Positions 1 to 64,000 of a DNA stretch of 64,000 bases are shown piece by piece (position 1 is the stretch's first letter; the number at the start of each line of letters is the position of its first letter). Source of the DNA: a virus; IMG/VR virus record IMGVR_UViG_3300023184_000042, positions 32,001-96,000 of that record, one strand, 5' to 3'. The notes beneath the pieces are model-generated. The model was not told the DNA's origin. It worked only from the letters and a program-made list of their open reading frames with translations, and made no database searches. A program made the translations under genes and the position numbers.

Positions 1-252
1 TATAATAAAGCGGTTGATGAATTAATGCCATTTGGAGGAGGATTAAGTGAATATTATGAGTCACATAAAATTACATATTCGTCTAGAGAACCATTTTCAT
101 TACCAAAAATAAATTTCAATTCGGAATGGTGGGACAAGCCATTTTTTGAATTAGTTATGAATGATAATTTTTGTAAGTGTTTATTAGAAGAAGATATTCA
201 ATTATATGATTATCAATCACACCCAACAATCAAAGCACCATTATCCAATTAA
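1..252 (+). CDS. thyA: thymidylate synthase, C-terminal part (gene starts upstream of window)
   Basis: Frame open from base 1; ends in the typical ThyA C-terminus YDYQSHPTIKAPLSN. Confidence 0.8.
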   Translation, partial: YNKAVDELMPFGGGLSEYYESHKITYSSREPFSLPKINFNSEWWDKPFFELVMNDNFCKCLLEEDIQLYDYQSHPTIKAPLSN

Positions 253-255
253 GTT

Positions 256-441
256 ATGAAAAAAAGTGATTTTAATAACAAACTAATTTATAGAATTAAA
301 GTGTTAAGGACTGGTATAGAAAAAGCTTTAGTTTTAGATGACATTAATGAAATAAAAAAAGTCTTATCTAATTCTATAGAAGATGTACCAACAACTTCAA
401 ATGGAAAATGGCAAAAAATACAACAAGATGAAAAAGTATAA
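256..441 (+). CDS. hypothetical protein
   Basis: 61 aa ORF packed after thyA. Confidence 0.55.
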   Translation: MKKSDFNNKLIYRIKVLRTGIEKALVLDDINEIKKVLSNSIEDVPTTSNGKWQKIQQDEKV

Positions 442-543
442 TAAATTAAATAATCCATTAGATTGGAATTGGACAGCAATTATTACTTGGGCAGTTATAA
501 GCACAATTGCATATAATATATTTTCATTCCTATATTCATTAGT

Positions 544-972
544 ATGTTAGGAGTAGTAGCAGGTAGCTTTGATGTTATACATCCAGGTTATATAAAAATG
601 TTCAAAGAGTGTAAAAAAAATTGTGATGAGTTTGTTGTATTATTGCAAACAGATCCTACAATAGAACGTCCCGAAAAATGTAAACCTATTTTAGATTATT
701 TAGATCGAATAGAAATTCTTGAATCTATAAAATACATTGATAGAGTATATGTATATGAAACTGAAAACGACTTGTATATGTTACTCAAAGCACTCCGTCC
801 GGACATCAGATTCCTTGGAGATGACTATCTAGATAAAAAATACACAGGAGATGATTTATACATTCCAATTTGGTGGATAGGAAGATCTCATGGATGGTCA
901 ACTACTAAATTCAAAGAAGTAATTTCCAATCAAATAGAGGTTCAAAGATTACAAAAATTAGCTGCTAAATAA
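544..972 (+). CDS. cytidylyltransferase-like protein (TagD/HIGH family)
   Basis: AGSFDVIHPGY HxGH-like motif, LGDDY, RSHGWSTT. Confidence 0.85.
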   Translation: MLGVVAGSFDVIHPGYIKMFKECKKNCDEFVVLLQTDPTIERPEKCKPILDYLDRIEILESIKYIDRVYVYETENDLYMLLKALRPDIRFLGDDYLDKKYTGDDLYIPIWWIGRSHGWSTTKFKEVISNQIEVQRLQKLAAK

Positions 973-1008
973 TTTGTTTAATTCAAAAGAAATACTTAAA
1001 TTTATAGT

Positions 1009-1413
1009 ATGAAAAGAATATATTTAGACGACGTAAGAACACCAGTAGATCCAGATTGGATCGTGGTAAGAAACTATGAGCAGTTTGTTGATACTGTAAC
1101 TTTCCATGGTTTAGATCAAATTGATTTAATCTCTCTTGATCATGATTTAGGCGATTCAGCAATGGCAGAATGGCATAAGAATGTGTATCATAATTACACT
1201 TTGAATTACGATAACATCACTGAAAAAACAGGAATGGATTGTACTAAATGGTTAGTTAATCAATGGTTAGACGGTCAGCCAGTTGTTGATGTAGTTATTC
1301 ATTCTGCTAATGCAGTTGGTAGTGCAAACATGATGGGATATATTAATAATTACAGACACGTGCACAGACTGCCTCAGAATTGTGTACGAGTTCAAATAGA
1401 ACATACAGTATAA
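1009..1413 (+). CDS. cyclic-phosphate-processing receiver-like domain protein (RNA-repair associated)
   Basis: IYLDDVR, ISLDHDLG, TGMDC and IHSANAVG motifs. Confidence 0.75.
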   Translation: MKRIYLDDVRTPVDPDWIVVRNYEQFVDTVTFHGLDQIDLISLDHDLGDSAMAEWHKNVYHNYTLNYDNITEKTGMDCTKWLVNQWLDGQPVVDVVIHSANAVGSANMMGYINNYRHVHRLPQNCVRVQIEHTV

Positions 1414-1416
1414 ATT

Positions 1417-1635
1417 ATGACTTTATTAGATACTTTAAGAATGAACTTTTCAGGTGAATATTCACCCGATATGCCTGAAACTCATGCACAAATTGCAGCG
1501 TTTATTGCTGAAGATTTTGCTATGAAATTTCATATGTGGATGATGCAAAATGATACTCAAGCAAATGCAGAAATGTTTTTTGGATATACAGATCAAGATA
1601 TGATGAATGTATTTAAACAACAAATGGGTTTATGA
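1417..1635 (+). CDS. hypothetical protein
   Basis: 72 aa ORF in operon context. Confidence 0.6.
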   Translation: MTLLDTLRMNFSGEYSPDMPETHAQIAAFIAEDFAMKFHMWMMQNDTQANAEMFFGYTDQDMMNVFKQQMGL

Positions 1636-1775
1636 CAGAGGTATTACATCTCATTGGAATCTGTCCGGACCATTTTGCCCACAATAATTTAATTGAATTT
1701 TGTATGGCAAATAGTTCGGAATTTTCTTGGTTATATCAGAAATTTTGCTTATCTTTATCTAAATTAAAAAAATAA
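1632..1775 (+). CDS. small hypothetical protein (47 aa, not in ORF track)
   Basis: ATGA overlap with upstream stop; MTEVLHLIGICPDHFAH... Confidence 0.4.
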   Translation: MTEVLHLIGICPDHFAHNNLIEFCMANSSEFSWLYQKFCLSLSKLKK

Positions 1776-1779
1776 AATT

Positions 1780-2022
1780 ATGGCAGCAGAAAGTAACACT
1801 TCAGTAGATATTGAATTATGGATCAAAAAAATTATAACATCAATTGATCATCCTACACAATTTAAAGCAGCTAGAAAATTAATTGCTCGTTATATGGTTA
1901 GATTGCAACAAGATGGGTTGGATTGGTATATCAGAAATCACATTGATAACAAATTTGATACATTAATTACAAGACAGCGTCAAACTTTACGAGATAACCT
2001 TAATGCAAAATTAAATGTCTAA
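1780..2022 (+). CDS. hypothetical protein
   Basis: 80 aa ORF after promoter motif at 1726-1757. Confidence 0.6.
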   Translation: MAAESNTSVDIELWIKKIITSIDHPTQFKAARKLIARYMVRLQQDGLDWYIRNHIDNKFDTLITRQRQTLRDNLNAKLNV

Positions 2023-2218
2023 TACAAAAATAACAATTGAGCTCAATGATTTACAGCAAGCTCAATACGACGATTGGTGTGCTACCATTAAAAAGTTATA
2101 TGGTAAGATTGGAAATATGACCTGGTCCGTTTCTGATTGTGGAATAGGTCAAACTATTAAAGTGTATAGTGAGCTTACAAAATTGACATTAAATTTAACA
2201 GATATAGATTCTTGGTAA
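2015..2218 (+). CDS. hypothetical protein
   Basis: 67 aa ORF overlapping its neighbours. Confidence 0.6.
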   Translation: MSNTKITIELNDLQQAQYDDWCATIKKLYGKIGNMTWSVSDCGIGQTIKVYSELTKLTLNLTDIDSW

Positions 2219-2805
2219 TGAAAGTAATATTTTTAGATAACGATGGTGTAATCTGCCTTTCTAACAATTGGGGTGGCAGAGCAAAAAAATATAAGAAATA
2301 TCGCAAACTTCATCCAGAAGCTACTTCTTATAGTCAAGTAGATGTGTTTCATAGATTTGACGATTTTGACAAAAAAGCAGTAAAGGTTCTAAATGAAATT
2401 TTAGAAACTACCCAAGCTGAAATTGTAGTATCTTCCGATTGGAAGAAACATGCTACTCTAGAAGAGTTAGGAGATTATTATGAGTCACAAGGAATAATTA
2501 AACGACCTTTAGCCTTTACTCCTTCATTCATTGGGTGTGATAAACCTGAAGATTTTGTGTGGCAATTTTACCAAAGATATGAACAAGAAAGAGCTTTGGA
2601 AATACATCAATATTTAAAGGATCATCCTGAAGTTACTCATTGGGTTGCAATAGATGATTTAGATATGCGTTATGATATTGTCTATACAGACGGTGTAGAA
2701 GACATCAATCCATGGGGACTTAAGAATTTTGTGTATACAGCTCTTCCTAGCGAAGGAATCAAGCAACATGGAAAAAAAGAAAAAGTATTAAATTTTCTTC
2801 AATAA
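2218..2805 (+). CDS. HAD-family phosphatase (Swiss-Army-Knife RNA repair type)
   Basis: IFLDNDGV (DxD), IVVSSDWK, WVAIDD; likely start is ATG 2218. Confidence 0.8.
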   Translation: MKVIFLDNDGVICLSNNWGGRAKKYKKYRKLHPEATSYSQVDVFHRFDDFDKKAVKVLNEILETTQAEIVVSSDWKKHATLEELGDYYESQGIIKRPLAFTPSFIGCDKPEDFVWQFYQRYEQERALEIHQYLKDHPEVTHWVAIDDLDMRYDIVYTDGVEDINPWGLKNFVYTALPSEGIKQHGKKEKVLNFLQ

Positions 2806-2807
2806 GA

Positions 2808-2839
2808 TTAGGATTTAAGGAATTAATGTCTTATCTTTA
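2808..2839 (+). promoter_or_regulatory. early/host-sigma promoter motif TT(A/T)GG-N17-CTTATCTTTA
   Basis: Fixed 17-nt spacer; other copies at 973, 1726, 4567, 6263, 8401, 9999, 11724, 12001, 17469; resembles the Bacteroidota -33 TTTG / -7 TAnnTTTG promoter. Confidence 0.8.
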
Positions 2840-2858
2840 AGTATTAATAAAAAGAGAT

Positions 2859-3500
2859 ATGAAAATAGTAGCAAAAAATGTTTGGTTTACGTCCGATTCT
2901 CATTTTGGACATACCAATATTTGTAGAGGAGTTTCTAAATGGAACACAGGAGATGAAGAAGAGTTTAATGCTGCTACTCGTAATTTTCCAGACTTAGAAA
3001 CAATGAATGAACACATTGTTGAGAACATTAATAATTGTGTCGGAGAAAATGATTGGTTAATACATCTTGGAGATTTTTCCTTTGGAGGAATTGAAAATAT
3101 TGAAGTTTTACGTTCTCAAATCAAATGTAAAAACATTGTATTGATTATAGGAAATCATGATCATCACATTGAAAACAACAAAGAAAATGTCAGAAAACAT
3201 TTTCGTCACGTTGCCCATTATGAGGAACTAGATGTGACTGTAGAGAATAGATTAGGTGCTAATAAACACAAATTTGTTCTTTGCCATTACCCAATTGTAT
3301 CTTGGAACAATATGCCAAGAGGAGCATTTATGTTGCATGGTCATCAGCATTTGAAAGGCGATTCTAGATTTGGAGAAGGAAGAAGAATGGATGTTGGAAT
3401 GTGTGGATCTCCTGAATTTAGACCCTACCATATTGATGAAGTTTTAGAGTTGTTAAGTGGTAGAGATTCTAGAGAAAGACATTCTAGAGACGAAAAATAG
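2859..3500 (+). CDS. calcineurin-like metallophosphoesterase
   Basis: SDSHFGH, HLGDFS, GNHD, CHYP, LHGHQH. Confidence 0.9.
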   Translation: MKIVAKNVWFTSDSHFGHTNICRGVSKWNTGDEEEFNAATRNFPDLETMNEHIVENINNCVGENDWLIHLGDFSFGGIENIEVLRSQIKCKNIVLIIGNHDHHIENNKENVRKHFRHVAHYEELDVTVENRLGANKHKFVLCHYPIVSWNNMPRGAFMLHGHQHLKGDSRFGEGRRMDVGMCGSPEFRPYHIDEVLELLSGRDSRERHSRDEK

Positions 3501-3611
3501 TCAGGTGGCGGAATGGTAGACGCACCGAATAGTTAAACGGAGTGGAATAAGTCGCAATATAGTTGAGATACACATAAGACCCATACGCAGGTTCGATTCC
3601 TGTCCTGACTA
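3499..3611 (+). ncRNA. tRNA-like RNA with no canonical anticodon arm
   Basis: Acceptor AGTCAGG/CCTGACT, Leu-type D arm GGCGGAATGGTAGACGC, T arm GCAGG-TTCGATT-CCTGT, 63 nt central insert. Confidence 0.7.
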
Positions 3612-3631
3612 CTAAATTAAAATAATAAATT

Positions 3632-3787
3632 ATGATAATAGTATTAGCACAATTTGGATTAATGTCATTAAATTTAATGACAGCACATATAACAAAACAA
3701 AAAGGAGGTAATCCTGCGTTTAGCTATTTCGTAGCCGGCATACTTTGTGGCTTTGGAATTTCAGCATTGATTAAATTATTAGTATGA
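3632..3787 (+). CDS. small membrane protein (51 aa, not in ORF track)
   Basis: Two hydrophobic stretches; ATGA overlap with next gene. Confidence 0.5.
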   Translation: MIIVLAQFGLMSLNLMTAHITKQKGGNPAFSYFVAGILCGFGISALIKLLV

Positions 3788-4269
3788 GAATAATCTATTT
3801 TATGATAATGTTAGTGTCAATGTCTACATTTTCACAAAACATTATAATAGGAGATTCACAAGTTCCATTTATTGATGCTCAAACTCACAAAGCAAATAGA
3901 GTGCCTCAATTATGGAGAGGTGGTATTGGAGTTGCAGATTTAACTGCAATGGTTAATAACTATCCAATTACTCCTTCCATACAAAATGTAGTAATTAGTA
4001 TTGGAACTAATGATAGATTTCAAAGCGATGTAGTGCAATTATTTTCAGCACTTAAACGTAAGTTTCCAAAAGCTAAATTTTATGCAGTGCAAGGCTCGTG
4101 GGGCTGGGGTGGAGTTAAATCAATATCTAGAACTACTGTATATTCATATTATACAAAGTTTTTACCTTATGGAGTTGTAATAATTCAACCTGCGATAGGT
4201 CCGGGAGATCCGCATGGGCCAAAAGCATCTTATAATTTAATAGGAGAAAGTTTAGATAAAATATTGTAA
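3784..4269 (+). CDS. secreted SGNH/GDSL-like hydrolase
   Basis: Signal peptide ending STFS|Q; IIGDS, SIGTND, C-terminal DPH. Confidence 0.65.
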   Translation: MRIIYFMIMLVSMSTFSQNIIIGDSQVPFIDAQTHKANRVPQLWRGGIGVADLTAMVNNYPITPSIQNVVISIGTNDRFQSDVVQLFSALKRKFPKAKFYAVQGSWGWGGVKSISRTTVYSYYTKFLPYGVVIIQPAIGPGDPHGPKASYNLIGESLDKIL

Positions 4270-4270
4270 T

Positions 4271-4549
4271 ATGGATTATAAAAACGAATTAGATAAAATT
4301 ATCAATCAGTTAGATGCATTTTCAAATACATGGATTGGCCAGTATATTTTTAATTTCTTAATAGGCATAGCTATTATATTACTAATAGGTACTGGATTAT
4401 ATTTAGGAGCTGCTTTTGTAACTTGGTCATTTCCTTCATTGAAATGGTTTTTAAGTGGGTCTAATTCTCTATACAGAATAATTGTATTAGTATATGCTTT
4501 CGCAGTATTTATAGGTACTATAGATAATGGAGATGATTATCCTATGTAA
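4271..4549 (+). CDS. membrane protein
   Basis: Two predicted TM helices. Confidence 0.6.
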   Translation: MDYKNELDKIINQLDAFSNTWIGQYIFNFLIGIAIILLIGTGLYLGAAFVTWSFPSLKWFLSGSNSLYRIIVLVYAFAVFIGTIDNGDDYPM

Positions 4550-4624
4550 AAATACTTTAAAAAAGATTTGGTTCCTACAATATAATTTCTTATCTTTATG
4601 TATAGAAATTAAATAATAAGACAT

Positions 4625-5923
4625 ATGAAAAATGATTTTCAGTTATTAAGGTTGATGGTAGACGAGTTGAACTCGACAAATAGCATCAATGACAAAAAAG
4701 AAATTTTATCGAAATATGATGACGAGTTTATTAAGAAAGTAATTTATTACACTTATAATCCGACATTTCAATATTACATAACTCCTGATAATTTAGAGAA
4801 GAATTACTCTAATGATTTAGGTAAAGTCGTTAAGTATAGTGATTTATTTGAATTGTTAGATGCTTTGAAATCTAGATCAATCACAGGTCACTTGGCTATT
4901 AACTCAGTCAATGATTTTTGTTTTGATAATGAAAAGTATAAAGACTTAATTTATAAAATAATTGGTAAGGATTTAGAAATTAGAATGGGAGACTCTTTAA
5001 TTAATAAAGTATTCCCTGACTTAATTCCAACCTTTGACTGTGCTTTGGCTACCGATTTTGATAAGGTGCAAGTAGACTTTGCCAAAGATACCTTTTTTGC
5101 TTCTAGGAAGTTAGACGGTGTTAGATGTTTAGCAGTAGTAGATGATATGGGTGGAGTGACTTTGTGGTCTAGACAGGGTAATCAATTTCTTACCCTAGAA
5201 AAGGTAGAAAAAGAAATAGCTTCTTTAGGTATGCGTGATGTGGTATTTGACGGTGAAATATGTCTGGTAGATGCCTTAGGTAATGAAGATTTCCAGGGTA
5301 TTATGAAGCAAATTCGTAAGAAAGACCATCAAATTGCCAATCCTAAATACCTAATCTTTGACACTATTTCCGGAGATGAGTTTAGAACTAAAACGGGTAC
5401 CCTTAAATATTCAAGCAGATATGCTAGATTAGGAGAGATCTTTTTTGATCCTTCTAGGTATAATCACTTAAAAGTAGTTACTCAAACGGTAATTACCACA
5501 GAAGATCAATATATTAATATGATGACTCAATCTGATGCTGATGGCTGGGAAGGATTAATCTTAAGAAAAAATGTTGGTTATGAAGGTAAGCGTAGTAAAA
5601 ATATGCTTAAGTGTAAATCATTTAAAGACGCTGAATATAGAGTTATTGACTTAGAAGTTGGTCCTTTTAGAATGATTGAAAATGGTTTGGAAATAACCAG
5701 AGAAGTTTTAAGTAATGTAGTTATCGAGCATAAAGGTAATAGAGTGTCAGTTGGTTCAGGATTCTCACTTAATGAAAGACAATATTTTTATGACAATCCA
5801 GCAGAGATCTTAAATAAAATTATTACCGTTAAGTATTTTCAAGAGACACAAAACCAGGCAGGTAATTGGAGTTTGCGTTTCCCGACAATTAAAGTAATTC
5901 ACGGAACGAAAAGAACAGTATAA
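4625..5923 (+). CDS. lig: ATP-dependent DNA ligase
   Basis: KLDGVR, FDGE, EGLILR, VGSGFS, SLRFP. Confidence 0.95.
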   Translation: MKNDFQLLRLMVDELNSTNSINDKKEILSKYDDEFIKKVIYYTYNPTFQYYITPDNLEKNYSNDLGKVVKYSDLFELLDALKSRSITGHLAINSVNDFCFDNEKYKDLIYKIIGKDLEIRMGDSLINKVFPDLIPTFDCALATDFDKVQVDFAKDTFFASRKLDGVRCLAVVDDMGGVTLWSRQGNQFLTLEKVEKEIASLGMRDVVFDGEICLVDALGNEDFQGIMKQIRKKDHQIANPKYLIFDTISGDEFRTKTGTLKYSSRYARLGEIFFDPSRYNHLKVVTQTVITTEDQYINMMTQSDADGWEGLILRKNVGYEGKRSKNMLKCKSFKDAEYRVIDLEVGPFRMIENGLEITREVLSNVVIEHKGNRVSVGSGFSLNERQYFYDNPAEILNKIITVKYFQETQNQAGNWSLRFPTIKVIHGTKRTV

Positions 5924-6171
5924 TGGATTCGAAACCAACTCCAATGAAAAAGCCTAAATACAAAATAGGTCAGCTAGTATATGTAAATTTTTTAGGTTCT
6001 CCTAAATTAAGTAGACTAACTGAGTTGCGTGGTAAACATGGCAGAGATCAAGACAGATGGATTTATTATGCAGTCGACGTTTATGACGGAACGGTATATC
6101 CAAATGTAGGAGTAGGTAATACAGAAAAGACATTTAACATTAACATTGAAAAAACTAAACAATTATCATGA
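5923..6171 (+). CDS. hypothetical protein (SH3-like KYKIGQLV start)
   Basis: 82 aa ORF coupled to ligase. Confidence 0.6.
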   Translation: MDSKPTPMKKPKYKIGQLVYVNFLGSPKLSRLTELRGKHGRDQDRWIYYAVDVYDGTVYPNVGVGNTEKTFNINIEKTKQLS

Positions 6172-6266
6172 TGCAAATTTTCTTAAAAGTAATTATCAGT
6201 TTAGTGCTTTGGTTAGTGGTAGCAAAAGTATTTTTATATTTCGGTAAAAAAATATTTAAAGATTAG
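6168..6266 (+). CDS. small single-TM protein (32 aa, not in ORF track)
   Basis: ATGA overlap; hydrophobic helix. Confidence 0.4.
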   Translation: MMQIFLKVIISLVLWLVVAKVFLYFGKKIFKD

Positions 6267-6321
6267 GATACTCCAAAAGGTTATCTTATATTTATGAAGT
6301 AATTAAAATTAAATAGTCAAT

Positions 6322-6498
6322 ATGGCAACAGTACAAAAACGTTCGAGACAATCGAGAGCATTAGATATGCTTGAAGCTCAATTAAAGAGTGGAGTAAAAA
6401 CTGAAAAGAAAACTACGGATGTAAAAATTCCTTTAACAGATTCTGATAGAAGAAGAATTGAAAAGGAAATAGAAGTCCTAAAATCTAAATTAGTTTAA
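6322..6498 (+). CDS. small basic protein (58 aa, not in ORF track)
   Basis: MATVQKRSRQSRALDMLEAQLK...; follows promoter motif at 6263-6294. Confidence 0.6.
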   Translation: MATVQKRSRQSRALDMLEAQLKSGVKTEKKTTDVKIPLTDSDRRRIEKEIEVLKSKLV

Positions 6499-6508
6499 TT
6501 TTAATTGT

Positions 6509-6907
6509 ATGGCTCTTAAGGCAGATAATAAAATTTACTTAAGTTGGGACGACGTAAGTGATTTAGTTGATACACTTTGTGAAAAGATTGTAACTGAACA
6601 ACCTCAAATTGATTCTATATTTGGAATTGCTCGAGGTGGTATGATCCCAGCAGTAATGGTATCACATAGATTAGGCTTGACCTGGTCAAATGTAATGTTA
6701 CCTAATACTCTAGTAATAGATGATATTTGTGATACAGGGCATACATTAAAAAATTGTATAGGAGGTTATACCGCAGTGTTGCATCATAAACCGCATACTG
6801 CTTGTTTAACTCCTACCATATATGCTTCACTGCATGAAGGTGATGAATGGATAATTTATCCATGGGAAAGAAATGATTCTGCACCAGTGCAAGATTATTT
6901 AAAATAA
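6509..6907 (+). CDS. purine phosphoribosyltransferase-like protein
   Basis: GIARGG, LVIDDICDTGHTL PRPP-binding loop, WIIYPWE. Confidence 0.85.
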   Translation: MALKADNKIYLSWDDVSDLVDTLCEKIVTEQPQIDSIFGIARGGMIPAVMVSHRLGLTWSNVMLPNTLVIDDICDTGHTLKNCIGGYTAVLHHKPHTACLTPTIYASLHEGDEWIIYPWERNDSAPVQDYLK

Positions 6908-6966
6908 TATAAAAAAATCGCCTGAAAATATAGCTAGGTGCATATTTATATTAAATAAAAAACAAA

Positions 6967-7113
6967 ATGACACAAGTCCATACATATCAATCACAATCGT
7001 TTAGAATGCTTCAAGGAGCAGGAGCTACAATATGTAATAATGATGTGATTTTAGGCTCTTTACGTAATGATAGTATTACATGGGAACTGAAAAATGGAGG
7101 GACTGAGGTATGA
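6967..7113 (+). CDS. putative attenuator leader peptide (48 aa) upstream of tRNA array
   Basis: MTQVHTYQSQSFRMLQGAGATICNNDVILGSLRNDSITWELKNGGTEV; 19 of 20 amino acids; A-rich start context; last codons complementary to the terminator 5' arm. Confidence 0.65.
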   Translation: MTQVHTYQSQSFRMLQGAGATICNNDVILGSLRNDSITWELKNGGTEV

Positions 7114-7142
7114 TATAGGTAATTTACATATTACTATAATTT

Positions 7143-7174
7143 AAGCCTCGGACCATAAAATCCGGGGCTTTTTT
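7143..7174 (+). terminator. intrinsic terminator / attenuator before tRNA array
   Basis: AAGCCTCGGA-ccataaaa-TCCGGGGCTT followed by a T-run. Confidence 0.85.
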
Positions 7175-7200
7175 ATTGGCCTGGTCATAAAGAATAAATT

Positions 7201-7277
7201 GCGGTGCTGGTGTTTAACGGTTAGCATATGAGTCTTCCAAACTCGAGGTAAGGGTTCGAATCCCTTGCGCCGCTCCA
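7201..7277 (+). tRNA. trnG: tRNA-Gly(TCC)
   Basis: Cloverleaf; CT-TCC-AA loop; encoded CCA. Confidence 0.92.
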
Positions 7278-7282
7278 ATATT

Positions 7283-7363
7283 GGGATGCTTCAGTCACTG
7301 GTGTGATAAGCGGTCTGTAAAATCGTTCTGTAAGAGGGTATGGTTCGATTCCATAGTGTCCCA
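7283..7363 (+). tRNA. trnY: tRNA-Tyr(GTA)
   Basis: GGGATGC/GTGTCCC; CT-GTA-AA; variable arm; atypical D arm. Confidence 0.85.
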
Positions 7364-7375
7364 CAAATATTAATT

Positions 7376-7447
7376 GGGTTGGTAGCTCAGAGGCAGAGCG
7401 GCTGTTTGTTAGGCAGCGGGTCGAGATTTCGAAATTCTCCCAGCCCT
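7376..7447 (+). tRNA. trnN: tRNA-Asn(GTT)
   Basis: GGGTTGG/CCAGCCC; TT-GTT-AG loop. Confidence 0.85.
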
Positions 7448-7453
7448 CAAAAT

Positions 7454-7524
7454 ACGCCAGTAGTGCAATGGTAGCATCTCGGTCTCCAAAACCGATGGTG
7501 GGGGTTCGAATCCCTCCTGGCGTG
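7454..7524 (+). tRNA. trnW: tRNA-Trp(CCA)
   Basis: ACGCCAG/CTGGCGT; CT-CCA-AA. Confidence 0.92.
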
Positions 7525-7555
7525 CGAATTAAGTGTGTAACGTAAATTAGAGATT

Positions 7556-8062
7556 ATGAATAAATATCAAAAAACGCTTGTCGTAGATTCAAGCTTTATG
7601 GCGAGATCTATTATTAGTGCAGAGAGAGCATTTGTGATTTCTTATAAAGGTAATGCTGAAGTTGTTTCTGAACATCCTGAAACTTTTGGATTGGTTAATC
7701 CAGAGTTAAAGATTAATAAACCTTCTATTATACGTGTTTATAAGTATGTTAAACAGCATATTCATAAAGTGCCTTTAACAAGAGAAAATGTTTATAGAAG
7801 AGACAATTTCGAATGTGTATATTGTGGATGTTCAAATATCAAGTTGCTAACTTTAGATCATGTTATACCTCAATCAAAAGGAGGTCAAAACTCTTGGGAC
7901 AATTTAGTTACTGCATGTAAATTTTGTAACTCTGAAAAGGCTGATTTAACTTTGGAAGAGTTTGGTAAGGAAATTCCCGAACCAAAAAGGCCTCATTATT
8001 TAATGTTAATGAAGCAAGTAAATTATATACCTAAAGAATGGGAGTCCTTTCTATTCTTTTAG
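7556..8062 (+). CDS. HNH endonuclease (McrA-like) inside tRNA array
   Basis: RDNFECVYCG...TLDHVIPQSKGG...NLVTACKFCN. Confidence 0.92.
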   Translation: MNKYQKTLVVDSSFMARSIISAERAFVISYKGNAEVVSEHPETFGLVNPELKINKPSIIRVYKYVKQHIHKVPLTRENVYRRDNFECVYCGCSNIKLLTLDHVIPQSKGGQNSWDNLVTACKFCNSEKADLTLEEFGKEIPEPKRPHYLMLMKQVNYIPKEWESFLFF

Positions 8063-8066
8063 AATT

Positions 8067-8136
8067 AATTGGAATTAGCTTATAGTAAAGCAGCAGGGGC
8101 TAACCTGTAGAACGGATACGAGAACCGATTCCAATT
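8067..8136 (+). ncRNA. degenerate tRNA-like element
   Basis: AATTGGAAT/ATTCCAATT closing stem; D-like GCTT/AAGC; GCAGG/CCTGT stem with 6-nt loop GGCTAA; non-canonical T arm. Confidence 0.55.
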
Positions 8137-8141
8137 AAAAT

Positions 8142-8213
8142 GCCTTGGTAGCTCAATGGTAGAGCACTTGTTTTGTAAACAAGAAGTTGCAGGTTCGAGT
8201 CCTGTCCTCGGCT
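8142..8213 (+). tRNA. trnT: tRNA-Thr(TGT)
   Basis: TT-TGT-AA loop; two acceptor-stem mismatches. Confidence 0.85.
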
Positions 8214-8219
8214 CAAAAT

Positions 8220-8293
8220 GATGATATAGCTCAATTGGTTGGAGCACCTCGCTGATACCGAGGAGGATATAGGTTCGAGTCCTATTATCATCA
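8220..8293 (+). tRNA. trnI: tRNA-Ile(GAT)
   Basis: GATGATA/TATCATC; CT-GAT-AC. Confidence 0.9.
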
Positions 8294-8304
8294 CAAATAT
8301 ACTT

Positions 8305-8380
8305 CTGGTAGTATAGGAGTCCGGTTTATCTAGCCTACCTTGGATGTAGGAGCACGCAGGTTCGAATCCTGCCTATCAGA
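8305..8380 (+). tRNA. trnP: tRNA-Pro(TGG)
   Basis: CTGGTAG/CTATCAG; CT-TGG-AT. Confidence 0.9.
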
Positions 8381-8448
8381 CAAATTTTCTTTTAAGAAGG
8401 TTAGGATTAATCAAAAGAATTCTTTATCTTTATGTAAGAAAATAATTA

Positions 8449-8519
8449 GCCCTCTAGGCTTTAAAGTGAAGCACCTAGCTTTTAACTAGGGAAAGAAGGA
8501 GCATTACCTTCAGGGGGTA
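8449..8519 (+). tRNA. trnK: tRNA-Lys(TTT), non-canonical T loop
   Basis: GCCCTCT/AGGGGGT; CCTAG-CTTTTAA-CTAGG; T loop AGCATTA. Confidence 0.75.
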
Positions 8520-8578
8520 CACAGATGAGATTGTTATTAATTCATAGAGCTACATATTGCGAGCATAGAATTAAATTT

Positions 8579-8649
8579 GCCTCGTTGGCGTAATGGAAGC
8601 GTATTTCTTTTACATGGAAATGGCAGTGGTTCGATTCCACTACGAGGTA
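8579..8649 (+). tRNA. trnV: tRNA-Val(TAC)
   Basis: GCCTCGT/ACGAGGT; TT-TAC-AT. Confidence 0.9.
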
Positions 8650-8655
8650 CAAAAT

Positions 8656-8729
8656 GTCCTTTTAGCTCAGCTGGTCAGAGCAGCTCGCTCATAACGAGAA
8701 GGTCACAGGTTCAAATCCTGTATAGGACA
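8656..8729 (+). tRNA. tRNA(CAT), Ile2 or elongator Met
   Basis: CT-CAT-AA loop; canonical arms. Confidence 0.85.
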
Positions 8730-8737
8730 CAAAAATT

Positions 8738-8809
8738 GGTCTATTGGTCCAGGGGTATGGATGTCTGCCTGTCACGTAGAAGACTCGGGTTCGAATCCCG
8801 AATAGACCG
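8738..8809 (+). tRNA. trnD: tRNA-Asp(GTC)
   Basis: GGTCTAT/ATAGACC; CT-GTC-AC; G73. Confidence 0.92.
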
Positions 8810-8848
8810 CAAATGGTTTTGAACTTTTTCTTTATGTGTTTGTTTTTG

Positions 8849-8959
8849 AGGCATTTGACTTTCCATGCCAGTTAGCTTATATGCTGTGTCATGGATACCG
8901 AAGGAAGCTGAGTAAAAATGTAAATGCCTTTATATGAGAAGCCTGGTTTCGAGCCAGGC
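8849..8959 (+). ncRNA. candidate pseudoknotted ncRNA plus hairpin
   Basis: AGGCATTT/AAATGCCT and TCCATG/CATGGA; loop TTAGCTT pairs with AAGCTGA; GCCTGG/CCAGGC hairpin. Confidence 0.5.
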
Positions 8960-8962
8960 AAT

Positions 8963-9035
8963 GGGTCTTTGGTATAGCTGGTGCGTACGTTAGTCTGAAG
9001 AACTAAAGGAGCAGGTTCGATTCCTGCAGGACCCA
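8963..9035 (+). tRNA. trnF: tRNA-Phe(GAA)
   Basis: GGGTCTT/AGGACCC; CT-GAA-GA. Confidence 0.9.
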
Positions 9036-9045
9036 CAATTTAATT

Positions 9046-9113
9046 GCCGAGTGGTCAGGGACCGGAGATGGCTCATATCTATTTCTAGAATGGCTCGATA
9101 CCATTACTCGGTA
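9046..9113 (+). tRNA. atypical tRNA(CAT) with miniature D arm and extended anticodon stem
   Basis: GCCGAGT/ACTCGGT; GGTC-AGG-GACC; GAGATGG-CTCATAT-CTATTTC; T loop CTCGATA. Confidence 0.7.
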
Positions 9114-9120
9114 CAAATTT

Positions 9121-9192
9121 TGGGTTATAGTGTAACGGTTAGCACAAATCACTTTGGCTGATTTAGTCTAGGTTCGAATCCTAGTAACCCAA
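9121..9192 (+). tRNA. trnQ: tRNA-Gln(TTG)
   Basis: TGGGTTA/TAACCCA; CT-TTG-GC. Confidence 0.92.
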
Positions 9193-9202
9193 CAAAATAC
9201 AT

Positions 9203-9276
9203 GGTGATTGTAGCTGAATTGGTAAAGCACCTGATTGTGGTTCAGGCGATTGTGGGTTCGAGTCCCACCCTTCACA
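9203..9276 (+). tRNA. trnH: tRNA-His(GTG)
   Basis: G-1; TT-GTG-GT; acceptor mismatches. Confidence 0.85.
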
Positions 9277-9285
9277 CGACGACGC

Positions 9286-9366
9286 CCAGAGGACGTAAGT
9301 CTTGGTTAGAGATTTATTCTTACAGACTCGGTACCTAAAGCTGAGCGGCTATTTGAAAGAATAGCT
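9286..9366 (+). ncRNA. candidate multi-hairpin ncRNA
   Basis: GTAA- and GAAA-capped hairpins plus CTCGGT/GCTGAG hairpin. Confidence 0.4.
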
Positions 9367-9370
9367 TTAT

Positions 9371-9458
9371 GCGCCTGTGGTGGAATGGTAGACACGTTGG
9401 ACTTAAAATCCAATCCTCAGGATTGGGGGTGCCGGTTCGAGTCCGGCCTGGCGTACCA
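9371..9458 (+). tRNA. trnL: tRNA-Leu(TAA)
   Basis: CT-TAA-AA; long variable arm; CCA. Confidence 0.92.
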
Positions 9459-9460
9459 AT

Positions 9461-9548
9461 GGAAAGTAATGCAACTAGGAGTTGTCACTGTTTGCTAAAC
9501 AAGTGGTCCGGGAAACTGGATAGGGTTCGATACCTTTGCTTTCCTCCA
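9461..9548 (+). tRNA. trnS: tRNA-Ser(GCT)
   Basis: GGAAAGT/GCTTTCC; TT-GCT-AA; long variable arm; CCA; irregular stems. Confidence 0.8.
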
Positions 9549-9556
9549 TAATAAAT

Positions 9557-9629
9557 GCCTCTATAGCATAAATGGAAATGCAACATCCTTCTAAGATGTT
9601 AAATGGAGATTCGAATTCTTCTAGGGGTA
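9557..9629 (+). tRNA. trnR: tRNA-Arg(TCT)
   Basis: GCCTCTA/TAGGGGT; CT-TCT-AA. Confidence 0.9.
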
Positions 9630-9639
9630 CAATAAGAAA

Positions 9640-9746
9640 CAGAGTAAAGCCTGGACAGCGAAAGCAGGGTAGTTTTTAACTTGGACAGTTTCTTTTAGCA
9701 GTTTAAGAGTCAGAGCTGACTTCTGCTTATCAAAAATGCTCTGCCA
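9640..9746 (+). ncRNA. candidate four-way-junction ncRNA ending in CCA
   Basis: CAGAGTA/TGCTCTG closing stem then CCA; three internal hairpins; TGGACAG occurs twice. Confidence 0.45.
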
Positions 9747-9748
9747 CT

Positions 9749-9822
9749 GCCCGAGTAGCCGAATTGGTATAGGCGCTAGACTTAGGATCTAGATTTTGCG
9801 AGTTCGAGTCTCGCCTTGGGTA
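9749..9822 (+). tRNA. trnL: tRNA-Leu(TAG) lacking long variable arm
   Basis: GCCCGAG/CTTGGGT; CT-TAG-GA; 5-nt variable loop. Confidence 0.88.
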
Positions 9823-9828
9823 CAAAAT

Positions 9829-9900
9829 GCTCTTATAGTTTAATTGGAAAAACGTTTGGCTACGGACCAGATGATATAGGTTCGAGTCCTATTAGGAGTT
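9829..9900 (+). tRNA. trnR: tRNA-Arg(ACG)
   Basis: GCTCTTA/TAGGAGT; CT-ACG-GA. Confidence 0.9.
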
Positions 9901-9907
9901 CAATAAT

Positions 9908-9978
9908 GGCGTGATGACCGAATGGTTAGGTGCAGGTCTGCAAAACCTGTTATGCTGGTTCGATTCCAGCTCGCGCCT
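9908..9978 (+). tRNA. trnC: tRNA-Cys(GCA)
   Basis: GGCGTGA/TCGCGCC; CT-GCA-AA; U73. Confidence 0.92.
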
Positions 9979-10044
9979 CAAAATAATTTTAAATAATATT
10001 AGGTTCCTCCAAAAGGGTATCTTATATTTATGAAGAATTAAAAG

Positions 10045-10134
10045 GGAAGGTTGGCAGAGTTGGTCTATTGCACCGGTCTTGAAAACCGGAGAGCGTGTAA
10101 AAGCGCTCCGTGGGTTCGAATCCCACATCTTCCT
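10045..10134 (+). tRNA. trnS: tRNA-Ser(TGA)
   Basis: GGAAGGT/ATCTTCC; CT-TGA-AA; long variable arm. Confidence 0.92.
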
Positions 10135-10140
10135 CAAATT

Positions 10141-10212
10141 GGCCCTATCGACTATCGGTTAGGTCGTCAGGTTTTCATCCTGGAAAGTCGGGTTCGATTC
10201 CCGGTGGGGCTA
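10141..10212 (+). tRNA. trnE: tRNA-Glu(TTC)
   Basis: GGCCCTA/TGGGGCT; TT-TTC-AT. Confidence 0.92.
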
Positions 10213-10220
10213 CAAAAAAA

Positions 10221-10292
10221 GGGGTTATAGTGAAATTGGCATCACGATAGATTTGCATTCTGTTATTCCGAGTTCGAGTCTCGGTAGCTCCA
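10221..10292 (+). tRNA. trnA: tRNA-Ala(TGC)
   Basis: GGGGTTA/TAGCTCC with G3:U70; TT-TGC-AT. Confidence 0.92.
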
Positions 10293-10326
10293 CTAATTTA
10301 TTAACAAATACTAAATATTATCTATT

Positions 10327-11238
10327 ATGAAAAATTCATTATCTACTAAAGGGTTATCTTTGTCTCAAGCACAATCAATCTCTAATTTGTGTAACCAGAG
10401 ATCTATCGAATTGTCTAATACATTGTCAGATGTTAATAACGTTGAAAAGACGTTGACAATTGGTTCTGACACTTATATTGAAACTCCAGCAAAACCTTTA
10501 CCAGGTAACGTAGCTGAGTTAATTCAAGAAAAAGCGAGACTTGCTGCTACTCAAGCTTTTTTAATGGAAAATATCAAAGCGAAAGATTCTTTGATTAAGT
10601 CTATTCAAAAAGAGCAATATTATGCTTCAGCTCCGAGACCAACGTCTCCAGAGTATGTTGAAATTGATTTAAAAGAACTTGTTTCTGAAGAGTGGGCATG
10701 GAATGAATTATCAGCTGCTGAGTATAATGAATTTTTAGAAGCGGAGGCTTATGCAGCGCACATCGGTCAATTTATCCATAAAGGAGGAACTTTAGATCGT
10801 TTAAGAACAGAATTGCCAAAAATTAAAACTTTGGAATTCATGGAAATTGAAACAGGAAAGAAAACTCCTATGAAAGTAGCAGTTCATCACACTTCCGCTC
10901 AATTGCTTTCAATACATGAAGAGTTAGCAAATACTCATAGAGAGTATGAGCAAAAAGTAAATTACTTCAAGTCAAAAGTAAAAAATGCTGTGACTAAAGA
11001 AAATGCTCGAATTGCAAATGAAAATGCCGATGTAGTAGCAAAGGCAAATGAAACTAACCAAACTTTGCGAGACGAATTCAGAAAGTTAAATGAAGAATGG
11101 AACGCTTTCGTAAGAAAAGAAACTCAAGAATTTGAGGCTAAACGCCAAGGAAGAATTGAAGCTGCAGTGTCTCTTAAAATAGACGTTGCTCCTAGATTCC
11201 AACCAGTAGTGGATGAGTTTCTTAAAACAATAAAATAG
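10327..11238 (+). CDS. all-helical/coiled-coil protein of unknown function, paired with downstream ncRNA
   Basis: 303 aa; A/E/K-rich heptads; no recognised catalytic motif. Confidence 0.8.
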   Translation: MKNSLSTKGLSLSQAQSISNLCNQRSIELSNTLSDVNNVEKTLTIGSDTYIETPAKPLPGNVAELIQEKARLAATQAFLMENIKAKDSLIKSIQKEQYYASAPRPTSPEYVEIDLKELVSEEWAWNELSAAEYNEFLEAEAYAAHIGQFIHKGGTLDRLRTELPKIKTLEFMEIETGKKTPMKVAVHHTSAQLLSIHEELANTHREYEQKVNYFKSKVKNAVTKENARIANENADVVAKANETNQTLRDEFRKLNEEWNAFVRKETQEFEAKRQGRIEAAVSLKIDVAPRFQPVVDEFLKTIK

Positions 11239-11241
11239 AAA

Positions 11242-11580
11242 AGTAGTTATGGTACTGAAAGGATAAGCAAACGCCGATACCTGGAAGTTTAATATCGGGA
11301 GGTGTAAAGCAATTTATACTTACAAAGATATAAGATACAAATCAACTTTTAATTGATTATAGGCCCCGTGCCTATACAGCCAACTCGCTTCTGTTACAAA
11401 TTAAACCAAACTGAGATAGAACTCAATAGCTCGACATGTTACTCCTAATGGGAGATTAAAAGTGGCCAGCGAACCGAGACTTAGTTTTTGTTTTTGTCTT
11501 TGCTGTAACGGAAGGTCTTTGACATTGATTTTGATTTTGATTTAGTCTATATACTTTATTCTCCCGATAACATAATTATT
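11242..11580 (+). ncRNA. candidate ~340 nt structured RNA with hexamer-periodic U-rich tracts
   Basis: Nested long-range helices: 11242-51/11571-80, 11293-301/11561-69, 11388-98/11504-14, 11408-15/11480-87. Confidence 0.7.
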
Positions 11581-11590
11581 ACCAATATAC

Positions 11591-11663
11591 CGCGGGGTAG
11601 TGTAAGGGTAGCACGAAGGGCTCATAACCCTAAAGTTCGGTTCGAATCCGGCGACCGCTACCA
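11591..11663 (+). tRNA. initiator tRNA-fMet(CAT)
   Basis: C1 mismatch; GGG/CCC anticodon stem; CT-CAT-AA; CCA; irregular acceptor/T junction. Confidence 0.8.
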
Positions 11664-11670
11664 ATAAGTA

Positions 11671-11698
11671 AAATGCATTGAAGAAATTCAGTGCATTT
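11671..11698 (+). terminator. hairpin ending the tRNA array
   Basis: AAATGCATTGAA-GAAA-TTCAGTGCATTT. Confidence 0.6.
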
Positions 11699-11782
11699 CT
11701 ACTGAAAAATACTTTGGAAATGATTAGGACGTTAATTAAATTATACTTATCTTTATGTATAGAAATTAGAAATAGACAAATT

Positions 11783-11989
11783 ATGAGAACATTAAGATTA
11801 TCAATCGCTATCCAAAGTCATTTAAGTGACGCCTTATTTGAAATGAGTTTCAATCCTGAAATGGCAGAAAATCGAATTCATTTTGTGAAAACGTTAATTA
11901 ACCTGTATCCTAATACCGATGTAGAAGTTGAGGAAGCAGAATTGACTAGAATTTATAAAGAACGAATTTTAGGAATTGTTGAAAAATAA
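11783..11989 (+). CDS. hypothetical early protein
   Basis: Start placed at ATG 11783, after promoter motif 11724-11755. Confidence 0.65.
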   Translation: MRTLRLSIAIQSHLSDALFEMSFNPEMAENRIHFVKTLINLYPNTDVEVEEAELTRIYKERILGIVEK

Positions 11990-12075
11990 ATTGAAAAAGA
12001 TTAGGACATAAGAAATATTATCCTTATCTTTATATATAGAAATTAGAAATAATAAAAATTTAAAAATTAAAAATT

Positions 12076-12273
12076 ATGTATTTACAAGTAACGAATTCGA
12101 AATTAGCAAAATTTAACCAAATTGGTACCACTTCAAGTAAATTGATGTCAGACTTAGCAAATATGGGTTGGAAATTATCTGACTGTAAAGTGTCTGAAAT
12201 TAGAAAAGAATTAGTCGAAGCCAATTATAAATGTGTAGATGGTAAGACTTCAAAAAGATTTTCAGTAAAGTAA
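12076..12273 (+). CDS. hypothetical early protein
   Basis: Follows promoter motif 12001-12032. Confidence 0.6.
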   Translation: MYLQVTNSKLAKFNQIGTTSSKLMSDLANMGWKLSDCKVSEIRKELVEANYKCVDGKTSKRFSVK

Positions 12274-12298
12274 TTTAACCCAAATAAATTTAAAAAGT

Positions 12299-12541
12299 AT
12301 GAAAGCTCAATCAATCCAACCAGGTCAGACAAATACTATTAGTTTTGGTAATTTCGCAATAGTTTTAGAAAAAGAACAGTTACATTATTATTCAGATGGT
12401 GAAATTACCAGAGTAATTGATGTAAGCTATGAGTTCAATTATAAAGATTTATTTGATTTAGGAACAAGAATTGCTACCAAGAACACCTTAGGTGCTGTGA
12501 AGTTTGTAAATAAAAGAGATGTAGTAAAAAATTCTAAATAA
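12299..12541 (+). CDS. hypothetical protein
   Basis: 80 aa ORF. Confidence 0.6.
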   Translation: MKAQSIQPGQTNTISFGNFAIVLEKEQLHYYSDGEITRVIDVSYEFNYKDLFDLGTRIATKNTLGAVKFVNKRDVVKNSK

Positions 12542-12744
12542 TGAAGAAATCAAGTTATAGAGTAGTCCCAACTCAGCACGAAAAATTTGGTGCGTGTTGG
12601 GCTATTAAACAAGGTAAAGTAGTTGTAGGTACTTTTATTAGTAAAATAAAAGCCGATCAAAAAAAGATGGCACTAGATGCTTTAGAGCAAGAAGATTTCC
12701 TTTTAGGTAAGACAATAAATCAAGAATTAAAAATAGAATTATAA
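12541..12744 (+). CDS. hypothetical protein
   Basis: 67 aa, TAATG-coupled. Confidence 0.6.
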   Translation: MKKSSYRVVPTQHEKFGACWAIKQGKVVVGTFISKIKADQKKMALDALEQEDFLLGKTINQELKIEL

Positions 12745-14057
12745 TGGCGTATGCAGCAATAGTCACTAGACTTAAAAATGTAAGACCGCATTCCAATGCT
12801 GATAAGGTGCAATTAGCAACTTGTCAAGGTAATCAGGTCGTAGTAGGATTAGACAACAATGAAGATGCTTTAGGAGTTTATTTTCCTACCGATGGGCAAT
12901 TATCTCATGAATTTTGTTTTGCTAACAACTTGTATCGTAAAGCAGAAATGAATAAATTTCCAGACGAGAAGCCAGGTATGTTTGACGAGAACCGAAGAGT
13001 TCGAACACAAAAATTCAGAGGTGAAGTGTCAGACGGTTTTTGGGTTCCACTTCATCAATTTGGGTTTATTCAAGTTACTGGATTAGACGTTGAAGGTTTT
13101 GAATTTACTGAATGGAAAGGAATTCCTATCTGTGATAAGTATATCAACCCAAACACTTTGAAATTAGCTAGAGAGAACCAAGGTAAGAAATTAAGAACTG
13201 CAAAGTCCTCAATTATGTTCAAAGAACATTTTGATACTGCCCACTTTGGTAAGCACGTTCATGAATTTAAACCAGGTCATAGAATTGTAGTTACTGAAAA
13301 AGTACATGGTACTTCTGGTAGAGTAGCAAGAGTTCAAGTAGATAAAAAATTATCTAGACGAGATAAGATTGCTAAATTTTTCGGAGCTAATGTAGAAGAA
13401 AAAGAGTGGACTTACCTTAATGGAACTCGAAGAGTTGTGTTAGAAGAAACTTCTGGAACTCAATATCATGACCCAACAATTAGACAAAAAGCGTTTTCTT
13501 TGTTCAAAGACAATTTAAGAAAAGGCGAGTCTGTGTTTTTTGAGATTGTAGGTTATGAATCTACCGGAGCCGCAATTATGCCTTCAGTTGATACAACTAA
13601 ATTAGGAGATAAAGAATTTTCTAAATTGTTTGGAAAGACAATGTCTTACTCTTATGGGTGTGAACCAACAGAACATAAAGTGTATGTGTATAGAATTACC
13701 AACACCAATGAAGATGGTCAGTCTGTTGATTTAACTTGGGATGATGTTAAGACTCGTTGTGAAGAGTTAGGAGTAAATCATGTTCCTGAATTGTTTATAG
13801 CTTCTATAGAAGTAATTGCCGCATATTCTAAATCTAAAGATGACAGAGATATTTATAACTTATTAACTGAAATTGTAGATACCGCTGCTAAAGGAGCTTC
13901 TGTAATTGATCCTTTTCATATTAGAGAAGGTGTATGTGTTAGAATTGATAATTTTGGTATGACTCCAAAAGTGTACAAACACAAATCTTTTGAGTTTAAA
14001 GTGTTAGAAGGTATTGTAAAAGATACAGGAGTTGTTGATATGGAAGAATCAAATTAA
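12744..14057 (+). CDS. RNA ligase (DraRnl/Rnl2-like) with N-terminal OB-like domain
   Basis: HSNADKVQ N-domain; TEKVHGTS motif I; FEIVG; REGVCVR; KHKS. Confidence 0.85.
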   Translation: MAYAAIVTRLKNVRPHSNADKVQLATCQGNQVVVGLDNNEDALGVYFPTDGQLSHEFCFANNLYRKAEMNKFPDEKPGMFDENRRVRTQKFRGEVSDGFWVPLHQFGFIQVTGLDVEGFEFTEWKGIPICDKYINPNTLKLARENQGKKLRTAKSSIMFKEHFDTAHFGKHVHEFKPGHRIVVTEKVHGTSGRVARVQVDKKLSRRDKIAKFFGANVEEKEWTYLNGTRRVVLEETSGTQYHDPTIRQKAFSLFKDNLRKGESVFFEIVGYESTGAAIMPSVDTTKLGDKEFSKLFGKTMSYSYGCEPTEHKVYVYRITNTNEDGQSVDLTWDDVKTRCEELGVNHVPELFIASIEVIAAYSKSKDDRDIYNLLTEIVDTAAKGASVIDPFHIREGVCVRIDNFGMTPKVYKHKSFEFKVLEGIVKDTGVVDMEESN

Positions 14058-14063
14058 TATAAT

Positions 14064-14600
14064 ATGAAAGAAGAAAATTCAATTTTAGACACTTATATGG
14101 CAGGATTACAAGGAAGTGATATGAGCTCTATAATGTCGACAGAAATGTTTAGGAAAATTTTAGAAGTTGCTAATGAAACTGTTGAGTTCAATACTAATAG
14201 TATGCTGTATCATAAATTGCAGCAACTTAACAAATTTATTGCTGGAAAAGTTAGTGAATCTAGACCAGGTATTGATGACACTATTTGGGTGACGACGATA
14301 GATGGTAGGCCAGGCAAAATGTCTTTAACTTCTGCACAATTTTTAATTGAAACTAATTTGAAATTAGCAGAAGCATCTAAAGAGTTTAAATTAGATACTA
14401 CCGTGGCTCATAATATTGGTCAAGTGTCAAAATCTTTAGGCTTTAAATTTCAAGAAAGTAAAGTACCGTCTGATTTAGATTATGGTTCTTTATTTCATAA
14501 GTTTAAATACTTAACTGATTATAAGCGAACTCCTTCACAAAATTCACATATTCCAATTTCAGAAGATATATTAGAAAATAATAATGATGGCATTGGTTAA
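14064..14600 (+). CDS. hypothetical protein
   Basis: 178 aa ORF. Confidence 0.65.
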   Translation: MKEENSILDTYMAGLQGSDMSSIMSTEMFRKILEVANETVEFNTNSMLYHKLQQLNKFIAGKVSESRPGIDDTIWVTTIDGRPGKMSLTSAQFLIETNLKLAEASKEFKLDTTVAHNIGQVSKSLGFKFQESKVPSDLDYGSLFHKFKYLTDYKRTPSQNSHIPISEDILENNNDGIG

Positions 14601-14610
14601 TTTATTGATA

Positions 14611-14640
14611 ATGCAGTCGGGTAATTCCGGCTGTATTTTC
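14611..14640 (+). terminator. intrinsic terminator
   Basis: ATGCAGTCGG-gtaatt-CCGGCTGTAT followed by TTT. Confidence 0.7.
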
Positions 14641-14708
14641 ATACGTTAAGCCGTCTAACGCCTACGTAAATTAATTAAACTAAGCTCCAAGGATAAAAGA
14701 TACACAGA

Positions 14709-15044
14709 ATGATAAATTACACAAAAGAAGAGATTAAAACAATAGAAAAATATAAAAGAAGAGTGCATAAACAATATCCAGGCGCGTTCTTAACGCAAAT
14801 TAGAAAGGGGTATTATTCTATTGTGCAAGAAAAAACCGATTTTTCTGTTGTAGATGTTTTAGAAGAGCAATTGATGCCTGCTCAAATCAGTCCATTATTA
14901 GCTTGGGAAACGGCTCAGCTATCATGTAGAATATCACAAAATTTGAATAGAACTCATCCAATGCGAGCTGAAGGTAGAAATATGGCAGATAAAATTGCTA
15001 AAAAATTAAAACCTGAATTTAATTCGCGAAATTCAAATGATTAG
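14709..15044 (+). CDS. hypothetical protein
   Basis: 111 aa ORF. Confidence 0.65.
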   Translation: MINYTKEEIKTIEKYKRRVHKQYPGAFLTQIRKGYYSIVQEKTDFSVVDVLEEQLMPAQISPLLAWETAQLSCRISQNLNRTHPMRAEGRNMADKIAKKLKPEFNSRNSND

Positions 15045-15078
15045 GATATTTATTTGTATAACCAATTAGTTACATTTT

Positions 15079-15864
15079 ATGTTTAAGAACATTTTTAAAA
15101 AAAATACTGATTCTGAAGTTATGACTGACGATGACGTAGCTGTAGAAAATATTGAAGTTATCGACAGTGAAATTGTATATCCTAAATATAATGAAGAGGT
15201 TGAAGAAGCTCTTTCATTTCCAAATTTAGATCAAGACCTTGATCAACAAGAATATACAGAAGAAGAAAATCAATTACTTAACGAAGAAGTTGAGCAAGCC
15301 ACAGAAGAATGGGATATCTTTACTTCACCTCAAGTTGTAGGCTGGTCTTCTAAAGAAGAACAAGAAACTCTTTTTGACGCCGCTTTATGGTTAGCATCAA
15401 CACCAGGTCTATCTATTTTAGATGTAGGCTGTGGTCGTGCTGATTTGTATGTTAAGGCAACTGAAAAAGGTTTAGTTTACAAAGGAATTGATTACAATCC
15501 AAACATCATTAATATTGCACAGCAAAAGTATCCAGAAGTATCTGTTGAGGCTCTAGACGTGTTAGATATTGATGCTGGTGCGGATTATGACTGGGTGGTG
15601 GGCTCAGGATTGTTTAATTTAGCAGTTAAAGACCCAGCAAATTATGCTCAGGCAGTTGTCGCAAAAATGTATGACAAAGCCAAGATCGGTGTAGCATTTA
15701 ATTTATTAACAAGTATCCCAGAGGATATTGCAGAAGAAGACAAACAGCAATTAGTTGTTTGGGAGCCAGCCGCTTGGTTAGCTTATTTGGAATTGACTTA
15801 TAAAAAAGTTATATGCAGAACCGATTACCTTGAAGGAGATACTACATTTTACATTTTAAAATAA
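15079..15864 (+). CDS. class I SAM-dependent methyltransferase with acidic N-terminal extension
   Basis: ILDVGCGRA, YKGIDY, YDWVVGSGLFN. Confidence 0.85.
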   Translation: MFKNIFKKNTDSEVMTDDDVAVENIEVIDSEIVYPKYNEEVEEALSFPNLDQDLDQQEYTEEENQLLNEEVEQATEEWDIFTSPQVVGWSSKEEQETLFDAALWLASTPGLSILDVGCGRADLYVKATEKGLVYKGIDYNPNIINIAQQKYPEVSVEALDVLDIDAGADYDWVVGSGLFNLAVKDPANYAQAVVAKMYDKAKIGVAFNLLTSIPEDIAEEDKQQLVVWEPAAWLAYLELTYKKVICRTDYLEGDTTFYILK

Positions 15865-15869
15865 ACATT

Positions 15870-16193
15870 ATGATTTTAGTTTATGTGATTACTGCAGTTT
15901 TATTAGCTGCAGGTGCCATTTTTTATAATAAAATGGACAACAAATTTAAGCAAGAAATTGCAGATCAAAAAGCAATCGTTACTGCACTTCAGGCGCATGT
16001 AGATGTTTTAACAAAAAAGAGAGATCAATTAGTAAATGATTTGAGAAGTTATACTTCTACAAAACAAGTATCTGAAAAGAAAGCTCCTGAATTTCCAGTA
16101 ACTGAATCAACTCCTGAAGTTGCTGCGGCTCCAATTAAAAAGAAAAAGGTTTATAAAAGAAAACCAAAAGCTAAAGTAGTAGCAGCAGAGTAA
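15870..16193 (+). CDS. membrane-anchored coiled-coil protein with basic tail
   Basis: N-terminal TM; heptads; K-rich end. Confidence 0.65.
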   Translation: MILVYVITAVLLAAGAIFYNKMDNKFKQEIADQKAIVTALQAHVDVLTKKRDQLVNDLRSYTSTKQVSEKKAPEFPVTESTPEVAAAPIKKKKVYKRKPKAKVVAAE

Positions 16194-16555
16194 TGGCAGC
16201 TCCTTTTGAATCATTTATCAATCATGTAATGTCTAAACAAGACACTGCAGATAAGTTAAGACAAATTACTCATGTACAAAGTCCAACTAGCAGCAGTTTA
16301 GGTGAGTCTGTTAATTCAATGTTAGTCGAGCAAGAATTTGCTAGTCAATTTGATTATAATGGATATGATTCAGAAGAGAGAAAACAAAAAGTATTGGAGA
16401 AGTTGTATGAAGTTCGATCAAAAATTTCAAAAACATTCAATCCAAATCACAAAGAGTATATGACTGTTCTGCTATGTATTAAATATGTAGCAGAAGGTTA
16501 TGCTCTAACACCAGAGATTACATTATATCTAAATACTCTTTACAAAAATGTCTAA
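16193..16555 (+). CDS. hypothetical protein
   Basis: 120 aa, translationally coupled. Confidence 0.6.
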   Translation: MAAPFESFINHVMSKQDTADKLRQITHVQSPTSSSLGESVNSMLVEQEFASQFDYNGYDSEERKQKVLEKLYEVRSKISKTFNPNHKEYMTVLLCIKYVAEGYALTPEITLYLNTLYKNV

Positions 16556-16769
16556 AACAAAACTAGTTGAGTTAATTCAACAATTTCTATCTATATCTGA
16601 AATTGCATCATTAAATGAAATTAATGGTATTGTAGATTCAGAAGACCGTCAAAGACAGTTAAGAACGTTTTTCCATAAACCGGAAATATTTTTAAAATTA
16701 AAGCACCTAACTGACCCGGCTTGGCTATCTTATGAGATATTTATTAAAGGGAAAGCGTATGAATTTTAA
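16548..16769 (+). CDS. hypothetical protein
   Basis: 73 aa, overlapping. Confidence 0.55.
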   Translation: MSKTKLVELIQQFLSISEIASLNEINGIVDSEDRQRQLRTFFHKPEIFLKLKHLTDPAWLSYEIFIKGKAYEF

Positions 16770-17226
16770 AGACTATATAATATCAGAATCAGATTATTCA
16801 TTCTTTGACAGTTTGCCAGAGGATGAAAAATTACTGTTCATGTATGATTTAATATGTGAAGAGTCGTATGGAGTTGGGTCAGACACTTTAGAAGAACCAA
16901 ATTCTAAATATGATACCGCAGAAATTAAATCTGATTTAGATAAATTTGATACTATAGTTGATACATTTAAAAGTAAACTTCAGACTATTGTAGCCGCTTC
17001 TATTTCAGAAAAAGCTCCTGTTAACATGATATTTTTAAATGATAAGCTTATTATCAATTCAGAGTCTTTAGCACTTATCATGGATACAGTTAATCAAATG
17101 ATATTAACTGGTTATTTATTATCAGAGCAAATATTAACAAAACCACAAAGAAAAGTATTTCACCAACAAAAATATTGTAAAGTTTATACAATGTTAGGTA
17201 AGGTAAGTAGAATTTCAGAAAATTAA
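16759..17226 (+). CDS. hypothetical protein
   Basis: Likely start MNFKDY at 16759. Confidence 0.6.
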   Translation: MNFKDYIISESDYSFFDSLPEDEKLLFMYDLICEESYGVGSDTLEEPNSKYDTAEIKSDLDKFDTIVDTFKSKLQTIVAASISEKAPVNMIFLNDKLIINSESLALIMDTVNQMILTGYLLSEQILTKPQRKVFHQQKYCKVYTMLGKVSRISEN

Positions 17227-17229
17227 GTT

Positions 17230-17457
17230 ATGATTCCAACTTCAACGAATTTCGTGCGCTTCAATGACAGCTTACTTCAAATTTTACGATACTACCCAGA
17301 ATCCAGGGTAAGAGATGTAGACGGCATTAAAAAATGGCTAAATGCGGATATTGCTATTCGCAGAGAAGGCATTATGTATTTTTGTCAAACTATAGAAGAT
17401 GCTTTAGAAGAAATTGACCAGGTCGTAGAAATTGAAGAGACTGCTCAAGAAAAATAA
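17230..17457 (+). CDS. hypothetical protein
   Basis: 75 aa ORF. Confidence 0.6.
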   Translation: MIPTSTNFVRFNDSLLQILRYYPESRVRDVDGIKKWLNADIAIRREGIMYFCQTIEDALEEIDQVVEIEETAQEK

Positions 17458-17536
17458 AATAAGATTCATTTGGTATTATCGAATGAATTTCTTATCTTTA
17501 TACTATATAAAAAATAATAATTAAAAAATACAAGTT

Positions 17537-18469
17537 ATGGGTAATATTGGTTATGCGTGTATTAACATGGCGCTAGGTTCTAAAGGTATACTTACCGGAA
17601 GAGCAATGCGCAAAGCAACTTTAGAAGAAAAAGGTATTGAGCATGCTTCAATGTTAGCATTGAAAAATGCTTTAGATTTAGAGACTATCCTTAAGTGGAA
17701 CGTAGCTAATGACATTTTCTTTTTTCGATTAGGTAGTGATTTATTCCCATGGGGCAATAAAGTCGACGTATCTACATTTCCAGACTATAACGAAATATGT
17801 ACCGTGTTAGCCCGTTGTGGTCAATACGCTACTGACAATGGTGTGCGTATAACGACTCACCCAGGTCCATTTAATTTACTTGCATCTCCGCGTGAAGAAG
17901 TAGTACTCAATACTATTTTAGATTTAGAGATGCATGGTAAACTATTTGACTTAATGGGTTTGTCTCGTACTCCTTATAATAAGATTAATATTCACGTTGG
18001 TGCAACTTATGGTGATAAGTATACAGCAGCTGCTACATGGTGTAAAAACTTTTATAGGCTATCCGAGGGCGTCCGAGCCCGTTTAACTATTGAAAATGAC
18101 GATAAAGCATCTATGTATTCAGTGCGAGACTTACATGAGTTGATTCATATGAAAACAAAAATACCAATTGTTTTTGATTATCATCATCATACTTTTTGTG
18201 ATGGCGGTCAATCTGAACAAGAAGCTTTAGAGCTTGCTATGTCGACCTGGTCGAATTGTAAGCCTGTAGCACATTATTCTGAGTCTAAAGCAGTACACGA
18301 ATCTAATGACAAGCTTAATCCTAGAGCGCATTCAGATTACGTTACTAACTATATAGATACTTATGGTAATGATATTGATATTATGATTGAAGCTAAGGCA
18401 AAAGAACAAGCTTTATTAAATTATCGATTGCTGCATAAAAATACTTTGCAAAAAGAGTCTGTTTCATAA
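17537..18469 (+). CDS. uvsE: UV DNA damage repair endonuclease
   Basis: IGYACIN, FRLGS, THPGPF, NIHVG, IENDD, FDYHHH, AHSDY, MIEAKAKE. Confidence 0.95.
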   Translation: MGNIGYACINMALGSKGILTGRAMRKATLEEKGIEHASMLALKNALDLETILKWNVANDIFFFRLGSDLFPWGNKVDVSTFPDYNEICTVLARCGQYATDNGVRITTHPGPFNLLASPREEVVLNTILDLEMHGKLFDLMGLSRTPYNKINIHVGATYGDKYTAAATWCKNFYRLSEGVRARLTIENDDKASMYSVRDLHELIHMKTKIPIVFDYHHHTFCDGGQSEQEALELAMSTWSNCKPVAHYSESKAVHESNDKLNPRAHSDYVTNYIDTYGNDIDIMIEAKAKEQALLNYRLLHKNTLQKESVS

Positions 18470-18477
18470 ACAGTTAC

Positions 18478-18571
18478 ATAATTATATTTTCTTTTATTAA
18501 TATTATAATATTTATTATTATATTATTATACTAGTATTATAATAAATTTTATTAACTATAAATTATAATTT
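18478..18571. other. extremely AT-rich intergenic tract
   Basis: ~94 bp with about five G/C; central palindrome ATACTAGTAT. Confidence 0.6.
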
Positions 18572-18574
18572 GCC

Positions 18575-18754
18575 ATGCGCTACAAAGAAAACACCGTTAG
18601 AAGGCTAGAAGCTCAATCTCAAAAACTAGCAACACTAGAAAGAGCAATTTCAAATGCTGACATTTCCGGTCCTGATGCAATTTCATTAATTCAAAACATT
18701 AGAAAAGAATTAGACTCTATTGTTGAACGATTAGGATTGGAATCTGATGAATAA
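18575..18754 (+). CDS. small helical protein (59 aa, not in ORF track)
   Basis: MRYKENTVRRLEAQSQKL...; overlaps next start. Confidence 0.6.
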   Translation: MRYKENTVRRLEAQSQKLATLERAISNADISGPDAISLIQNIRKELDSIVERLGLESDE

Positions 18755-19757
18755 AACAGTACTAAAAATATTAGTAGGATTTGTCGCGCTTGCATTAGCT
18801 GCTTGCGCGGCATTTTTTTCTATAGTAGGTTTATCTAAATTATTTGCTGGCGCTATGTTAGCAGTAATAGCAATGGCATCTACTCTGGAAATTTCCAAAT
18901 TGGTTATTGCTTCTTATCTTTATCAACAATGGAAAATTGTTAATAAGACATTGAGAGTGTATTTAGTTTCTGCTGTTGCAATAATTGCTATAATAACTTC
19001 TATAGGTATTTATGGATTTTTATCTGGCGCATATCAAACAACAAAATCTAAATATGATTTGACGCAATCTATCACTGACAGTTTAAGTGTTAAGAAATCT
19101 TATTTTGACACTGGGTTAATATCATATCAATCACAATTAGATAGCAAAACAAATCAATTGAATAGTTTATCTTCTATTAGAAATTCTCAAGAACAGCGAG
19201 CATCAAATTTAGTTAATTCTAATAAATCATTTAAATCAGTAGATAAGTCAGCTTTAAATACAGATAAGTCTATTAAAATTTTAAATAAAGAAATTGCTCA
19301 GTTAAATGATAGTATTGTAAAATATTCCACAGAAGCTTCTAAATTAAAATTGAATATTACTCAAGCAAGTTTAAAAAATGAATTATCATCAGAGTTAGGT
19401 TCACTTACTTACATTTCAAAAGTATTAAACGTACCTATGGATAAAGTTGTTAATATATTAATAATTTTATTTATGATTGTATTTGACCCACTTGCTATTT
19501 GTATGGTAATTGCATATAATCAGTTAAATGAATCTAAACCAGATAATGAAGATAATTTAGATGATTTCAGTGATGAAGAACTAGCTGAAATAGTTCAAGA
19601 TATACAATCAGAAACACCCCAAGAACCAATCGATTCAATTCCAATGGATATTGTACCCCAGGAACCTATAATTGATGAAGACGCGGCTAAGACAGCGGCT
19701 AAATTAGAAGCTAAAAGAGCACAAGATCAATCAGCATATGGAGTTAAGATTTATTAA
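18747..19757 (+). CDS. multi-TM membrane protein with long coiled coil
   Basis: 3 N-terminal TMs, coiled coil, TM FDPLAI. Confidence 0.75.
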   Translation: MNKTVLKILVGFVALALAACAAFFSIVGLSKLFAGAMLAVIAMASTLEISKLVIASYLYQQWKIVNKTLRVYLVSAVAIIAIITSIGIYGFLSGAYQTTKSKYDLTQSITDSLSVKKSYFDTGLISYQSQLDSKTNQLNSLSSIRNSQEQRASNLVNSNKSFKSVDKSALNTDKSIKILNKEIAQLNDSIVKYSTEASKLKLNITQASLKNELSSELGSLTYISKVLNVPMDKVVNILIILFMIVFDPLAICMVIAYNQLNESKPDNEDNLDDFSDEELAEIVQDIQSETPQEPIDSIPMDIVPQEPIIDEDAAKTAAKLEAKRAQDQSAYGVKIY

Positions 19758-19770
19758 TTAAATAAAAGTT

Positions 19771-20295
19771 ATGAGAGCAAAAACAATTAGAAAAGTTGCA
19801 GAGTCAAAGTACAAATCTAAAATTAAAGACAATCAAAGAATAATGATTTGTCAAAATTCAATACCTGGCGGTAAATGGTGGAAAGGTACTGAATGTAAAG
19901 AATGGGTTATAGTATCTGAAAAAGCGACTGCAGTTCTATGTCACAGATGTGTAAATTTACATGTAGAGGCGCCTGTTGAAAGAGGAGCTTCAAATCGATC
20001 TGGTCATCCTAAAGGTTGGAAATTTATGAAATTATATGTAGCTCAAGATGGTACTGTATTTCATAAAGGGGTTGAGCAAGCAGACTTAAAAGGAACTATG
20101 CCAGTAACTGTTATTGAACCTAAAGTAGAAAAAGTAAAAATGTCACTTCAAGAAAAACAAGATGCAATTTTGTCCTTAGGTTTGGAAATTAAAAGTTTAA
20201 AGTCAGAATTAATTGTCGAAACTCGAAAAGGTAAAAGAGCTGAATTAACTAGAGGTTTATCAAAAGCAACTCGTGCTTTGAAAAAGTTAATGTAA
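19771..20295 (+). CDS. hypothetical protein with Cys cluster
   Basis: C..C..CHRC; GHPKGWKFM. Confidence 0.7.
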   Translation: MRAKTIRKVAESKYKSKIKDNQRIMICQNSIPGGKWWKGTECKEWVIVSEKATAVLCHRCVNLHVEAPVERGASNRSGHPKGWKFMKLYVAQDGTVFHKGVEQADLKGTMPVTVIEPKVEKVKMSLQEKQDAILSLGLEIKSLKSELIVETRKGKRAELTRGLSKATRALKKLM

Positions 20296-20347
20296 TATCT
20301 TTTAATTACAAAAGGAAACCTTATATTACTTTAAATTAAAAATCGAT

Positions 20348-20983
20348 ATGACAAAAACTATAAAAATGGACACCATTTATGATGAGCCAATAAAACCAAA
20401 AAAGAAAATTGTTGATTTAGAAGATTCAAAAAAAGAAGATGATACTTTCAATGAAATTGACTATGGATTAAATATAGATGATTCTGTAATTTATATGCAT
20501 GGAGATATTATGTTAGGGTCACTATTTGATTTTATTTCTAAAGTAAGAATTATTCTTAAAAATAGACCTGAAGAAAAATCTTTAGATCCAATTAACTTGT
20601 TAATTAATTCCAATGGCGGTGATGTATATGAAGCTTTAGGTATAATTGATTATATTGAATCTTTATCTGTACCTGTTAATATTGTAGCTAGAGGAAGAGC
20701 AATGTCTGCAGCTGCAATGATTTTAGCATGTGGTACTGGAAAAAGAATTGCTTCTAAATTAACTACTATTATGCTTCATGAAGCATCAGCTGAAATATTT
20801 GGTAAGTCTGCAGATATAAAAGCAAATGCAGATCATATAGATGGTTTAGAAAATGACTTTTATACTATGATGGCTGAGAAGACAAATCAGACTGAAGATT
20901 TTTGGAGAAAGTCATGTAGAAAGGATTTCTATATTTCAGCAACTAGAGCAAAAGAGTTAGGAGTAATTGACGAAGTAATTTAA
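20348..20983 (+). CDS. clpP: ClpP-family protease
   Basis: INSNGGDV, AMSAAA (Ser), MLHE (His), KDFY, AKELGVID. Confidence 0.9.
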   Translation: MTKTIKMDTIYDEPIKPKKKIVDLEDSKKEDDTFNEIDYGLNIDDSVIYMHGDIMLGSLFDFISKVRIILKNRPEEKSLDPINLLINSNGGDVYEALGIIDYIESLSVPVNIVARGRAMSAAAMILACGTGKRIASKLTTIMLHEASAEIFGKSADIKANADHIDGLENDFYTMMAEKTNQTEDFWRKSCRKDFYISATRAKELGVIDEVI

Positions 20984-20987
20984 AATT

Positions 20988-21731
20988 ATGAAAATAGAAG
21001 ATACTGAAAAGCAATGGGATAGATTAATTAATACCATTGACACTTATATTGAAAGTCCTAGAAAAGAAAAATTAACTAAAATGTATGAAGGTTTAGCAGA
21101 AAAGATTTGTACTGCACCTGCATCATCACATTCAACAAGACATAATTGTTTTCCTGGAGGTTATATTGATCACGTAAATAGAGTAGTAAAATGTTCATTA
21201 GAGTTATATACAACTTGGCAAGCTTCTGGAGCAAACGTAAGTAATTTTACAAAAGAAGAGCTAGTATTTGCAGCCTTGAATCATGATTTAGGTAAAATTG
21301 GAAATGCTAAAGAAGATTATTATATTCCAAACGATTCAGATTGGCACGTTAAAAGAGGTCAAGTATACAAAATCAATGGAAGATTGACTTTTATGAAAGT
21401 TCCAGATCGAAGTTTATTTTTACTTCAAGAATATGGAATTGACGTTTCTGAAAATGAATTCCTTTCAATTAAATTACATGATGGTTTATATTCTAAAGGA
21501 AATGAATCTTATTTAATGGGAGGACTTCCTGAATTTTCACTTAATTGTGATATGCCTATTTTACTACATCATGCAGATCATTTAGCTACTTTAATTGAAG
21601 GTAATCTAAATCACACTCCAGAAACTTCTAAACAAGAACCAAAAGTAAAATCAAAATTGTCTAATATCGGAGATCAGGTTACAAATGAAAATTTAAAATC
21701 TGCCTTTGATGAAATATTTGGAACACCATGA
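20988..21731 (+). CDS. HD-domain phosphohydrolase
   Basis: APAS..HN..GGYIDH, NHDLGK, LHDG, HHADH. Confidence 0.88.
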   Translation: MKIEDTEKQWDRLINTIDTYIESPRKEKLTKMYEGLAEKICTAPASSHSTRHNCFPGGYIDHVNRVVKCSLELYTTWQASGANVSNFTKEELVFAALNHDLGKIGNAKEDYYIPNDSDWHVKRGQVYKINGRLTFMKVPDRSLFLLQEYGIDVSENEFLSIKLHDGLYSKGNESYLMGGLPEFSLNCDMPILLHHADHLATLIEGNLNHTPETSKQEPKVKSKLSNIGDQVTNENLKSAFDEIFGTP

Positions 21732-22009
21732 TAGCAGTAATTTGTATATTGATTTTGATTATAGCCATAGGAACTTATGGCATTATTAATTTATTAAAAC
21801 AATTAGAACAATTAGAAGATCAAGTATCTTTTTATATAGACGTAGTAGATACGGTTAGAGAAAAAGTATTAGATGTTCAAGTTCAATTAAAAGAAATTGA
21901 TATTAAGGGGTCATTTGAAGCTGATGATGAAGTTGGATTTGTATTTAAAGAAATCAAAGAGCTAGCAGATGACTTAACTAATACAATAAATGAAGCGTAT
22001 GAGCGATAA
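21728..22009 (+). CDS. single-TM coiled-coil protein
   Basis: N-terminal TM; FEADDEVG. Confidence 0.65.
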   Translation: MIAVICILILIIAIGTYGIINLLKQLEQLEDQVSFYIDVVDTVREKVLDVQVQLKEIDIKGSFEADDEVGFVFKEIKELADDLTNTINEAYER

Positions 22010-22805
22010 TATAGAAGAAGTGATAATTGAAGCTCCAGTAGCCGAAGTTATCACAGAAGTTTCAGAACCTAAAACAAGGGGACGGAAACCTAAAAATAAA
22101 CAATACTTTACAAAAGAAACTGAAAATGCAATTTTATTGTATAATCAGTTAGAAAACGAATATGAGCGTAATAGACTTTATGATGCTGAAATTAAATATC
22201 CATTTGATAAGTTAGTAGAAAACATTATTCATACTTTTAAATTTTATCACTTTGATGTTCCTTATGAAGATGTAAAACATGAAGTGGTAGCTTTTTTAAA
22301 TGAAAAAATACATAAGTATGTCGACCCTAATAAGGGTAAAGCCTTTTCATATTTTTCTATTATTGCAAAGAATTATTTGATTATTCATAATAACTCAAAT
22401 TACAATAAATTTAAAAATACTGAACCTACCGAAGCAATTGACGATGCTAGAAATATTATCAATGAAGTTTTGAGAGAAGAGGAAGTAGCTGAAAAGAAAG
22501 AGTTTATGGATTTGTTTGTAGAGTATATGGATAACAATTTAAACGTGTTATTTAAAAAGCAAGCAGATATTCAAGTAGCTGATTCAGTTTTAGAGTTGTT
22601 TCGAAACAGAGAAAACATTGAAAACTTCAACAAAAAAGCTTTATACATTTTAATTAGAGATAGGACCGGAGTCAAAACTCAATACATAACAAGAGTGGTA
22701 AATGCAATGAAAAATGCTTATGCTGAAATGTATTTTACTTATAAACATACCGGAAACGTTTCTTTAGATAAAGCGAAATTTAAAAAATCAGAATTCCTAG
22801 AATAA
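21999..22805 (+). CDS. sigma-like late transcription factor (T4 gp55-like)
   Basis: YFTKETE; region-2-like KYVDPNKGKAFSYFSIIAKN; sits just before the structural module. Confidence 0.65.
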   Translation: MSDNIEEVIIEAPVAEVITEVSEPKTRGRKPKNKQYFTKETENAILLYNQLENEYERNRLYDAEIKYPFDKLVENIIHTFKFYHFDVPYEDVKHEVVAFLNEKIHKYVDPNKGKAFSYFSIIAKNYLIIHNNSNYNKFKNTEPTEAIDDARNIINEVLREEEVAEKKEFMDLFVEYMDNNLNVLFKKQADIQVADSVLELFRNRENIENFNKKALYILIRDRTGVKTQYITRVVNAMKNAYAEMYFTYKHTGNVSLDKAKFKKSEFLE

Positions 22806-22827
22806 AGATATTTATTTTAAAGGAATT
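22792..22827 (+). promoter_or_regulatory. late promoter motif ATATTTAT at apex of an inverted repeat
   Basis: Motif recurs before late genes near 6942, 15046, 29784, 33756, 37481, 43849, 48006, 51409, 55355, 59112, 62962. Confidence 0.7.
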
Positions 22828-22828
22828 T

Positions 22829-23263
22829 ATGGATTTTGATATAGAAATTTTTAAAGGAAAGAAATTTTCCGATTTGATGAAAGACATTTACTCTAACAGT
22901 TCTAAAAAGGACCGTCAGATTAATATGTTGATTGGCGAGTTAAGACCGCTAATTAAAAACATAGGGGACGCGACAGTAATTGTACCTTTAATCAAAGAAT
23001 ATATAGAAGTAGGTGTTAAGAATGATGAACACCTTGTAAAACTAGCCGCTGTAGTCCAACGGTTAGTTTCTACTAACAATAGAGTACAAACTGATACTGG
23101 TAATTCTTGGATTTTATCTGACGAAGAAAAGAAACAGCTTTTAAGTGAGTTAGATAATCTTGCACAAGATGAAGAAACTATTAATAAAAAAGTAGTTGAT
23201 TTAACTTCACAACAAGATCAAATCGAAGCAGAACTTAACGATATTATAGACGGATTGAATTAA
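22829..23263 (+). CDS. hypothetical late protein
   Basis: 144 aa helical; first gene after late motif. Confidence 0.7.
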   Translation: MDFDIEIFKGKKFSDLMKDIYSNSSKKDRQINMLIGELRPLIKNIGDATVIVPLIKEYIEVGVKNDEHLVKLAAVVQRLVSTNNRVQTDTGNSWILSDEEKKQLLSELDNLAQDEETINKKVVDLTSQQDQIEAELNDIIDGLN

Positions 23264-23264
23264 T

Positions 23265-24401
23265 ATGAAATATGAAATCTCAGCCGGCGAAGTTTTAGAA
23301 GTCATTTATAATGATGATAAACCTAATTTAATATACGGTTTAAAAGTAAAAGAATTAGGAGGAGGTCCAGCTTCTGATGTAGCTGAAGTTACTACTATAA
23401 CTGCAAAACCATTAAATATAGGATTTTTAAGAATACCTATTGTGGGTGAAGCTGTACTATTAATTAAAGCTCCTTCCTCATATGGTACCTCAATTAGAAA
23501 TACTAGCGATACATACTATTTAGATGTAGTATCAATGCAATCTAGTATACACCACAATTCATTACCTACTCAAACTGCTAAAACAGTACAAAAAAATATG
23601 ACTTCTGGCGATGCTGGAAATTATAATTCTGCCGCTGCGGGTAACATTAACAAACCTAAAGACCCTAAAGTAGACGATAACTTTTCAGAAAATGCAAAAG
23701 TACAACCACTGCAGCATTATATAGGTGATATGTTAATTGAAGGTCGATATGGAAATTCAATTAGATTTTCTACAACACCTAAATCAGGTAAATTTACAGT
23801 TCAGCCAAAATGGTCAAATGGTAAACCTGCCGCCCCAATTACAATATTTAGAAATTCTGTTCAAGAAAAAGGCGGAAAGATAAATGGATTTATTACTGAA
23901 GATTTTAATAAAGAAGATAATGTAATAGTTCAAGCCTCTGGACAAAATATAGAATTCGAGCAAGCTTCTAAAGTATTATCTTCAACTAATAAATATAGTT
24001 TAACTTCATGGAAAGATGAGAATTGGGGAACCACTCCACAAACCTTAATTTCATCAGGTAGAATTGTATTTAATAGTTTTCAAAAAGAAATTATAGCGTT
24101 TGCTAAAAAAGGTATTGCATTGTCTTCTGAAACAGCTATTACAATTGACGCTAAGGACATGGTGTCTCTTAATGCTAAAAAGATGGAATTAGGAACTGGT
24201 TCCGAAGAGCCTTTAATTTTAGGTAAAAAATGGAAAGCATGGATGGAAGATTTAATAGATGCTATTGGAGATTTAACTGATATATCTCCGGTAGGCCCTT
24301 GCGCTCCTACTAAATCAGATCCACAATGGTCAAAGATAGCTTCTTTAAAAGCAAAAATACCTACTTTATTAAGTGATATTTCATTTACGAAAAAATCGTA
24401 A
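23265..24401 (+). CDS. baseplate hub/spike protein (gp5/gpV-like)
   Basis: OB-fold IPIVGEAV; GRYGNSIRF; C-terminal beta-strand repeats; next to gp25/gp6. Confidence 0.65.
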   Translation: MKYEISAGEVLEVIYNDDKPNLIYGLKVKELGGGPASDVAEVTTITAKPLNIGFLRIPIVGEAVLLIKAPSSYGTSIRNTSDTYYLDVVSMQSSIHHNSLPTQTAKTVQKNMTSGDAGNYNSAAAGNINKPKDPKVDDNFSENAKVQPLQHYIGDMLIEGRYGNSIRFSTTPKSGKFTVQPKWSNGKPAAPITIFRNSVQEKGGKINGFITEDFNKEDNVIVQASGQNIEFEQASKVLSSTNKYSLTSWKDENWGTTPQTLISSGRIVFNSFQKEIIAFAKKGIALSSETAITIDAKDMVSLNAKKMELGTGSEEPLILGKKWKAWMEDLIDAIGDLTDISPVGPCAPTKSDPQWSKIASLKAKIPTLLSDISFTKKS

Positions 24402-24446
24402 AATACTAGTAAATTAATAAACTAAATAATTATTAAAAAGAATAAT

Positions 24447-24929
24447 ATGAACTCAAAAGATTTTATACAAGCGCTTCGAAAAGTAATTCGTGAAGAAGTT
24501 TCGACCGCGGTTCGTACAGAGTTAAAGCAGTTTGGTTCCGTGATTACAGAAACAAAAAGACCTGTCAGACAAGAGCAAGCGCCTACATACACTAACACAT
24601 ATAAACCAAAACCTAAACCAAAGCAGACATTTTCAAAAAATTCTATGCTTAATGACATTTTAAATGATACTGGAGGATTTCGTTCTGAAAACCCTTATGC
24701 ATCGTTAAATGAAAGTATGGTTGATTATAGTGGAGATTTTGATGAATGGCCAACAATGCAAATGGGAGCAAGACCTTCAATGACTATGTCCAAAGCTGCT
24801 GCAATTCCAACTACTGATCCAGAAGGAAGACCTATAAACCCAGCAAATGTACCTGAGGAAGTAGTTAATGCAATTACAAAAGACTATTCAGCTTTAATGA
24901 AAGCAATTGATAAGAAAAAAGGATTATAA
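24447..24929 (+). CDS. hypothetical virion-associated protein
   Basis: RKVIREEV start; DYSALMKA end. Confidence 0.7.
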   Translation: MNSKDFIQALRKVIREEVSTAVRTELKQFGSVITETKRPVRQEQAPTYTNTYKPKPKPKQTFSKNSMLNDILNDTGGFRSENPYASLNESMVDYSGDFDEWPTMQMGARPSMTMSKAAAIPTTDPEGRPINPANVPEEVVNAITKDYSALMKAIDKKKGL

Positions 24930-25378
24930 TGTCATACGAAAAAAGATATAACACGATTGATTTACTTCCTGATGTAGCAGTTGGAATTAAACTTCCAATG
25001 CTAAGATCTGACGGAGTACTATTCGAGTTATCTTATTCAACGGAAGATCAAATAATTTCAAATTTAAAAAATTTAATTCTTACGAGAAAAGGCGAACGTA
25101 TAATGCAGCCTGAATTTGGAACTACATTACAAGATTCTTTATTTGAACAAAACACGGAATTGTTAGTAACTTCTATTAGAAATTCTATACAAGATGCAGT
25201 AGCATTTTGGCTACCATATGTTAGTATTGATACATTAACAGTAGATCCTGTTATAGCAGTTTTAGGAAATCAAGAAGATCATGGAGTAACAGTATCAATT
25301 TCAGTTTTATTAAATGGTCGAAAATCAGAACAATCAATTACATTTTTAGTAACAGCAAATTCAATTGAATTAATATAA
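24929..25378 (+). CDS. baseplate wedge / sheath initiator (gp25-like)
   Basis: NLILTRKGERIMQPEFGT...WLPYV. Confidence 0.9.
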   Translation: MSYEKRYNTIDLLPDVAVGIKLPMLRSDGVLFELSYSTEDQIISNLKNLILTRKGERIMQPEFGTTLQDSLFEQNTELLVTSIRNSIQDAVAFWLPYVSIDTLTVDPVIAVLGNQEDHGVTVSISVLLNGRKSEQSITFLVTANSIELI

Positions 25379-25379
25379 T

Positions 25380-27254
25380 ATGACACAGACTAAAAAAGAT
25401 ATAAGATATCTTAATAAAGATTTTGGACAGTTCAGAGCAAACTTAATTGAGTTTGCAAAAAATTATTTTCCAAATACTTACAACGATTTTAATGAAACCT
25501 CTCCTGGTATGATGTTTATAGAAATGGCATCTTATGTAGGCGACGTTTTATCATATTATACGGATAATCAATTAAAAGAATCGTTTTTGCAATTTGCAGA
25601 TAATAGGCCTAACATTTTAGCATTAGCACAAAATGTAGGATATAAAACAAAAAACACAATTCCGTCAACAGTTGATTTAGATGTATTTCAATTACTTCCA
25701 GCAAAAAATAGCGCAGAAGGAAAAGTGCCTGATTGGGCTTACACTCTTACATTGAAAGAAAATATGATAATAAGAGATGATAAAACTAATTCAGAGTTTA
25801 GAACGTTATCTTTAGTAAATTTTTCAGTATCTAGTAGTTTTAATCCAACAGAAATTTCTGTATATCAAGTTAATGATGTTGATAATACTCCTGAATATTA
25901 TTTATTAAAAAAGAAAGTTAAAACAATAGCAGGTACAATTCAAACTAAAACTTTTAATTTTGGAAATGCTAAAAGGTTTGATAAAATATTAATTGAAGAC
26001 ACTGATATTATAGAAGTTCTATCAATCACAGACTCTGATAATAATGAATGGATTGAAGTTCCATTTTTAGCTCAAGATATGGTATTTGAAACTATTTCAA
26101 ATACTGTACAAAATGATCCGGAGTTGTCAGCGTATAATGACGTTCCATATCTTTTAAAATTGAAAAAAACTGCTAGAAGATATATAACTAAATTTCGTTC
26201 TGATAAAAATTTAGAAATACAATTTGGACCGGGAGTATCGGATAACGACGATCAAGAATTAATTCCTAATCCTGATAATGTAGGTTCTAGTTTAAATGGA
26301 TTACAAATTCAATTTGATCATCCTATAGATCCTTCAAACTTTATGTATACTAAAACATATGGTATAGCTCCTTCTAATACAACATTAACCGTTAAATATA
26401 CGACAGGTGGAGGACTTAAATCTAATGTATCTGCAAATACATTAAAAAATATTGCTTCTATAGAATATCAAATAGACTCACAAAATTTAGATCCTACATT
26501 AATAGGTAGAATCAAAGCTTCAGTTGCATGTACCAATCCAACTCCAGCAGCTGGAGGTAAAAGTGAAGAAACTTTAGAAGAGATTAGACAAAATGCAATG
26601 GCTACTTTTGCTACTCAACAAAGAGCAATTACTGCACAAGATTATATTATTAGATGTTATTCATTACCTCCTAAATTTGGGTCTGTTGCAAAAGCATATG
26701 TAATTCAAGATCAGCAAATTAATCCTGATAATGGACAGCAAATGATTAATAATCCATTAGCAATTAATTTATATACTTTAGGTTATAATAAAGATGGTAA
26801 TTTAGTTGAATTGAACCCAGCAGTAAAAGAAAATTTAAAAACGTATATTAACCAATATAGAATGTTAACTGATGCTGTAAATATTAAAACAGCGTTTGTA
26901 ATTAATATTGGGATAACGTTTGAAATTATTACTTTACCTGAATATAATTCAAATGAAGTTCTAATTAAATGTGTTGATAAAATGAAGTCAATATTTGACA
27001 GTAAAATGTGGCAAATTAATCAGCCAATAGTAATGTCAAAAATATATACTGAGTTAGATAGAGTTGAAGGTGTTCAATCAGTTACTTCAGTAAAAATATT
27101 AAATTTATATAATACCACAGACGGTTATTCAGGAAATGTATATGATATTCCAGCTGCGACAAAAGCAGGAGTAATTTATCCTTCATTAGACCCAAGTGTT
27201 TTCGAAGTAAAATATCCTAACTCAGATATAGTAGGTAAAGTCGTTTCTCTATAA
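25380..27254 (+). CDS. baseplate wedge subunit (gp6/J-like)
   Basis: YLNKDF, SYVGDVLSYY, GGKSEETLEEIR, QRAITAQDY. Confidence 0.9.
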   Translation: MTQTKKDIRYLNKDFGQFRANLIEFAKNYFPNTYNDFNETSPGMMFIEMASYVGDVLSYYTDNQLKESFLQFADNRPNILALAQNVGYKTKNTIPSTVDLDVFQLLPAKNSAEGKVPDWAYTLTLKENMIIRDDKTNSEFRTLSLVNFSVSSSFNPTEISVYQVNDVDNTPEYYLLKKKVKTIAGTIQTKTFNFGNAKRFDKILIEDTDIIEVLSITDSDNNEWIEVPFLAQDMVFETISNTVQNDPELSAYNDVPYLLKLKKTARRYITKFRSDKNLEIQFGPGVSDNDDQELIPNPDNVGSSLNGLQIQFDHPIDPSNFMYTKTYGIAPSNTTLTVKYTTGGGLKSNVSANTLKNIASIEYQIDSQNLDPTLIGRIKASVACTNPTPAAGGKSEETLEEIRQNAMATFATQQRAITAQDYIIRCYSLPPKFGSVAKAYVIQDQQINPDNGQQMINNPLAINLYTLGYNKDGNLVELNPAVKENLKTYINQYRMLTDAVNIKTAFVINIGITFEIITLPEYNSNEVLIKCVDKMKSIFDSKMWQINQPIVMSKIYTELDRVEGVQSVTSVKILNLYNTTDGYSGNVYDIPAATKAGVIYPSLDPSVFEVKYPNSDIVGKVVSL

Positions 27255-27265
27255 AAAATTAAATT

Positions 27266-28372
27266 ATGATTTGGTCAATACCAGCATTACAAGATACAAC
27301 CATATATGAAAAAGATCAGTATAGAAATGCAGGTCTAGATCAAATATTAGAACTTCGAAGAGAAGGAAATTTTACTACTAGCAGTTTTACAGAATCTAGG
27401 ATATTAATGAAATTTGATATTTCACAATTACCTACAATATTATCACAAAACGGAATTTCTATAAATGATATATCTGCTAGTTTAAAATTATACACTGCTC
27501 AAGAATATGAACTACCAGCAACTCGTACGATAGAAGTAAAAGCTTTAGTAAATAATTGGAAAAATGGGTCTGGATTTCATTATTTCCCTGCAGGAATTCA
27601 AAATTCAGATTCAACTACAGACGGAGCAACTTGGATTACTACTCAAGGCACTGGATCTGCAATATGGTCAACAGGATCTGGTATTGATACTAATTATAAC
27701 AAAAATCCAGGAGGAGCTTCTTGGTATACTTCTTCTATAGTATCACAATCATTTAGTTACAAAACTCAAGATGATGTTAATTTAGATGTAACTCAAATAG
27801 TAAAAAATTGGGTTAATAATGTATATGACAATAATGGAGTTGCAATTACATTAAAAAATTCAGAATTAACAGGTTCAAATATACCTAATACAAATATTCA
27901 ATTTCATTCCTGCGATACTCATACAGTATACGAACCTCATTTATACATTAGCTGGACTGGAAGTTTAACATATTCAACAGGTAGCTTAGGAGCAATGACT
28001 TTTGAAGACGACCCAATTGTATATGTAAGATCATTCAATGCAGAATTTTTAAAAGATAAAAAGAACAGAATTTTAATTGCATCTAGACCTAAATATCCTA
28101 GACCTGCATTTACTCAAAATTCTACTTTTGCTGGAATTAAAGCATTGCCTAAAAACTCGTATTATCAAATTAAAGATGCTCATAATGATCAAATAATTAT
28201 TCCTTATAGCGAAGCAACTAAAATTAATACAAACACTTCAGGAAGTTATTTTGATTTTTACACTACAATGATGTATCCTGAAAGATATTATAAATTTGAA
28301 ATTCAAGCAAATTTCACAGACTTTACAGATTACTTTTCATCAAATGAATTTATTTTTAAAATAGTTAAATAA
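27266..28372 (+). CDS. baseplate-associated protein (DNRLRE-like beta domain)
   Basis: DTTIYE, NAGLDQILE, SRILMKFD, LDVTQIV. Confidence 0.6.
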   Translation: MIWSIPALQDTTIYEKDQYRNAGLDQILELRREGNFTTSSFTESRILMKFDISQLPTILSQNGISINDISASLKLYTAQEYELPATRTIEVKALVNNWKNGSGFHYFPAGIQNSDSTTDGATWITTQGTGSAIWSTGSGIDTNYNKNPGGASWYTSSIVSQSFSYKTQDDVNLDVTQIVKNWVNNVYDNNGVAITLKNSELTGSNIPNTNIQFHSCDTHTVYEPHLYISWTGSLTYSTGSLGAMTFEDDPIVYVRSFNAEFLKDKKNRILIASRPKYPRPAFTQNSTFAGIKALPKNSYYQIKDAHNDQIIIPYSEATKINTNTSGSYFDFYTTMMYPERYYKFEIQANFTDFTDYFSSNEFIFKIVK

Positions 28373-28373
28373 A

Positions 28374-29762
28374 ATGGCAATATACGAATTACATGAATTT
28401 GATAAAGATAAAGTATTTACTGGAGAAATTAAACCTTCAAAAGTAGCACATATAAAATATAATCCTTACGAAAAAAATTCTGTAGGGCAGACTGTTATTG
28501 ATATTAATAAAGATTTAAGTCATGTTAGAAATTTTATAAACTTAAATACTACCAAAGCTTCTCAAGAAAAATTTAATCAAGTTGTTGATATTGAAATTAA
28601 AGAATTTTTACCTACTTTAATCGACACTACTATTACAGATTTATCTAATAAAGTTTCTGAATTAGAAGGAGTTAAAGCAGAACTTGAAACAATTCATGTA
28701 TTACATACAGAAAAAATAGATAGATTAAATAATCAAATTGCAACGCTAGAAGCTAAAGCAACAATGACACCTAAGGTATTAGTTAATAAAATACCTGATA
28801 CATTATTAGCAAAAAGTACATTAGTATCTAGTACTGCTAAAGATAGGTTGCTATCTAAAGGTAGACAAGCTATAGCAGTTATTGAAGCTACAGGAAACTT
28901 TACAATATATACAGGAGAGTTTGATGAAAATGGTATACCATTGCCAAATACCACTCCAGAAATTCAATTTCAAAAATCAGTTATTGACAGTGATCAAGTT
29001 AGTTTTGTAAATAGATCATATCCATCATGGGGTTCATTTATAAATACATATGGAATTTGGCCATCAACATCTAATGAAGAAAACACAAACGGCACCTTTA
29101 AAAGATATGTATATATAGAAAAAGACGGTAATTATGGATTTAATACAACTGCTGACAATGCATGTACTGTCTATATAGATAATGTAAAAGTTGCTACGGG
29201 CGAATCATTCAGAGCTAATATACCTAACGTAACTAGTCAAAAAGTTTTATTAACTAAAGGATGGCATGCATTGAAAATTGCATATTATAATGAAACTGGC
29301 CCTGGAGGGTTTGCTTTAACAATCACAGCGCCAGACGGACCGTTAGTGCCAGTAACAAAACAAGTTACTACTAAAGAGTGGGTAAGAGATACAATGGGCG
29401 GTCAATACGGATTTGGCTTTCAGGAATATAAAGATGTTACTAAAACAGTTACTGTAAATGAACCATCTCCGAAAGGTGGAATAATATGGGATACTAGAAC
29501 ATATAAAGCAGCAGATTCTAGAAACTCAACACTTCCTATAGAAGCGAATGGAGCTCCTTACGTAATGTGGATATATCCAGGAGCTACAGATAACGACGGT
29601 CTAGGTCAAATTGAATTAGCTAAAACTAAACCTTCTTGGGAGTTAATGTGGGGTTCAGGAAGAACTAAATTATCAAAATTAGCAAAAGTCGTTTTAGATG
29701 ATAATGGTATTTTAAACCTATATGAAGGAAAATACTTAGTGTGGTCATCATACGCATTTTAA
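28374..29762 (+). CDS. virion protein with coiled coil and PA14-like domain
   Basis: TADNACTVYID...LTKGWHALKIAYYNETGPGG. Confidence 0.65.
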   Translation: MAIYELHEFDKDKVFTGEIKPSKVAHIKYNPYEKNSVGQTVIDINKDLSHVRNFINLNTTKASQEKFNQVVDIEIKEFLPTLIDTTITDLSNKVSELEGVKAELETIHVLHTEKIDRLNNQIATLEAKATMTPKVLVNKIPDTLLAKSTLVSSTAKDRLLSKGRQAIAVIEATGNFTIYTGEFDENGIPLPNTTPEIQFQKSVIDSDQVSFVNRSYPSWGSFINTYGIWPSTSNEENTNGTFKRYVYIEKDGNYGFNTTADNACTVYIDNVKVATGESFRANIPNVTSQKVLLTKGWHALKIAYYNETGPGGFALTITAPDGPLVPVTKQVTTKEWVRDTMGGQYGFGFQEYKDVTKTVTVNEPSPKGGIIWDTRTYKAADSRNSTLPIEANGAPYVMWIYPGATDNDGLGQIELAKTKPSWELMWGSGRTKLSKLAKVVLDDNGILNLYEGKYLVWSSYAF

Positions 29763-29808
29763 TACCTACAATCTTTAACTTTAATATTTATATTAAAGAC
29801 AAATATAA

Positions 29809-32800
29809 ATGCTGACAGTTTACACAAATCAGAATGAAATTCTAAAATCAACCGGAGCTACTCAAGGTTCTAGGTTAGAAACTGTTGATAAAGAACTTCT
29901 TGATGTAAGGAATTTCGCTATTACATTTAATAAAGGAACTCTCCCTAATTTAGAGATGCACGTCTATACACCAGACGGAGTATATTTAACAGGAAATCAC
30001 AAAACTTTATACAAGATTGAAAACAATGATACTACCTCTCAAAAGGTAGCATATCAACATTTATCAATAGACAATGTAAAAGAGTTAGATGCTTTAGGAA
30101 TTTCTAGAGGTCAGTATAAAATTGTATATAATTTATTTGATAACCTTTTAGGTTCATATGAAGGGCAAAAAGCTTTTATAAAAGAAATATCTCCTTCTAG
30201 AAGAGAATTAAGAGTTCAGCTATCACAATCAAGTCCAGGTCTTTTATCTCAATTAAAATCTTTTAAAAATAGATGGGAGCAATTAACTAATGATGATATT
30301 TTTGATTCATTTGTTATTAACTTTGGATTTAACGAAACTTATCAAATTATTAATTTAAGATTTGATACAGATTCTGACATACCTGAAATTGTCGTAAAAC
30401 TTTACGAGCCACTTACTTCTAAATTTGGAGAAAAATCTAAAATTTGGTTTTCGGAAGAAATTTTAGTACCTATAATAGAGTCTGTATCTATTGTACCAAA
30501 ACATATAGGAGACCCTGTTAATACATTAGCTGCTCCTAATTTTGAATTAGAAGGAACTGACGGAGGTTCAATTGCTACTAATTTTAAATCTTGGAATGAT
30601 TTACTATCTGAAAATATGTCTACTTCTCAACAGCTAGTAGATAACTATTTTTCAGGGTCTTTATCTGGAATTAAATTACATATAAATTACAGAGACTTTT
30701 CTAGCTTTATTCATTATGGGTCAGCAGTAGAAAGAGTTAAGAATTTCAAATATAAATTAGAGTTAATTGAATATTTTACAGGACAATTAGATTCTTTAAA
30801 ATCTATAGGAGATACTGAAGTCGTTAATGTTAATATACAAGACACTTATCAAAAACGAAACCGAGTAGTTTCAGGATTCGATGATTTTGAAAAATATTTA
30901 TTTTTTGAAAATTCAGGAAGTGCATTATATTCTCATGTAGATAATACTTCAGGTTCTATTAATCCATGGCCTAAAAAAGGAATTTCAAATACTACTTATA
31001 CTTGGGCAGCTGCTTTTGAATATTGGAGTCAAGCTTACACGACATGGAATACATATGCTTCATATGATCCTTATAGTTATTTCGCAGACATAGCAGAAAC
31101 AACATCTACTGCGGGTACAGACTATTACTATAATTTGCTAGAACAAGCTGAAATCTACGATAAATTTAATGTGCATGCCTTAACAAATACAGTGCCAATG
31201 CAAATTCAAAATTCGTCTGATGGTGAAGATTATGCATTGTTTGTAAACATGATATCGCAGCATTTTGATATTTTATGGACTTACATTAATAATTTAACTT
31301 CTATAAAATATAGAGAAGAACACCCTAAAGATGGTATGCCTGATGATTTACTTTATCACGTTGCAAACTCAATGGGATTCAGTCTATTAAATGGTAAATC
31401 TACTTCTGAATTATGGAAATATTCGTTAGGTACAAATTCAGACGGAACTTTAAATTCAGATTCAATAGCAAATGTTAATACTTTATCTGACGAATCTAAT
31501 ACCAAAGAAGTTTGGAGAAGAATTGTAAATAATTTACCTTATATATTAAAAACAAAAGGAACGTCTAGAGCAATTAAAGCTTTAATGACCTGTTTTGGTA
31601 TACCACAATCCGTATTAACTATTAAAGAATATGGCGGGCCTTCTACATTCACAGACAATGACCATTTTCCAGAATATGTTCATGATGTGTATCATAAAGC
31701 ATGGAATGCAAATGGATTAACTAATTTACGTCTCCCAGGAAATAATTTAGATAACGGGACTGGAACTTTAGTAACTCCTAATACATTAGAATTTAGATTT
31801 AAAACAGATAATAATTATACATATGACTATGGCAATTCATATACAATATTACAAACACAAAATAGTGTCGTAACATTACAACGTCAAAATAATTACAATA
31901 ATTTAGGTTCAATAATTTATACTGATAGTACTAATACTATTCAAGTTAATAATCTAGAAATATTTGATAACAGCTGGCATTTGTTAACAATAGATCAAAC
32001 TAACGGTACTATCACTGTAAAAGTAGCTAAATCATTATACGGTAAAACGATCTATATAAATTCAGGTTCATGCCTTCAATTCTTACCAGTTTTTAGTAAT
32101 GCAAATCCAATTGAATTTGGGTATGCATTTAAAGGTCATATACATGAAATTAGATTATGGTCTGGTTCGTTAGATGATAATACTCTTATTGAACATGCAC
32201 AATCTCCTGCATCTTATACATATGATGTTAATAGACATACTCGAGCAACGGGTGAAGAATCTTTAAACCCATATAAACATTTATTGCAAAGATTTACATT
32301 ATCAGATTCTAATTTTACAAATGGAAATTATTTTTATTCCACTCATCCAAATCAAACTATAAACATAAGTGGGTCAGGAGCACATCTTTATGTAACCTCA
32401 CCTAGTAATTTTGTTTTAGAAGGATTTGAAGAAACGTATCATACGCCATCTCCTTCGCTAGGAGGTTCAAGTTTATATACAAACAAAGTACGAATTGAAT
32501 CTTCTTCATTAGACCCTAATAAAAGATTAAATACTAAAACAAGGGTAGAAAAATCTTCATACGACAGATATTCTGTAGATTCAAATAGAGTAGGCGTTTA
32601 CTTTTCTCCTCAGACTGCAATTAATGAAGATATATTCAATCAATTAGGATATTTTGAAATTGACGATTATATTGGAGATCCAGGAGATACTTACAATGAA
32701 TCATACAGTGAGTTAACTACCTTTGCTAAAGACTATTGGTTAAAATATGAAAATCGAAATGACTTTGAAGCTTATTTCCGAGCTTTAGAAATTTATGATT

Positions 32801-33726
32801 TTACTTTGTTTAAGTACATTAAAAAATTACTTCCACAAAGGTCAAATGCAGTGGTAGGTTTAGTTGTAGAACCTAACGTTTTAGAACGAAGTAGAGTAAG
32901 ATTAAATAGAAAACCTACCATTGAAGATTTAACTCATGAGACAGTCGTTGCTGAATTCAATCTTCCGATGGGTATGGAATATGAAGATTTATTAGGAGCT
33001 GTTGAAGAAACAATTTTACCTCCTAATTTTGATTATGATGCTGATAAACAAGCTGTATTAAATGGCATTCAATTAGATACTAATATAGATTATGATAATA
33101 TAGGCCAAGCAGAATTGTCTGGAATTGCGTTAGAATACTTAATGGATTATGATGCTAATAAACAAGGATTGATATTAAATGCAGGAGTGCCTGTATTAAC
33201 CGACTCTAAAATAGATAAAGCTAAAAACGGAACAATTTCTAGAAAATTAACATCTACAGGAACAGTATCTAATATACCTAAAACTACAATATCAACTAAA
33301 ATTGATACTATTAATAAAACGGGTAATTCATGGATTCAAAATAGATATGTTGGTCAATATAAATTGACACAATCTGGTTCATATAGCCCAATACAAAAAT
33401 TCGTGTCTGGTTCTAGACAATCGAACACATTACAAAAATTGAATTATTTTTATAGCACAGCTGCTTCAGCCTCAGCACAAAAACCATATTCAGCTTCATA
33501 TTCATATGCTGATGTACATAGAGAACCATCAGCCGGTTGGAGAAACGCTAGATACTCTGGATGCAAATTATCAGCAGCTGCAATTAACGTTAATTCAGCA
33601 GAAACTGTAGACGGTGGACCTGTAGTTAAAGTAACTAAAGTTAATCCAAATAAAATTGTATTTGCAAATGGTCAGTTAACAACCGTCGACGAGGCAAACA
33701 CAGGAATTAAAAAGAAATCAATTTAA
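29809..33726 (+). CDS. large baseplate wedge protein (gp7-like) with LamG insert
   Basis: KTKGTSRAIKALMTCFG tail-P2-I-like motif; WHLLTI and FKGHIHEIRLW. Confidence 0.7.
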   Translation: MLTVYTNQNEILKSTGATQGSRLETVDKELLDVRNFAITFNKGTLPNLEMHVYTPDGVYLTGNHKTLYKIENNDTTSQKVAYQHLSIDNVKELDALGISRGQYKIVYNLFDNLLGSYEGQKAFIKEISPSRRELRVQLSQSSPGLLSQLKSFKNRWEQLTNDDIFDSFVINFGFNETYQIINLRFDTDSDIPEIVVKLYEPLTSKFGEKSKIWFSEEILVPIIESVSIVPKHIGDPVNTLAAPNFELEGTDGGSIATNFKSWNDLLSENMSTSQQLVDNYFSGSLSGIKLHINYRDFSSFIHYGSAVERVKNFKYKLELIEYFTGQLDSLKSIGDTEVVNVNIQDTYQKRNRVVSGFDDFEKYLFFENSGSALYSHVDNTSGSINPWPKKGISNTTYTWAAAFEYWSQAYTTWNTYASYDPYSYFADIAETTSTAGTDYYYNLLEQAEIYDKFNVHALTNTVPMQIQNSSDGEDYALFVNMISQHFDILWTYINNLTSIKYREEHPKDGMPDDLLYHVANSMGFSLLNGKSTSELWKYSLGTNSDGTLNSDSIANVNTLSDESNTKEVWRRIVNNLPYILKTKGTSRAIKALMTCFGIPQSVLTIKEYGGPSTFTDNDHFPEYVHDVYHKAWNANGLTNLRLPGNNLDNGTGTLVTPNTLEFRFKTDNNYTYDYGNSYTILQTQNSVVTLQRQNNYNNLGSIIYTDSTNTIQVNNLEIFDNSWHLLTIDQTNGTITVKVAKSLYGKTIYINSGSCLQFLPVFSNANPIEFGYAFKGHIHEIRLWSGSLDDNTLIEHAQSPASYTYDVNRHTRATGEESLNPYKHLLQRFTLSDSNFTNGNYFYSTHPNQTINISGSGAHLYVTSPSNFVLEGFEETYHTPSPSLGGSSLYTNKVRIESSSLDPNKRLNTKTRVEKSSYDRYSVDSNRVGVYFSPQTAINEDIFNQLGYFEIDDYIGDPGDTYNESYSELTTFAKDYWLKYENRNDFEAYFRALEIYDFTLFKYIKKLLPQRSNAVVGLVVEPNVLERSRVRLNRKPTIEDLTHETVVAEFNLPMGMEYEDLLGAVEETILPPNFDYDADKQAVLNGIQLDTNIDYDNIGQAELSGIALEYLMDYDANKQGLILNAGVPVLTDSKIDKAKNGTISRKLTSTGTVSNIPKTTISTKIDTINKTGNSWIQNRYVGQYKLTQSGSYSPIQKFVSGSRQSNTLQKLNYFYSTAASASAQKPYSASYSYADVHREPSAGWRNARYSGCKLSAAAINVNSAETVDGGPVVKVTKVNPNKIVFANGQLTTVDEANTGIKKKSI

Positions 33727-33779
33727 AATAAAAACTTAGATTTTTAAACATTACATATTTATTTAAAAGAAATTATATT

Positions 33780-34457
33780 ATGGGATACTTAAATAATAGC
33801 ACGATTACTGTCGACGCAATTCTAACAAAAAAGGGTAGAGAATTGCTAGCACGCGGTAAAGATGAATTTAAAATTACTCAATTTGCGTTAGCTGATGACG
33901 AAATTGATTACGATTTGTGGAACCCTGCACATCCATTAGGAACTAATTACTATGGAATTATTATTGAAAATATGCCGTTGGTAGAAGCAACAGCTGACGA
34001 ATCAAATATTATGCGTTATAAATTGGTAACATTACCAAAGAAAACTGCAAGAATACCTGTTATTTCAGTATCACAAACTTCTGCGACACTAACTTCTCCA
34101 GGTCAAGTATTCTCAATTGTTCCAACTACAACTAACTTTACTTCAGGTAATGCAACTTTAGGATATACTGCAATTTTATCTAATTCAGATGTATGTTCAT
34201 TACAAGTTGTTAGTCCAGTAATGGCAGGTGTTAGCCCAACAGTACCTAGATTTATTGGGGATGCAGAAGCTGCGACATCAGTATCAGCAGTTGGATTTAG
34301 CTTTAATATTATTGCAAAACAACAATTAGTTTCAGACGTAAGTGCAACAATTACATTAATTGGAAACGAAACAGGAGGAAGAACTACAGTAACAGTAACA
34401 GTTAAGAAAACATCATTAGCAACCTCAACAGGTACGCCAATTACTAATGCTAGATAA
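33780..34457 (+). CDS. baseplate/tail structural protein
   Basis: VDAILTKKGRELLA..FALADDEIDY. Confidence 0.7.
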   Translation: MGYLNNSTITVDAILTKKGRELLARGKDEFKITQFALADDEIDYDLWNPAHPLGTNYYGIIIENMPLVEATADESNIMRYKLVTLPKKTARIPVISVSQTSATLTSPGQVFSIVPTTTNFTSGNATLGYTAILSNSDVCSLQVVSPVMAGVSPTVPRFIGDAEAATSVSAVGFSFNIIAKQQLVSDVSATITLIGNETGGRTTVTVTVKKTSLATSTGTPITNAR

Positions 34458-34488
34458 ATTAATAATTTTAATTAAATAAAATACTAGT

Positions 34489-35919
34489 ATGATAAATATA
34501 GCAGCCTTAGAAGGTAAAGCAATAGGAACTAAAGAATCTGCAACAGTTTTTATAGTTCAAAACGGCAGAAAATTCGGATTTAATAGTCAAAATGGATATG
34601 ATACATATGCAAAACTAAACCCGGGTTTAGGTCTAGGTCCTACATTCGGGCCAGGCTCAACAGTTTTAATTGTTACTGCAACAGATGCCGCGTCAATACC
34701 TGATGGAGGATTTGTTAATGATCAAGGTATACTAATACCTAATGACCCTGTGCCAACAGAAAAAATGCAAAATGAGTTAGAGCAAAGAGCTTTTGGAATG
34801 GCAAATGAAATGGTAAAACAGATCAGAATGCAGCAGCAAGTAGCCGCTTCAGGAAGAGTATTTACTAGATTTGAACCAGTATCTGATATATTAGAAAACC
34901 AACAAGTTCAAGTAACTTCTGGATTGTTTTCTTCTAACGCCGCTACATTATCCGCTGTATTTACATCATCACTGCAATCAACCACTTCAAAAAATTATTA
35001 TTACGAGGCCTGGAACGGAATTGCAACTACATCAGAAGCTCAATTTTCAGTAGCTTATGGACATAGAAAAGGTTCAGGCTCTTCAGCAGCTGGAACACAA
35101 AATGACTCTCCATCAAGAGCAATATATTCACAATATAGATTGTTGCTATTGAATCCAGGAGACACTGTCTTTACATTTAAAGATGGTACATCATCAGATT
35201 CAATTTATGCAATTAATTATAACAGATCAAGAGTAAAAGATAGATTAGACCCAGGTAACTGGCAAATGACATTAGCTCAATTATCAGGTTCGACTGTACC
35301 AAACGCTTCACATACCGGTTCAAATGTTAAAGTACAAACATTGAATCCTAATTTTATTACATTAATTGATGATTCAGGAGATTTATATAATTTAGGTACT
35401 GCCGGAACAGGTAATGTATACAATATTGTATCAGGGTCGCTAGCAAATGGAATTTTTAATCCAACTGCGCCAGTATATTATGGATTAATGTATCCAACTT
35501 TTGGAGTAGCTATTCTTAACGACGTCGTATTAAATGCATCAGCTTCATTTAACTCAGTAACAGGTTCAAATATAGCAGGAGATAATGCATGGAAATTGTT
35601 TACTTCTATTTCCGGAGCATTTAGTGCAAATGCTACCAATTTTGCAATGCAAGCTAGAAATATTGAAACGATTACATCAACTCATTATTTCGTTCGTGTA
35701 AAAAATGGAGAATATAATTTTTCTAATAACCCAACATTTACGACAGGGTCTGTAGGAGAATTTGCTCAAGCTACATTTATTGGAGATCCTAAAACATATT
35801 TAACGACAATTGGTATGTATAATGATCGACAAGAACTGCTAGCAGTTGCTAAATTGTCTCAGCCAATTCAAAAATCATTTTCAGTTGAAACCTTAATTAA
35901 GGTTAAATTGGATTTCTAA
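34489..35919 (+). CDS. baseplate/tail structural protein, paralog A
   Basis: EYNFSNNPTF..IGMYNDRQELLAVAKLS..KLDF. Confidence 0.75.
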   Translation: MINIAALEGKAIGTKESATVFIVQNGRKFGFNSQNGYDTYAKLNPGLGLGPTFGPGSTVLIVTATDAASIPDGGFVNDQGILIPNDPVPTEKMQNELEQRAFGMANEMVKQIRMQQQVAASGRVFTRFEPVSDILENQQVQVTSGLFSSNAATLSAVFTSSLQSTTSKNYYYEAWNGIATTSEAQFSVAYGHRKGSGSSAAGTQNDSPSRAIYSQYRLLLLNPGDTVFTFKDGTSSDSIYAINYNRSRVKDRLDPGNWQMTLAQLSGSTVPNASHTGSNVKVQTLNPNFITLIDDSGDLYNLGTAGTGNVYNIVSGSLANGIFNPTAPVYYGLMYPTFGVAILNDVVLNASASFNSVTGSNIAGDNAWKLFTSISGAFSANATNFAMQARNIETITSTHYFVRVKNGEYNFSNNPTFTTGSVGEFAQATFIGDPKTYLTTIGMYNDRQELLAVAKLSQPIQKSFSVETLIKVKLDF

Positions 35920-35945
35920 TAACAATTAATTAATACAATATTAAT

Positions 35946-37445
35946 ATGATAAGGTACGTAGATAACAGTCTAGATAATTTAAACGACGGCTCTTATAACC
36001 CTGGAGGAGACAATTTAGGAGGAGGGTATGGAGGCGGACGTTCGTCTAATGGCTTCGGAGGATTTTTTGGAGGCTCGACACGTGGCGGCGGTTTAGGAGG
36101 TTCTTTCATTCCACCTAGACCAGTAGCCACTCCACCAAGACCAATGCCGGTACCTGTAGTAGTAACTCCAACGCCTACTCCAACTAATCCAACGCCTACT
36201 CCAGTAGTAGTTCAGCTACCACCGCCACCGCCGGCGCCAGTAGATATTATAGTTAAACCGGAAGTTAGAGCAGAAATTGAAGCTTCAGCAGCGCAGTTAG
36301 CTAATGATATAGTTAAGCAAATAGTTGATCAACAAAAACCAGCAGAAGGAGGCAGAGTATTTTCTAGATTTGATCCTACAACAGATATAGTTGAAAATCA
36401 AAAAGTATTTTTAACGACAGGATTGTTTTCAAATACCACATACGGAGTTTCAGTTAATGCAGCAACAATGTCTGTAATGTTTACTGGGTCAATTCAAAGC
36501 GCAGCATCTAAACAATATTATTACGAAGCTTGGAATAAGAATTTTAATATTTCAGAAGATGCTGAACCACAATTTTCAGTAGCTTATGGTCATAGAAAAG
36601 GTTCAGGTTCATCAGCTGCGGGTACTGCAAACGACTCACCGAATAGAGCAGTATATTCACAATATAGGCTATTAACACTAAACCCTGAAGATACTCAATT
36701 TACATTAAAAGACGGAACTTCGACAGATTCTATATATGCTATTAACTTTCAAAGAGCTAGAATTTTAGAAAAAGTAGATCCAGGTAACTGGCAGTTAACT
36801 TTAGGGCAACTTTCAGGTTCGTCAGTAGCAAATAATGTGCATACCGGTTCAAATGTTAAACTAGCAAATAGTCCTGGTTTCGTTTCATTAATTGACGATT
36901 CTGGAGATACTGAACAAGACAATGTAACGACAGTAGGAAGAGTAGTTAATGTAGTTTCAGGCTCTATATTAAATGGAATTTATAATCCTTCATCACCTGT
37001 TTATTATGGTTTAATGTACCCAGATATGGGTATTATTATTTTAGACGGAAATAAATTAAATACAAATCTTTCATTTAATACCGTTACTGGATCTAATATA
37101 GCTGGTGATAATGCATGGAAATTGTATACTTCTATTTCAGGAGCATTTAGTGCAGATCCACTTAATTATTCATTTCAATCAAGAAATTCTGTAGTTAGAA
37201 CATCAGCGCATTATTTTGTAAGAGTAAAAAATACGGAATATAATTTTTCTAATAATCCTACTTTTGTTACTGGTTCTGAAGGAGCTTTTATGCAACCAAC
37301 TTTTTTAGGAGACCCGACAGTGTATATCACTACGGTAGGTATGTATAATGATCGACAAGAACTGCTAGCAGTAGGAAAATTATCTAAACCAATTCAAAAA
37401 TCATTCTCAAAAGAATCTTTGATAAAAGTTAGATTAGATTTCTAA
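35946..37445 (+). CDS. baseplate/tail structural protein, paralog B with Gly-rich/Pro-rich N-terminus
   Basis: Body collinear with upstream paralog. Confidence 0.75.
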   Translation: MIRYVDNSLDNLNDGSYNPGGDNLGGGYGGGRSSNGFGGFFGGSTRGGGLGGSFIPPRPVATPPRPMPVPVVVTPTPTPTNPTPTPVVVQLPPPPPAPVDIIVKPEVRAEIEASAAQLANDIVKQIVDQQKPAEGGRVFSRFDPTTDIVENQKVFLTTGLFSNTTYGVSVNAATMSVMFTGSIQSAASKQYYYEAWNKNFNISEDAEPQFSVAYGHRKGSGSSAAGTANDSPNRAVYSQYRLLTLNPEDTQFTLKDGTSTDSIYAINFQRARILEKVDPGNWQLTLGQLSGSSVANNVHTGSNVKLANSPGFVSLIDDSGDTEQDNVTTVGRVVNVVSGSILNGIYNPSSPVYYGLMYPDMGIIILDGNKLNTNLSFNTVTGSNIAGDNAWKLYTSISGAFSADPLNYSFQSRNSVVRTSAHYFVRVKNTEYNFSNNPTFVTGSEGAFMQPTFLGDPTVYITTVGMYNDRQELLAVGKLSKPIQKSFSKESLIKVRLDF

Positions 37446-37512
37446 AAATTTATAAAATATACCATTAAGTAGACTCTTTGATATTTATATTAAAGAGTCT
37501 ATTTTACTATAT

Positions 37513-39279
37513 ATGGGAAAACCAGGAGTATTTAAAAAAATAAATGATCAAGATAAAACGATCACACCATTCAAGGTTCACAGATCTTGGAGTTATGAAA
37601 CTACAGCATCTTTAGAACAAGACAGTATACGAAGATTAGTAGCTATTAAACCTAATCATGCAGTTTATGACGGAGGAAAAGTTACATTAGATTCATGGCA
37701 AACTCAAGCAGAATCAGCATCACTATTAATTAACCGATCTTTAGATTCTGAGGCGTCAATGGTTTGGTATAGCTTAAATCATTTATATTATAAGCGAGCA
37801 GGCCGGCCGTTTGAAACTTTTGGATATTCAGATCCAGCAGCTATAGAAAGAACTATATTTGACGAAGCTTCTGTAATTTCAATACCTCAAGTAAAATTTG
37901 GAGAAGCAATTCAACCAGGTTCAGTAATATTAAATATACAAAATGCAGTTTCTAAAACAACAATGTCATTAGTAGATGACGGAAAAGGCAATTTAATAGA
38001 TACTGCATTAAGCAGTTCTATATCTAATGAATTGTTATATTTAGGATTTAATGCAATGACTTATTCTCCATTTTGGAATGGAAACCCAACTTCAACTTGG
38101 TATAATGAATTTCCTGAAGTTGTAGCTCCTGTTCAAAATGACACTACAATTCAAGAATTAGAAGTTATTGGTAAAAATCTTTTAATTGTACCTGCAGATA
38201 AAGGATATAATATAATAGGTAAGGCAACTTCATTTCCATATGGAAACACTGTATTATTCAATCAAAATTCATATATACGAATTCCTAATAATGACACTTT
38301 AAATTTTAAACGAAGTGAAGATTTTGCTATTGGAATGTGGTTAGGTCATAACAGTATAGCTTCTGCTCCGAAAACTGGCAGTATCTTAACTAAACGAACT
38401 ACTACAAAGAAAAATATAAAAACTGCTAAAGGAATAAATCAATTAGCTGATTATAATTTTCCAATAAGTCAATATCCATATGACATTAGAGTTTTCAGTG
38501 GATCTACATTAGAATGTAGAACATCTGACGGCTCACAAATAACTTCAATTACTAGTTCATTACCTCCTAATAATCTTAATCATATACTATTACAAAAAAC
38601 AGGTTCTAATTTTCAATTGTATGTTAATGGAGCTTTACAAGGATCTAAAACAATGTCTAATGAAAATATTCATAATGAAGCTGATATATTTATAGGTTCG
38701 TTAGGATTAACAAATACAGGAGCTGTAAATCAAGGATATAATGGTTCTTTAGATGAAGTTATAGTATTTAGTAAAGGATTAAATCAAACAGAAATCAGTC
38801 AATTATGTTATACAGGATCTTTAAATTTAATGACTACTAATACAAATGCAGTTGGTAATGTATTTTACGAACATGGAATGGTAGTAATTTCAGATCCTAG
38901 AACAAAATATACTTCAGGCTCATTTAAGTTATTTAATGATGCTTTATATAATTACAAAACAGGTCAGCAGCAATCTGGATGTTTAGATCAATTTTATTTT
39001 GAATATAATTCAACAGTAACTTTATATGAACATGAATATGTATGCAGAGCAAAAGAAGATGAATTTAATTTTACTTCTAACGCTACTATAAGACAAAATA
39101 ACGATGAAAATTCAGAAATTCCTAAAGATTTTGTATCTAACGAACATTTTGCTCCTTATATAACGACAGTAGGATTATATGACAAATATGGTAGATTATT
39201 AGCAATAGGAAAATTAGGAACACCAATTCACAAACGAGATGATGTCGATCTTAACTTAATTGTTAGATTTGATATGTAA
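37513..39279 (+). CDS. structural protein with LamG domain
   Basis: FQLYVNG, GSLDEV; same C-terminal family as the paralogs (ITTVGLYD..LLAIGKL..RFD). Confidence 0.75.
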   Translation: MGKPGVFKKINDQDKTITPFKVHRSWSYETTASLEQDSIRRLVAIKPNHAVYDGGKVTLDSWQTQAESASLLINRSLDSEASMVWYSLNHLYYKRAGRPFETFGYSDPAAIERTIFDEASVISIPQVKFGEAIQPGSVILNIQNAVSKTTMSLVDDGKGNLIDTALSSSISNELLYLGFNAMTYSPFWNGNPTSTWYNEFPEVVAPVQNDTTIQELEVIGKNLLIVPADKGYNIIGKATSFPYGNTVLFNQNSYIRIPNNDTLNFKRSEDFAIGMWLGHNSIASAPKTGSILTKRTTTKKNIKTAKGINQLADYNFPISQYPYDIRVFSGSTLECRTSDGSQITSITSSLPPNNLNHILLQKTGSNFQLYVNGALQGSKTMSNENIHNEADIFIGSLGLTNTGAVNQGYNGSLDEVIVFSKGLNQTEISQLCYTGSLNLMTTNTNAVGNVFYEHGMVVISDPRTKYTSGSFKLFNDALYNYKTGQQQSGCLDQFYFEYNSTVTLYEHEYVCRAKEDEFNFTSNATIRQNNDENSEIPKDFVSNEHFAPYITTVGLYDKYGRLLAIGKLGTPIHKRDDVDLNLIVRFDM

Positions 39280-39293
39280 TAAAAATAAATGTT

Positions 39294-39701
39294 ATGGCAA
39301 AAAGAAGAGCACCTTACAGCGTAAAAGCAGTAGCAGCAAAATATGGATTCAGAAGTGGTTTAGAAATGACTATCGACGAATCTTTAAAATCAAGGGGTGT
39401 AGACGGAGAATATGAAAAGCATATTATTCAATATACTAAACCTGAAACAAAGCACAAATATCATCCTGACTTTAAATTGCCAAATGGCATTTTTGTTGAA
39501 ACAAAGGGTAGATTTTTGACTGCTGATAGAAAGAAGCATTTACTAATCAAAGAACAAAATCCAAATTTAGATATTAGATTTTTATTTCAAAATTCTAAAA
39601 CTAAAATATCTAAAGCCTCTAAAACTACATATGCAGATTGGTGCATCAAGTACGGGTTTAAATTTGCAGATAAAGAAATTCCAGATGATTGGTTAGTTTA
39701 A
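39294..39701 (+). CDS. endonuclease I / Holliday junction resolvase (T7 gp3-like)
   Basis: FRSGLE, YHPDF, ETKGRF, DRKKHLLIK, TTYADWC. Confidence 0.92.
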   Translation: MAKRRAPYSVKAVAAKYGFRSGLEMTIDESLKSRGVDGEYEKHIIQYTKPETKHKYHPDFKLPNGIFVETKGRFLTADRKKHLLIKEQNPNLDIRFLFQNSKTKISKASKTTYADWCIKYGFKFADKEIPDDWLV

Positions 39702-39738
39702 TTTTGATTATGCGAAAGATTATTATATATTAGTCTTG

Positions 39739-40683
39739 ATGGTAAATACAAAGTTAATTCATTTAATAGATTCGGTTTTAGGAAAGGGTAAAGTTACTAA
39801 TAAAGGTAACCAAGCTCACTCCTGCCCGTTTTGTCACTCTACTAGACGTAAATTAGAAGTGCAGACAGTAACTAATGATAAAGGAGAAAATCCATGGCAT
39901 TGTTGGGTTTGCAATAAGTCTGGAAAAAAGATATCTACACTGTTTAAAGCGCTAAATGTAAGCAGAGATAAAATAGCAGAATTATATAAGTTACTTAACA
40001 CCCAACCCAAATATAGCTCATCTACAAACTCCGCTTATACAGCATCTACGACGGCCCTAGACCTGCCTAAAGAGTATATTCCATTATATAAACATTCTGA
40101 GACAACCGAGTACAAAAATGCTATTCATTACTTAAGATCAAAGCGAAAAATAACTTTATCTGAAATAGTAAAATATGGCATAGGTTATTGTGAGTCAGGA
40201 GAATATGCTAAAAAGATAATCATTCCTTCTTACAACACTGAAGGCAAATTAAATTATTTTGTGGGAAGAGCTTATTATGATGTAGACTTTAAACACAAAA
40301 ATCCAGACGTATCTAAAGATTGTGTTGGATTTGAATTGTTTATAAATTGGGCACTTCCTTTAGTTTTAGTAGAAGGCTCGTTTGATGCTATTGCAGTTAG
40401 AAGAAATGCAATACCATTATTTGGAAAGACGATATCAGAAGACTTACGTAAGAAAATTATTGAAAATAAAGTAAGTCAATTGTATATTTGTTTAGATAAA
40501 GATGCTCAAAAGCAAGCATTGCAGCATGCAGAATATTTCATGAATAATGGAGTTCAAGTTTATTTTGTAGATTTGCAAGAAAAAGATCCTGCTGAAATAG
40601 GATTTGAAAAAATGTGTAGTTTAATAAAACAAACGCCTCCATTAACCTTTGAAAAATTCATTGAATATAAATTATTCGGATAA
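39739..40683 (+). CDS. DNA primase (Zn finger + TOPRIM)
   Basis: CPFC...WHCWVC; LVEGSFDA; CLDKDA; KDPAE. Confidence 0.9.
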   Translation: MVNTKLIHLIDSVLGKGKVTNKGNQAHSCPFCHSTRRKLEVQTVTNDKGENPWHCWVCNKSGKKISTLFKALNVSRDKIAELYKLLNTQPKYSSSTNSAYTASTTALDLPKEYIPLYKHSETTEYKNAIHYLRSKRKITLSEIVKYGIGYCESGEYAKKIIIPSYNTEGKLNYFVGRAYYDVDFKHKNPDVSKDCVGFELFINWALPLVLVEGSFDAIAVRRNAIPLFGKTISEDLRKKIIENKVSQLYICLDKDAQKQALQHAEYFMNNGVQVYFVDLQEKDPAEIGFEKMCSLIKQTPPLTFEKFIEYKLFG

Positions 40684-43600
40684 ATGTATATAGAAAATTT
40701 AGTTACCAACATAGATAAGATAGATAAAATATATCACATAGCTGATATTCACATTAGAAATCTTAAACGGCATGAAGAATATCTTACGGTATTTAATAGA
40801 ACTGTAGATAAAATTAAAAAAACAATAGGTCCAAATGATATTATCTTTTTAGGAGGAGATATTGTACACGCAAAAACGGATATGACGCCTGAATTAGTTC
40901 AATCAGTTCAAGAATTTCTTAAGATGTTTGCTGATTTAGCTCCTACAATATTAATTACAGGAAACCACGATTGTAATCTAAATAATAAATCTAGATTAGA
41001 TGCTCTTACTCCTATCGTAAATGCACTTAATCATCCTAATTTATATTATTTAAAAGAGTCTGGAGTTTACAAATTAGCTGATAAACATTTTACAGTAATG
41101 TCAGTTTTTGATAAACCTAAAGATTTTATTAAATCAGATGAATTTGAAGGAGATTTTAAAATTGCATTACATCACGGAGCAGTAAATAACGCTTTAACTG
41201 ATATAGGATTTAGATTGGTAAATGATCATGTTGATATTGATACATTTAAAGGGTATGATTTAACACTTTTAGGAGATATTCATAAACCTAATCAGTACTT
41301 AAACGAAGAAAAAACTATTGCATATCCAGGTTCACTTATTCAACAAAATTATGCAGAAGCTTTAATTCATGGAATGTTAGTTTGGGATACGAATACATCT
41401 CAAGCAGAATTTATGGAAATTGAAAATGATATGTGCTATTATACTTTAGAAGTTAATGATAGTAAATACGATCCAATTCCAAATGAATTGTCAGACAAAT
41501 TAATTAGATTAAGAATCAAGTCTCAAAACACAGAATCTGCAGATTTAAAATCTATAATAGGAAGTATAAAATCTAAATTCAATGTAGAAGAATATACAGT
41601 ACAAAAAATTAATGATTTAACTCAAAACAAATCTAGGGTACAAAAAATTAATATTGGAGATGTAAGAGATGTAGAGTATCAAAATACGTTAATTACTAAA
41701 TATTTAGAAAATAAATTTACTTTAGAAGATGATGTGTTAGACGGCGTTCGTCATGTTAATAGAACTGTAAATTCAGGATTGCCTACATTAGAAATAAATC
41801 GAAATGTATCTTGGATTCCAAAAAGCTTTGAGTTTGCTAATATGTTTAGCTACGGAAAAGGAAACTCTATAGATTTTACTAACATGAAAGGAGTGTATGG
41901 ATTATTTGCTCCAAACGCAGCAGGTAAATCTACGCTATTAGATGCAATTACATATTGTATATTTGACAAATGTGGAAGAACCTCAAAAGCAGTTGCTGTT
42001 CTAAATAATAGATCTGCTTCATTTACATGTAAATTCAATTTTGAATTAGATGGTAAAAATTACTTTATTGAAAAAATAGGAACAAGAGGAAGAGGTAATC
42101 ACGTACGAGTTGATGTTAATTTTTACTCCGTGGATGATTTAGGTCAAATAACTTCATTAAATGGAAAAGAAAGAAGTGAAACAAACGATCATATTCGAGG
42201 TCTATTAGGAACCTATGAAGATTTTGTGCTAACTGCATTGTCAGTACAGAATAACAATTCAGGGTTTATTGATATGGCTCAAAAAGATAGAAAAGATTTG
42301 CTAGCTCAATTTTTGGATATTAATATCTTTGAAGATTTATATAGAATTGCTAACGATGACATTAAAGAAGTTGCTACGTTAGTAAAGGAATATCAGCGTC
42401 AAGACTTTGGTTCGCAGCTAGCACAAGCAGTTAATGACATTGAGGCATACACAAAAGAGCATAAAGATTATCAAATAGACAAAAGTGAATTAGAAAATAA
42501 AATAGATACGCTAAATCAAGAAATTCTATCTTTAACTTCTAATTTAGTTCCTGTTGATACTTCAATTACAAACAAAGATAGATTAGATGAATTAAAAGAT
42601 CAAGCTATTTTATTTTTAAGTCAATTAGAAAAAAGCGAATCGGATAAGTTAGGTGAATTAAAAGTATATAAAGAATCTTTAGATGAATTGAAAGAAAGTA
42701 TAAAAGCGTTTAACATCAATGAAATTCAAGCTCGAATTGATGTTCTTGACGGATTACATACCACTGAAAAGAATTTATATGGTCAGGTAGCAAAACTTAA
42801 AGCTGAAGTCAGTAATAAGTTAGACAAAATGAAAAAACTTGATGATTTAAAATATGATGAGAATTGTTCTTTTTGTATGGATAATGTATTTGTTAAAGAT
42901 GCTATTGCTACAAAAGCTTCAATTGAAGAAGATAAAAAACATGCTCAAACTATAGTAGATAATTTACAAATTATCAAAGATAAAATAACTCAACTAAAAC
43001 CTTCTATACAAGAAAAAGAAGATTATAACAAATTAAATCAAGATATTCACAAAAAATCATCTTTGAAATCTTCAATTGAATCTGAATTGCATCAAATTGC
43101 AACTAAACATCATCAAGGTGTTTCTAAATTAAGAGAAGTTGAAACTAAAATTGCAGAATATTTCAAACAGGAAGAAGTTATCAAAGAAAACATGATTATA
43201 AATAGTCAGATAGATTCTTTGAATAAAAAAGTAACTGATTTAAAAGATGAATTAAGTATACTTAATGATGATATTTTAACCTGTCATTCAAAATTATTAC
43301 TATCTGACAAATTAAAAGAAAAAGCTGAAGAGTCTATTTCTAAATTAAAAGACTTAGCACAGCAGTATAAATTTTATCAATACTACTTAGAGGCTGTTAA
43401 TCGAGATGGAATACCTTACGATTTAATTACTTCAGCAGTTCCATATATTGAGCAAGAAATAAATAATATCTTAAGTCAATTAGTTGAATTTAATTTGATG
43501 CTTGAAATGGATGGTAAAAATATTAATTGTTATATTGTGTATGATGATGATAATTTCTGGCCAATAGAATTAACTTCTGGAATGGAAAAGTTTGTTTCTT

Positions 43601-43848
43601 CATTAGCAATTAGAACTGCATTGATAAATGTATCTTCATTGCCTAGACCAAACTTCTTAGCTATTGATGAAGGGTTTGGTGTTCTAGATTCAGAAAACTT
43701 AAATTCAATGTTCAACATGTTTGATTATTTAAAAACTCAATTTTCATTTATGTTAGTAATATCACATATTGATTCAATGAGAGATGTAGTAGACAAATTA
43801 ATTGAAATAACAAAAACCAACGGATCTTCAAAGATCTATTACATTTAG
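40684..43848 (+). CDS. fused Mre11/Rad50 (SbcD-SbcC, gp47-gp46) nuclease-ATPase
   Basis: ADIHI, GGDIVH, GNHD, GDIHK; Walker A NAAGKST; CSFC hook; SGME; IDEGFG; ISH. Confidence 0.92.
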   Translation: MYIENLVTNIDKIDKIYHIADIHIRNLKRHEEYLTVFNRTVDKIKKTIGPNDIIFLGGDIVHAKTDMTPELVQSVQEFLKMFADLAPTILITGNHDCNLNNKSRLDALTPIVNALNHPNLYYLKESGVYKLADKHFTVMSVFDKPKDFIKSDEFEGDFKIALHHGAVNNALTDIGFRLVNDHVDIDTFKGYDLTLLGDIHKPNQYLNEEKTIAYPGSLIQQNYAEALIHGMLVWDTNTSQAEFMEIENDMCYYTLEVNDSKYDPIPNELSDKLIRLRIKSQNTESADLKSIIGSIKSKFNVEEYTVQKINDLTQNKSRVQKINIGDVRDVEYQNTLITKYLENKFTLEDDVLDGVRHVNRTVNSGLPTLEINRNVSWIPKSFEFANMFSYGKGNSIDFTNMKGVYGLFAPNAAGKSTLLDAITYCIFDKCGRTSKAVAVLNNRSASFTCKFNFELDGKNYFIEKIGTRGRGNHVRVDVNFYSVDDLGQITSLNGKERSETNDHIRGLLGTYEDFVLTALSVQNNNSGFIDMAQKDRKDLLAQFLDINIFEDLYRIANDDIKEVATLVKEYQRQDFGSQLAQAVNDIEAYTKEHKDYQIDKSELENKIDTLNQEILSLTSNLVPVDTSITNKDRLDELKDQAILFLSQLEKSESDKLGELKVYKESLDELKESIKAFNINEIQARIDVLDGLHTTEKNLYGQVAKLKAEVSNKLDKMKKLDDLKYDENCSFCMDNVFVKDAIATKASIEEDKKHAQTIVDNLQIIKDKITQLKPSIQEKEDYNKLNQDIHKKSSLKSSIESELHQIATKHHQGVSKLREVETKIAEYFKQEEVIKENMIINSQIDSLNKKVTDLKDELSILNDDILTCHSKLLLSDKLKEKAEESISKLKDLAQQYKFYQYYLEAVNRDGIPYDLITSAVPYIEQEINNILSQLVEFNLMLEMDGKNINCYIVYDDDNFWPIELTSGMEKFVSSLAIRTALINVSSLPRPNFLAIDEGFGVLDSENLNSMFNMFDYLKTQFSFMLVISHIDSMRDVVDKLIEITKTNGSSKIYYI

Positions 43849-43882
43849 ATATTTATTTAAAATAGATATTTAATAAAATGTA

Positions 43883-46800
43883 ATGGCTAAAAAAGAAATA
43901 TTTTACCAAGGGTTAGACGCAATTCCAGTTATAATTGAAGATACTTCATTAACTTCTCCTGATTATTTTAGAGTTACAGACCTACCTACACAATTAAATG
44001 CAGGTACTAATGTGTTTAAATTTAAAGGAAATGTATCTTTATTTCCTGAAAATTCTGCTGTCTATATAGAAATATTAGATGCAAATGGATTACCTGTTTA
44101 TTATGAAGTAGGTATTGATTTAGAATCTCAAGAACAGTTAGCAATTGTTACAGTATTTATAAATCAAGATACTACACCAGGAAATGGAAGTATAATAATT
44201 TGTAGTACATTAAATCAATCTGCTGAAGGTCAAATTTTAGACCCATCTGAAATCAATTTAAGATGGCAAGTTCCAATATATATTGATATATCTAAAAGGA
44301 ATGACGGCGAAATAATATTCAGTGAAATTCCAACTGTAACTGTATCTAGTAATTATAGTCAAGTTTCTGAAATTGAATATAGAGATTTAACTTATAACGG
44401 TAGTTTAGCATCATTAAGAAGTAAAGAGCAAACTCAAACCGTAAAAATGCAGTATGGTGTTGGTAACGCAGCTACGTATTATTATAACAATGATACTCCA
44501 ATGCTTGTACTTAACAATGACAAAGGCCCGTTTGTATTAAATGAGCCAAATAGAGGATTCGTAACTTCTTCTTTAGCTGCTGTCATTAACGTGTCTTCAA
44601 GCTACATAGTCAGTTTAACGCCTAGCACAGCGAGTGTTGATGTAATACCACAGCAAGTATCTTCAAGTGTTATTTCATTTACTGGGTCTGCTATATTTGC
44701 TCAATCATATGCAACTCCTGGAACAGGTAGTCACATAGCTATTTTAAAAGATCCAATGTCATTTGCTATTAATAATAGTAATGACAGATATTATCCTAGC
44801 TCTGCTACAATTAGTAATTTACATGTAACGTATACATTATCTAAAAAAGCTGATAATATATATACATTTGAAAATAAAACTCAAAATACATACAATTCAG
44901 TTAATGTTAATTTTTCTAAATTAACGCCATTAGTAGGTACAGTAGCCAAGATAAGATCTTATTATAAATCTTCAGGTGTAGGTGAATATATGTTATTAAA
45001 TGAAACTGATATCACTCAATATGATACGGAATTCGGATTTAATACAGGTTCATTATCAGCTACATTTGCATTACCAACTACACATAAAGGAGAGAAAATA
45101 GATTTTAAATTTGAATTTATATCTCCTACAGGATTTGTTTCAAAGCAATATGCTGAAATAAAAAATACTACATTTACAGGAGGAAATAGTTATATTGCCG
45201 GCGATGATAATTTAATTACAGGCTCTTTATATGTTGCTGGTTCAACAGGATCTGGAGTTCATATTTCTGGAAAAGGTAATGCTGCTATGATTCGCAGCAT
45301 AGGGTATGAAGGATTTGCAAAAGCAGTTGCAGGTACAGGAAGAGGTGGATTCGTAATTTATTCAGGTTCAGTTCAGCCTATATTAAACGCTTCTGAAAAT
45401 TATTCAGGAGTAGGAATTGAATTGTTTGCAAATACTTCATCATATTTCAAATACACAACTTCAGGTTCAGGATTGTTAGATATTAGAACAGATAAATTCT
45501 TTTTAGGTAGCACTAATCAATTTATTTCCGGAGCAAATGGTAATATTGAAATTTCATCTTCAAATTTTCATTTAGATGCAAATGGAAATGTTAATATGTC
45601 TGGAGATATCAATGCAGTAAATGGTATATTTGAAAATGTATCTATTATTGGGCAAGTGCCTTCAAGCTCTATTGCATCATCTATAAGTAAACAATGGTTA
45701 TTAGAATCATGGGTCACGTCATCTAGCGACAGATTCAATATTCAATTTGCAATTACTTCATCTGGTAAGCCATATAGTTTTACTGCAGGAGGCACATTTA
45801 AAACTGGAATGTTAACATGGACAGCATCTATAGAATCAGGTTCAAAAAATACTTATATAGGATCTTTAGATTCTTCTAAAGTATATGATCCATTTCCTAA
45901 ATCAAGTTATTTGATTGGAGGAAATCCAGATTTAGTAACCCTTGAACCTTATACATCAGCTTCTGTACATGTAAAAAATACATATCCATATTCAGCTTCA
46001 TTCACTTCAATGCTAAATTTTGGATTTACTGGGTCTGCATATAAAGGAGGATATGGGTTTGACTGTAAACCAACACCTCCAACTGGATTTAAAAAATGGG
46101 CCGAAGTTCATGGAACTTATAACTTAAGTTCATATAATGGTATTGGAATGGAAACGACTTCAAGCACCAGCCATAGTATTGTTAATAATCCATTTTATCC
46201 AAATATAGGTACTGCGGATGGTATAGTATTCCCAACCCCACGCGTTAGTTACATACCAAGCTCTTCTTTATATTCTGAATCCAGTTTGCCGTCTTATTTC
46301 AATTCCGGTAGTAGAAATGCAGGAAGAATTCAAACAGATGATGCAGTATATGACGGTGCATATACTTTTTGTATAACTAGCGAAATTATAACTTTAGATT
46401 CGTCATTAATAGGATTAGATTCATATGGAAGATTAATTAATGAACCGCTAGGTATTCAATTTGCTGCTAAATATTGTGCGTTAAGCACATATACAAAACT
46501 ATGGGGAGGATATGTAAGACCTGGAGGTGACCCTTCCTCCTATTCCACCACCAGTAAAACCAGCGGAGCTAGTTATAGACCTATAGGAGCTACATGGCCT
46601 GAATATTGGAAGCGAGATATTAGATGTGAATTAATTGGAATTGACCCAGTCGACGCATCTGAAAGTGTAATACTATCACAAACTCAATCTACAACGGGTA
46701 CCATTAATTGGTCTATGTTTAATATACCTTTATCATTAGCTTTAACAACAGAGACTGAAGATGATATTGGGTCTCAAGTTATTTATAATAAATTTAGAAT

Positions 46801-47980
46801 TAAATTATCTTGGAGAAAAGGATGGAGAGCAGATACAGAAGATGACAAAACTTCAGGGCTTATAAGATTTTCTGAAATTAGAGTAATTAATTATCCATCA
46901 TCTGAAGGGCTGCATGTACCAACTTTACAATTAGAAGACAGTGCATTTTTATCGGATAAACATTCTACGCAACATTACGGAAATTTTAAGCCATCAGAAT
47001 TAAATGCATATGATTTAGGAAGTGATTTACTTAGTTGGAAAGATATATATACTTCAGGAGTAATTCAAATATCAAATAAGTTTGATCAAATTAAAGTTGG
47101 AAATAAAGCAGGTTACGGAAATGATGGAGAAAATTCAACATTTATAGGCTTTTATGCGGGAGCTAATTCGTATGCTAATGATAATTCTATATTAATAGGA
47201 AATGAAGCTGGTAGATATGCTAACAGTTCCGCTTCAGATGTAGTGTATATAGGAAAGGCAGCTGGTAAATACGCTTCTGACACTTCAGCTTCTATTTTTA
47301 TTGGAACTGAAGCTGGAAATAATTCTGAATACGGAGCTTCATTTTCTGAGTATAGTGTTGCAATTGGGGAACAGGCAGGTAAATTTGCATTTAATGCACC
47401 ACAATCTATTATGATAGGAAGCTCTGCTGGATTCAGTGCTAGTATGGCAAGTAATTCAGTTATAATAGGAACCAAAGCTGGGTATGCTGCGGATACAGCT
47501 CAATATTCTATATTATTAGGTTATCGATCTGGTTATGCTATGACTACCGCTAATTCTATTGGATATAATAATATAATCATAGGAAATAATATTTCGCTAC
47601 CAAGTTCAACAAATAACTCATTGAATATTGGAGGAGTGTTATTTGGAACTGGATTATATGACGATTCAGCCAATCAGTTTGCCGCTAATCCGCCATTAAC
47701 AGGTTCAGTAGCAAATGGTAAAATAGGTATTAATACACGAAATCCAGCATATAATTTAGATGTTTCTGGTTCAGGAAGATTTACAAATACATTAACTGTA
47801 ACAGGTTCTTTGTCTGTAAAAGATTTATTGATACTTACACCAAGAACAACTACCCCAACAAGTCCAGCAACAGGCTCTCTTATAATGTCTGCTTCGGGCG
47901 CATCTGGAATGTCTTTATTTGCATTTACAGGTAACGGCACAGCTGGAGGCGGCTGGGGACGAGTAGTATTGTCTTCTTAA
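43883..47980 (+). CDS. large tail fibre / virion protein
   Basis: S/G/T-rich; C-terminal IG..AG beta-helix repeats; KIGINT motif. Confidence 0.75.
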   Translation: MAKKEIFYQGLDAIPVIIEDTSLTSPDYFRVTDLPTQLNAGTNVFKFKGNVSLFPENSAVYIEILDANGLPVYYEVGIDLESQEQLAIVTVFINQDTTPGNGSIIICSTLNQSAEGQILDPSEINLRWQVPIYIDISKRNDGEIIFSEIPTVTVSSNYSQVSEIEYRDLTYNGSLASLRSKEQTQTVKMQYGVGNAATYYYNNDTPMLVLNNDKGPFVLNEPNRGFVTSSLAAVINVSSSYIVSLTPSTASVDVIPQQVSSSVISFTGSAIFAQSYATPGTGSHIAILKDPMSFAINNSNDRYYPSSATISNLHVTYTLSKKADNIYTFENKTQNTYNSVNVNFSKLTPLVGTVAKIRSYYKSSGVGEYMLLNETDITQYDTEFGFNTGSLSATFALPTTHKGEKIDFKFEFISPTGFVSKQYAEIKNTTFTGGNSYIAGDDNLITGSLYVAGSTGSGVHISGKGNAAMIRSIGYEGFAKAVAGTGRGGFVIYSGSVQPILNASENYSGVGIELFANTSSYFKYTTSGSGLLDIRTDKFFLGSTNQFISGANGNIEISSSNFHLDANGNVNMSGDINAVNGIFENVSIIGQVPSSSIASSISKQWLLESWVTSSSDRFNIQFAITSSGKPYSFTAGGTFKTGMLTWTASIESGSKNTYIGSLDSSKVYDPFPKSSYLIGGNPDLVTLEPYTSASVHVKNTYPYSASFTSMLNFGFTGSAYKGGYGFDCKPTPPTGFKKWAEVHGTYNLSSYNGIGMETTSSTSHSIVNNPFYPNIGTADGIVFPTPRVSYIPSSSLYSESSLPSYFNSGSRNAGRIQTDDAVYDGAYTFCITSEIITLDSSLIGLDSYGRLINEPLGIQFAAKYCALSTYTKLWGGYVRPGGDPSSYSTTSKTSGASYRPIGATWPEYWKRDIRCELIGIDPVDASESVILSQTQSTTGTINWSMFNIPLSLALTTETEDDIGSQVIYNKFRIKLSWRKGWRADTEDDKTSGLIRFSEIRVINYPSSEGLHVPTLQLEDSAFLSDKHSTQHYGNFKPSELNAYDLGSDLLSWKDIYTSGVIQISNKFDQIKVGNKAGYGNDGENSTFIGFYAGANSYANDNSILIGNEAGRYANSSASDVVYIGKAAGKYASDTSASIFIGTEAGNNSEYGASFSEYSVAIGEQAGKFAFNAPQSIMIGSSAGFSASMASNSVIIGTKAGYAADTAQYSILLGYRSGYAMTTANSIGYNNIIIGNNISLPSSTNNSLNIGGVLFGTGLYDDSANQFAANPPLTGSVANGKIGINTRNPAYNLDVSGSGRFTNTLTVTGSLSVKDLLILTPRTTTPTSPATGSLIMSASGASGMSLFAFTGNGTAGGGWGRVVLSS

Positions 47981-48031
47981 ATCATCAAATGATTTTCCCT
48001 TTGCGATATTTATTACAAAGAGAAAGATCAA

Positions 48032-50998
48032 ATGGCAATATCTAATTTAACAGGTCAAAAACCATATCAATCATTTCGGAATTTGATGCAAATATCATCT
48101 TCCGGGCAAGTTTATGATGGTCTAGGAAATTTAGTTACGTCTTTACAATTAACAGCATCTTTTGTATCAGGCTCTTCTAATAGCGGAGGCACTGGAGCAG
48201 GATTTCCGTTTTCAGGATCTGCAGTAATTACAGGCTCTCTTTTAGTATCAAGTTCACTTACAGTAACAGGATCTTTAAATGTAAGTGGATCAATAACTGC
48301 AAATTCAGCAATAATAGGAATTGGAACAACTGCAATAACAACTCCTAGTTATGGATTCACTCCAAACATATCGATAGCTATGAATACCGGATCTTCAGGA
48401 GCGGTATTAGGTTTAAGAAATACTTCATCAAGTTTACAACCAGGAGATGCTTTAGGGACTATTCAATTTGCAGGTACAGGAGATACAACAAATATGTATG
48501 CTTCTTCTCAAATTAAAGCAACAGTTACACAAACTCCAAGTACTGGTAATTCAGGAGGAGGTAATATTGCAATACTAACTAGCCAAGCAAGTAGTGGAGC
48601 CATTCTATTAGAGAGAATGCGAGTTAATTCTAGCGGACAAGTATTAGTAGGACTAACTTCTTCACTAGATACTACTTCTAAACTTATAGTAAGTGGGTCA
48701 ACTTCTCTATTAGCTTTACTAGTAGGATCAGGTTCATCAAATAGTACACCAATTTATGGAGCTGCACCAAATGCCGTGATAGGTATGAATACCGGATCTT
48801 CAGGAGCTGTATTAGAGCTAAGAAATACATCCCAAAGTATATCAGCAGGAAGTATTCTAGGTACTATACAATTTACCGCAGCCGGAAGTGGGGGGACATA
48901 CTCTTCTACTCAAATTTGTTCAACGGTTACAACTAGTCCTGGTTCAGGTAACTCAGGAGGAGGGAATCTCTCACTTTGGACTACTCCATCTTCGGCAGGA
49001 AGCCTAGCAGAACGTATGAGAATTAATTCCTTAGGTAACGTAGGTATTAACACAACATCCCCAAATGCAAAACTAGATGTAAACGGTAATGCAATCATAA
49101 CAGGATCACTAAACGTAACTCAAGGAATAACAGGTTCTTTATTTGGAACAGCATCTTATGCAATTCAAGCATTAAGTGCTTCTTTTGCACAAACAGCTTC
49201 TTTTGCACCTCTATACCTTCCTCTAACCGGAGGAACCATAGACGGTAACTTAACAGTAGCAGGAACAGCTTCAATTTCATACCTAAACGTAACTTTTGAA
49301 TCAGCATCAGTGATTTATTCCTCAGGTTCAAATCAATTTGGAGATGCAACTAATGATGTTCAAACATTAAATGGTACAGTAATTGTTTCTGGTTCACAAC
49401 AAATAACTGGATCACTTACAATAGCAGGTTCAATTACATCATCAGGAAATATTGTACCTTCGACAACTGCAACCTATGATTTAGGAACAACTAGTATAAA
49501 ATTCAGAGATGGTTGGTTTAGTAGAAATTTACACTCTAGTACAACTTGGACAAATAATATAGCTTTTGAAACAACAGATCTAACTGTATATAATTCAAGT
49601 GGAACTCAAATTACTGGAAAATGGTTTGGTGCAACAGGAAATCTAGCACTACAATCAGGAAGTGTAACTGCACCAGTAGACGACGGTGTAAACAGACTAC
49701 AAGTCTCAGGTTCAGCTAGAATAACAAATGGATTAACATTAACAGGATCTTTAACAGTATCAGGTTCAAATACTACTCAACTTGTAGTAGGAACTAATTC
49801 ACTATTTGTTTCATCAAGTGGCAATATTGGTATAGGAACAACAAATCCAAGCACAACCTTACAAGTTTCATCAGCTACAAATCAAGGTGTTGTTATTGGT
49901 ACAACATCATACCCTAATTGGATGGGTACAGATGGACTTTATGTAGATGGTCAATTTCGTGCAAATGCTTATCTTGTAGGCAGTGGTGGTACTATAAATT
50001 GGGGCGCAAGTCAAGCACGAATCATGGGATATAACCCCTACACAAACTCCGACACCTATCTTTCTTTCTTTACTGGTGGGACTGCTTATGGTGAACGTAT
50101 GCGTATTATTGATAATGGTAACGTAGGAATAGGTAAAACAAATCCAAGTACAACCCTAGATGTAAGTGGTAGTGTAAGTGTAACAGGTTCTTTATTAGTA
50201 TCAGGTTCAGCCAGAATAACAAATGGATTAACAGTAACAGGATCTTTATTAATATCAAGTTCAGCAGGTATGACTGTTGATGGAATTAATATTGGTAGAG
50301 GTAGTGGATACATAGAAAGTAATACTGCAATAGGTTCTTCTGCATTATATAATAATACTATAGGTACTAATAATTGTGCATTAGGAAGTAGTGCTTTATA
50401 TACTAATACAATAGGAAATAATAATGTTGCAATAGGTTCCGCTGTTTTGAATAGTAATCTAAATGGATCTCAAAATATAGGAATAGGACAAGGAGCTTTA
50501 CAAAATAGTTTAGGTAGTAATAATAATTCAATAGGACAAAGCTCATTACCTGAAATTATTTATGGAGAAAACAACATAGCATTTGGAAGATTTGCAGGTA
50601 GATATATTGCTGATAAAGCAACACTACTTACATCATCAATTGACAATAGTATCTTATTAGGACATCAAACATCCCCATTAGGACAAGGGCAAACCAACCA
50701 AATAGTAATTGGATATAATAGTACAGGTCTAGGTTCAAATACAACAGTATTAGGAAATTCATCTACAGTTACTACTGCTATATATGGTAATCTATTATTA
50801 GGAACAACAACAGATATTGCAAGTTCTAAATTAACAGTATCAAGTACCACACAAGGTGTGTTACTACCAAGAATGACAACAGTACAAGTAAATGCGATTG
50901 TTTCACCAGTACAAGGTTTAACGGTTTTCAATACAGATTTAAACACACTCTGCTTTTACACAACATCATGGCAAAAAGTAACTAGTACAGCAATGTAA
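48032..50998 (+). CDS. tail fibre protein
   Basis: TGSL repeats; ERMRI..GNVGI modules; N.AIG..AL repeats; GVLLPRMTT C-terminus. Confidence 0.8.
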   Translation: MAISNLTGQKPYQSFRNLMQISSSGQVYDGLGNLVTSLQLTASFVSGSSNSGGTGAGFPFSGSAVITGSLLVSSSLTVTGSLNVSGSITANSAIIGIGTTAITTPSYGFTPNISIAMNTGSSGAVLGLRNTSSSLQPGDALGTIQFAGTGDTTNMYASSQIKATVTQTPSTGNSGGGNIAILTSQASSGAILLERMRVNSSGQVLVGLTSSLDTTSKLIVSGSTSLLALLVGSGSSNSTPIYGAAPNAVIGMNTGSSGAVLELRNTSQSISAGSILGTIQFTAAGSGGTYSSTQICSTVTTSPGSGNSGGGNLSLWTTPSSAGSLAERMRINSLGNVGINTTSPNAKLDVNGNAIITGSLNVTQGITGSLFGTASYAIQALSASFAQTASFAPLYLPLTGGTIDGNLTVAGTASISYLNVTFESASVIYSSGSNQFGDATNDVQTLNGTVIVSGSQQITGSLTIAGSITSSGNIVPSTTATYDLGTTSIKFRDGWFSRNLHSSTTWTNNIAFETTDLTVYNSSGTQITGKWFGATGNLALQSGSVTAPVDDGVNRLQVSGSARITNGLTLTGSLTVSGSNTTQLVVGTNSLFVSSSGNIGIGTTNPSTTLQVSSATNQGVVIGTTSYPNWMGTDGLYVDGQFRANAYLVGSGGTINWGASQARIMGYNPYTNSDTYLSFFTGGTAYGERMRIIDNGNVGIGKTNPSTTLDVSGSVSVTGSLLVSGSARITNGLTVTGSLLISSSAGMTVDGINIGRGSGYIESNTAIGSSALYNNTIGTNNCALGSSALYTNTIGNNNVAIGSAVLNSNLNGSQNIGIGQGALQNSLGSNNNSIGQSSLPEIIYGENNIAFGRFAGRYIADKATLLTSSIDNSILLGHQTSPLGQGQTNQIVIGYNSTGLGSNTTVLGNSSTVTTAIYGNLLLGTTTDIASSKLTVSSTTQGVLLPRMTTVQVNAIVSPVQGLTVFNTDLNTLCFYTTSWQKVTSTAM

Positions 50999-51011
50999 TA
51001 AATAAAAACAA

Positions 51012-51341
51012 ATGATAAATTACACATGGACCTTTAGTGCTTTTGACTGCACACCAGAAAAAGTAGTAACTTCAATACATTGGAGATACAAAGGAGTAAA
51101 TGAAAATAATACTTCTCACGAGATTTACGGAGTAATAGCAGTAGGAGAACCTGACTATGAAAATTTTACAGATTTTGAAAATCTATCTTTTGAACAATCA
51201 ACAGGTTGGATTGAAAATATTTACTCACAACCAAACGAAGAACAAGAACTTACCCAATTACAAATAATGCAAAAATGTATTGCAGAACAAATTGAACTAA
51301 TAGAGAAGCCTCTATCAATAACGTTACAACCACCATTCTAA
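51012..51341 (+). CDS. tail-fibre-associated small acidic protein (chaperone-like)
   Basis: YTWT..IHWRY..FTDFENL..PPF; follows fibre gene. Confidence 0.6.
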   Translation: MINYTWTFSAFDCTPEKVVTSIHWRYKGVNENNTSHEIYGVIAVGEPDYENFTDFENLSFEQSTGWIENIYSQPNEEQELTQLQIMQKCIAEQIELIEKPLSITLQPPF

Positions 51342-51431
51342 AAAACAATTTGTATATAATGGAACAAGATATATGAGTGCTAGTTTCTTCTAGTATTTAT
51401 CAAGTTACATATTTATATTAAATAAAATTAA

Positions 51432-51761
51432 ATGATTAGAACTGCATTCAATTGGGACAATGCAACTTTTGCTTGGGATGCAAATCCGTTTGGAGCATTA
51501 CAAAGCTCTAATCCATTTAAGTGGGATGACATTGCATTACTTCAAGAGTTAGCTGGTATAATTCAAACGGGAGGGCATATAGATGATGTAAATCATCATT
51601 TAAAAAATAAAAACAAAAAACAACAATTTGTAACTCTTTGGTGTAAAGTGCAAGGCATTGAAACTAAAAGTGCAAAAGAAATAAAAAACTTCAAAGTTAA
51701 AATTTCTGACGTGGAAATGGTAATTAAAGAAGTATTTAATTCAATTAAAATAGAACTATAA
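51432..51761 (+). CDS. hypothetical late protein
   Basis: W-periodic N-terminus FNWDNATFAWD. Confidence 0.65.
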   Translation: MIRTAFNWDNATFAWDANPFGALQSSNPFKWDDIALLQELAGIIQTGGHIDDVNHHLKNKNKKQQFVTLWCKVQGIETKSAKEIKNFKVKISDVEMVIKEVFNSIKIEL

Positions 51762-52333
51762 TGTATAAACTATTCACTGATAAAACTGAAAATTTTGAAT
51801 GCAACGTCAAATTAGAGGGAGCTTCATTAAAAAACAGTGTAGCTAGAATAATAATAGAATCTGAAGATGTTAATTTATTATTCAATGGCACAATCGATTC
51901 TAAAGGAAAATGTACTATTCCAATTAAAAAACTAAAAGGACTACTTGGAGAAAATACCAAAGGTACATTGAAATTAGAAGTAATAGCAGAAGATACATAT
52001 TTTGTACCTTGGACATCTAAATTTTCAGTTGAAGCTGCTCGTAAAGTAACAGTAGAAGTAAAATCACAAAATGCTGATTTAATAGCAGAGTCTGCTCCGA
52101 AAGTTCAAATTTCCAATGTAAGAAATTCAAATCAAAACATACCACTTTCTGTTCAAAATCATGTTGTGCGATTAGTGTCTTTGCTAATAAAAGAAAATAT
52201 CAATTTAGATAATTTACGTTATAAAAAAGACAAACTTAATAACATTGTAGCAACATACCTGCAAAAAAATACAATAAAAGAAGCTCAAAAACCAGAATTG
52301 ATTCAAGGAATAATTAATAAGTTACCTAAATAA
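51761..52333 (+). CDS. hypothetical virion protein
   Basis: LEVIAEDTYFVPW. Confidence 0.7.
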   Translation: MYKLFTDKTENFECNVKLEGASLKNSVARIIIESEDVNLLFNGTIDSKGKCTIPIKKLKGLLGENTKGTLKLEVIAEDTYFVPWTSKFSVEAARKVTVEVKSQNADLIAESAPKVQISNVRNSNQNIPLSVQNHVVRLVSLLIKENINLDNLRYKKDKLNNIVATYLQKNTIKEAQKPELIQGIINKLPK

Positions 52334-52354
52334 TAAGTACTTAAATAACTAGTT

Positions 52355-54547
52355 ATGGCATTACCTAATTTAGCAGGGCAGAATATTGAAACAACCTATC
52401 AAAGGATTGTTCATACAGACGGTACTAATTACTACAATGGAGAAGGAACTTTATTAAATATAGGAGGTGGAGGCTCTACTTTTCCATACACCGGTGACGC
52501 AGTTATAACTGGGTCTCTTCTTGTATCAAGTTCACTTACAGTTTCTGGTTCGTTAAATGTATCACAAGGAATAACAGGTTCTTTATTTGGAACTTCATCA
52601 TGGGCACAAAACTCAATAAGTTCCTCATATCCTTTAACAGTAACAGGTAGTACTTTAAGGTCTACATATGTAGGAGGCAACTATGCCGCCAACATTACTA
52701 ACAGTATCTTTATAGGTAATGCCGCAGGTGCTAATGCAACGCTAGCTTCTAGCTCAGTCTTTTTAGGATTTCAAGCTGGTACAAACGCACCAAGATCTTC
52801 TAATTCAAACTTTATAGGTTATCAAGCAGGTTATCAAGCAACAAGTGCTAGTAACTCAAACTTCTTAGGTGAAAAGGCCGGTCTAAGTGCCCAATACGCT
52901 AATAATTCAAATTTTTTAGGAAATAATGCAGGTTGGTTTGCACCTTCTGCTAACAACTCAAACTTCTTTGGTCAAAGTGCAGGTTACAATGCCCAATACG
53001 CTAATAATTCAAATTTTCTTGGTTCAGGTTCAGGGTATAGTGCGAATTTTGCTAACAACTCAAACTTTTTAGGTCAAAATGCAGGTGCAAACGCAACCAA
53101 TGCTTACTATTCAAACTTTTTAGGGTTGAAAGCTGGTGCAGATGCAACTAATGCTTCATATTCAAACTTTTTAGGTCTTCAAGCTGGTTATCAAGCAACA
53201 GCTGTAAATAGTTCAAACTTTATTGGTACAAGTGCTGGTTATCAAGCAGCTAGTGCTAGTTATTCAAATTTCTTTGGATTAGGAGCTGGAACAAGTGCAA
53301 TAAGCGCTAGTTATTCAAACTTCTTAGGGTACAATGTTGGTAATGTAGCTACATCAGCCTCATACTCAACTTTAATAGGATACCAAGTAGGGTATGCGAC
53401 GCTATACCAAAATAGTATAGGACCAAATAATATTATAATAGGTACTAATATAACCCTAGCACCACAACAAAAAGATTCTATTAACATAGGAGGAATTATA
53501 TTTGCAACTGGCTCTTATTTCTCAAACGCAGTATTCTCCACTCCATTCTCAGGTTCGGTATCAGGAGCTAAAGTAGGTATAGGTACCTCAACTCCACAAT
53601 ATACGTTTGACGTGTCCGGTTCCGGAAGATATACAAATGCACTAACTGTATCAGGTTCAATAACATCTACATCTGGATTTATTAAACCAGGAGCTGGTTC
53701 TCAATACCTATTAGCGGACGGTACCACAACATCAGGAGGTGGAGGAGGTGGAGGATCAACTTTTCCATACACAGGTTCAGCTTTAATAACAGGATCTTTA
53801 GGAATAACAGGTTCACTATCAACCCTAGGTTTTGATGCTACGATAAACGGAGTAACTGTTGGTAGAGGGCAAGGTAATATAGGAACTAATACAGCAGTAG
53901 GTAATAGTGCACTTATAGTAAATACAACAGGAAGAAGTAATGTAGCTTTAGGAAAGGATACTTTAAGGCACAACAGTATAGGAGAGAATAATACAGCAGT
54001 TGGATTTTCTGCTGGATCAGAAATTACTGAAGGATCTAATAACCTACTTATAGGATTTAGTGCCGGAAACAGCATTACTACCGGAACTAAAAATATACTA
54101 ATAGGAGATGATAATAGTACTTATCCGGACCTTGGTACAGCATTTAACGGTCAAAATACTCTAAGTATATCCAAAGGTGATACCGCTTTAGGAACAGGAC
54201 TACCCCATATATGGGCACCAGATACCGTTAGCATTGAGTCAAATAGTTCAATGTTTGTAATTACAGTAAAAGCTGCTAACTATAGTTCAATGTTTGTTGA
54301 ATATACTATTGAAGATACAAATGGAAGTTTACGAGCAGGGTATATAAAAGGTGTTTGGAAACGAGACCTTTCTAAAATAAAATGGACAGAAGATACAACA
54401 GACAGTATTGGGGATACTTCAAAGTACGTATTTGACATTTATGATGCTGGAAGTGAAAATATTGGATTAAGATTAACAAACACTGATGCGTATTACGTTT
54501 ACTGTAACGTAACATCAAGATTGTTAGCAAGACCTGAAATCCCTTAA
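52355..54547 (+). CDS. tail fibre with 17-aa beta-helix repeats
   Basis: About 14 units of xSNFLGxxAGxxAxxA. Confidence 0.8.
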   Translation: MALPNLAGQNIETTYQRIVHTDGTNYYNGEGTLLNIGGGGSTFPYTGDAVITGSLLVSSSLTVSGSLNVSQGITGSLFGTSSWAQNSISSSYPLTVTGSTLRSTYVGGNYAANITNSIFIGNAAGANATLASSSVFLGFQAGTNAPRSSNSNFIGYQAGYQATSASNSNFLGEKAGLSAQYANNSNFLGNNAGWFAPSANNSNFFGQSAGYNAQYANNSNFLGSGSGYSANFANNSNFLGQNAGANATNAYYSNFLGLKAGADATNASYSNFLGLQAGYQATAVNSSNFIGTSAGYQAASASYSNFFGLGAGTSAISASYSNFLGYNVGNVATSASYSTLIGYQVGYATLYQNSIGPNNIIIGTNITLAPQQKDSINIGGIIFATGSYFSNAVFSTPFSGSVSGAKVGIGTSTPQYTFDVSGSGRYTNALTVSGSITSTSGFIKPGAGSQYLLADGTTTSGGGGGGGSTFPYTGSALITGSLGITGSLSTLGFDATINGVTVGRGQGNIGTNTAVGNSALIVNTTGRSNVALGKDTLRHNSIGENNTAVGFSAGSEITEGSNNLLIGFSAGNSITTGTKNILIGDDNSTYPDLGTAFNGQNTLSISKGDTALGTGLPHIWAPDTVSIESNSSMFVITVKAANYSSMFVEYTIEDTNGSLRAGYIKGVWKRDLSKIKWTEDTTDSIGDTSKYVFDIYDAGSENIGLRLTNTDAYYVYCNVTSRLLARPEIP
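52700..53400 (+). repeat. coding tandem repeat, 51-nt period
   Basis: TCAAA(C/T)TT(C/T)(T/A)T recurs about every 51 nt. Confidence 0.8.
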
Positions 54548-54566
54548 CAATTTAAAAATATAAAAT

Positions 54567-55169
54567 ATGCCAACAAGTCCTAATACACATTGGAAAGCGA
54601 CTCCAAATAAAACAGACCACTTAACATCAGGTTTTACAAGTAAAGTAATATACAATTTCCAATTTACAACAGGAGTAGAAGTTCCAGACCACGCGGATGT
54701 TTTTGGTTCTATACAAGGTTATGATATAAACACAAAAGGCGACTTTCATCTTCCAAACAGCTATTTTGCCGGAGATAATGGTCAAGGATTTAGAATAACT
54801 ATGTATTTTTTAAAACTAGTAGATGGAAATAATATGTCACTCAATCAATCACTTTGGAATAGGTCAGGGCTGAGTGAAGTTGTAATAGCATCACCAATTG
54901 ATTCACCCGGAATAAACTCAAATGGGGGAGAAACATTAGCCAAATACGAATGCTACCTTACTAAATTTACGGTACCAGCAGATGCTACATACATACAAGC
55001 TACAGGAAATATTATATATTCTGTAAAAGGAGATGGAAGTGGTATAGCTATGACCCCTTTCAACAACTATGTAGCTATAGATGTAAACGGAGGATATGAT
55101 TTGTATATAAAAAATGGATGTGCAGATACAATTAGAGTAGTAAGTTTAATGGTAGAAGAAATAAGTTAA
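54567..55169 (+). CDS. hypothetical beta-rich protein (fibre-associated)
   Basis: 200 aa ORF after fibre gene. Confidence 0.65.
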   Translation: MPTSPNTHWKATPNKTDHLTSGFTSKVIYNFQFTTGVEVPDHADVFGSIQGYDINTKGDFHLPNSYFAGDNGQGFRITMYFLKLVDGNNMSLNQSLWNRSGLSEVVIASPIDSPGINSNGGETLAKYECYLTKFTVPADATYIQATGNIIYSVKGDGSGIAMTPFNNYVAIDVNGGYDLYIKNGCADTIRVVSLMVEEIS

Positions 55170-55171
55170 CA

Positions 55172-55310
55172 ATGGAAACAAAACAGTTATCACAACAAGA
55201 GTTACAGTTACAATTGGAGGAGCTTTGAAACTTGGTAGATTTACTAATTTTCCTGATAATCCTGTAAATGGAATGTTAATAATGTATGGGGACAGATTAC
55301 AATAAAGTAG
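55172..55310 (+). pseudogene. deletion scar joining fragments of lost genes
   Basis: METKQLSQQELQ joined through GTTACA-GTTACA to out-of-frame VTIGGALKLGRFTNFPDNPVNGML. Confidence 0.45.
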
Positions 55311-55380
55311 TCTAAATGTAAATTACATAAATTCATTAAGAGTTATCAAGTTACATATTTATATATAAAATAAAACTCAA

Positions 55381-56370
55381 ATGGCTATAACGAATTTATC
55401 AACCCAGCATATATCTGCTTCATATCAATATTTAGCTCAGATATCACCGTCTGGAGACATTTACGATGGTTTAGGTAACCAAATTACTTCATTAAATTTA
55501 GCGAATGCAACATTTAATTCAATAAAAAATGCAGATTCAGCTTCATATGTCAATACATTAAATCAAACATTAATATTATCTGGCTCATTAAGAGTATCAG
55601 GCTCACAAAATTTTGTAGGAACTAAAACACTTTCAGGATCTATTTTTATAACAGGTTCTAAATTTATAGTAGGCGATAATTACATAACAGGTTCACATAA
55701 CGTGTCAGGTTCAATAACACTGACAGGGCCTTCTATACAAAATTCAGCTTCATTAGGGTCAACATTAATTTCCGGTTCAATGGAATTTGACGGTTCAACA
55801 TTTTATAGAACAGTTGATTCTTCAGGAAGAACTTTAAATGCAAATCATCATTTATTTTATTTACCTACATCGATAGCTCATACAGCATCTATTCAAACAG
55901 ACGCATTTTCAGGTTCGTTAAACGTATTCCAAATGCAAGCTAATTCATTGTATGAAGTACAATATAATTTATTTTATACTAAAACAGGAAACGGGGCAGT
56001 AACTTGGAATATTTTCAGTGTTGATCAAACTATGCAAAATATACACGCTACTATAGATGCTTCGGCAGCTGGAGGAACCAGTCATTATTATGCTACAGAT
56101 GCATTAGCAACTGGGGGCTCTCCGATTACATCGGCAGTAATTAACAAAGTAAATACAGTTAACGCTTCAATTACGCTTCCATCGTTAACGAACGCCACTA
56201 ATCATAAAGCAATTATCAAAGCTTTAATTTGGAGTCATTCAAGTTTACCATCTAAATTAAAACTTCAAATTACTCAAGCAGGAACGAATACAACTATATG
56301 GCCAGGTTCATATTATACAATTAAAAAATTGCCAGTAGCATCAGTAGGAACATTTACGTTATCACCATAA
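55381..56370 (+). CDS. short tail fibre-like protein
   Basis: N-terminus homologous to 48032 and 52355 proteins; SGS repeats. Confidence 0.7.
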   Translation: MAITNLSTQHISASYQYLAQISPSGDIYDGLGNQITSLNLANATFNSIKNADSASYVNTLNQTLILSGSLRVSGSQNFVGTKTLSGSIFITGSKFIVGDNYITGSHNVSGSITLTGPSIQNSASLGSTLISGSMEFDGSTFYRTVDSSGRTLNANHHLFYLPTSIAHTASIQTDAFSGSLNVFQMQANSLYEVQYNLFYTKTGNGAVTWNIFSVDQTMQNIHATIDASAAGGTSHYYATDALATGGSPITSAVINKVNTVNASITLPSLTNATNHKAIIKALIWSHSSLPSKLKLQITQAGTNTTIWPGSYYTIKKLPVASVGTFTLSP

Positions 56371-56374
56371 AATC

Positions 56375-59110
56375 ATGATAAAAAACATCATAGCAATTTA
56401 TCCAGGAAGGTTTCAGCCTTTTGGAAAACATCACGCAGCTGCTTTCAAGTGGTTACAAACTCAATTCGGAGCTCCAAATTGTTACATAGCAACTTCAAAC
56501 GTCGTAGACCCCCCAAAGTCGCCTTTTTCTTTCGTAGAAAAGGCAGATATAATAAGCCACTATGGTTTCAATGGCCAAGCAGTACAGACGAAGAATCCGT
56601 ATAAAGCGGAGGAGATTTTATCTAACATGAATCCACAAGATACAGCAGTGGTATTTTTAGTAGGTCAAAAAGATATGCAAGACGATCCTAGATTTGCAAT
56701 GAAGCCTAGAAAAGACGGAAACCCCTCATATTTTCAACCTTACGATAAAAATAAACAAGCACTACAAGGATTTGATAAACATGGATATTTAGTAGTAGCT
56801 CCACACGTTTCAATTGCAATACCAGGATTTGGAGAAATGTCAGGAACTACCTTAAGACAAGTGTTAGGAGATAAAAAACCAAGAGCACAAAAAGAAAAAA
56901 TATTCAAAGACATATTTGGATGGTATGATAAAAACACTGCAAATATGATTTTTGATAAACTTGAAGCGCTACAAGAAACTAAAAAATCAGCAATAGCTGA
57001 AATTATGAAAAAAAAGAATCAGATAACTTCCCGTTCTATTTCTGAAAATCAAACTCCTGTATTTTCAAAACAATGGTGGAATGAATCTTTAGATTTAAAT
57101 GAAGCAGTATCTATTGACGAGCTTAAATCTAAATTTAAAAAATTCATAACTGCACTTAAACAAGAAGGCAAAGAAACCAAACAAGCTTTTACTTTACTAG
57201 CTCAAGCAGCTCAAGGTAAAAAGAATTTGTCTGACGCGGAAAAGAAACAAATAGGAGATCAAATGAAAGATGTCCTTAAGACAATTGGCTTAACTGCAAT
57301 TGCATTAATGCCAGGAGGGCTTATAGCAGGATTGTTAATTAAATTCTTAAAAGCAGAACATTACATTACTCCTTCAGCATTTATGACTGAAGCTTCATTG
57401 AAACCTAATGTATGGAAAGATTTCAATTTAGCTGCGCTAACGCCTGAAGATATGGATACTGTATGGAACATGTATTCAGATACTTATTCCAAAGCAGGAT
57501 TAGATTTTTCAGCAAATAATGCAGGAGAACTTCAATCCAAATACAAAGCAGTTTATTTAGAAGATGTCGACGGAGATTCAATTGCAGATGCTTTTATTAT
57601 TTATAAGCCTACTCAATTTGGAAATAAAATTGCATTGTTAGGTACTAATGATAAGAGAGAAGCAAAGAAAGAAATGCTTACTCAATTATTTAAACTTTTA
57701 AAAACTCAAGGATGGTTTATAGAAGCTTCTATGAAAATGGAAGAAATTCTAGCTGCTAAATCTGATATTCCAGTAGTAACAGACGAAAAAGTTATTCAAG
57801 GGCTAGTAGGAGATAAAGGTTTAGAAATGATGGAAGACGGTTATTATAAACGTAAATTATCTAAAGTAAACAAAATAATTGTTAAGCGTTTATATGGTAA
57901 ACCAAAAACAAGCTCTTTGAAAGAAGGCGCTATGTCAGCAGCACAGCAGAAAAAGCACAATGAAAAAATTGAAAGATTAAAAAGATTTTTAGATAATAAT
58001 GTAGGTCGTCCATTTGTATATGACTTCAATGACTTTCCTAAAACAGTAGCTGGAGTTAAGATTCAAGAATCTCTTTTACGAGAAGGAGGAGCTGGAGGTC
58101 ATATGGCACATCCATTTAATATTAATTGGGTTAATACAGGAAAAGATTTAATCAAAGCATTTCAAATGTCAATTGATTATTTGAAAAAAGGTCCTGCTGC
58201 AGTGAAAATTGATGGTGTGAATGCTTCAATTCGATTTGTTGAGTTAGACGGTAAAAAGCAATTTGTAATGGATAGAGGTTCAATGAAACCTTTAGATGTT
58301 AAAGGAATTACCAAAGCAGAGTTAACTGATAGATTTGGAGAAGGTCATGGAATGATTAAAGTAGGAGGAACTGTTTTAGATATTTTTAATGAATCAATTC
58401 CTAAAATTCAAAATGAACTTAAAAAATTAAAATTGTGGGACAATCCAAATATAATGTTCAATATTGAATATGTAGCTGGGTCTACTAATGTTTTAGCTTA
58501 CGATAAAAATTTCCTAGCTATTCATGGTTTATTAGAATTAGAACAAGTAACTCCTAAACGAAGAGGTACTAATGAAATTGAGTATGATAAAGCAGCATTG
58601 CAAGAGCTATTAAATAAATTAGCACCTGCAGCTACTAAAAAAGGATATGAAGTAGTAGGATCTATTCCAACTAAATTAGATAGTAATCCAGATTTAAATT
58701 CAGAACTAAATAAAAAATATACAGTTAATTACAATGCTACTAAAAAAGAAACTAAAACTTTAGGGCAATGGCTAAATGACGCAAAAGTACCTAACACAGA
58801 ATTTAAAACAAAAGAAGGAAAAACTATATCTGCATTGTCTAAAGATGTGCTAATTAAAATTTCAGAAGGTACTAATTTAGAAGATTATGTTGCAGATGCA
58901 AAAGATTATCAAACTGTAATAGACGGGTTTGTAATTTATATGGCTACTATGAAGTTAGGAGATGCTGTGTTATCTAAATTATCTTCTCCACTTGGACCAG
59001 TGTCAGATCATGAAGGAATAGTAATTAGAGATGAAAGAATCAGCAATGCGCCTTTTAAAATTACTGGAAAATTTATTTTGGGAGGTTTAGCGAGCTCTTT
59101 TAAAAAATAA
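56375..59110 (+). CDS. multidomain protein: cytidylyltransferase-like + inserts + ligase-like nucleotidyltransferase domain
   Basis: YPGRFQPFGKHH, MSGTTLR; EGGAGGHMAHPF, KIDGVN, HEGIVIR, FKITG. Confidence 0.75.
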   Translation: MIKNIIAIYPGRFQPFGKHHAAAFKWLQTQFGAPNCYIATSNVVDPPKSPFSFVEKADIISHYGFNGQAVQTKNPYKAEEILSNMNPQDTAVVFLVGQKDMQDDPRFAMKPRKDGNPSYFQPYDKNKQALQGFDKHGYLVVAPHVSIAIPGFGEMSGTTLRQVLGDKKPRAQKEKIFKDIFGWYDKNTANMIFDKLEALQETKKSAIAEIMKKKNQITSRSISENQTPVFSKQWWNESLDLNEAVSIDELKSKFKKFITALKQEGKETKQAFTLLAQAAQGKKNLSDAEKKQIGDQMKDVLKTIGLTAIALMPGGLIAGLLIKFLKAEHYITPSAFMTEASLKPNVWKDFNLAALTPEDMDTVWNMYSDTYSKAGLDFSANNAGELQSKYKAVYLEDVDGDSIADAFIIYKPTQFGNKIALLGTNDKREAKKEMLTQLFKLLKTQGWFIEASMKMEEILAAKSDIPVVTDEKVIQGLVGDKGLEMMEDGYYKRKLSKVNKIIVKRLYGKPKTSSLKEGAMSAAQQKKHNEKIERLKRFLDNNVGRPFVYDFNDFPKTVAGVKIQESLLREGGAGGHMAHPFNINWVNTGKDLIKAFQMSIDYLKKGPAAVKIDGVNASIRFVELDGKKQFVMDRGSMKPLDVKGITKAELTDRFGEGHGMIKVGGTVLDIFNESIPKIQNELKKLKLWDNPNIMFNIEYVAGSTNVLAYDKNFLAIHGLLELEQVTPKRRGTNEIEYDKAALQELLNKLAPAATKKGYEVVGSIPTKLDSNPDLNSELNKKYTVNYNATKKETKTLGQWLNDAKVPNTEFKTKEGKTISALSKDVLIKISEGTNLEDYVADAKDYQTVIDGFVIYMATMKLGDAVLSKLSSPLGPVSDHEGIVIRDERISNAPFKITGKFILGGLASSFKK

Positions 59111-59136
59111 GATATTTATTATTAAAATTAGAAAAT

Positions 59137-59733
59137 ATGTCTACAAAGTTACGTAATATAGATGCTATCAAAAAAATGTTAGATGGCACACATAAGTCTC
59201 AGAATACAACGACAGTTGGAATGAATACAGGAATTGTTTCTGACGATCAAAAAAGAGAAGTAGGTGAAATATGGAAAGATTCTCAAGGTGTTGAATGGGA
59301 ACAAAGGGCTGGATTTAAAATACAAAAAGGTAAAATGGATACCATTCGTGAGTTAATTAATGCTCAAAAAATGCCATCTCATTGTCCTAAATGTAATCAG
59401 CCAATGACAAAAAAATTAGATAAAAAGTTTTGGAAATTAGATAAACAATGTTTTGATTGTCAAATAGATTTTGAACATAATTTAAAAATTGAAGGCAAAT
59501 ATGAACAATATGAAAAGGATAGAATTTTAAAAAATGCAGAAGCTTGGTTAGTAGAAGCTGAACAAGAAGCTATGGAAATTATAGAAGCATTTAGAAATCC
59601 AGTTGCATATACAAATGCCGACGGTACTACCGAGGAATGGTCAGGTCAATTAACACCTGAAGAAGTTGCGGATAAAATAGAAACACAATTTAAAGAATTC
59701 AAAGAAGATTTTTTAGAAAAATTAAAAAGCTAA
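59137..59733 (+). CDS. Zn-finger protein
   Basis: CPKC...CFDC. Confidence 0.7.
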   Translation: MSTKLRNIDAIKKMLDGTHKSQNTTTVGMNTGIVSDDQKREVGEIWKDSQGVEWEQRAGFKIQKGKMDTIRELINAQKMPSHCPKCNQPMTKKLDKKFWKLDKQCFDCQIDFEHNLKIEGKYEQYEKDRILKNAEAWLVEAEQEAMEIIEAFRNPVAYTNADGTTEEWSGQLTPEEVADKIETQFKEFKEDFLEKLKS

Positions 59734-60344
59734 TGACAGAACAAGCAACTATTGTAGCAGCATTTTTAACAGGTATTGCTGGCCCGTTAATAATAATATT
59801 TGTAAAAAATTATTTAGACAGTAGGAAAAAACCTGACGATATGGTTAAAGAAGCTATAGAAGTTTCTACATTAGTGTCAGCAAAAATTGAACACATAAAA
59901 GAAGAATTTGGAGCTGATCGAGTTTGGGTTTCACAATTTCATAATGGAGGTCATTTTTATCCGACAGGCAAATCAATAGCAAAATTTAGTTTATTTTACG
60001 AAACAGTTAAACCAGGTATAACATCTATTCAAGGATTTTTTCAAAATATCCCAGTAGCACTTTTTTCAAAATCAGTAAATGAATTGTTAGAAAATGACAT
60101 TGTTAGTATTACAGATTTCAAAGATGAGAAAGTAGCTACTTTTGGATTAAAATACATAGCAGAAGATTACGGATGCAAATCAGTATATTTATTTGCAATC
60201 AAATCAATTGACGGTAAGTTTATAGGTACACTAGGATTGGATTTCACAAAAAGAAAAACAACTTTAAGTATTGAAGATTCTAACCATTTATTAAACTATG
60301 CTACTTCAATTGGAGGAGTATTAATGAACCATTTACAAAATTAA
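59733..60344 (+). CDS. TM + GAF-domain protein, putative T4 gp t-like holin
   Basis: N-terminal TM; ADRVWVSQFHNG...FIGTLGLDF GAF pattern. Confidence 0.55.
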   Translation: MTEQATIVAAFLTGIAGPLIIIFVKNYLDSRKKPDDMVKEAIEVSTLVSAKIEHIKEEFGADRVWVSQFHNGGHFYPTGKSIAKFSLFYETVKPGITSIQGFFQNIPVALFSKSVNELLENDIVSITDFKDEKVATFGLKYIAEDYGCKSVYLFAIKSIDGKFIGTLGLDFTKRKTTLSIEDSNHLLNYATSIGGVLMNHLQN

Positions 60345-60349
60345 TAATC

Positions 60350-61267
60350 ATGATAAAATTAAAAAGTCTTTTAAACTTAAAAGAAGAGGAAGATAAAGCA
60401 GGAGAGTCGTTAATATCAACTCAAGATGCTGTTAATGCTTTTTTCAAAAAAAATAAATCTGCATTAGAAAAATTATCTGATGATGATGACTGGGACGCAT
60501 TTTACGATTTAGGATTTGATGCATTTCCAGACATCGATCAAGATGATATTGCTCAAGCTTTAAATAGTGCAATGTTAAATTCTGGCTGGGTAGAAAATGA
60601 AGACGTTTCTGTAATGCCAACTGAAAAGGATTTAGAATTAGCAGCATTTGGAGATAAAAAACTTCAAAAAGGAATAGACATTGCTGCATATGATAAACTA
60701 GCAAAACTACCTAAAAACCCAGAAAACATTAAAGAGTCTTTAAAAAAAAAAGGTAAGGTAACAGAAATGGCTAACACAGAGTCTACAAAAGTAGATTCGT
60801 TTTTAGGTACTATTAAATCTTCAGTTAAAAGTGCAAGAGTTGTACAACAAGTAACTGATTTTATTAATATCGCAAGATTAGATCCATACGCCTCTTATAA
60901 AAGCCTTTTAAAAGATTTACTTTTATTTTACAAAGGTAATAATGAAGTATATAATATAGTGCAGTCTGGCCTTCAAGAATCTAAAAAAAAAGAAGCACTC
61001 TGCGAAATTGATCAAATAGAAGAAGCAGAGTATAAAGGAAGAAAAGTAAAATTAGGGAAACCTTTTTATACTCCCGGAGGTCCTAGAAAGCGAGCAGTAT
61101 ACGTCAGAAATGACAAAGGTAATGTCGTTAAAGTAGGGTTCGGAGAGCCTGGAATGAAAATTAAAAAAAATAATCCTGCTCGAAGAAAATCTTTTAGAGC
61201 AAGACATAATTGTGAAACCCCTGGACCTAGATGGAAAGCTAGATATTGGTCCTGCAGAGCATGGTAA
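60350..61267 (+). CDS. putative internal head protein with basic C-terminal domain
   Basis: MIKLKSLL..KEE start; AEYKGRKVKLGKPF...ARYWSCRAW end. Confidence 0.65.
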   Translation: MIKLKSLLNLKEEEDKAGESLISTQDAVNAFFKKNKSALEKLSDDDDWDAFYDLGFDAFPDIDQDDIAQALNSAMLNSGWVENEDVSVMPTEKDLELAAFGDKKLQKGIDIAAYDKLAKLPKNPENIKESLKKKGKVTEMANTESTKVDSFLGTIKSSVKSARVVQQVTDFINIARLDPYASYKSLLKDLLLFYKGNNEVYNIVQSGLQESKKKEALCEIDQIEEAEYKGRKVKLGKPFYTPGGPRKRAVYVRNDKGNVVKVGFGEPGMKIKKNNPARRKSFRARHNCETPGPRWKARYWSCRAW

Positions 61268-61271
61268 TAAT

Positions 61272-62189
61272 ATGAAAACAAATTTAATTATAGAAGCAGC
61301 TAGATTACAAAAATTAGCTGGTATAAAATTAGCTGAAGATTTTAAAGATGACGTTGAAGATATTAAAAAAGCGCCATTAGCAACAGCAGTAGATAAAATT
61401 AGAGATTTAATTAAAGATCCGGATTTTATTGATAAAGCAACTTCAGGAGAAAAAGACGGTGCTAACAAAGACGAATCAATTAGTTTTTCAGAAGGAAATC
61501 CGTCATGTTTAGATATGTTACCAAGTCAAGCAGAAATTGGATTTGGTAATAGTTTAGCTGACATTTGCAATGACAAATTTGGAGCAATCGATTCTGCATT
61601 TTCTAATCCTGTTCTAATGCCGTCTAAAGCTGGTAAAATACCAGTATTAACTGCTAGAATTGGAAGTGATATAGTAATATTAGATGGACATCATAGATGG
61701 TCATTATGTTTTATGATCAATCCAGATGCTAAAATGAAATGCGATATTATGGAAACTCCAACAGGTTTCAAAGCTGCTGATGCTTTAAAAATTATGCAAT
61801 TAGCTATTGGCGTTGAAGCTGGCAAAGTAGTTACTAACCCATTTGAAGGTAAAGATTTAATGGCTGTATCTACAAAAGAAGTAATTAAATATGTTACTGA
61901 AAATATAGGAGAAAAGGAAATAGCTACATTTACAAAATATAAACAGGAATTGAATAGCAAAGAATCAATAGCAAAATATATTGGCGAATCACATAAAAAA
62001 ATAGTAGCCAAGAAAGGACCTTTTCCTAGAATTATAATGCCTCAAGCAGGAGATTCAGGAGCTTCACAAGATTCCGTAAATACTGCTTTGGAAAAAGGAG
62101 AAATCAATTTCAATGACCCATATAAAAAAGAATCTGTCAATAAAAGATTAGACTCCATGCTTAAAGAATCTTTTATAAAAATAAAATAA
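61272..62189 (+). CDS. ParB/Srx-like domain protein
   Basis: PSQ, ILDGHHRW; start moved to ATG 61272 (RLQKLAGI motif). Confidence 0.65.
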   Translation: MKTNLIIEAARLQKLAGIKLAEDFKDDVEDIKKAPLATAVDKIRDLIKDPDFIDKATSGEKDGANKDESISFSEGNPSCLDMLPSQAEIGFGNSLADICNDKFGAIDSAFSNPVLMPSKAGKIPVLTARIGSDIVILDGHHRWSLCFMINPDAKMKCDIMETPTGFKAADALKIMQLAIGVEAGKVVTNPFEGKDLMAVSTKEVIKYVTENIGEKEIATFTKYKQELNSKESIAKYIGESHKKIVAKKGPFPRIIMPQAGDSGASQDSVNTALEKGEINFNDPYKKESVNKRLDSMLKESFIKIK

Positions 62190-62190
62190 A

Positions 62191-62703
62191 ATGATCAAAT
62201 TAAAAGACATATTAAAAGAAGCTGAAGGAGAAGCTCCAAAGTGCCCAGTTGCTACTCAAAATGTAGAAGTAAATTTAGAGCACCGACAAATAGCTATTGA
62301 AAAGTATGGATATGGTCCTTTGAATCCTAATAATCCAAATGTAAAATTTTGGAAAGCAAAACAAGCTTTATGGAAAGAAGATACTATAGAAGGAGCTAAA
62401 TCTGCAAGATGTAATTCATGTGCTGCTTTTAATGTAACTTCTAGAATATTAAGCTGTATTGAAAAATCATTAGCTTCAGATGTAGTTCCGGAAGAAGAGC
62501 CAGTTGAGGAAGGAGAAGATATTCAAACTCAAACACCTGCTCCAGATCCGGAATTAGACGACACTGAAGGAGCTGATAAAGACGCTTGGGACACAATAGA
62601 AGCAGGTAAATTAGGATATTGTATGATGCATAAATTCAAATGTGCAGGTTCTAGAACATGTAATGCTTGGGTAACAGGTGGTCCAATTAAAGATAAAAAG
62701 TAA
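62191..62703 (+). CDS. Cys-rich putative metal/Fe-S binding protein
   Basis: CNSC...GYC..HKFKC...TCNAW; MIKLKDILKE start. Confidence 0.6.
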   Translation: MIKLKDILKEAEGEAPKCPVATQNVEVNLEHRQIAIEKYGYGPLNPNNPNVKFWKAKQALWKEDTIEGAKSARCNSCAAFNVTSRILSCIEKSLASDVVPEEEPVEEGEDIQTQTPAPDPELDDTEGADKDAWDTIEAGKLGYCMMHKFKCAGSRTCNAWVTGGPIKDKK

Positions 62704-62706
62704 ATT

Positions 62707-62946
62707 ATGCCATTACAAAAACCAGTTTTGCAAGCTGCAATATTAGCAGCATTTCAAAAGCAATCAGCGCCATCAGCAAATTTAGCCGCTGCACAAGCAC
62801 AGCTAGCTGCTGATTTAGCAACAGCTATTGATGAATACATTAAATCTGCTAAAGTAACTATTCCGCCAGGTCAATTAGTAATAGCCGGGTCTCCTCCAGG
62901 TCCAGGAGCGTGTGTAGCACCTTCTCCGAACGCACTTATATCTTAG
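62707..62946 (+). CDS. small Ala-rich virion protein
   Basis: LATAIDEYIKSA; Pro/Gly tail. Confidence 0.6.
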   Translation: MPLQKPVLQAAILAAFQKQSAPSANLAAAQAQLAADLATAIDEYIKSAKVTIPPGQLVIAGSPPGPGACVAPSPNALIS

Positions 62947-62991
62947 TAATTACTGTCTTTTATATTTATATTAAATAAAAGGCAGTAAACT

Positions 62992-63351
62992 ATGAACACA
63001 ACATTCAACAAACAAAATATACTGTTAGGTATTGCTATCCTATTAATAGGGTACAATATCTTTACAACTAACAGTATAAAGACAGATGTCAAAGGCTATA
63101 AAGATAAAATTGAATTGCTACAGACTAAAGTAGATTCGGCTAAGACAGTAAATACTCAAATCGATACTAAAATTGATTCAGTAAAAGAAAATGTAATTTC
63201 TATTACCAAAGAAATACATCATATAGACAATACAATAACAATCGTAAAAAATCAAACAAATGAAAAAGTTAATAATGCTAGTAAGTTTTCTAATGCTGAG
63301 CTTGAGCAGTTTTTCGCAGCAAGATACAACCAAAGTTTGCATACCAACTAA
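62992..63351 (+). CDS. TM coiled-coil protein, putative i-spanin
   Basis: N-terminal TM plus heptads; overlaps next gene. Confidence 0.5.
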   Translation: MNTTFNKQNILLGIAILLIGYNIFTTNSIKTDVKGYKDKIELLQTKVDSAKTVNTQIDTKIDSVKENVISITKEIHHIDNTITIVKNQTNEKVNNASKFSNAELEQFFAARYNQSLHTN

Positions 63352-63661
63352 AACTGCTAGATTAATTGCTAAAGATTTAATCAGGTATGACGGGTGTGTG
63401 CAAGAGTTAAAACTTACTCAACAAAAAGTTACTAAGTTAGAAGAAAGAGAAGTGCAAAAAGACACTATTATCAAACTTCTAAACGATAAAGATGATAATA
63501 ACAAATACATTATCCATCAACAAGAATTGCAGATTGGGCAGTATGAACATTTAACTGACGATCTTCAATCTGAAATAAAAGGCCAAAGAATGAAAACTTT
63601 TCTATGGAAAGTGGGTACATTTTTAGGCGTAATTACTTCAGGTTACTTGTTAATTAAATAA
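63260..63661 (+). CDS. exported coiled-coil protein, putative spanin partner
   Basis: Signal peptide SSFS|Q; coiled coil; C-terminal hydrophobic helix. Confidence 0.5.
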   Translation: MKKLIMLVSFLMLSLSSFSQQDTTKVCIPTKTARLIAKDLIRYDGCVQELKLTQQKVTKLEEREVQKDTIIKLLNDKDDNNKYIIHQQELQIGQYEHLTDDLQSEIKGQRMKTFLWKVGTFLGVITSGYLLIK

Positions 63662-63667
63662 AAATTT

Positions 63668-64000
63668 ATGTCAAATACAAATATGTCCTTAAAGGATATT
63701 ATTAAGGAAGAATACAAAAAATGTTTGTTAGATCCTGTTCACTTCATGAAGAAGTACTGTCAGATTCAACATCCACAAAAAGGTAAAATTCCATTTCACT
63801 TATATCCATTTCAAGAAAGAGCGTTACGTGATTTAAGAGACCATGATTATAATGTAATTTTAAAATCTAGACAGTTAGGTATTTCAACTTTATCTGCGGG
63901 ATATGCTTTATGGTTAATGACTTTCTTTAACGATAAAAATATTTTAGTTATTGCAACTAAACAAGAGGTTGCTAAAAACTTAGTTTTAAAGGTAAAGGTA
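63668..64000 (+). CDS. terL: terminase large subunit, N-terminal part (runs off window)
   Basis: DPVHFMKKYC, LYPFQ, Walker A LKSRQLGIST (T4 gp17-like). Confidence 0.9.
   Translation, partial: MSNTNMSLKDIIKEEYKKCLLDPVHFMKKYCQIQHPQKGKIPFHLYPFQERALRDLRDHDYNVILKSRQLGISTLSAGYALWLMTFFNDKNILVIATKQEVAKNLVLKVKV

Follow-up and report, generated by a model that had tools for sequence, protein, structure and literature searches.

The tRNA array in the analysed window, a 64,000-nucleotide stretch of phage DNA, is probably preceded by a ribosome-mediated transcription attenuator whose leader peptide forms a near-complete "pangram" of amino acids and of most isoacceptor classes, a reading that we base on sequence comparison. 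The leader open reading frame (ORF) occupies positions 6967 to 7113 of the plus strand (48 codons, ATG start, TGA stop) and encodes 48 amino acids of 19 types. An intrinsic terminator follows at 7143 to 7177, and the first tRNA gene (Gly-UCC) starts at 7201, 26 nt past position 7174. The segment has the parts of a leader attenuator, namely, an ORF between a promoter-like box and the tRNA genes, a terminator 3' of the ORF, and a competing antiterminator strand near the ORF end. All coordinates proposed in the sequence-only reading, including this order of a 48-codon ORF, terminator, and first tRNA, were confirmed on re-computation.

The promoter-like box P1, CATATTTATATTAAATAAAA (6941 to 6960, plus strand), ends 6 nt 5' of the leader ATG and is a variant of the Bacteroidota -7 element TAnnTTTG/A. 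Exact copies of this 20-mer occur at four plus-strand sites of the 132-kb record, and allowing up to 4 mismatches yields 16 sites, 15 of them on the plus strand and mostly 24 to 41 nt before an ATG. Of 52 unique relatives, 45 likewise have a P1-like box no more than 90 nt 5' of the leader start codon, and we infer that P1 is a promoter. The label "late promoter" could not be established, as only one of five motif-carrying genes scanned gave a match, a weak one, to a virion protein. The window leader matched 0 families in PHROGs, and a Pfam search with four leaders gave nothing at or near the cut-offs (best match, zf-C4_ClpX, 12.9 bits versus a cut-off of 27). Inside the ORF, folding of the segment before the terminator 3' arm predicts a plus-strand hairpin at 7051 to 7090; similar hairpins are predicted within the ORFs of relatives L091, L093, and L095. 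This hairpin may possibly serve as an RNA polymerase pause site or "1:2" element.

The terminator (plus strand) consists of a 10-bp stem (7143 to 7152 with 7161 to 7170, six G-C pairs), an 8-nt loop, and the tail TTTTATT. Its 5' arm is also the partner of the last ORF codons: the antiterminator 5' strand GGACTGAGGT (7100 to 7109, plus strand; core CUGAGGU at 7103 to 7109) pairs with GCCTCGGACC (7145 to 7154) at 9 of 10 positions, as originally claimed, with seven Watson-Crick pairs, two G-U pairs, and one A-A mismatch. The inner AT-rich hairpin GGUAAU/AUUACU (7114 to 7138, plus strand), described in the sequence-only reading as extending this alternative structure, stacks under the antiterminator helix and contains a family-wide ACATAT element, which recurs in similar form in the alignment of relatives. 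Both helices are part of the minimum-energy fold of 7090 to 7185 predicted by RNAfold (-26.2 kcal/mol, z = -2.75, 4 of 200 shuffles as good). The composite antiterminator (7099 to 7154, -16.0 kcal/mol) and the terminator (-15.5 kcal/mol) are about equal in predicted energy. Pairing was judged from duplex energies, with shuffled, swapped, and permuted partners for comparison. For the window, the duplex of 7100 to 7109 with 7145 to 7154 reached -11.3 kcal/mol (z = -2.8, P = 0.02, 200 shuffles), and 4 of 20 swapped ORF tails bound its terminator arm better than its own. An Rfam scan of 6300 to 10800 at E values up to 1 found only tRNAs above the gathering score and no T-box; the best non-tRNA match in 7115 to 7184 was Yfr10 (27.2 bits versus a cut-off of 43, E = 0.53).

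In the proposed mechanism, transcription would start at the 6941 to 6960 box, and the leader would be translated at once, in a coupled manner. A ribosome reaching the last codons or the stop would cover 7100 to 7109, which would leave the terminator free to fold and would be expected to end transcription. A ribosome lagging or stalled up to about codon 42 would instead let 7100 to 7109 pair with 7145 to 7154 first, no terminator would form, and RNA polymerase would enter tRNA-Gly and the genes beyond. The latest first appearance of any amino acid type in the window leader is at codon 42, and slow decoding of almost any codon class would therefore raise tRNA transcription. The signal could be loss of tRNAs (through host-defence cleavage or host tRNA decay), amino acid starvation, or another slowing of translation, causes that look alike in the sequence.

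The window leader draws on 33 different codons, which reach 23 of the 24 elongator decoding classes; Pro is the sole missing amino acid, as had been noted from the sequence. As a control, 100,000 windows of 48 codons were drawn in frame from 149 long ORFs in the 132-kb record. Among these, at least 19 amino acid types were reached with P = 0.054 and at least 23 classes with P = 0.0008 under strict and 0.0027 under lenient wobble rules, a statistic picked after the ORF had been seen in the first reading. Coverage of the window leader is therefore above chance, with 0.08 to 0.27% of random windows reaching 23 of 24 classes, as the earlier proposal supposed. The lack of Pro is peculiar to this record. 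At codon 41, the window reads CTG and all eight related loci read CCG; the codon encodes Pro in 10 of 10 database peptides, and position 7088 within it is C in contigs from all four RNA libraries that were aligned to the window.

Relatives were sampled via the flanking PRTase gene, the HNH gene within the array, and a DNA motif, never via the leader ORF. The PRTase route gave 77 loci, with the array adjoining in 3. Among 18 loci found by the HNH route, 11 had the first detected tRNA within the fetched DNA, and 9 of these 11 carried an ORF of 40 to 47 codons upstream, followed by a terminator in 7 cases by a strict scan and in 9 of 9 by a refined scan. The 16-nt anchoring motif before the first tRNA retrieved 80 loci. 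All routes pooled, we obtained 65 family members with 53 unique leader peptides, counts that include L119, which is probably no family member; since the members are related, sequence counts overstate the number of independent events.

In 64 of the 65 family members, the leader is followed by a terminator, the 5' arm of which occurs in at least 17 different sequences, and the order of promoter-like box, ORF, terminator, and tRNA holds in 64 of 65, the promoter being assigned from its motif. The spacer between stop codon and terminator measures 20 to 37 nt in all 52 unique relatives. A frame of 33 to 53 codons stays open in the 53 unique variants in AT-rich DNA, and leader indels are in frame (-3 nt in L091 and L092, +6 nt in L089 and L090). 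The leader is absent from five arrays behind the anchoring motif (L118, L139, L143, L157, and L177). Among the cultured phages of INPHARED, a tblastn search with the clade-B leader peptide gave no match at E values up to 1, and the motif region matched tRNAs only. By PRTase, the closest relative in culture is Flavobacterium phage immuto, in which three tRNAs follow a 51-amino-acid ORF and no terminator is visible. Of 24 sequencing runs found, six were RNA labelled, and contigs of four of these were aligned to the window. One contig from RNA library X13 covers 6300 to 7309, crossing the terminator and reaching tRNA-Gly and tRNA-Tyr, and contigs from X19 and X21 extend past about 7190 into the insert form of L089/L091; such contigs show neither ends, strand, nor level, and DNA carry-over is possible.

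The repertoire of the leader is kept while its peptide diverges. In the 45 unique leaders of at least 44 residues, all 20 amino acids occur in 38, 19 in 6, and 18 in 1, against a background for all 20 of 0.8% at 44 residues, 1.4% at 47, and 3.0% at 53. Grouping leaders of this length by identity, 8 of 9 clusters at 50% and 4 of 5 at 35% have a member with all 20 types. The leader pN/pS is 0.63 to 0.91 in clade B and about 0.3 to 1.4 in clade A, where counts are small, and that of the neighbouring PRTase gene is about 0.15 to 0.2 in most comparisons. The prediction of a short ORF with a diverse repertoire despite a divergent peptide thus held among the relatives. In clade B, each of the 29 peptides has exactly one His, at position 8 or else at 10, 12, 14, or 42, and Trp is found at positions 20 to 22, 24, 26, or 32; these single residues were relocated, not lost. 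Simulated neutral drift to 30 to 40% divergence retained all 20 types in about 9 to 12% of trials, compared with the 26 of 29 observed in clade B. Judged by these comparisons, selection acts on the amino acid repertoire rather than on the peptide sequence. Together with the preserved frame and the in-frame indels, this selection lends indirect support to translation of the leader.

At the level of isoacceptors, the 45 leaders contain TTR-Leu in 45, CTN-Leu in 44, TCN-Ser in 45, AGY-Ser in 45, and ATA in 44 cases. A CGN-Arg codon is found in 18 of 45 and an internal Met in 26 of 45. The initial statement that the leader polls almost every tRNA therefore stands for the amino acids and for the Leu, Ser, and Ile isoacceptor pairs but not for CGN-Arg and internal Met. 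As a separate observation, leader codons are biased to NNG in four-fold boxes (31.5% versus 6.9%); this bias was set aside as evidence because of the relatedness of the sequences and because the pairing segments coincide in part with G/C-rich codons.

Short leaders fit the smaller tRNA blocks behind them. Every amino acid of the block is present in the leaders of L113 (8/8), L140 (5/5), L115 (9/9), L104 (13/13), and L189 (15/15), with a combined P of 0.0015. What short leaders lack are exactly those amino acids whose tRNAs the block behind lacks, for example, C, D, E, K, P, T, and Y in L113 (P = 3e-5) and A, E, and G in L104 (P = 1e-3). The same lineage carries its Glu, Ala, Asp, and Gly tRNAs in a second block, behind a separate 24-codon leader and terminator, and this second leader contains A, G, E, D, and M. 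With the exception of CGN-Arg and internal Met, leader codons thus match the tRNAs they are proposed to regulate, both in the window (23 of 24 classes) and in the short leaders with their blocks.

Pairing of ORF tail and terminator arm extends to the relatives. The best duplex between the ORF tail and its own terminator 5' arm has a mean z of -2.6 relative to shuffles over 52 unique tails, with 79% below -1.64. Summed over 20 lineages whose arms differ, the energy is -211.8 kcal/mol for own pairs and -151.0 kcal/mol for permuted pairs, and 0 of 100,000 permutations were as good; the co-variation between relatives on which the first proposal depended is thus found. A compensatory change is visible between L093 and L095 (GATTTGGG/CCCAAATC against GATCTGGG/CCCGGATC). 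The partner strand ends at most 17 nt from the stop codon in 46 of 52 cases, within reach of a terminating ribosome. It lies 23 to 47 nt before the stop in the other six (L100, L104, L113, L128, L140, and L189), where a terminating ribosome would therefore leave it uncovered and the geometry must differ. In 10 representatives with a partner strand at most 17 nt from the stop, no amino acid type is confined to the last 6 codons. Pairing is weak in L089/L090 (5 bp, P = 0.14), L098/L099 (P = 0.10 and 0.40), and L108 (P = 0.125). A single consensus structure for the tail/arm helix did not fit alignment A4 (39 sequences) because the helix register differs between clades.

Behind the terminator, default ARAGORN detected 21 tRNA genes and Rfam added one; relaxed ARAGORN found 24 in the plus-strand array (7201 to 10293) plus one near 11594, in all 25 tRNAs for all 20 amino acids. 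The first part of the array (7201 to 8381, plus strand) comprises seven tRNA genes, Gly, Tyr, Asn, Trp, Thr, Ile, and Pro, and an HNH endonuclease ORF (7556 to 8062). A promoter pattern scan of 7175 to 8400 gave a single weak match at 7924, within the HNH ORF, and we infer that the genes in 7201 to 8381 depend on read-through. Further downstream, the internal promoter motifs that the sequence-only reading had mentioned were re-found as promoter-like boxes on the plus strand, TTAGG-N19-TATCTTTA at 8401 to 8433, just 5' of tRNA-Lys (8449), and TTAGG-N19-TATATTTA at 10002 to 10031, just 5' of tRNA-Ser (10045); both share one form with a box near 6266. Another motif, TTGACATATTGG, was rejected as an array promoter, as its 24-nt spacing to tRNA position +1 fits neither a sigma-70 nor a Bacteroidota promoter.

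A host-type promoter often lies between terminator and first tRNA: the pattern TTG-N17-21-TAnnTT[TA][GA] occurs there in 30 of 52 unique relatives, 2 of these matches being false as they fall inside a tRNA gene, and several further relatives have a similar promoter by eye. In such relatives, the attenuator can only add to a separate promoter. The attenuator architecture of the original proposal was upheld, but its wording that the leader controls the array is too strong, since most relatives have this promoter 3' of the terminator and the window has internal boxes. In the window, L083, L085, and L088, a promoter and leader segment that follows the terminator in other relatives has been lost. 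Because these natural deletion carriers keep intact arrays, their sequences suggest that read-through can supply tRNAs.

Other explanations of the locus have to account for the same observations. The ORF could simply encode a small phage protein of the ordinary kind and have a promoter and terminator to itself, with the tRNAs transcribed from other promoters or by terminator leakage and the composition and complementarity arising as by-products. Such a protein would explain why the frame is kept in 53 unique variants with in-frame indels, why parts of the clade-B peptide are conserved (e.g., SIWSDSLCGDV and NNEPK), and why most relatives have a promoter-like box behind the terminator. It would, however, leave unexplained a clade-B pN/pS far above that of the neighbouring gene, single residues that shift position rather than stay conserved, all 20 types in 38 of 45 leaders against a 1 to 3% background, short leaders that track the content of the tRNA block, and an ORF tail that co-varies with the terminator arm, and the ORF has no protein-family match; we regard this explanation as unlikely. 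That the stretch of about 215 nt from P1 through the terminator is a small RNA or an insulator, whose hairpins stabilise the 3' end and protect the downstream promoter while the frame plays no regulatory part, appears very improbable. The identity of 7114 to 7174 among the window, L083, L085, L088, and L084, in which PRTase synonymous sites differ by 14 to 21% from the window, would fit such a unit, as would the terminator directly upstream of a promoter in many relatives. This reading would not account for a 33- to 53-codon frame maintained through 53 variants and in-frame indels in AT-rich DNA or for an ORF composition that follows the tRNA blocks, and the unit has no Rfam match.

It is unlikely that the switch responds to the general rate of translation or to its initiation (as under ribosome shut-off, antibiotics, or host takeover) and not to single tRNAs or amino acids, in which case the pangram would not be the sensing principle. 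In the predicted geometry, the antiterminator forms by default whenever the ribosome lags, whatever the cause, and many translation inhibitors reportedly trigger the known upstream ORF (uORF) sensors toiL, bmrB, and the vmlR leader. Sensing of general speed leaves unexplained the complete repertoire, its retention through relocations, and its fit to the tRNA block. The pangram attenuator, in which single codon classes are polled, is the reading that we prefer.

Leader-peptide attenuators are well known from amino acid operons (trpL, hisL, leuL, and pheL, the last being the subject of PMC3082878, and the multivalent thr and ilvGMEDA leaders). The phage locus resembles them in its short ORF between promoter and genes, its intrinsic terminator, and a ribosome-coverable strand that competes for the terminator 5' arm; earlier stalling is likewise predicted to favour read-through. 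It differs in that the targets are tRNAs instead of biosynthetic enzymes, that the 44- to 53-codon leader has about one or more codons for each of the 20 amino acids and no run of a regulatory codon, and that it belongs to phages of Bacteroidota-type hosts, often with a second promoter after the terminator. T-box riboswitches bind uncharged tRNA directly and need no ORF. They and the proposed attenuator both tie a terminator/antiterminator decision to tRNA status, but a leader ORF is present only in the latter. Among the uORF sensors, toiL reportedly acts through Rho and not through an intrinsic terminator.

The systems bmrB-bmrCD (PMC4191407), the vmlR leader (PMC9226507), and toiL of topAI-yjhQ (PMC12121999) are reported to be ones in which a uORF reports impaired translation and stalling relieves premature termination. 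The phage leader shares with them the use of a uORF as a general translation reporter in which stalls at different positions count; in contrast, no match between leader composition and a tRNA set is reported for them, and the targets there are resistance or toxin genes. The trn operon of Anabaena sp. PCC 7120 is a long tRNA array induced under translational stress and controlled by the repressor TrcR, which acts on direct repeats in the promoter (PMC8421152 and PMC10272220); the terms "leader," "attenuat," and "terminator" are absent from the main text of PMC8421152. The proposed phage switch is similar in that an accessory tRNA array is turned on by impaired translation and different in that trn relies on TrcR. 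A full-text literature search found no published account of such a leader attenuator before a tRNA array.

To our knowledge, little has been established about how phages regulate their tRNA genes. Defences that act by destroying host tRNAs can be neutralised by tRNAs of the phage, as recent work has shown (e.g., PMC11555353). We see about an even chance that phages of Bacteroidota-type hosts carry a whole class of "decoding-capacity sensors," in which each tRNA block lies behind a block-matched pangram leader and switch that deliver tRNAs on demand, when any cognate codon is decoded slowly. If true, this could be a built-in counter to tRNA-cleaving host immunity and host tRNA decay; it would also be the first known case of RNA genes under leader-peptide attenuation and a new attenuation logic, in which many single codons do what a run of one codon does elsewhere. 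A leader composition that mirrors the tRNA block would provide a sequence signature for finding such switches in viral metagenomes, and the leader/block rule could predict which tRNAs are co-transcribed. The family is large, with the anchoring motif in at least 120 viral contigs, and the switch may be at work in dozens of related uncultured phages.

The leader, a 48-residue ORF on the plus strand (6967-7113) of the analyzed stretch (bases 32001-96000 of a 132,303-bp IMG/VR virus record estimated to be 70% complete), is followed on the same strand by a G/C-rich terminator stem-loop with a 10-bp stem and a T-tract after it (7143-7170) and by tRNA-Gly, the first array gene, for which ARAGORN gave a start at 7201. 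Relaxed ARAGORN searches yielded 24 plus-strand tRNAs up to 10293 and another near 11594, which together cover all 20 amino acids. Between the final ORF codons (7100-7109) and the terminator 5' arm (7145-7154), 9 of 10 positions pair, including two G-U pairs, and the predicted minimum-energy fold of 7090-7185 consists of this helix plus an inner hairpin (z = -2.75). Predicted energies of the alternative structure and the terminator are matched (-16.0 versus -15.5 kcal/mol). The arrangement of leader ORF, alternative pairing, and terminator before the first tRNA described in the sequence-only reading was thus confirmed in the window. Its expectation that codon-class coverage exceeds that of random windows also held, as 23 of 24 elongator decoding classes are present. 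When 100,000 in-frame windows of 48 codons were drawn at random from the record, this coverage was reached in 0.08% under strict and 0.27% under lenient wobble rules.

The window leader lacks Pro solely because of a T at 7088, which turns codon 41 into CTG (Leu). All related loci carry C at this position (CCG, Pro), all database peptides have Pro, and contigs from four RNA libraries show C; the T is either private to this record or an artifact of assembly. The array also harbors an HNH endonuclease gene (7556-8062), which has counterparts of 73 to 89% identity in the tRNA arrays of 18 further viral contigs.

Relatives were collected without regard to the leader ORF, using the PRTase gene that flanks the leader upstream, the HNH gene, and a 16-nt motif before the first tRNA. 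The PRTase route gave 77 viral loci, with the array adjoining PRTase in the three closest only, and the HNH route led to large arrays at 18 loci. Of the 11 HNH loci whose first detected tRNA lay inside the fetched DNA, 9 have an ORF of 40 to 47 codons ahead of this tRNA, with a terminator after each ORF. The 16-nt motif matched at least 120 viral contigs; 80 of them, with 82 motif sites, were analyzed. At 40 sites, an ARAGORN tRNA follows directly, with leader and terminator upstream; five have a tRNA and no leader, three had too little upstream DNA, and 34 have no ARAGORN tRNA within 45 nt, with the leader still present in ten. Using the leader peptide itself as the query added ten database proteins at 83 to 96% identity and five more metagenome loci. 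In total, the family set comprises 65 members with 53 unique peptides.

In two related loci, L091 and L092, PRTase shares only 53 to 56% identity with that of the window, compared with about 90% nucleotide identity for the leader module. The leader moves with the tRNA array and not with the upstream gene, which points to mosaic exchange. Many arrays of related loci carry a motif of about 30 nt with the core TTCATTGACATATTGG that ends about 8 to 12 nt before the first tRNA (L095:1296-1326, L098:3368-3396, and L084:3484-3514, among others). The tRNA that follows usually decodes Ser or Leu; in clade A, to which the window belongs, it decodes Gly. The motif is absent from the window, and its spacing is unsuitable for a known promoter. 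Between the post-terminator promoter and this motif, L099:988-1108 and the matching part of L093 give a 121-nt tRNA-model match (32.7 bits) without an ARAGORN call, possibly a tRNA gene interrupted by a long insertion.

The relatives retain a short ORF with a diverse repertoire despite divergent peptides, as would be expected of a leader that polls many tRNAs. Of the 45 unique leaders with 44 or more residues, 38 contain all 20 amino acids, six contain 19, and one contains 18, against a 20-type background of 0.8% (44 residues), 1.4% (47), and 3.0% (53) in random long-ORF windows of the same contigs. Other small ORFs contained 20 types in 19 of 1665 cases, about half of which proved to be more family members. 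When these leaders were clustered, completeness held in 8 of 9 clusters at 50% identity and in 4 of 5 at 35% identity; the peptides of L134, L153, L174, and L160, for example, share almost nothing beyond completeness. Leader pN/pS is 0.63 to 0.91 in clade B and about 0.3 to 1.4, from few changes, in the window's clade; that of the neighboring PRTase is about 0.15 to 0.2 in most comparisons. Leader indels keep the frame. Each of the 29 clade-B peptides contains exactly one His, which, when not at position 8, is found at 10, 12, 14, or 42 every time, and the position of Trp shifts likewise. Neutral-drift simulations at the observed divergence retained 20 types in about one-tenth of runs versus 26 of 29 observed, a comparison that is only indicative given the kinship of the sequences. 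Selection thus appears to target the amino-acid repertoire and not the peptide sequence.

Leaders of 33 to 45 codons carry 13 to 18 types and precede smaller tRNA blocks, whose amino acids were all found in the respective leader (8/8, 5/5, 9/9, 13/13, and 15/15; combined P = 0.0015). The amino acids missing from short leaders are very unlikely to be absent by chance, as in the 35-residue leader of locus L113, which lacks C, D, E, K, P, T, and Y (P = 3e-5). In one lineage, Ala, Glu, and Gly are absent from the first leader, and the corresponding tRNAs lie in a second block with its own leader and terminator (L101:6985-7120; L109:4890-5030). This second leader, MQTLNILLTIAGTEGRDTTWKQMV (24 codons), supplies the amino acids missing from the first. 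It lies about 300 to 430 nt upstream of a sub-block starting with tRNA-Glu (Glu, Asp, Met, and Gly in L101; Glu, Ala, and Asp in L109). The intervening DNA carries two promoter-like boxes and an acidic ORF, 36 aa long in L101 and 70 aa long in L109. The proposal that the leader polls almost every tRNA stood for isoacceptors of Leu and Ser (both classes of each) and for ATA, each present in 44 to 45 of the 45 leaders, but not for CGN-Arg codons (18/45) or internal Met (26/45).

Codon use in the 45 unique leaders with 44 or more codons differs from that of long ORFs on the same contigs, with G-ending codons making up 31.5% versus 6.9% of four-fold boxes (4.6 times); CCG accounts for 80% of Pro and TCG for 62% of TCN codons. 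In two-fold sets, T-ending codons are preferred over C-ending ones more strongly than in the background. These biases could favor wobble-read, slowly decoded codons or reflect RNA-pairing needs.

Downstream of the leader, 64 of the 65 members have a terminator, whose stem differs in sequence between many of them. When the last 45 nt of the ORF plus the spacer were searched against the terminator 5' arm, the best predicted duplex had a mean z of -2.6 versus shuffles, with 79% below -1.64 (52 unique cases). This antiterminator pairing covaries between lineages: among 20 lineages with differing arms, own tail/arm pairs gave -211.8 versus -151.0 kcal/mol for permuted pairs, and 0 of 100,000 permutations were as good. 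L093 and L095 differ by a compensatory A-T to G-C exchange. Pairing is weak in some lineages (L089, L098, L099, and L108), and four of the 20 tails bind better than the window's own. The partner strand ends at most 17 nt from the stop in 46 of 52 cases and 23 to 47 nt upstream of it in six. In ten representatives of the former kind, a subgroup chosen after the data had been seen, no amino-acid type is limited to the last six codons, which fits stalls there being uninformative.

The 20 bases at 6941-6960, a promoter-like box on which the sequence-only reading did not draw, have three further exact plus-strand copies and about a dozen more with few mismatches, nearly all 24 to 41 nt upstream of an ATG. 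Since the equivalent box in relatives, TTG-N20-TATATTTA, has the Bacteroidota-type promoter form, we infer the order promoter, leader ORF, hairpins, terminator, and tRNAs, with a putative transcription start at this box. A second promoter-like cassette, TTAGG-N19-TAT(C/A)TTTA, recurs in the window (6266-6297, 8401-8433, and 10002-10031) and also occurs directly downstream of the leader terminator in relatives. RNA-library contigs span the terminator, although transcripts and DNA carry-over are inseparable in contigs. Close relatives carry an insert of 290 to 370 nt between terminator and tRNA-Gly (L084:3175-3490; L089 and L091:3180-3570) that opens with a promoter-like box; its G/C-rich segments may be structured, and Rfam returned no family at gathering score. 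The insert is absent from the window, L083, L085, and L088.

An Rfam scan did not support a T-box riboswitch at the locus, the leader peptide matched no protein family, and full-text literature searches turned up nothing on the control of phage tRNA genes by a leader peptide or attenuator. Among printed cases of a tRNA array that responds to translational stress by induction, the nearest is the trn operon of Anabaena, which is controlled by the TrcR repressor. The architecture has the sequence-level hallmarks of a putative leader-peptide attenuator, and the comparative evidence supports the attenuator reading proposed for the window. We consider it fairly probable that the leader acts as a ribosome-mediated attenuator that samples the amino acids decoded by the downstream array.

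How far such an attenuator would control the array depends on the locus. In most relatives, a canonical host-type promoter lies downstream of the terminator, followed by a conserved leader segment and the first tRNA (30 of 52 matched this pattern, two of them falsely; further relatives look alike by eye). At such loci, attenuated read-through can do no more than supplement that promoter, an arrangement that would be akin to tandem promoters of which one is regulated. This promoter/leader segment is deleted in the window, L083, L085, and L088. Control of the whole array, as originally proposed, is limited in the window by the boxes near 8401 and 10002, which can feed the remaining array, but the sole promoter-like match belonging to the first seven tRNAs (7201-8381) is a weak one, which makes them the clearest case where read-through should matter.
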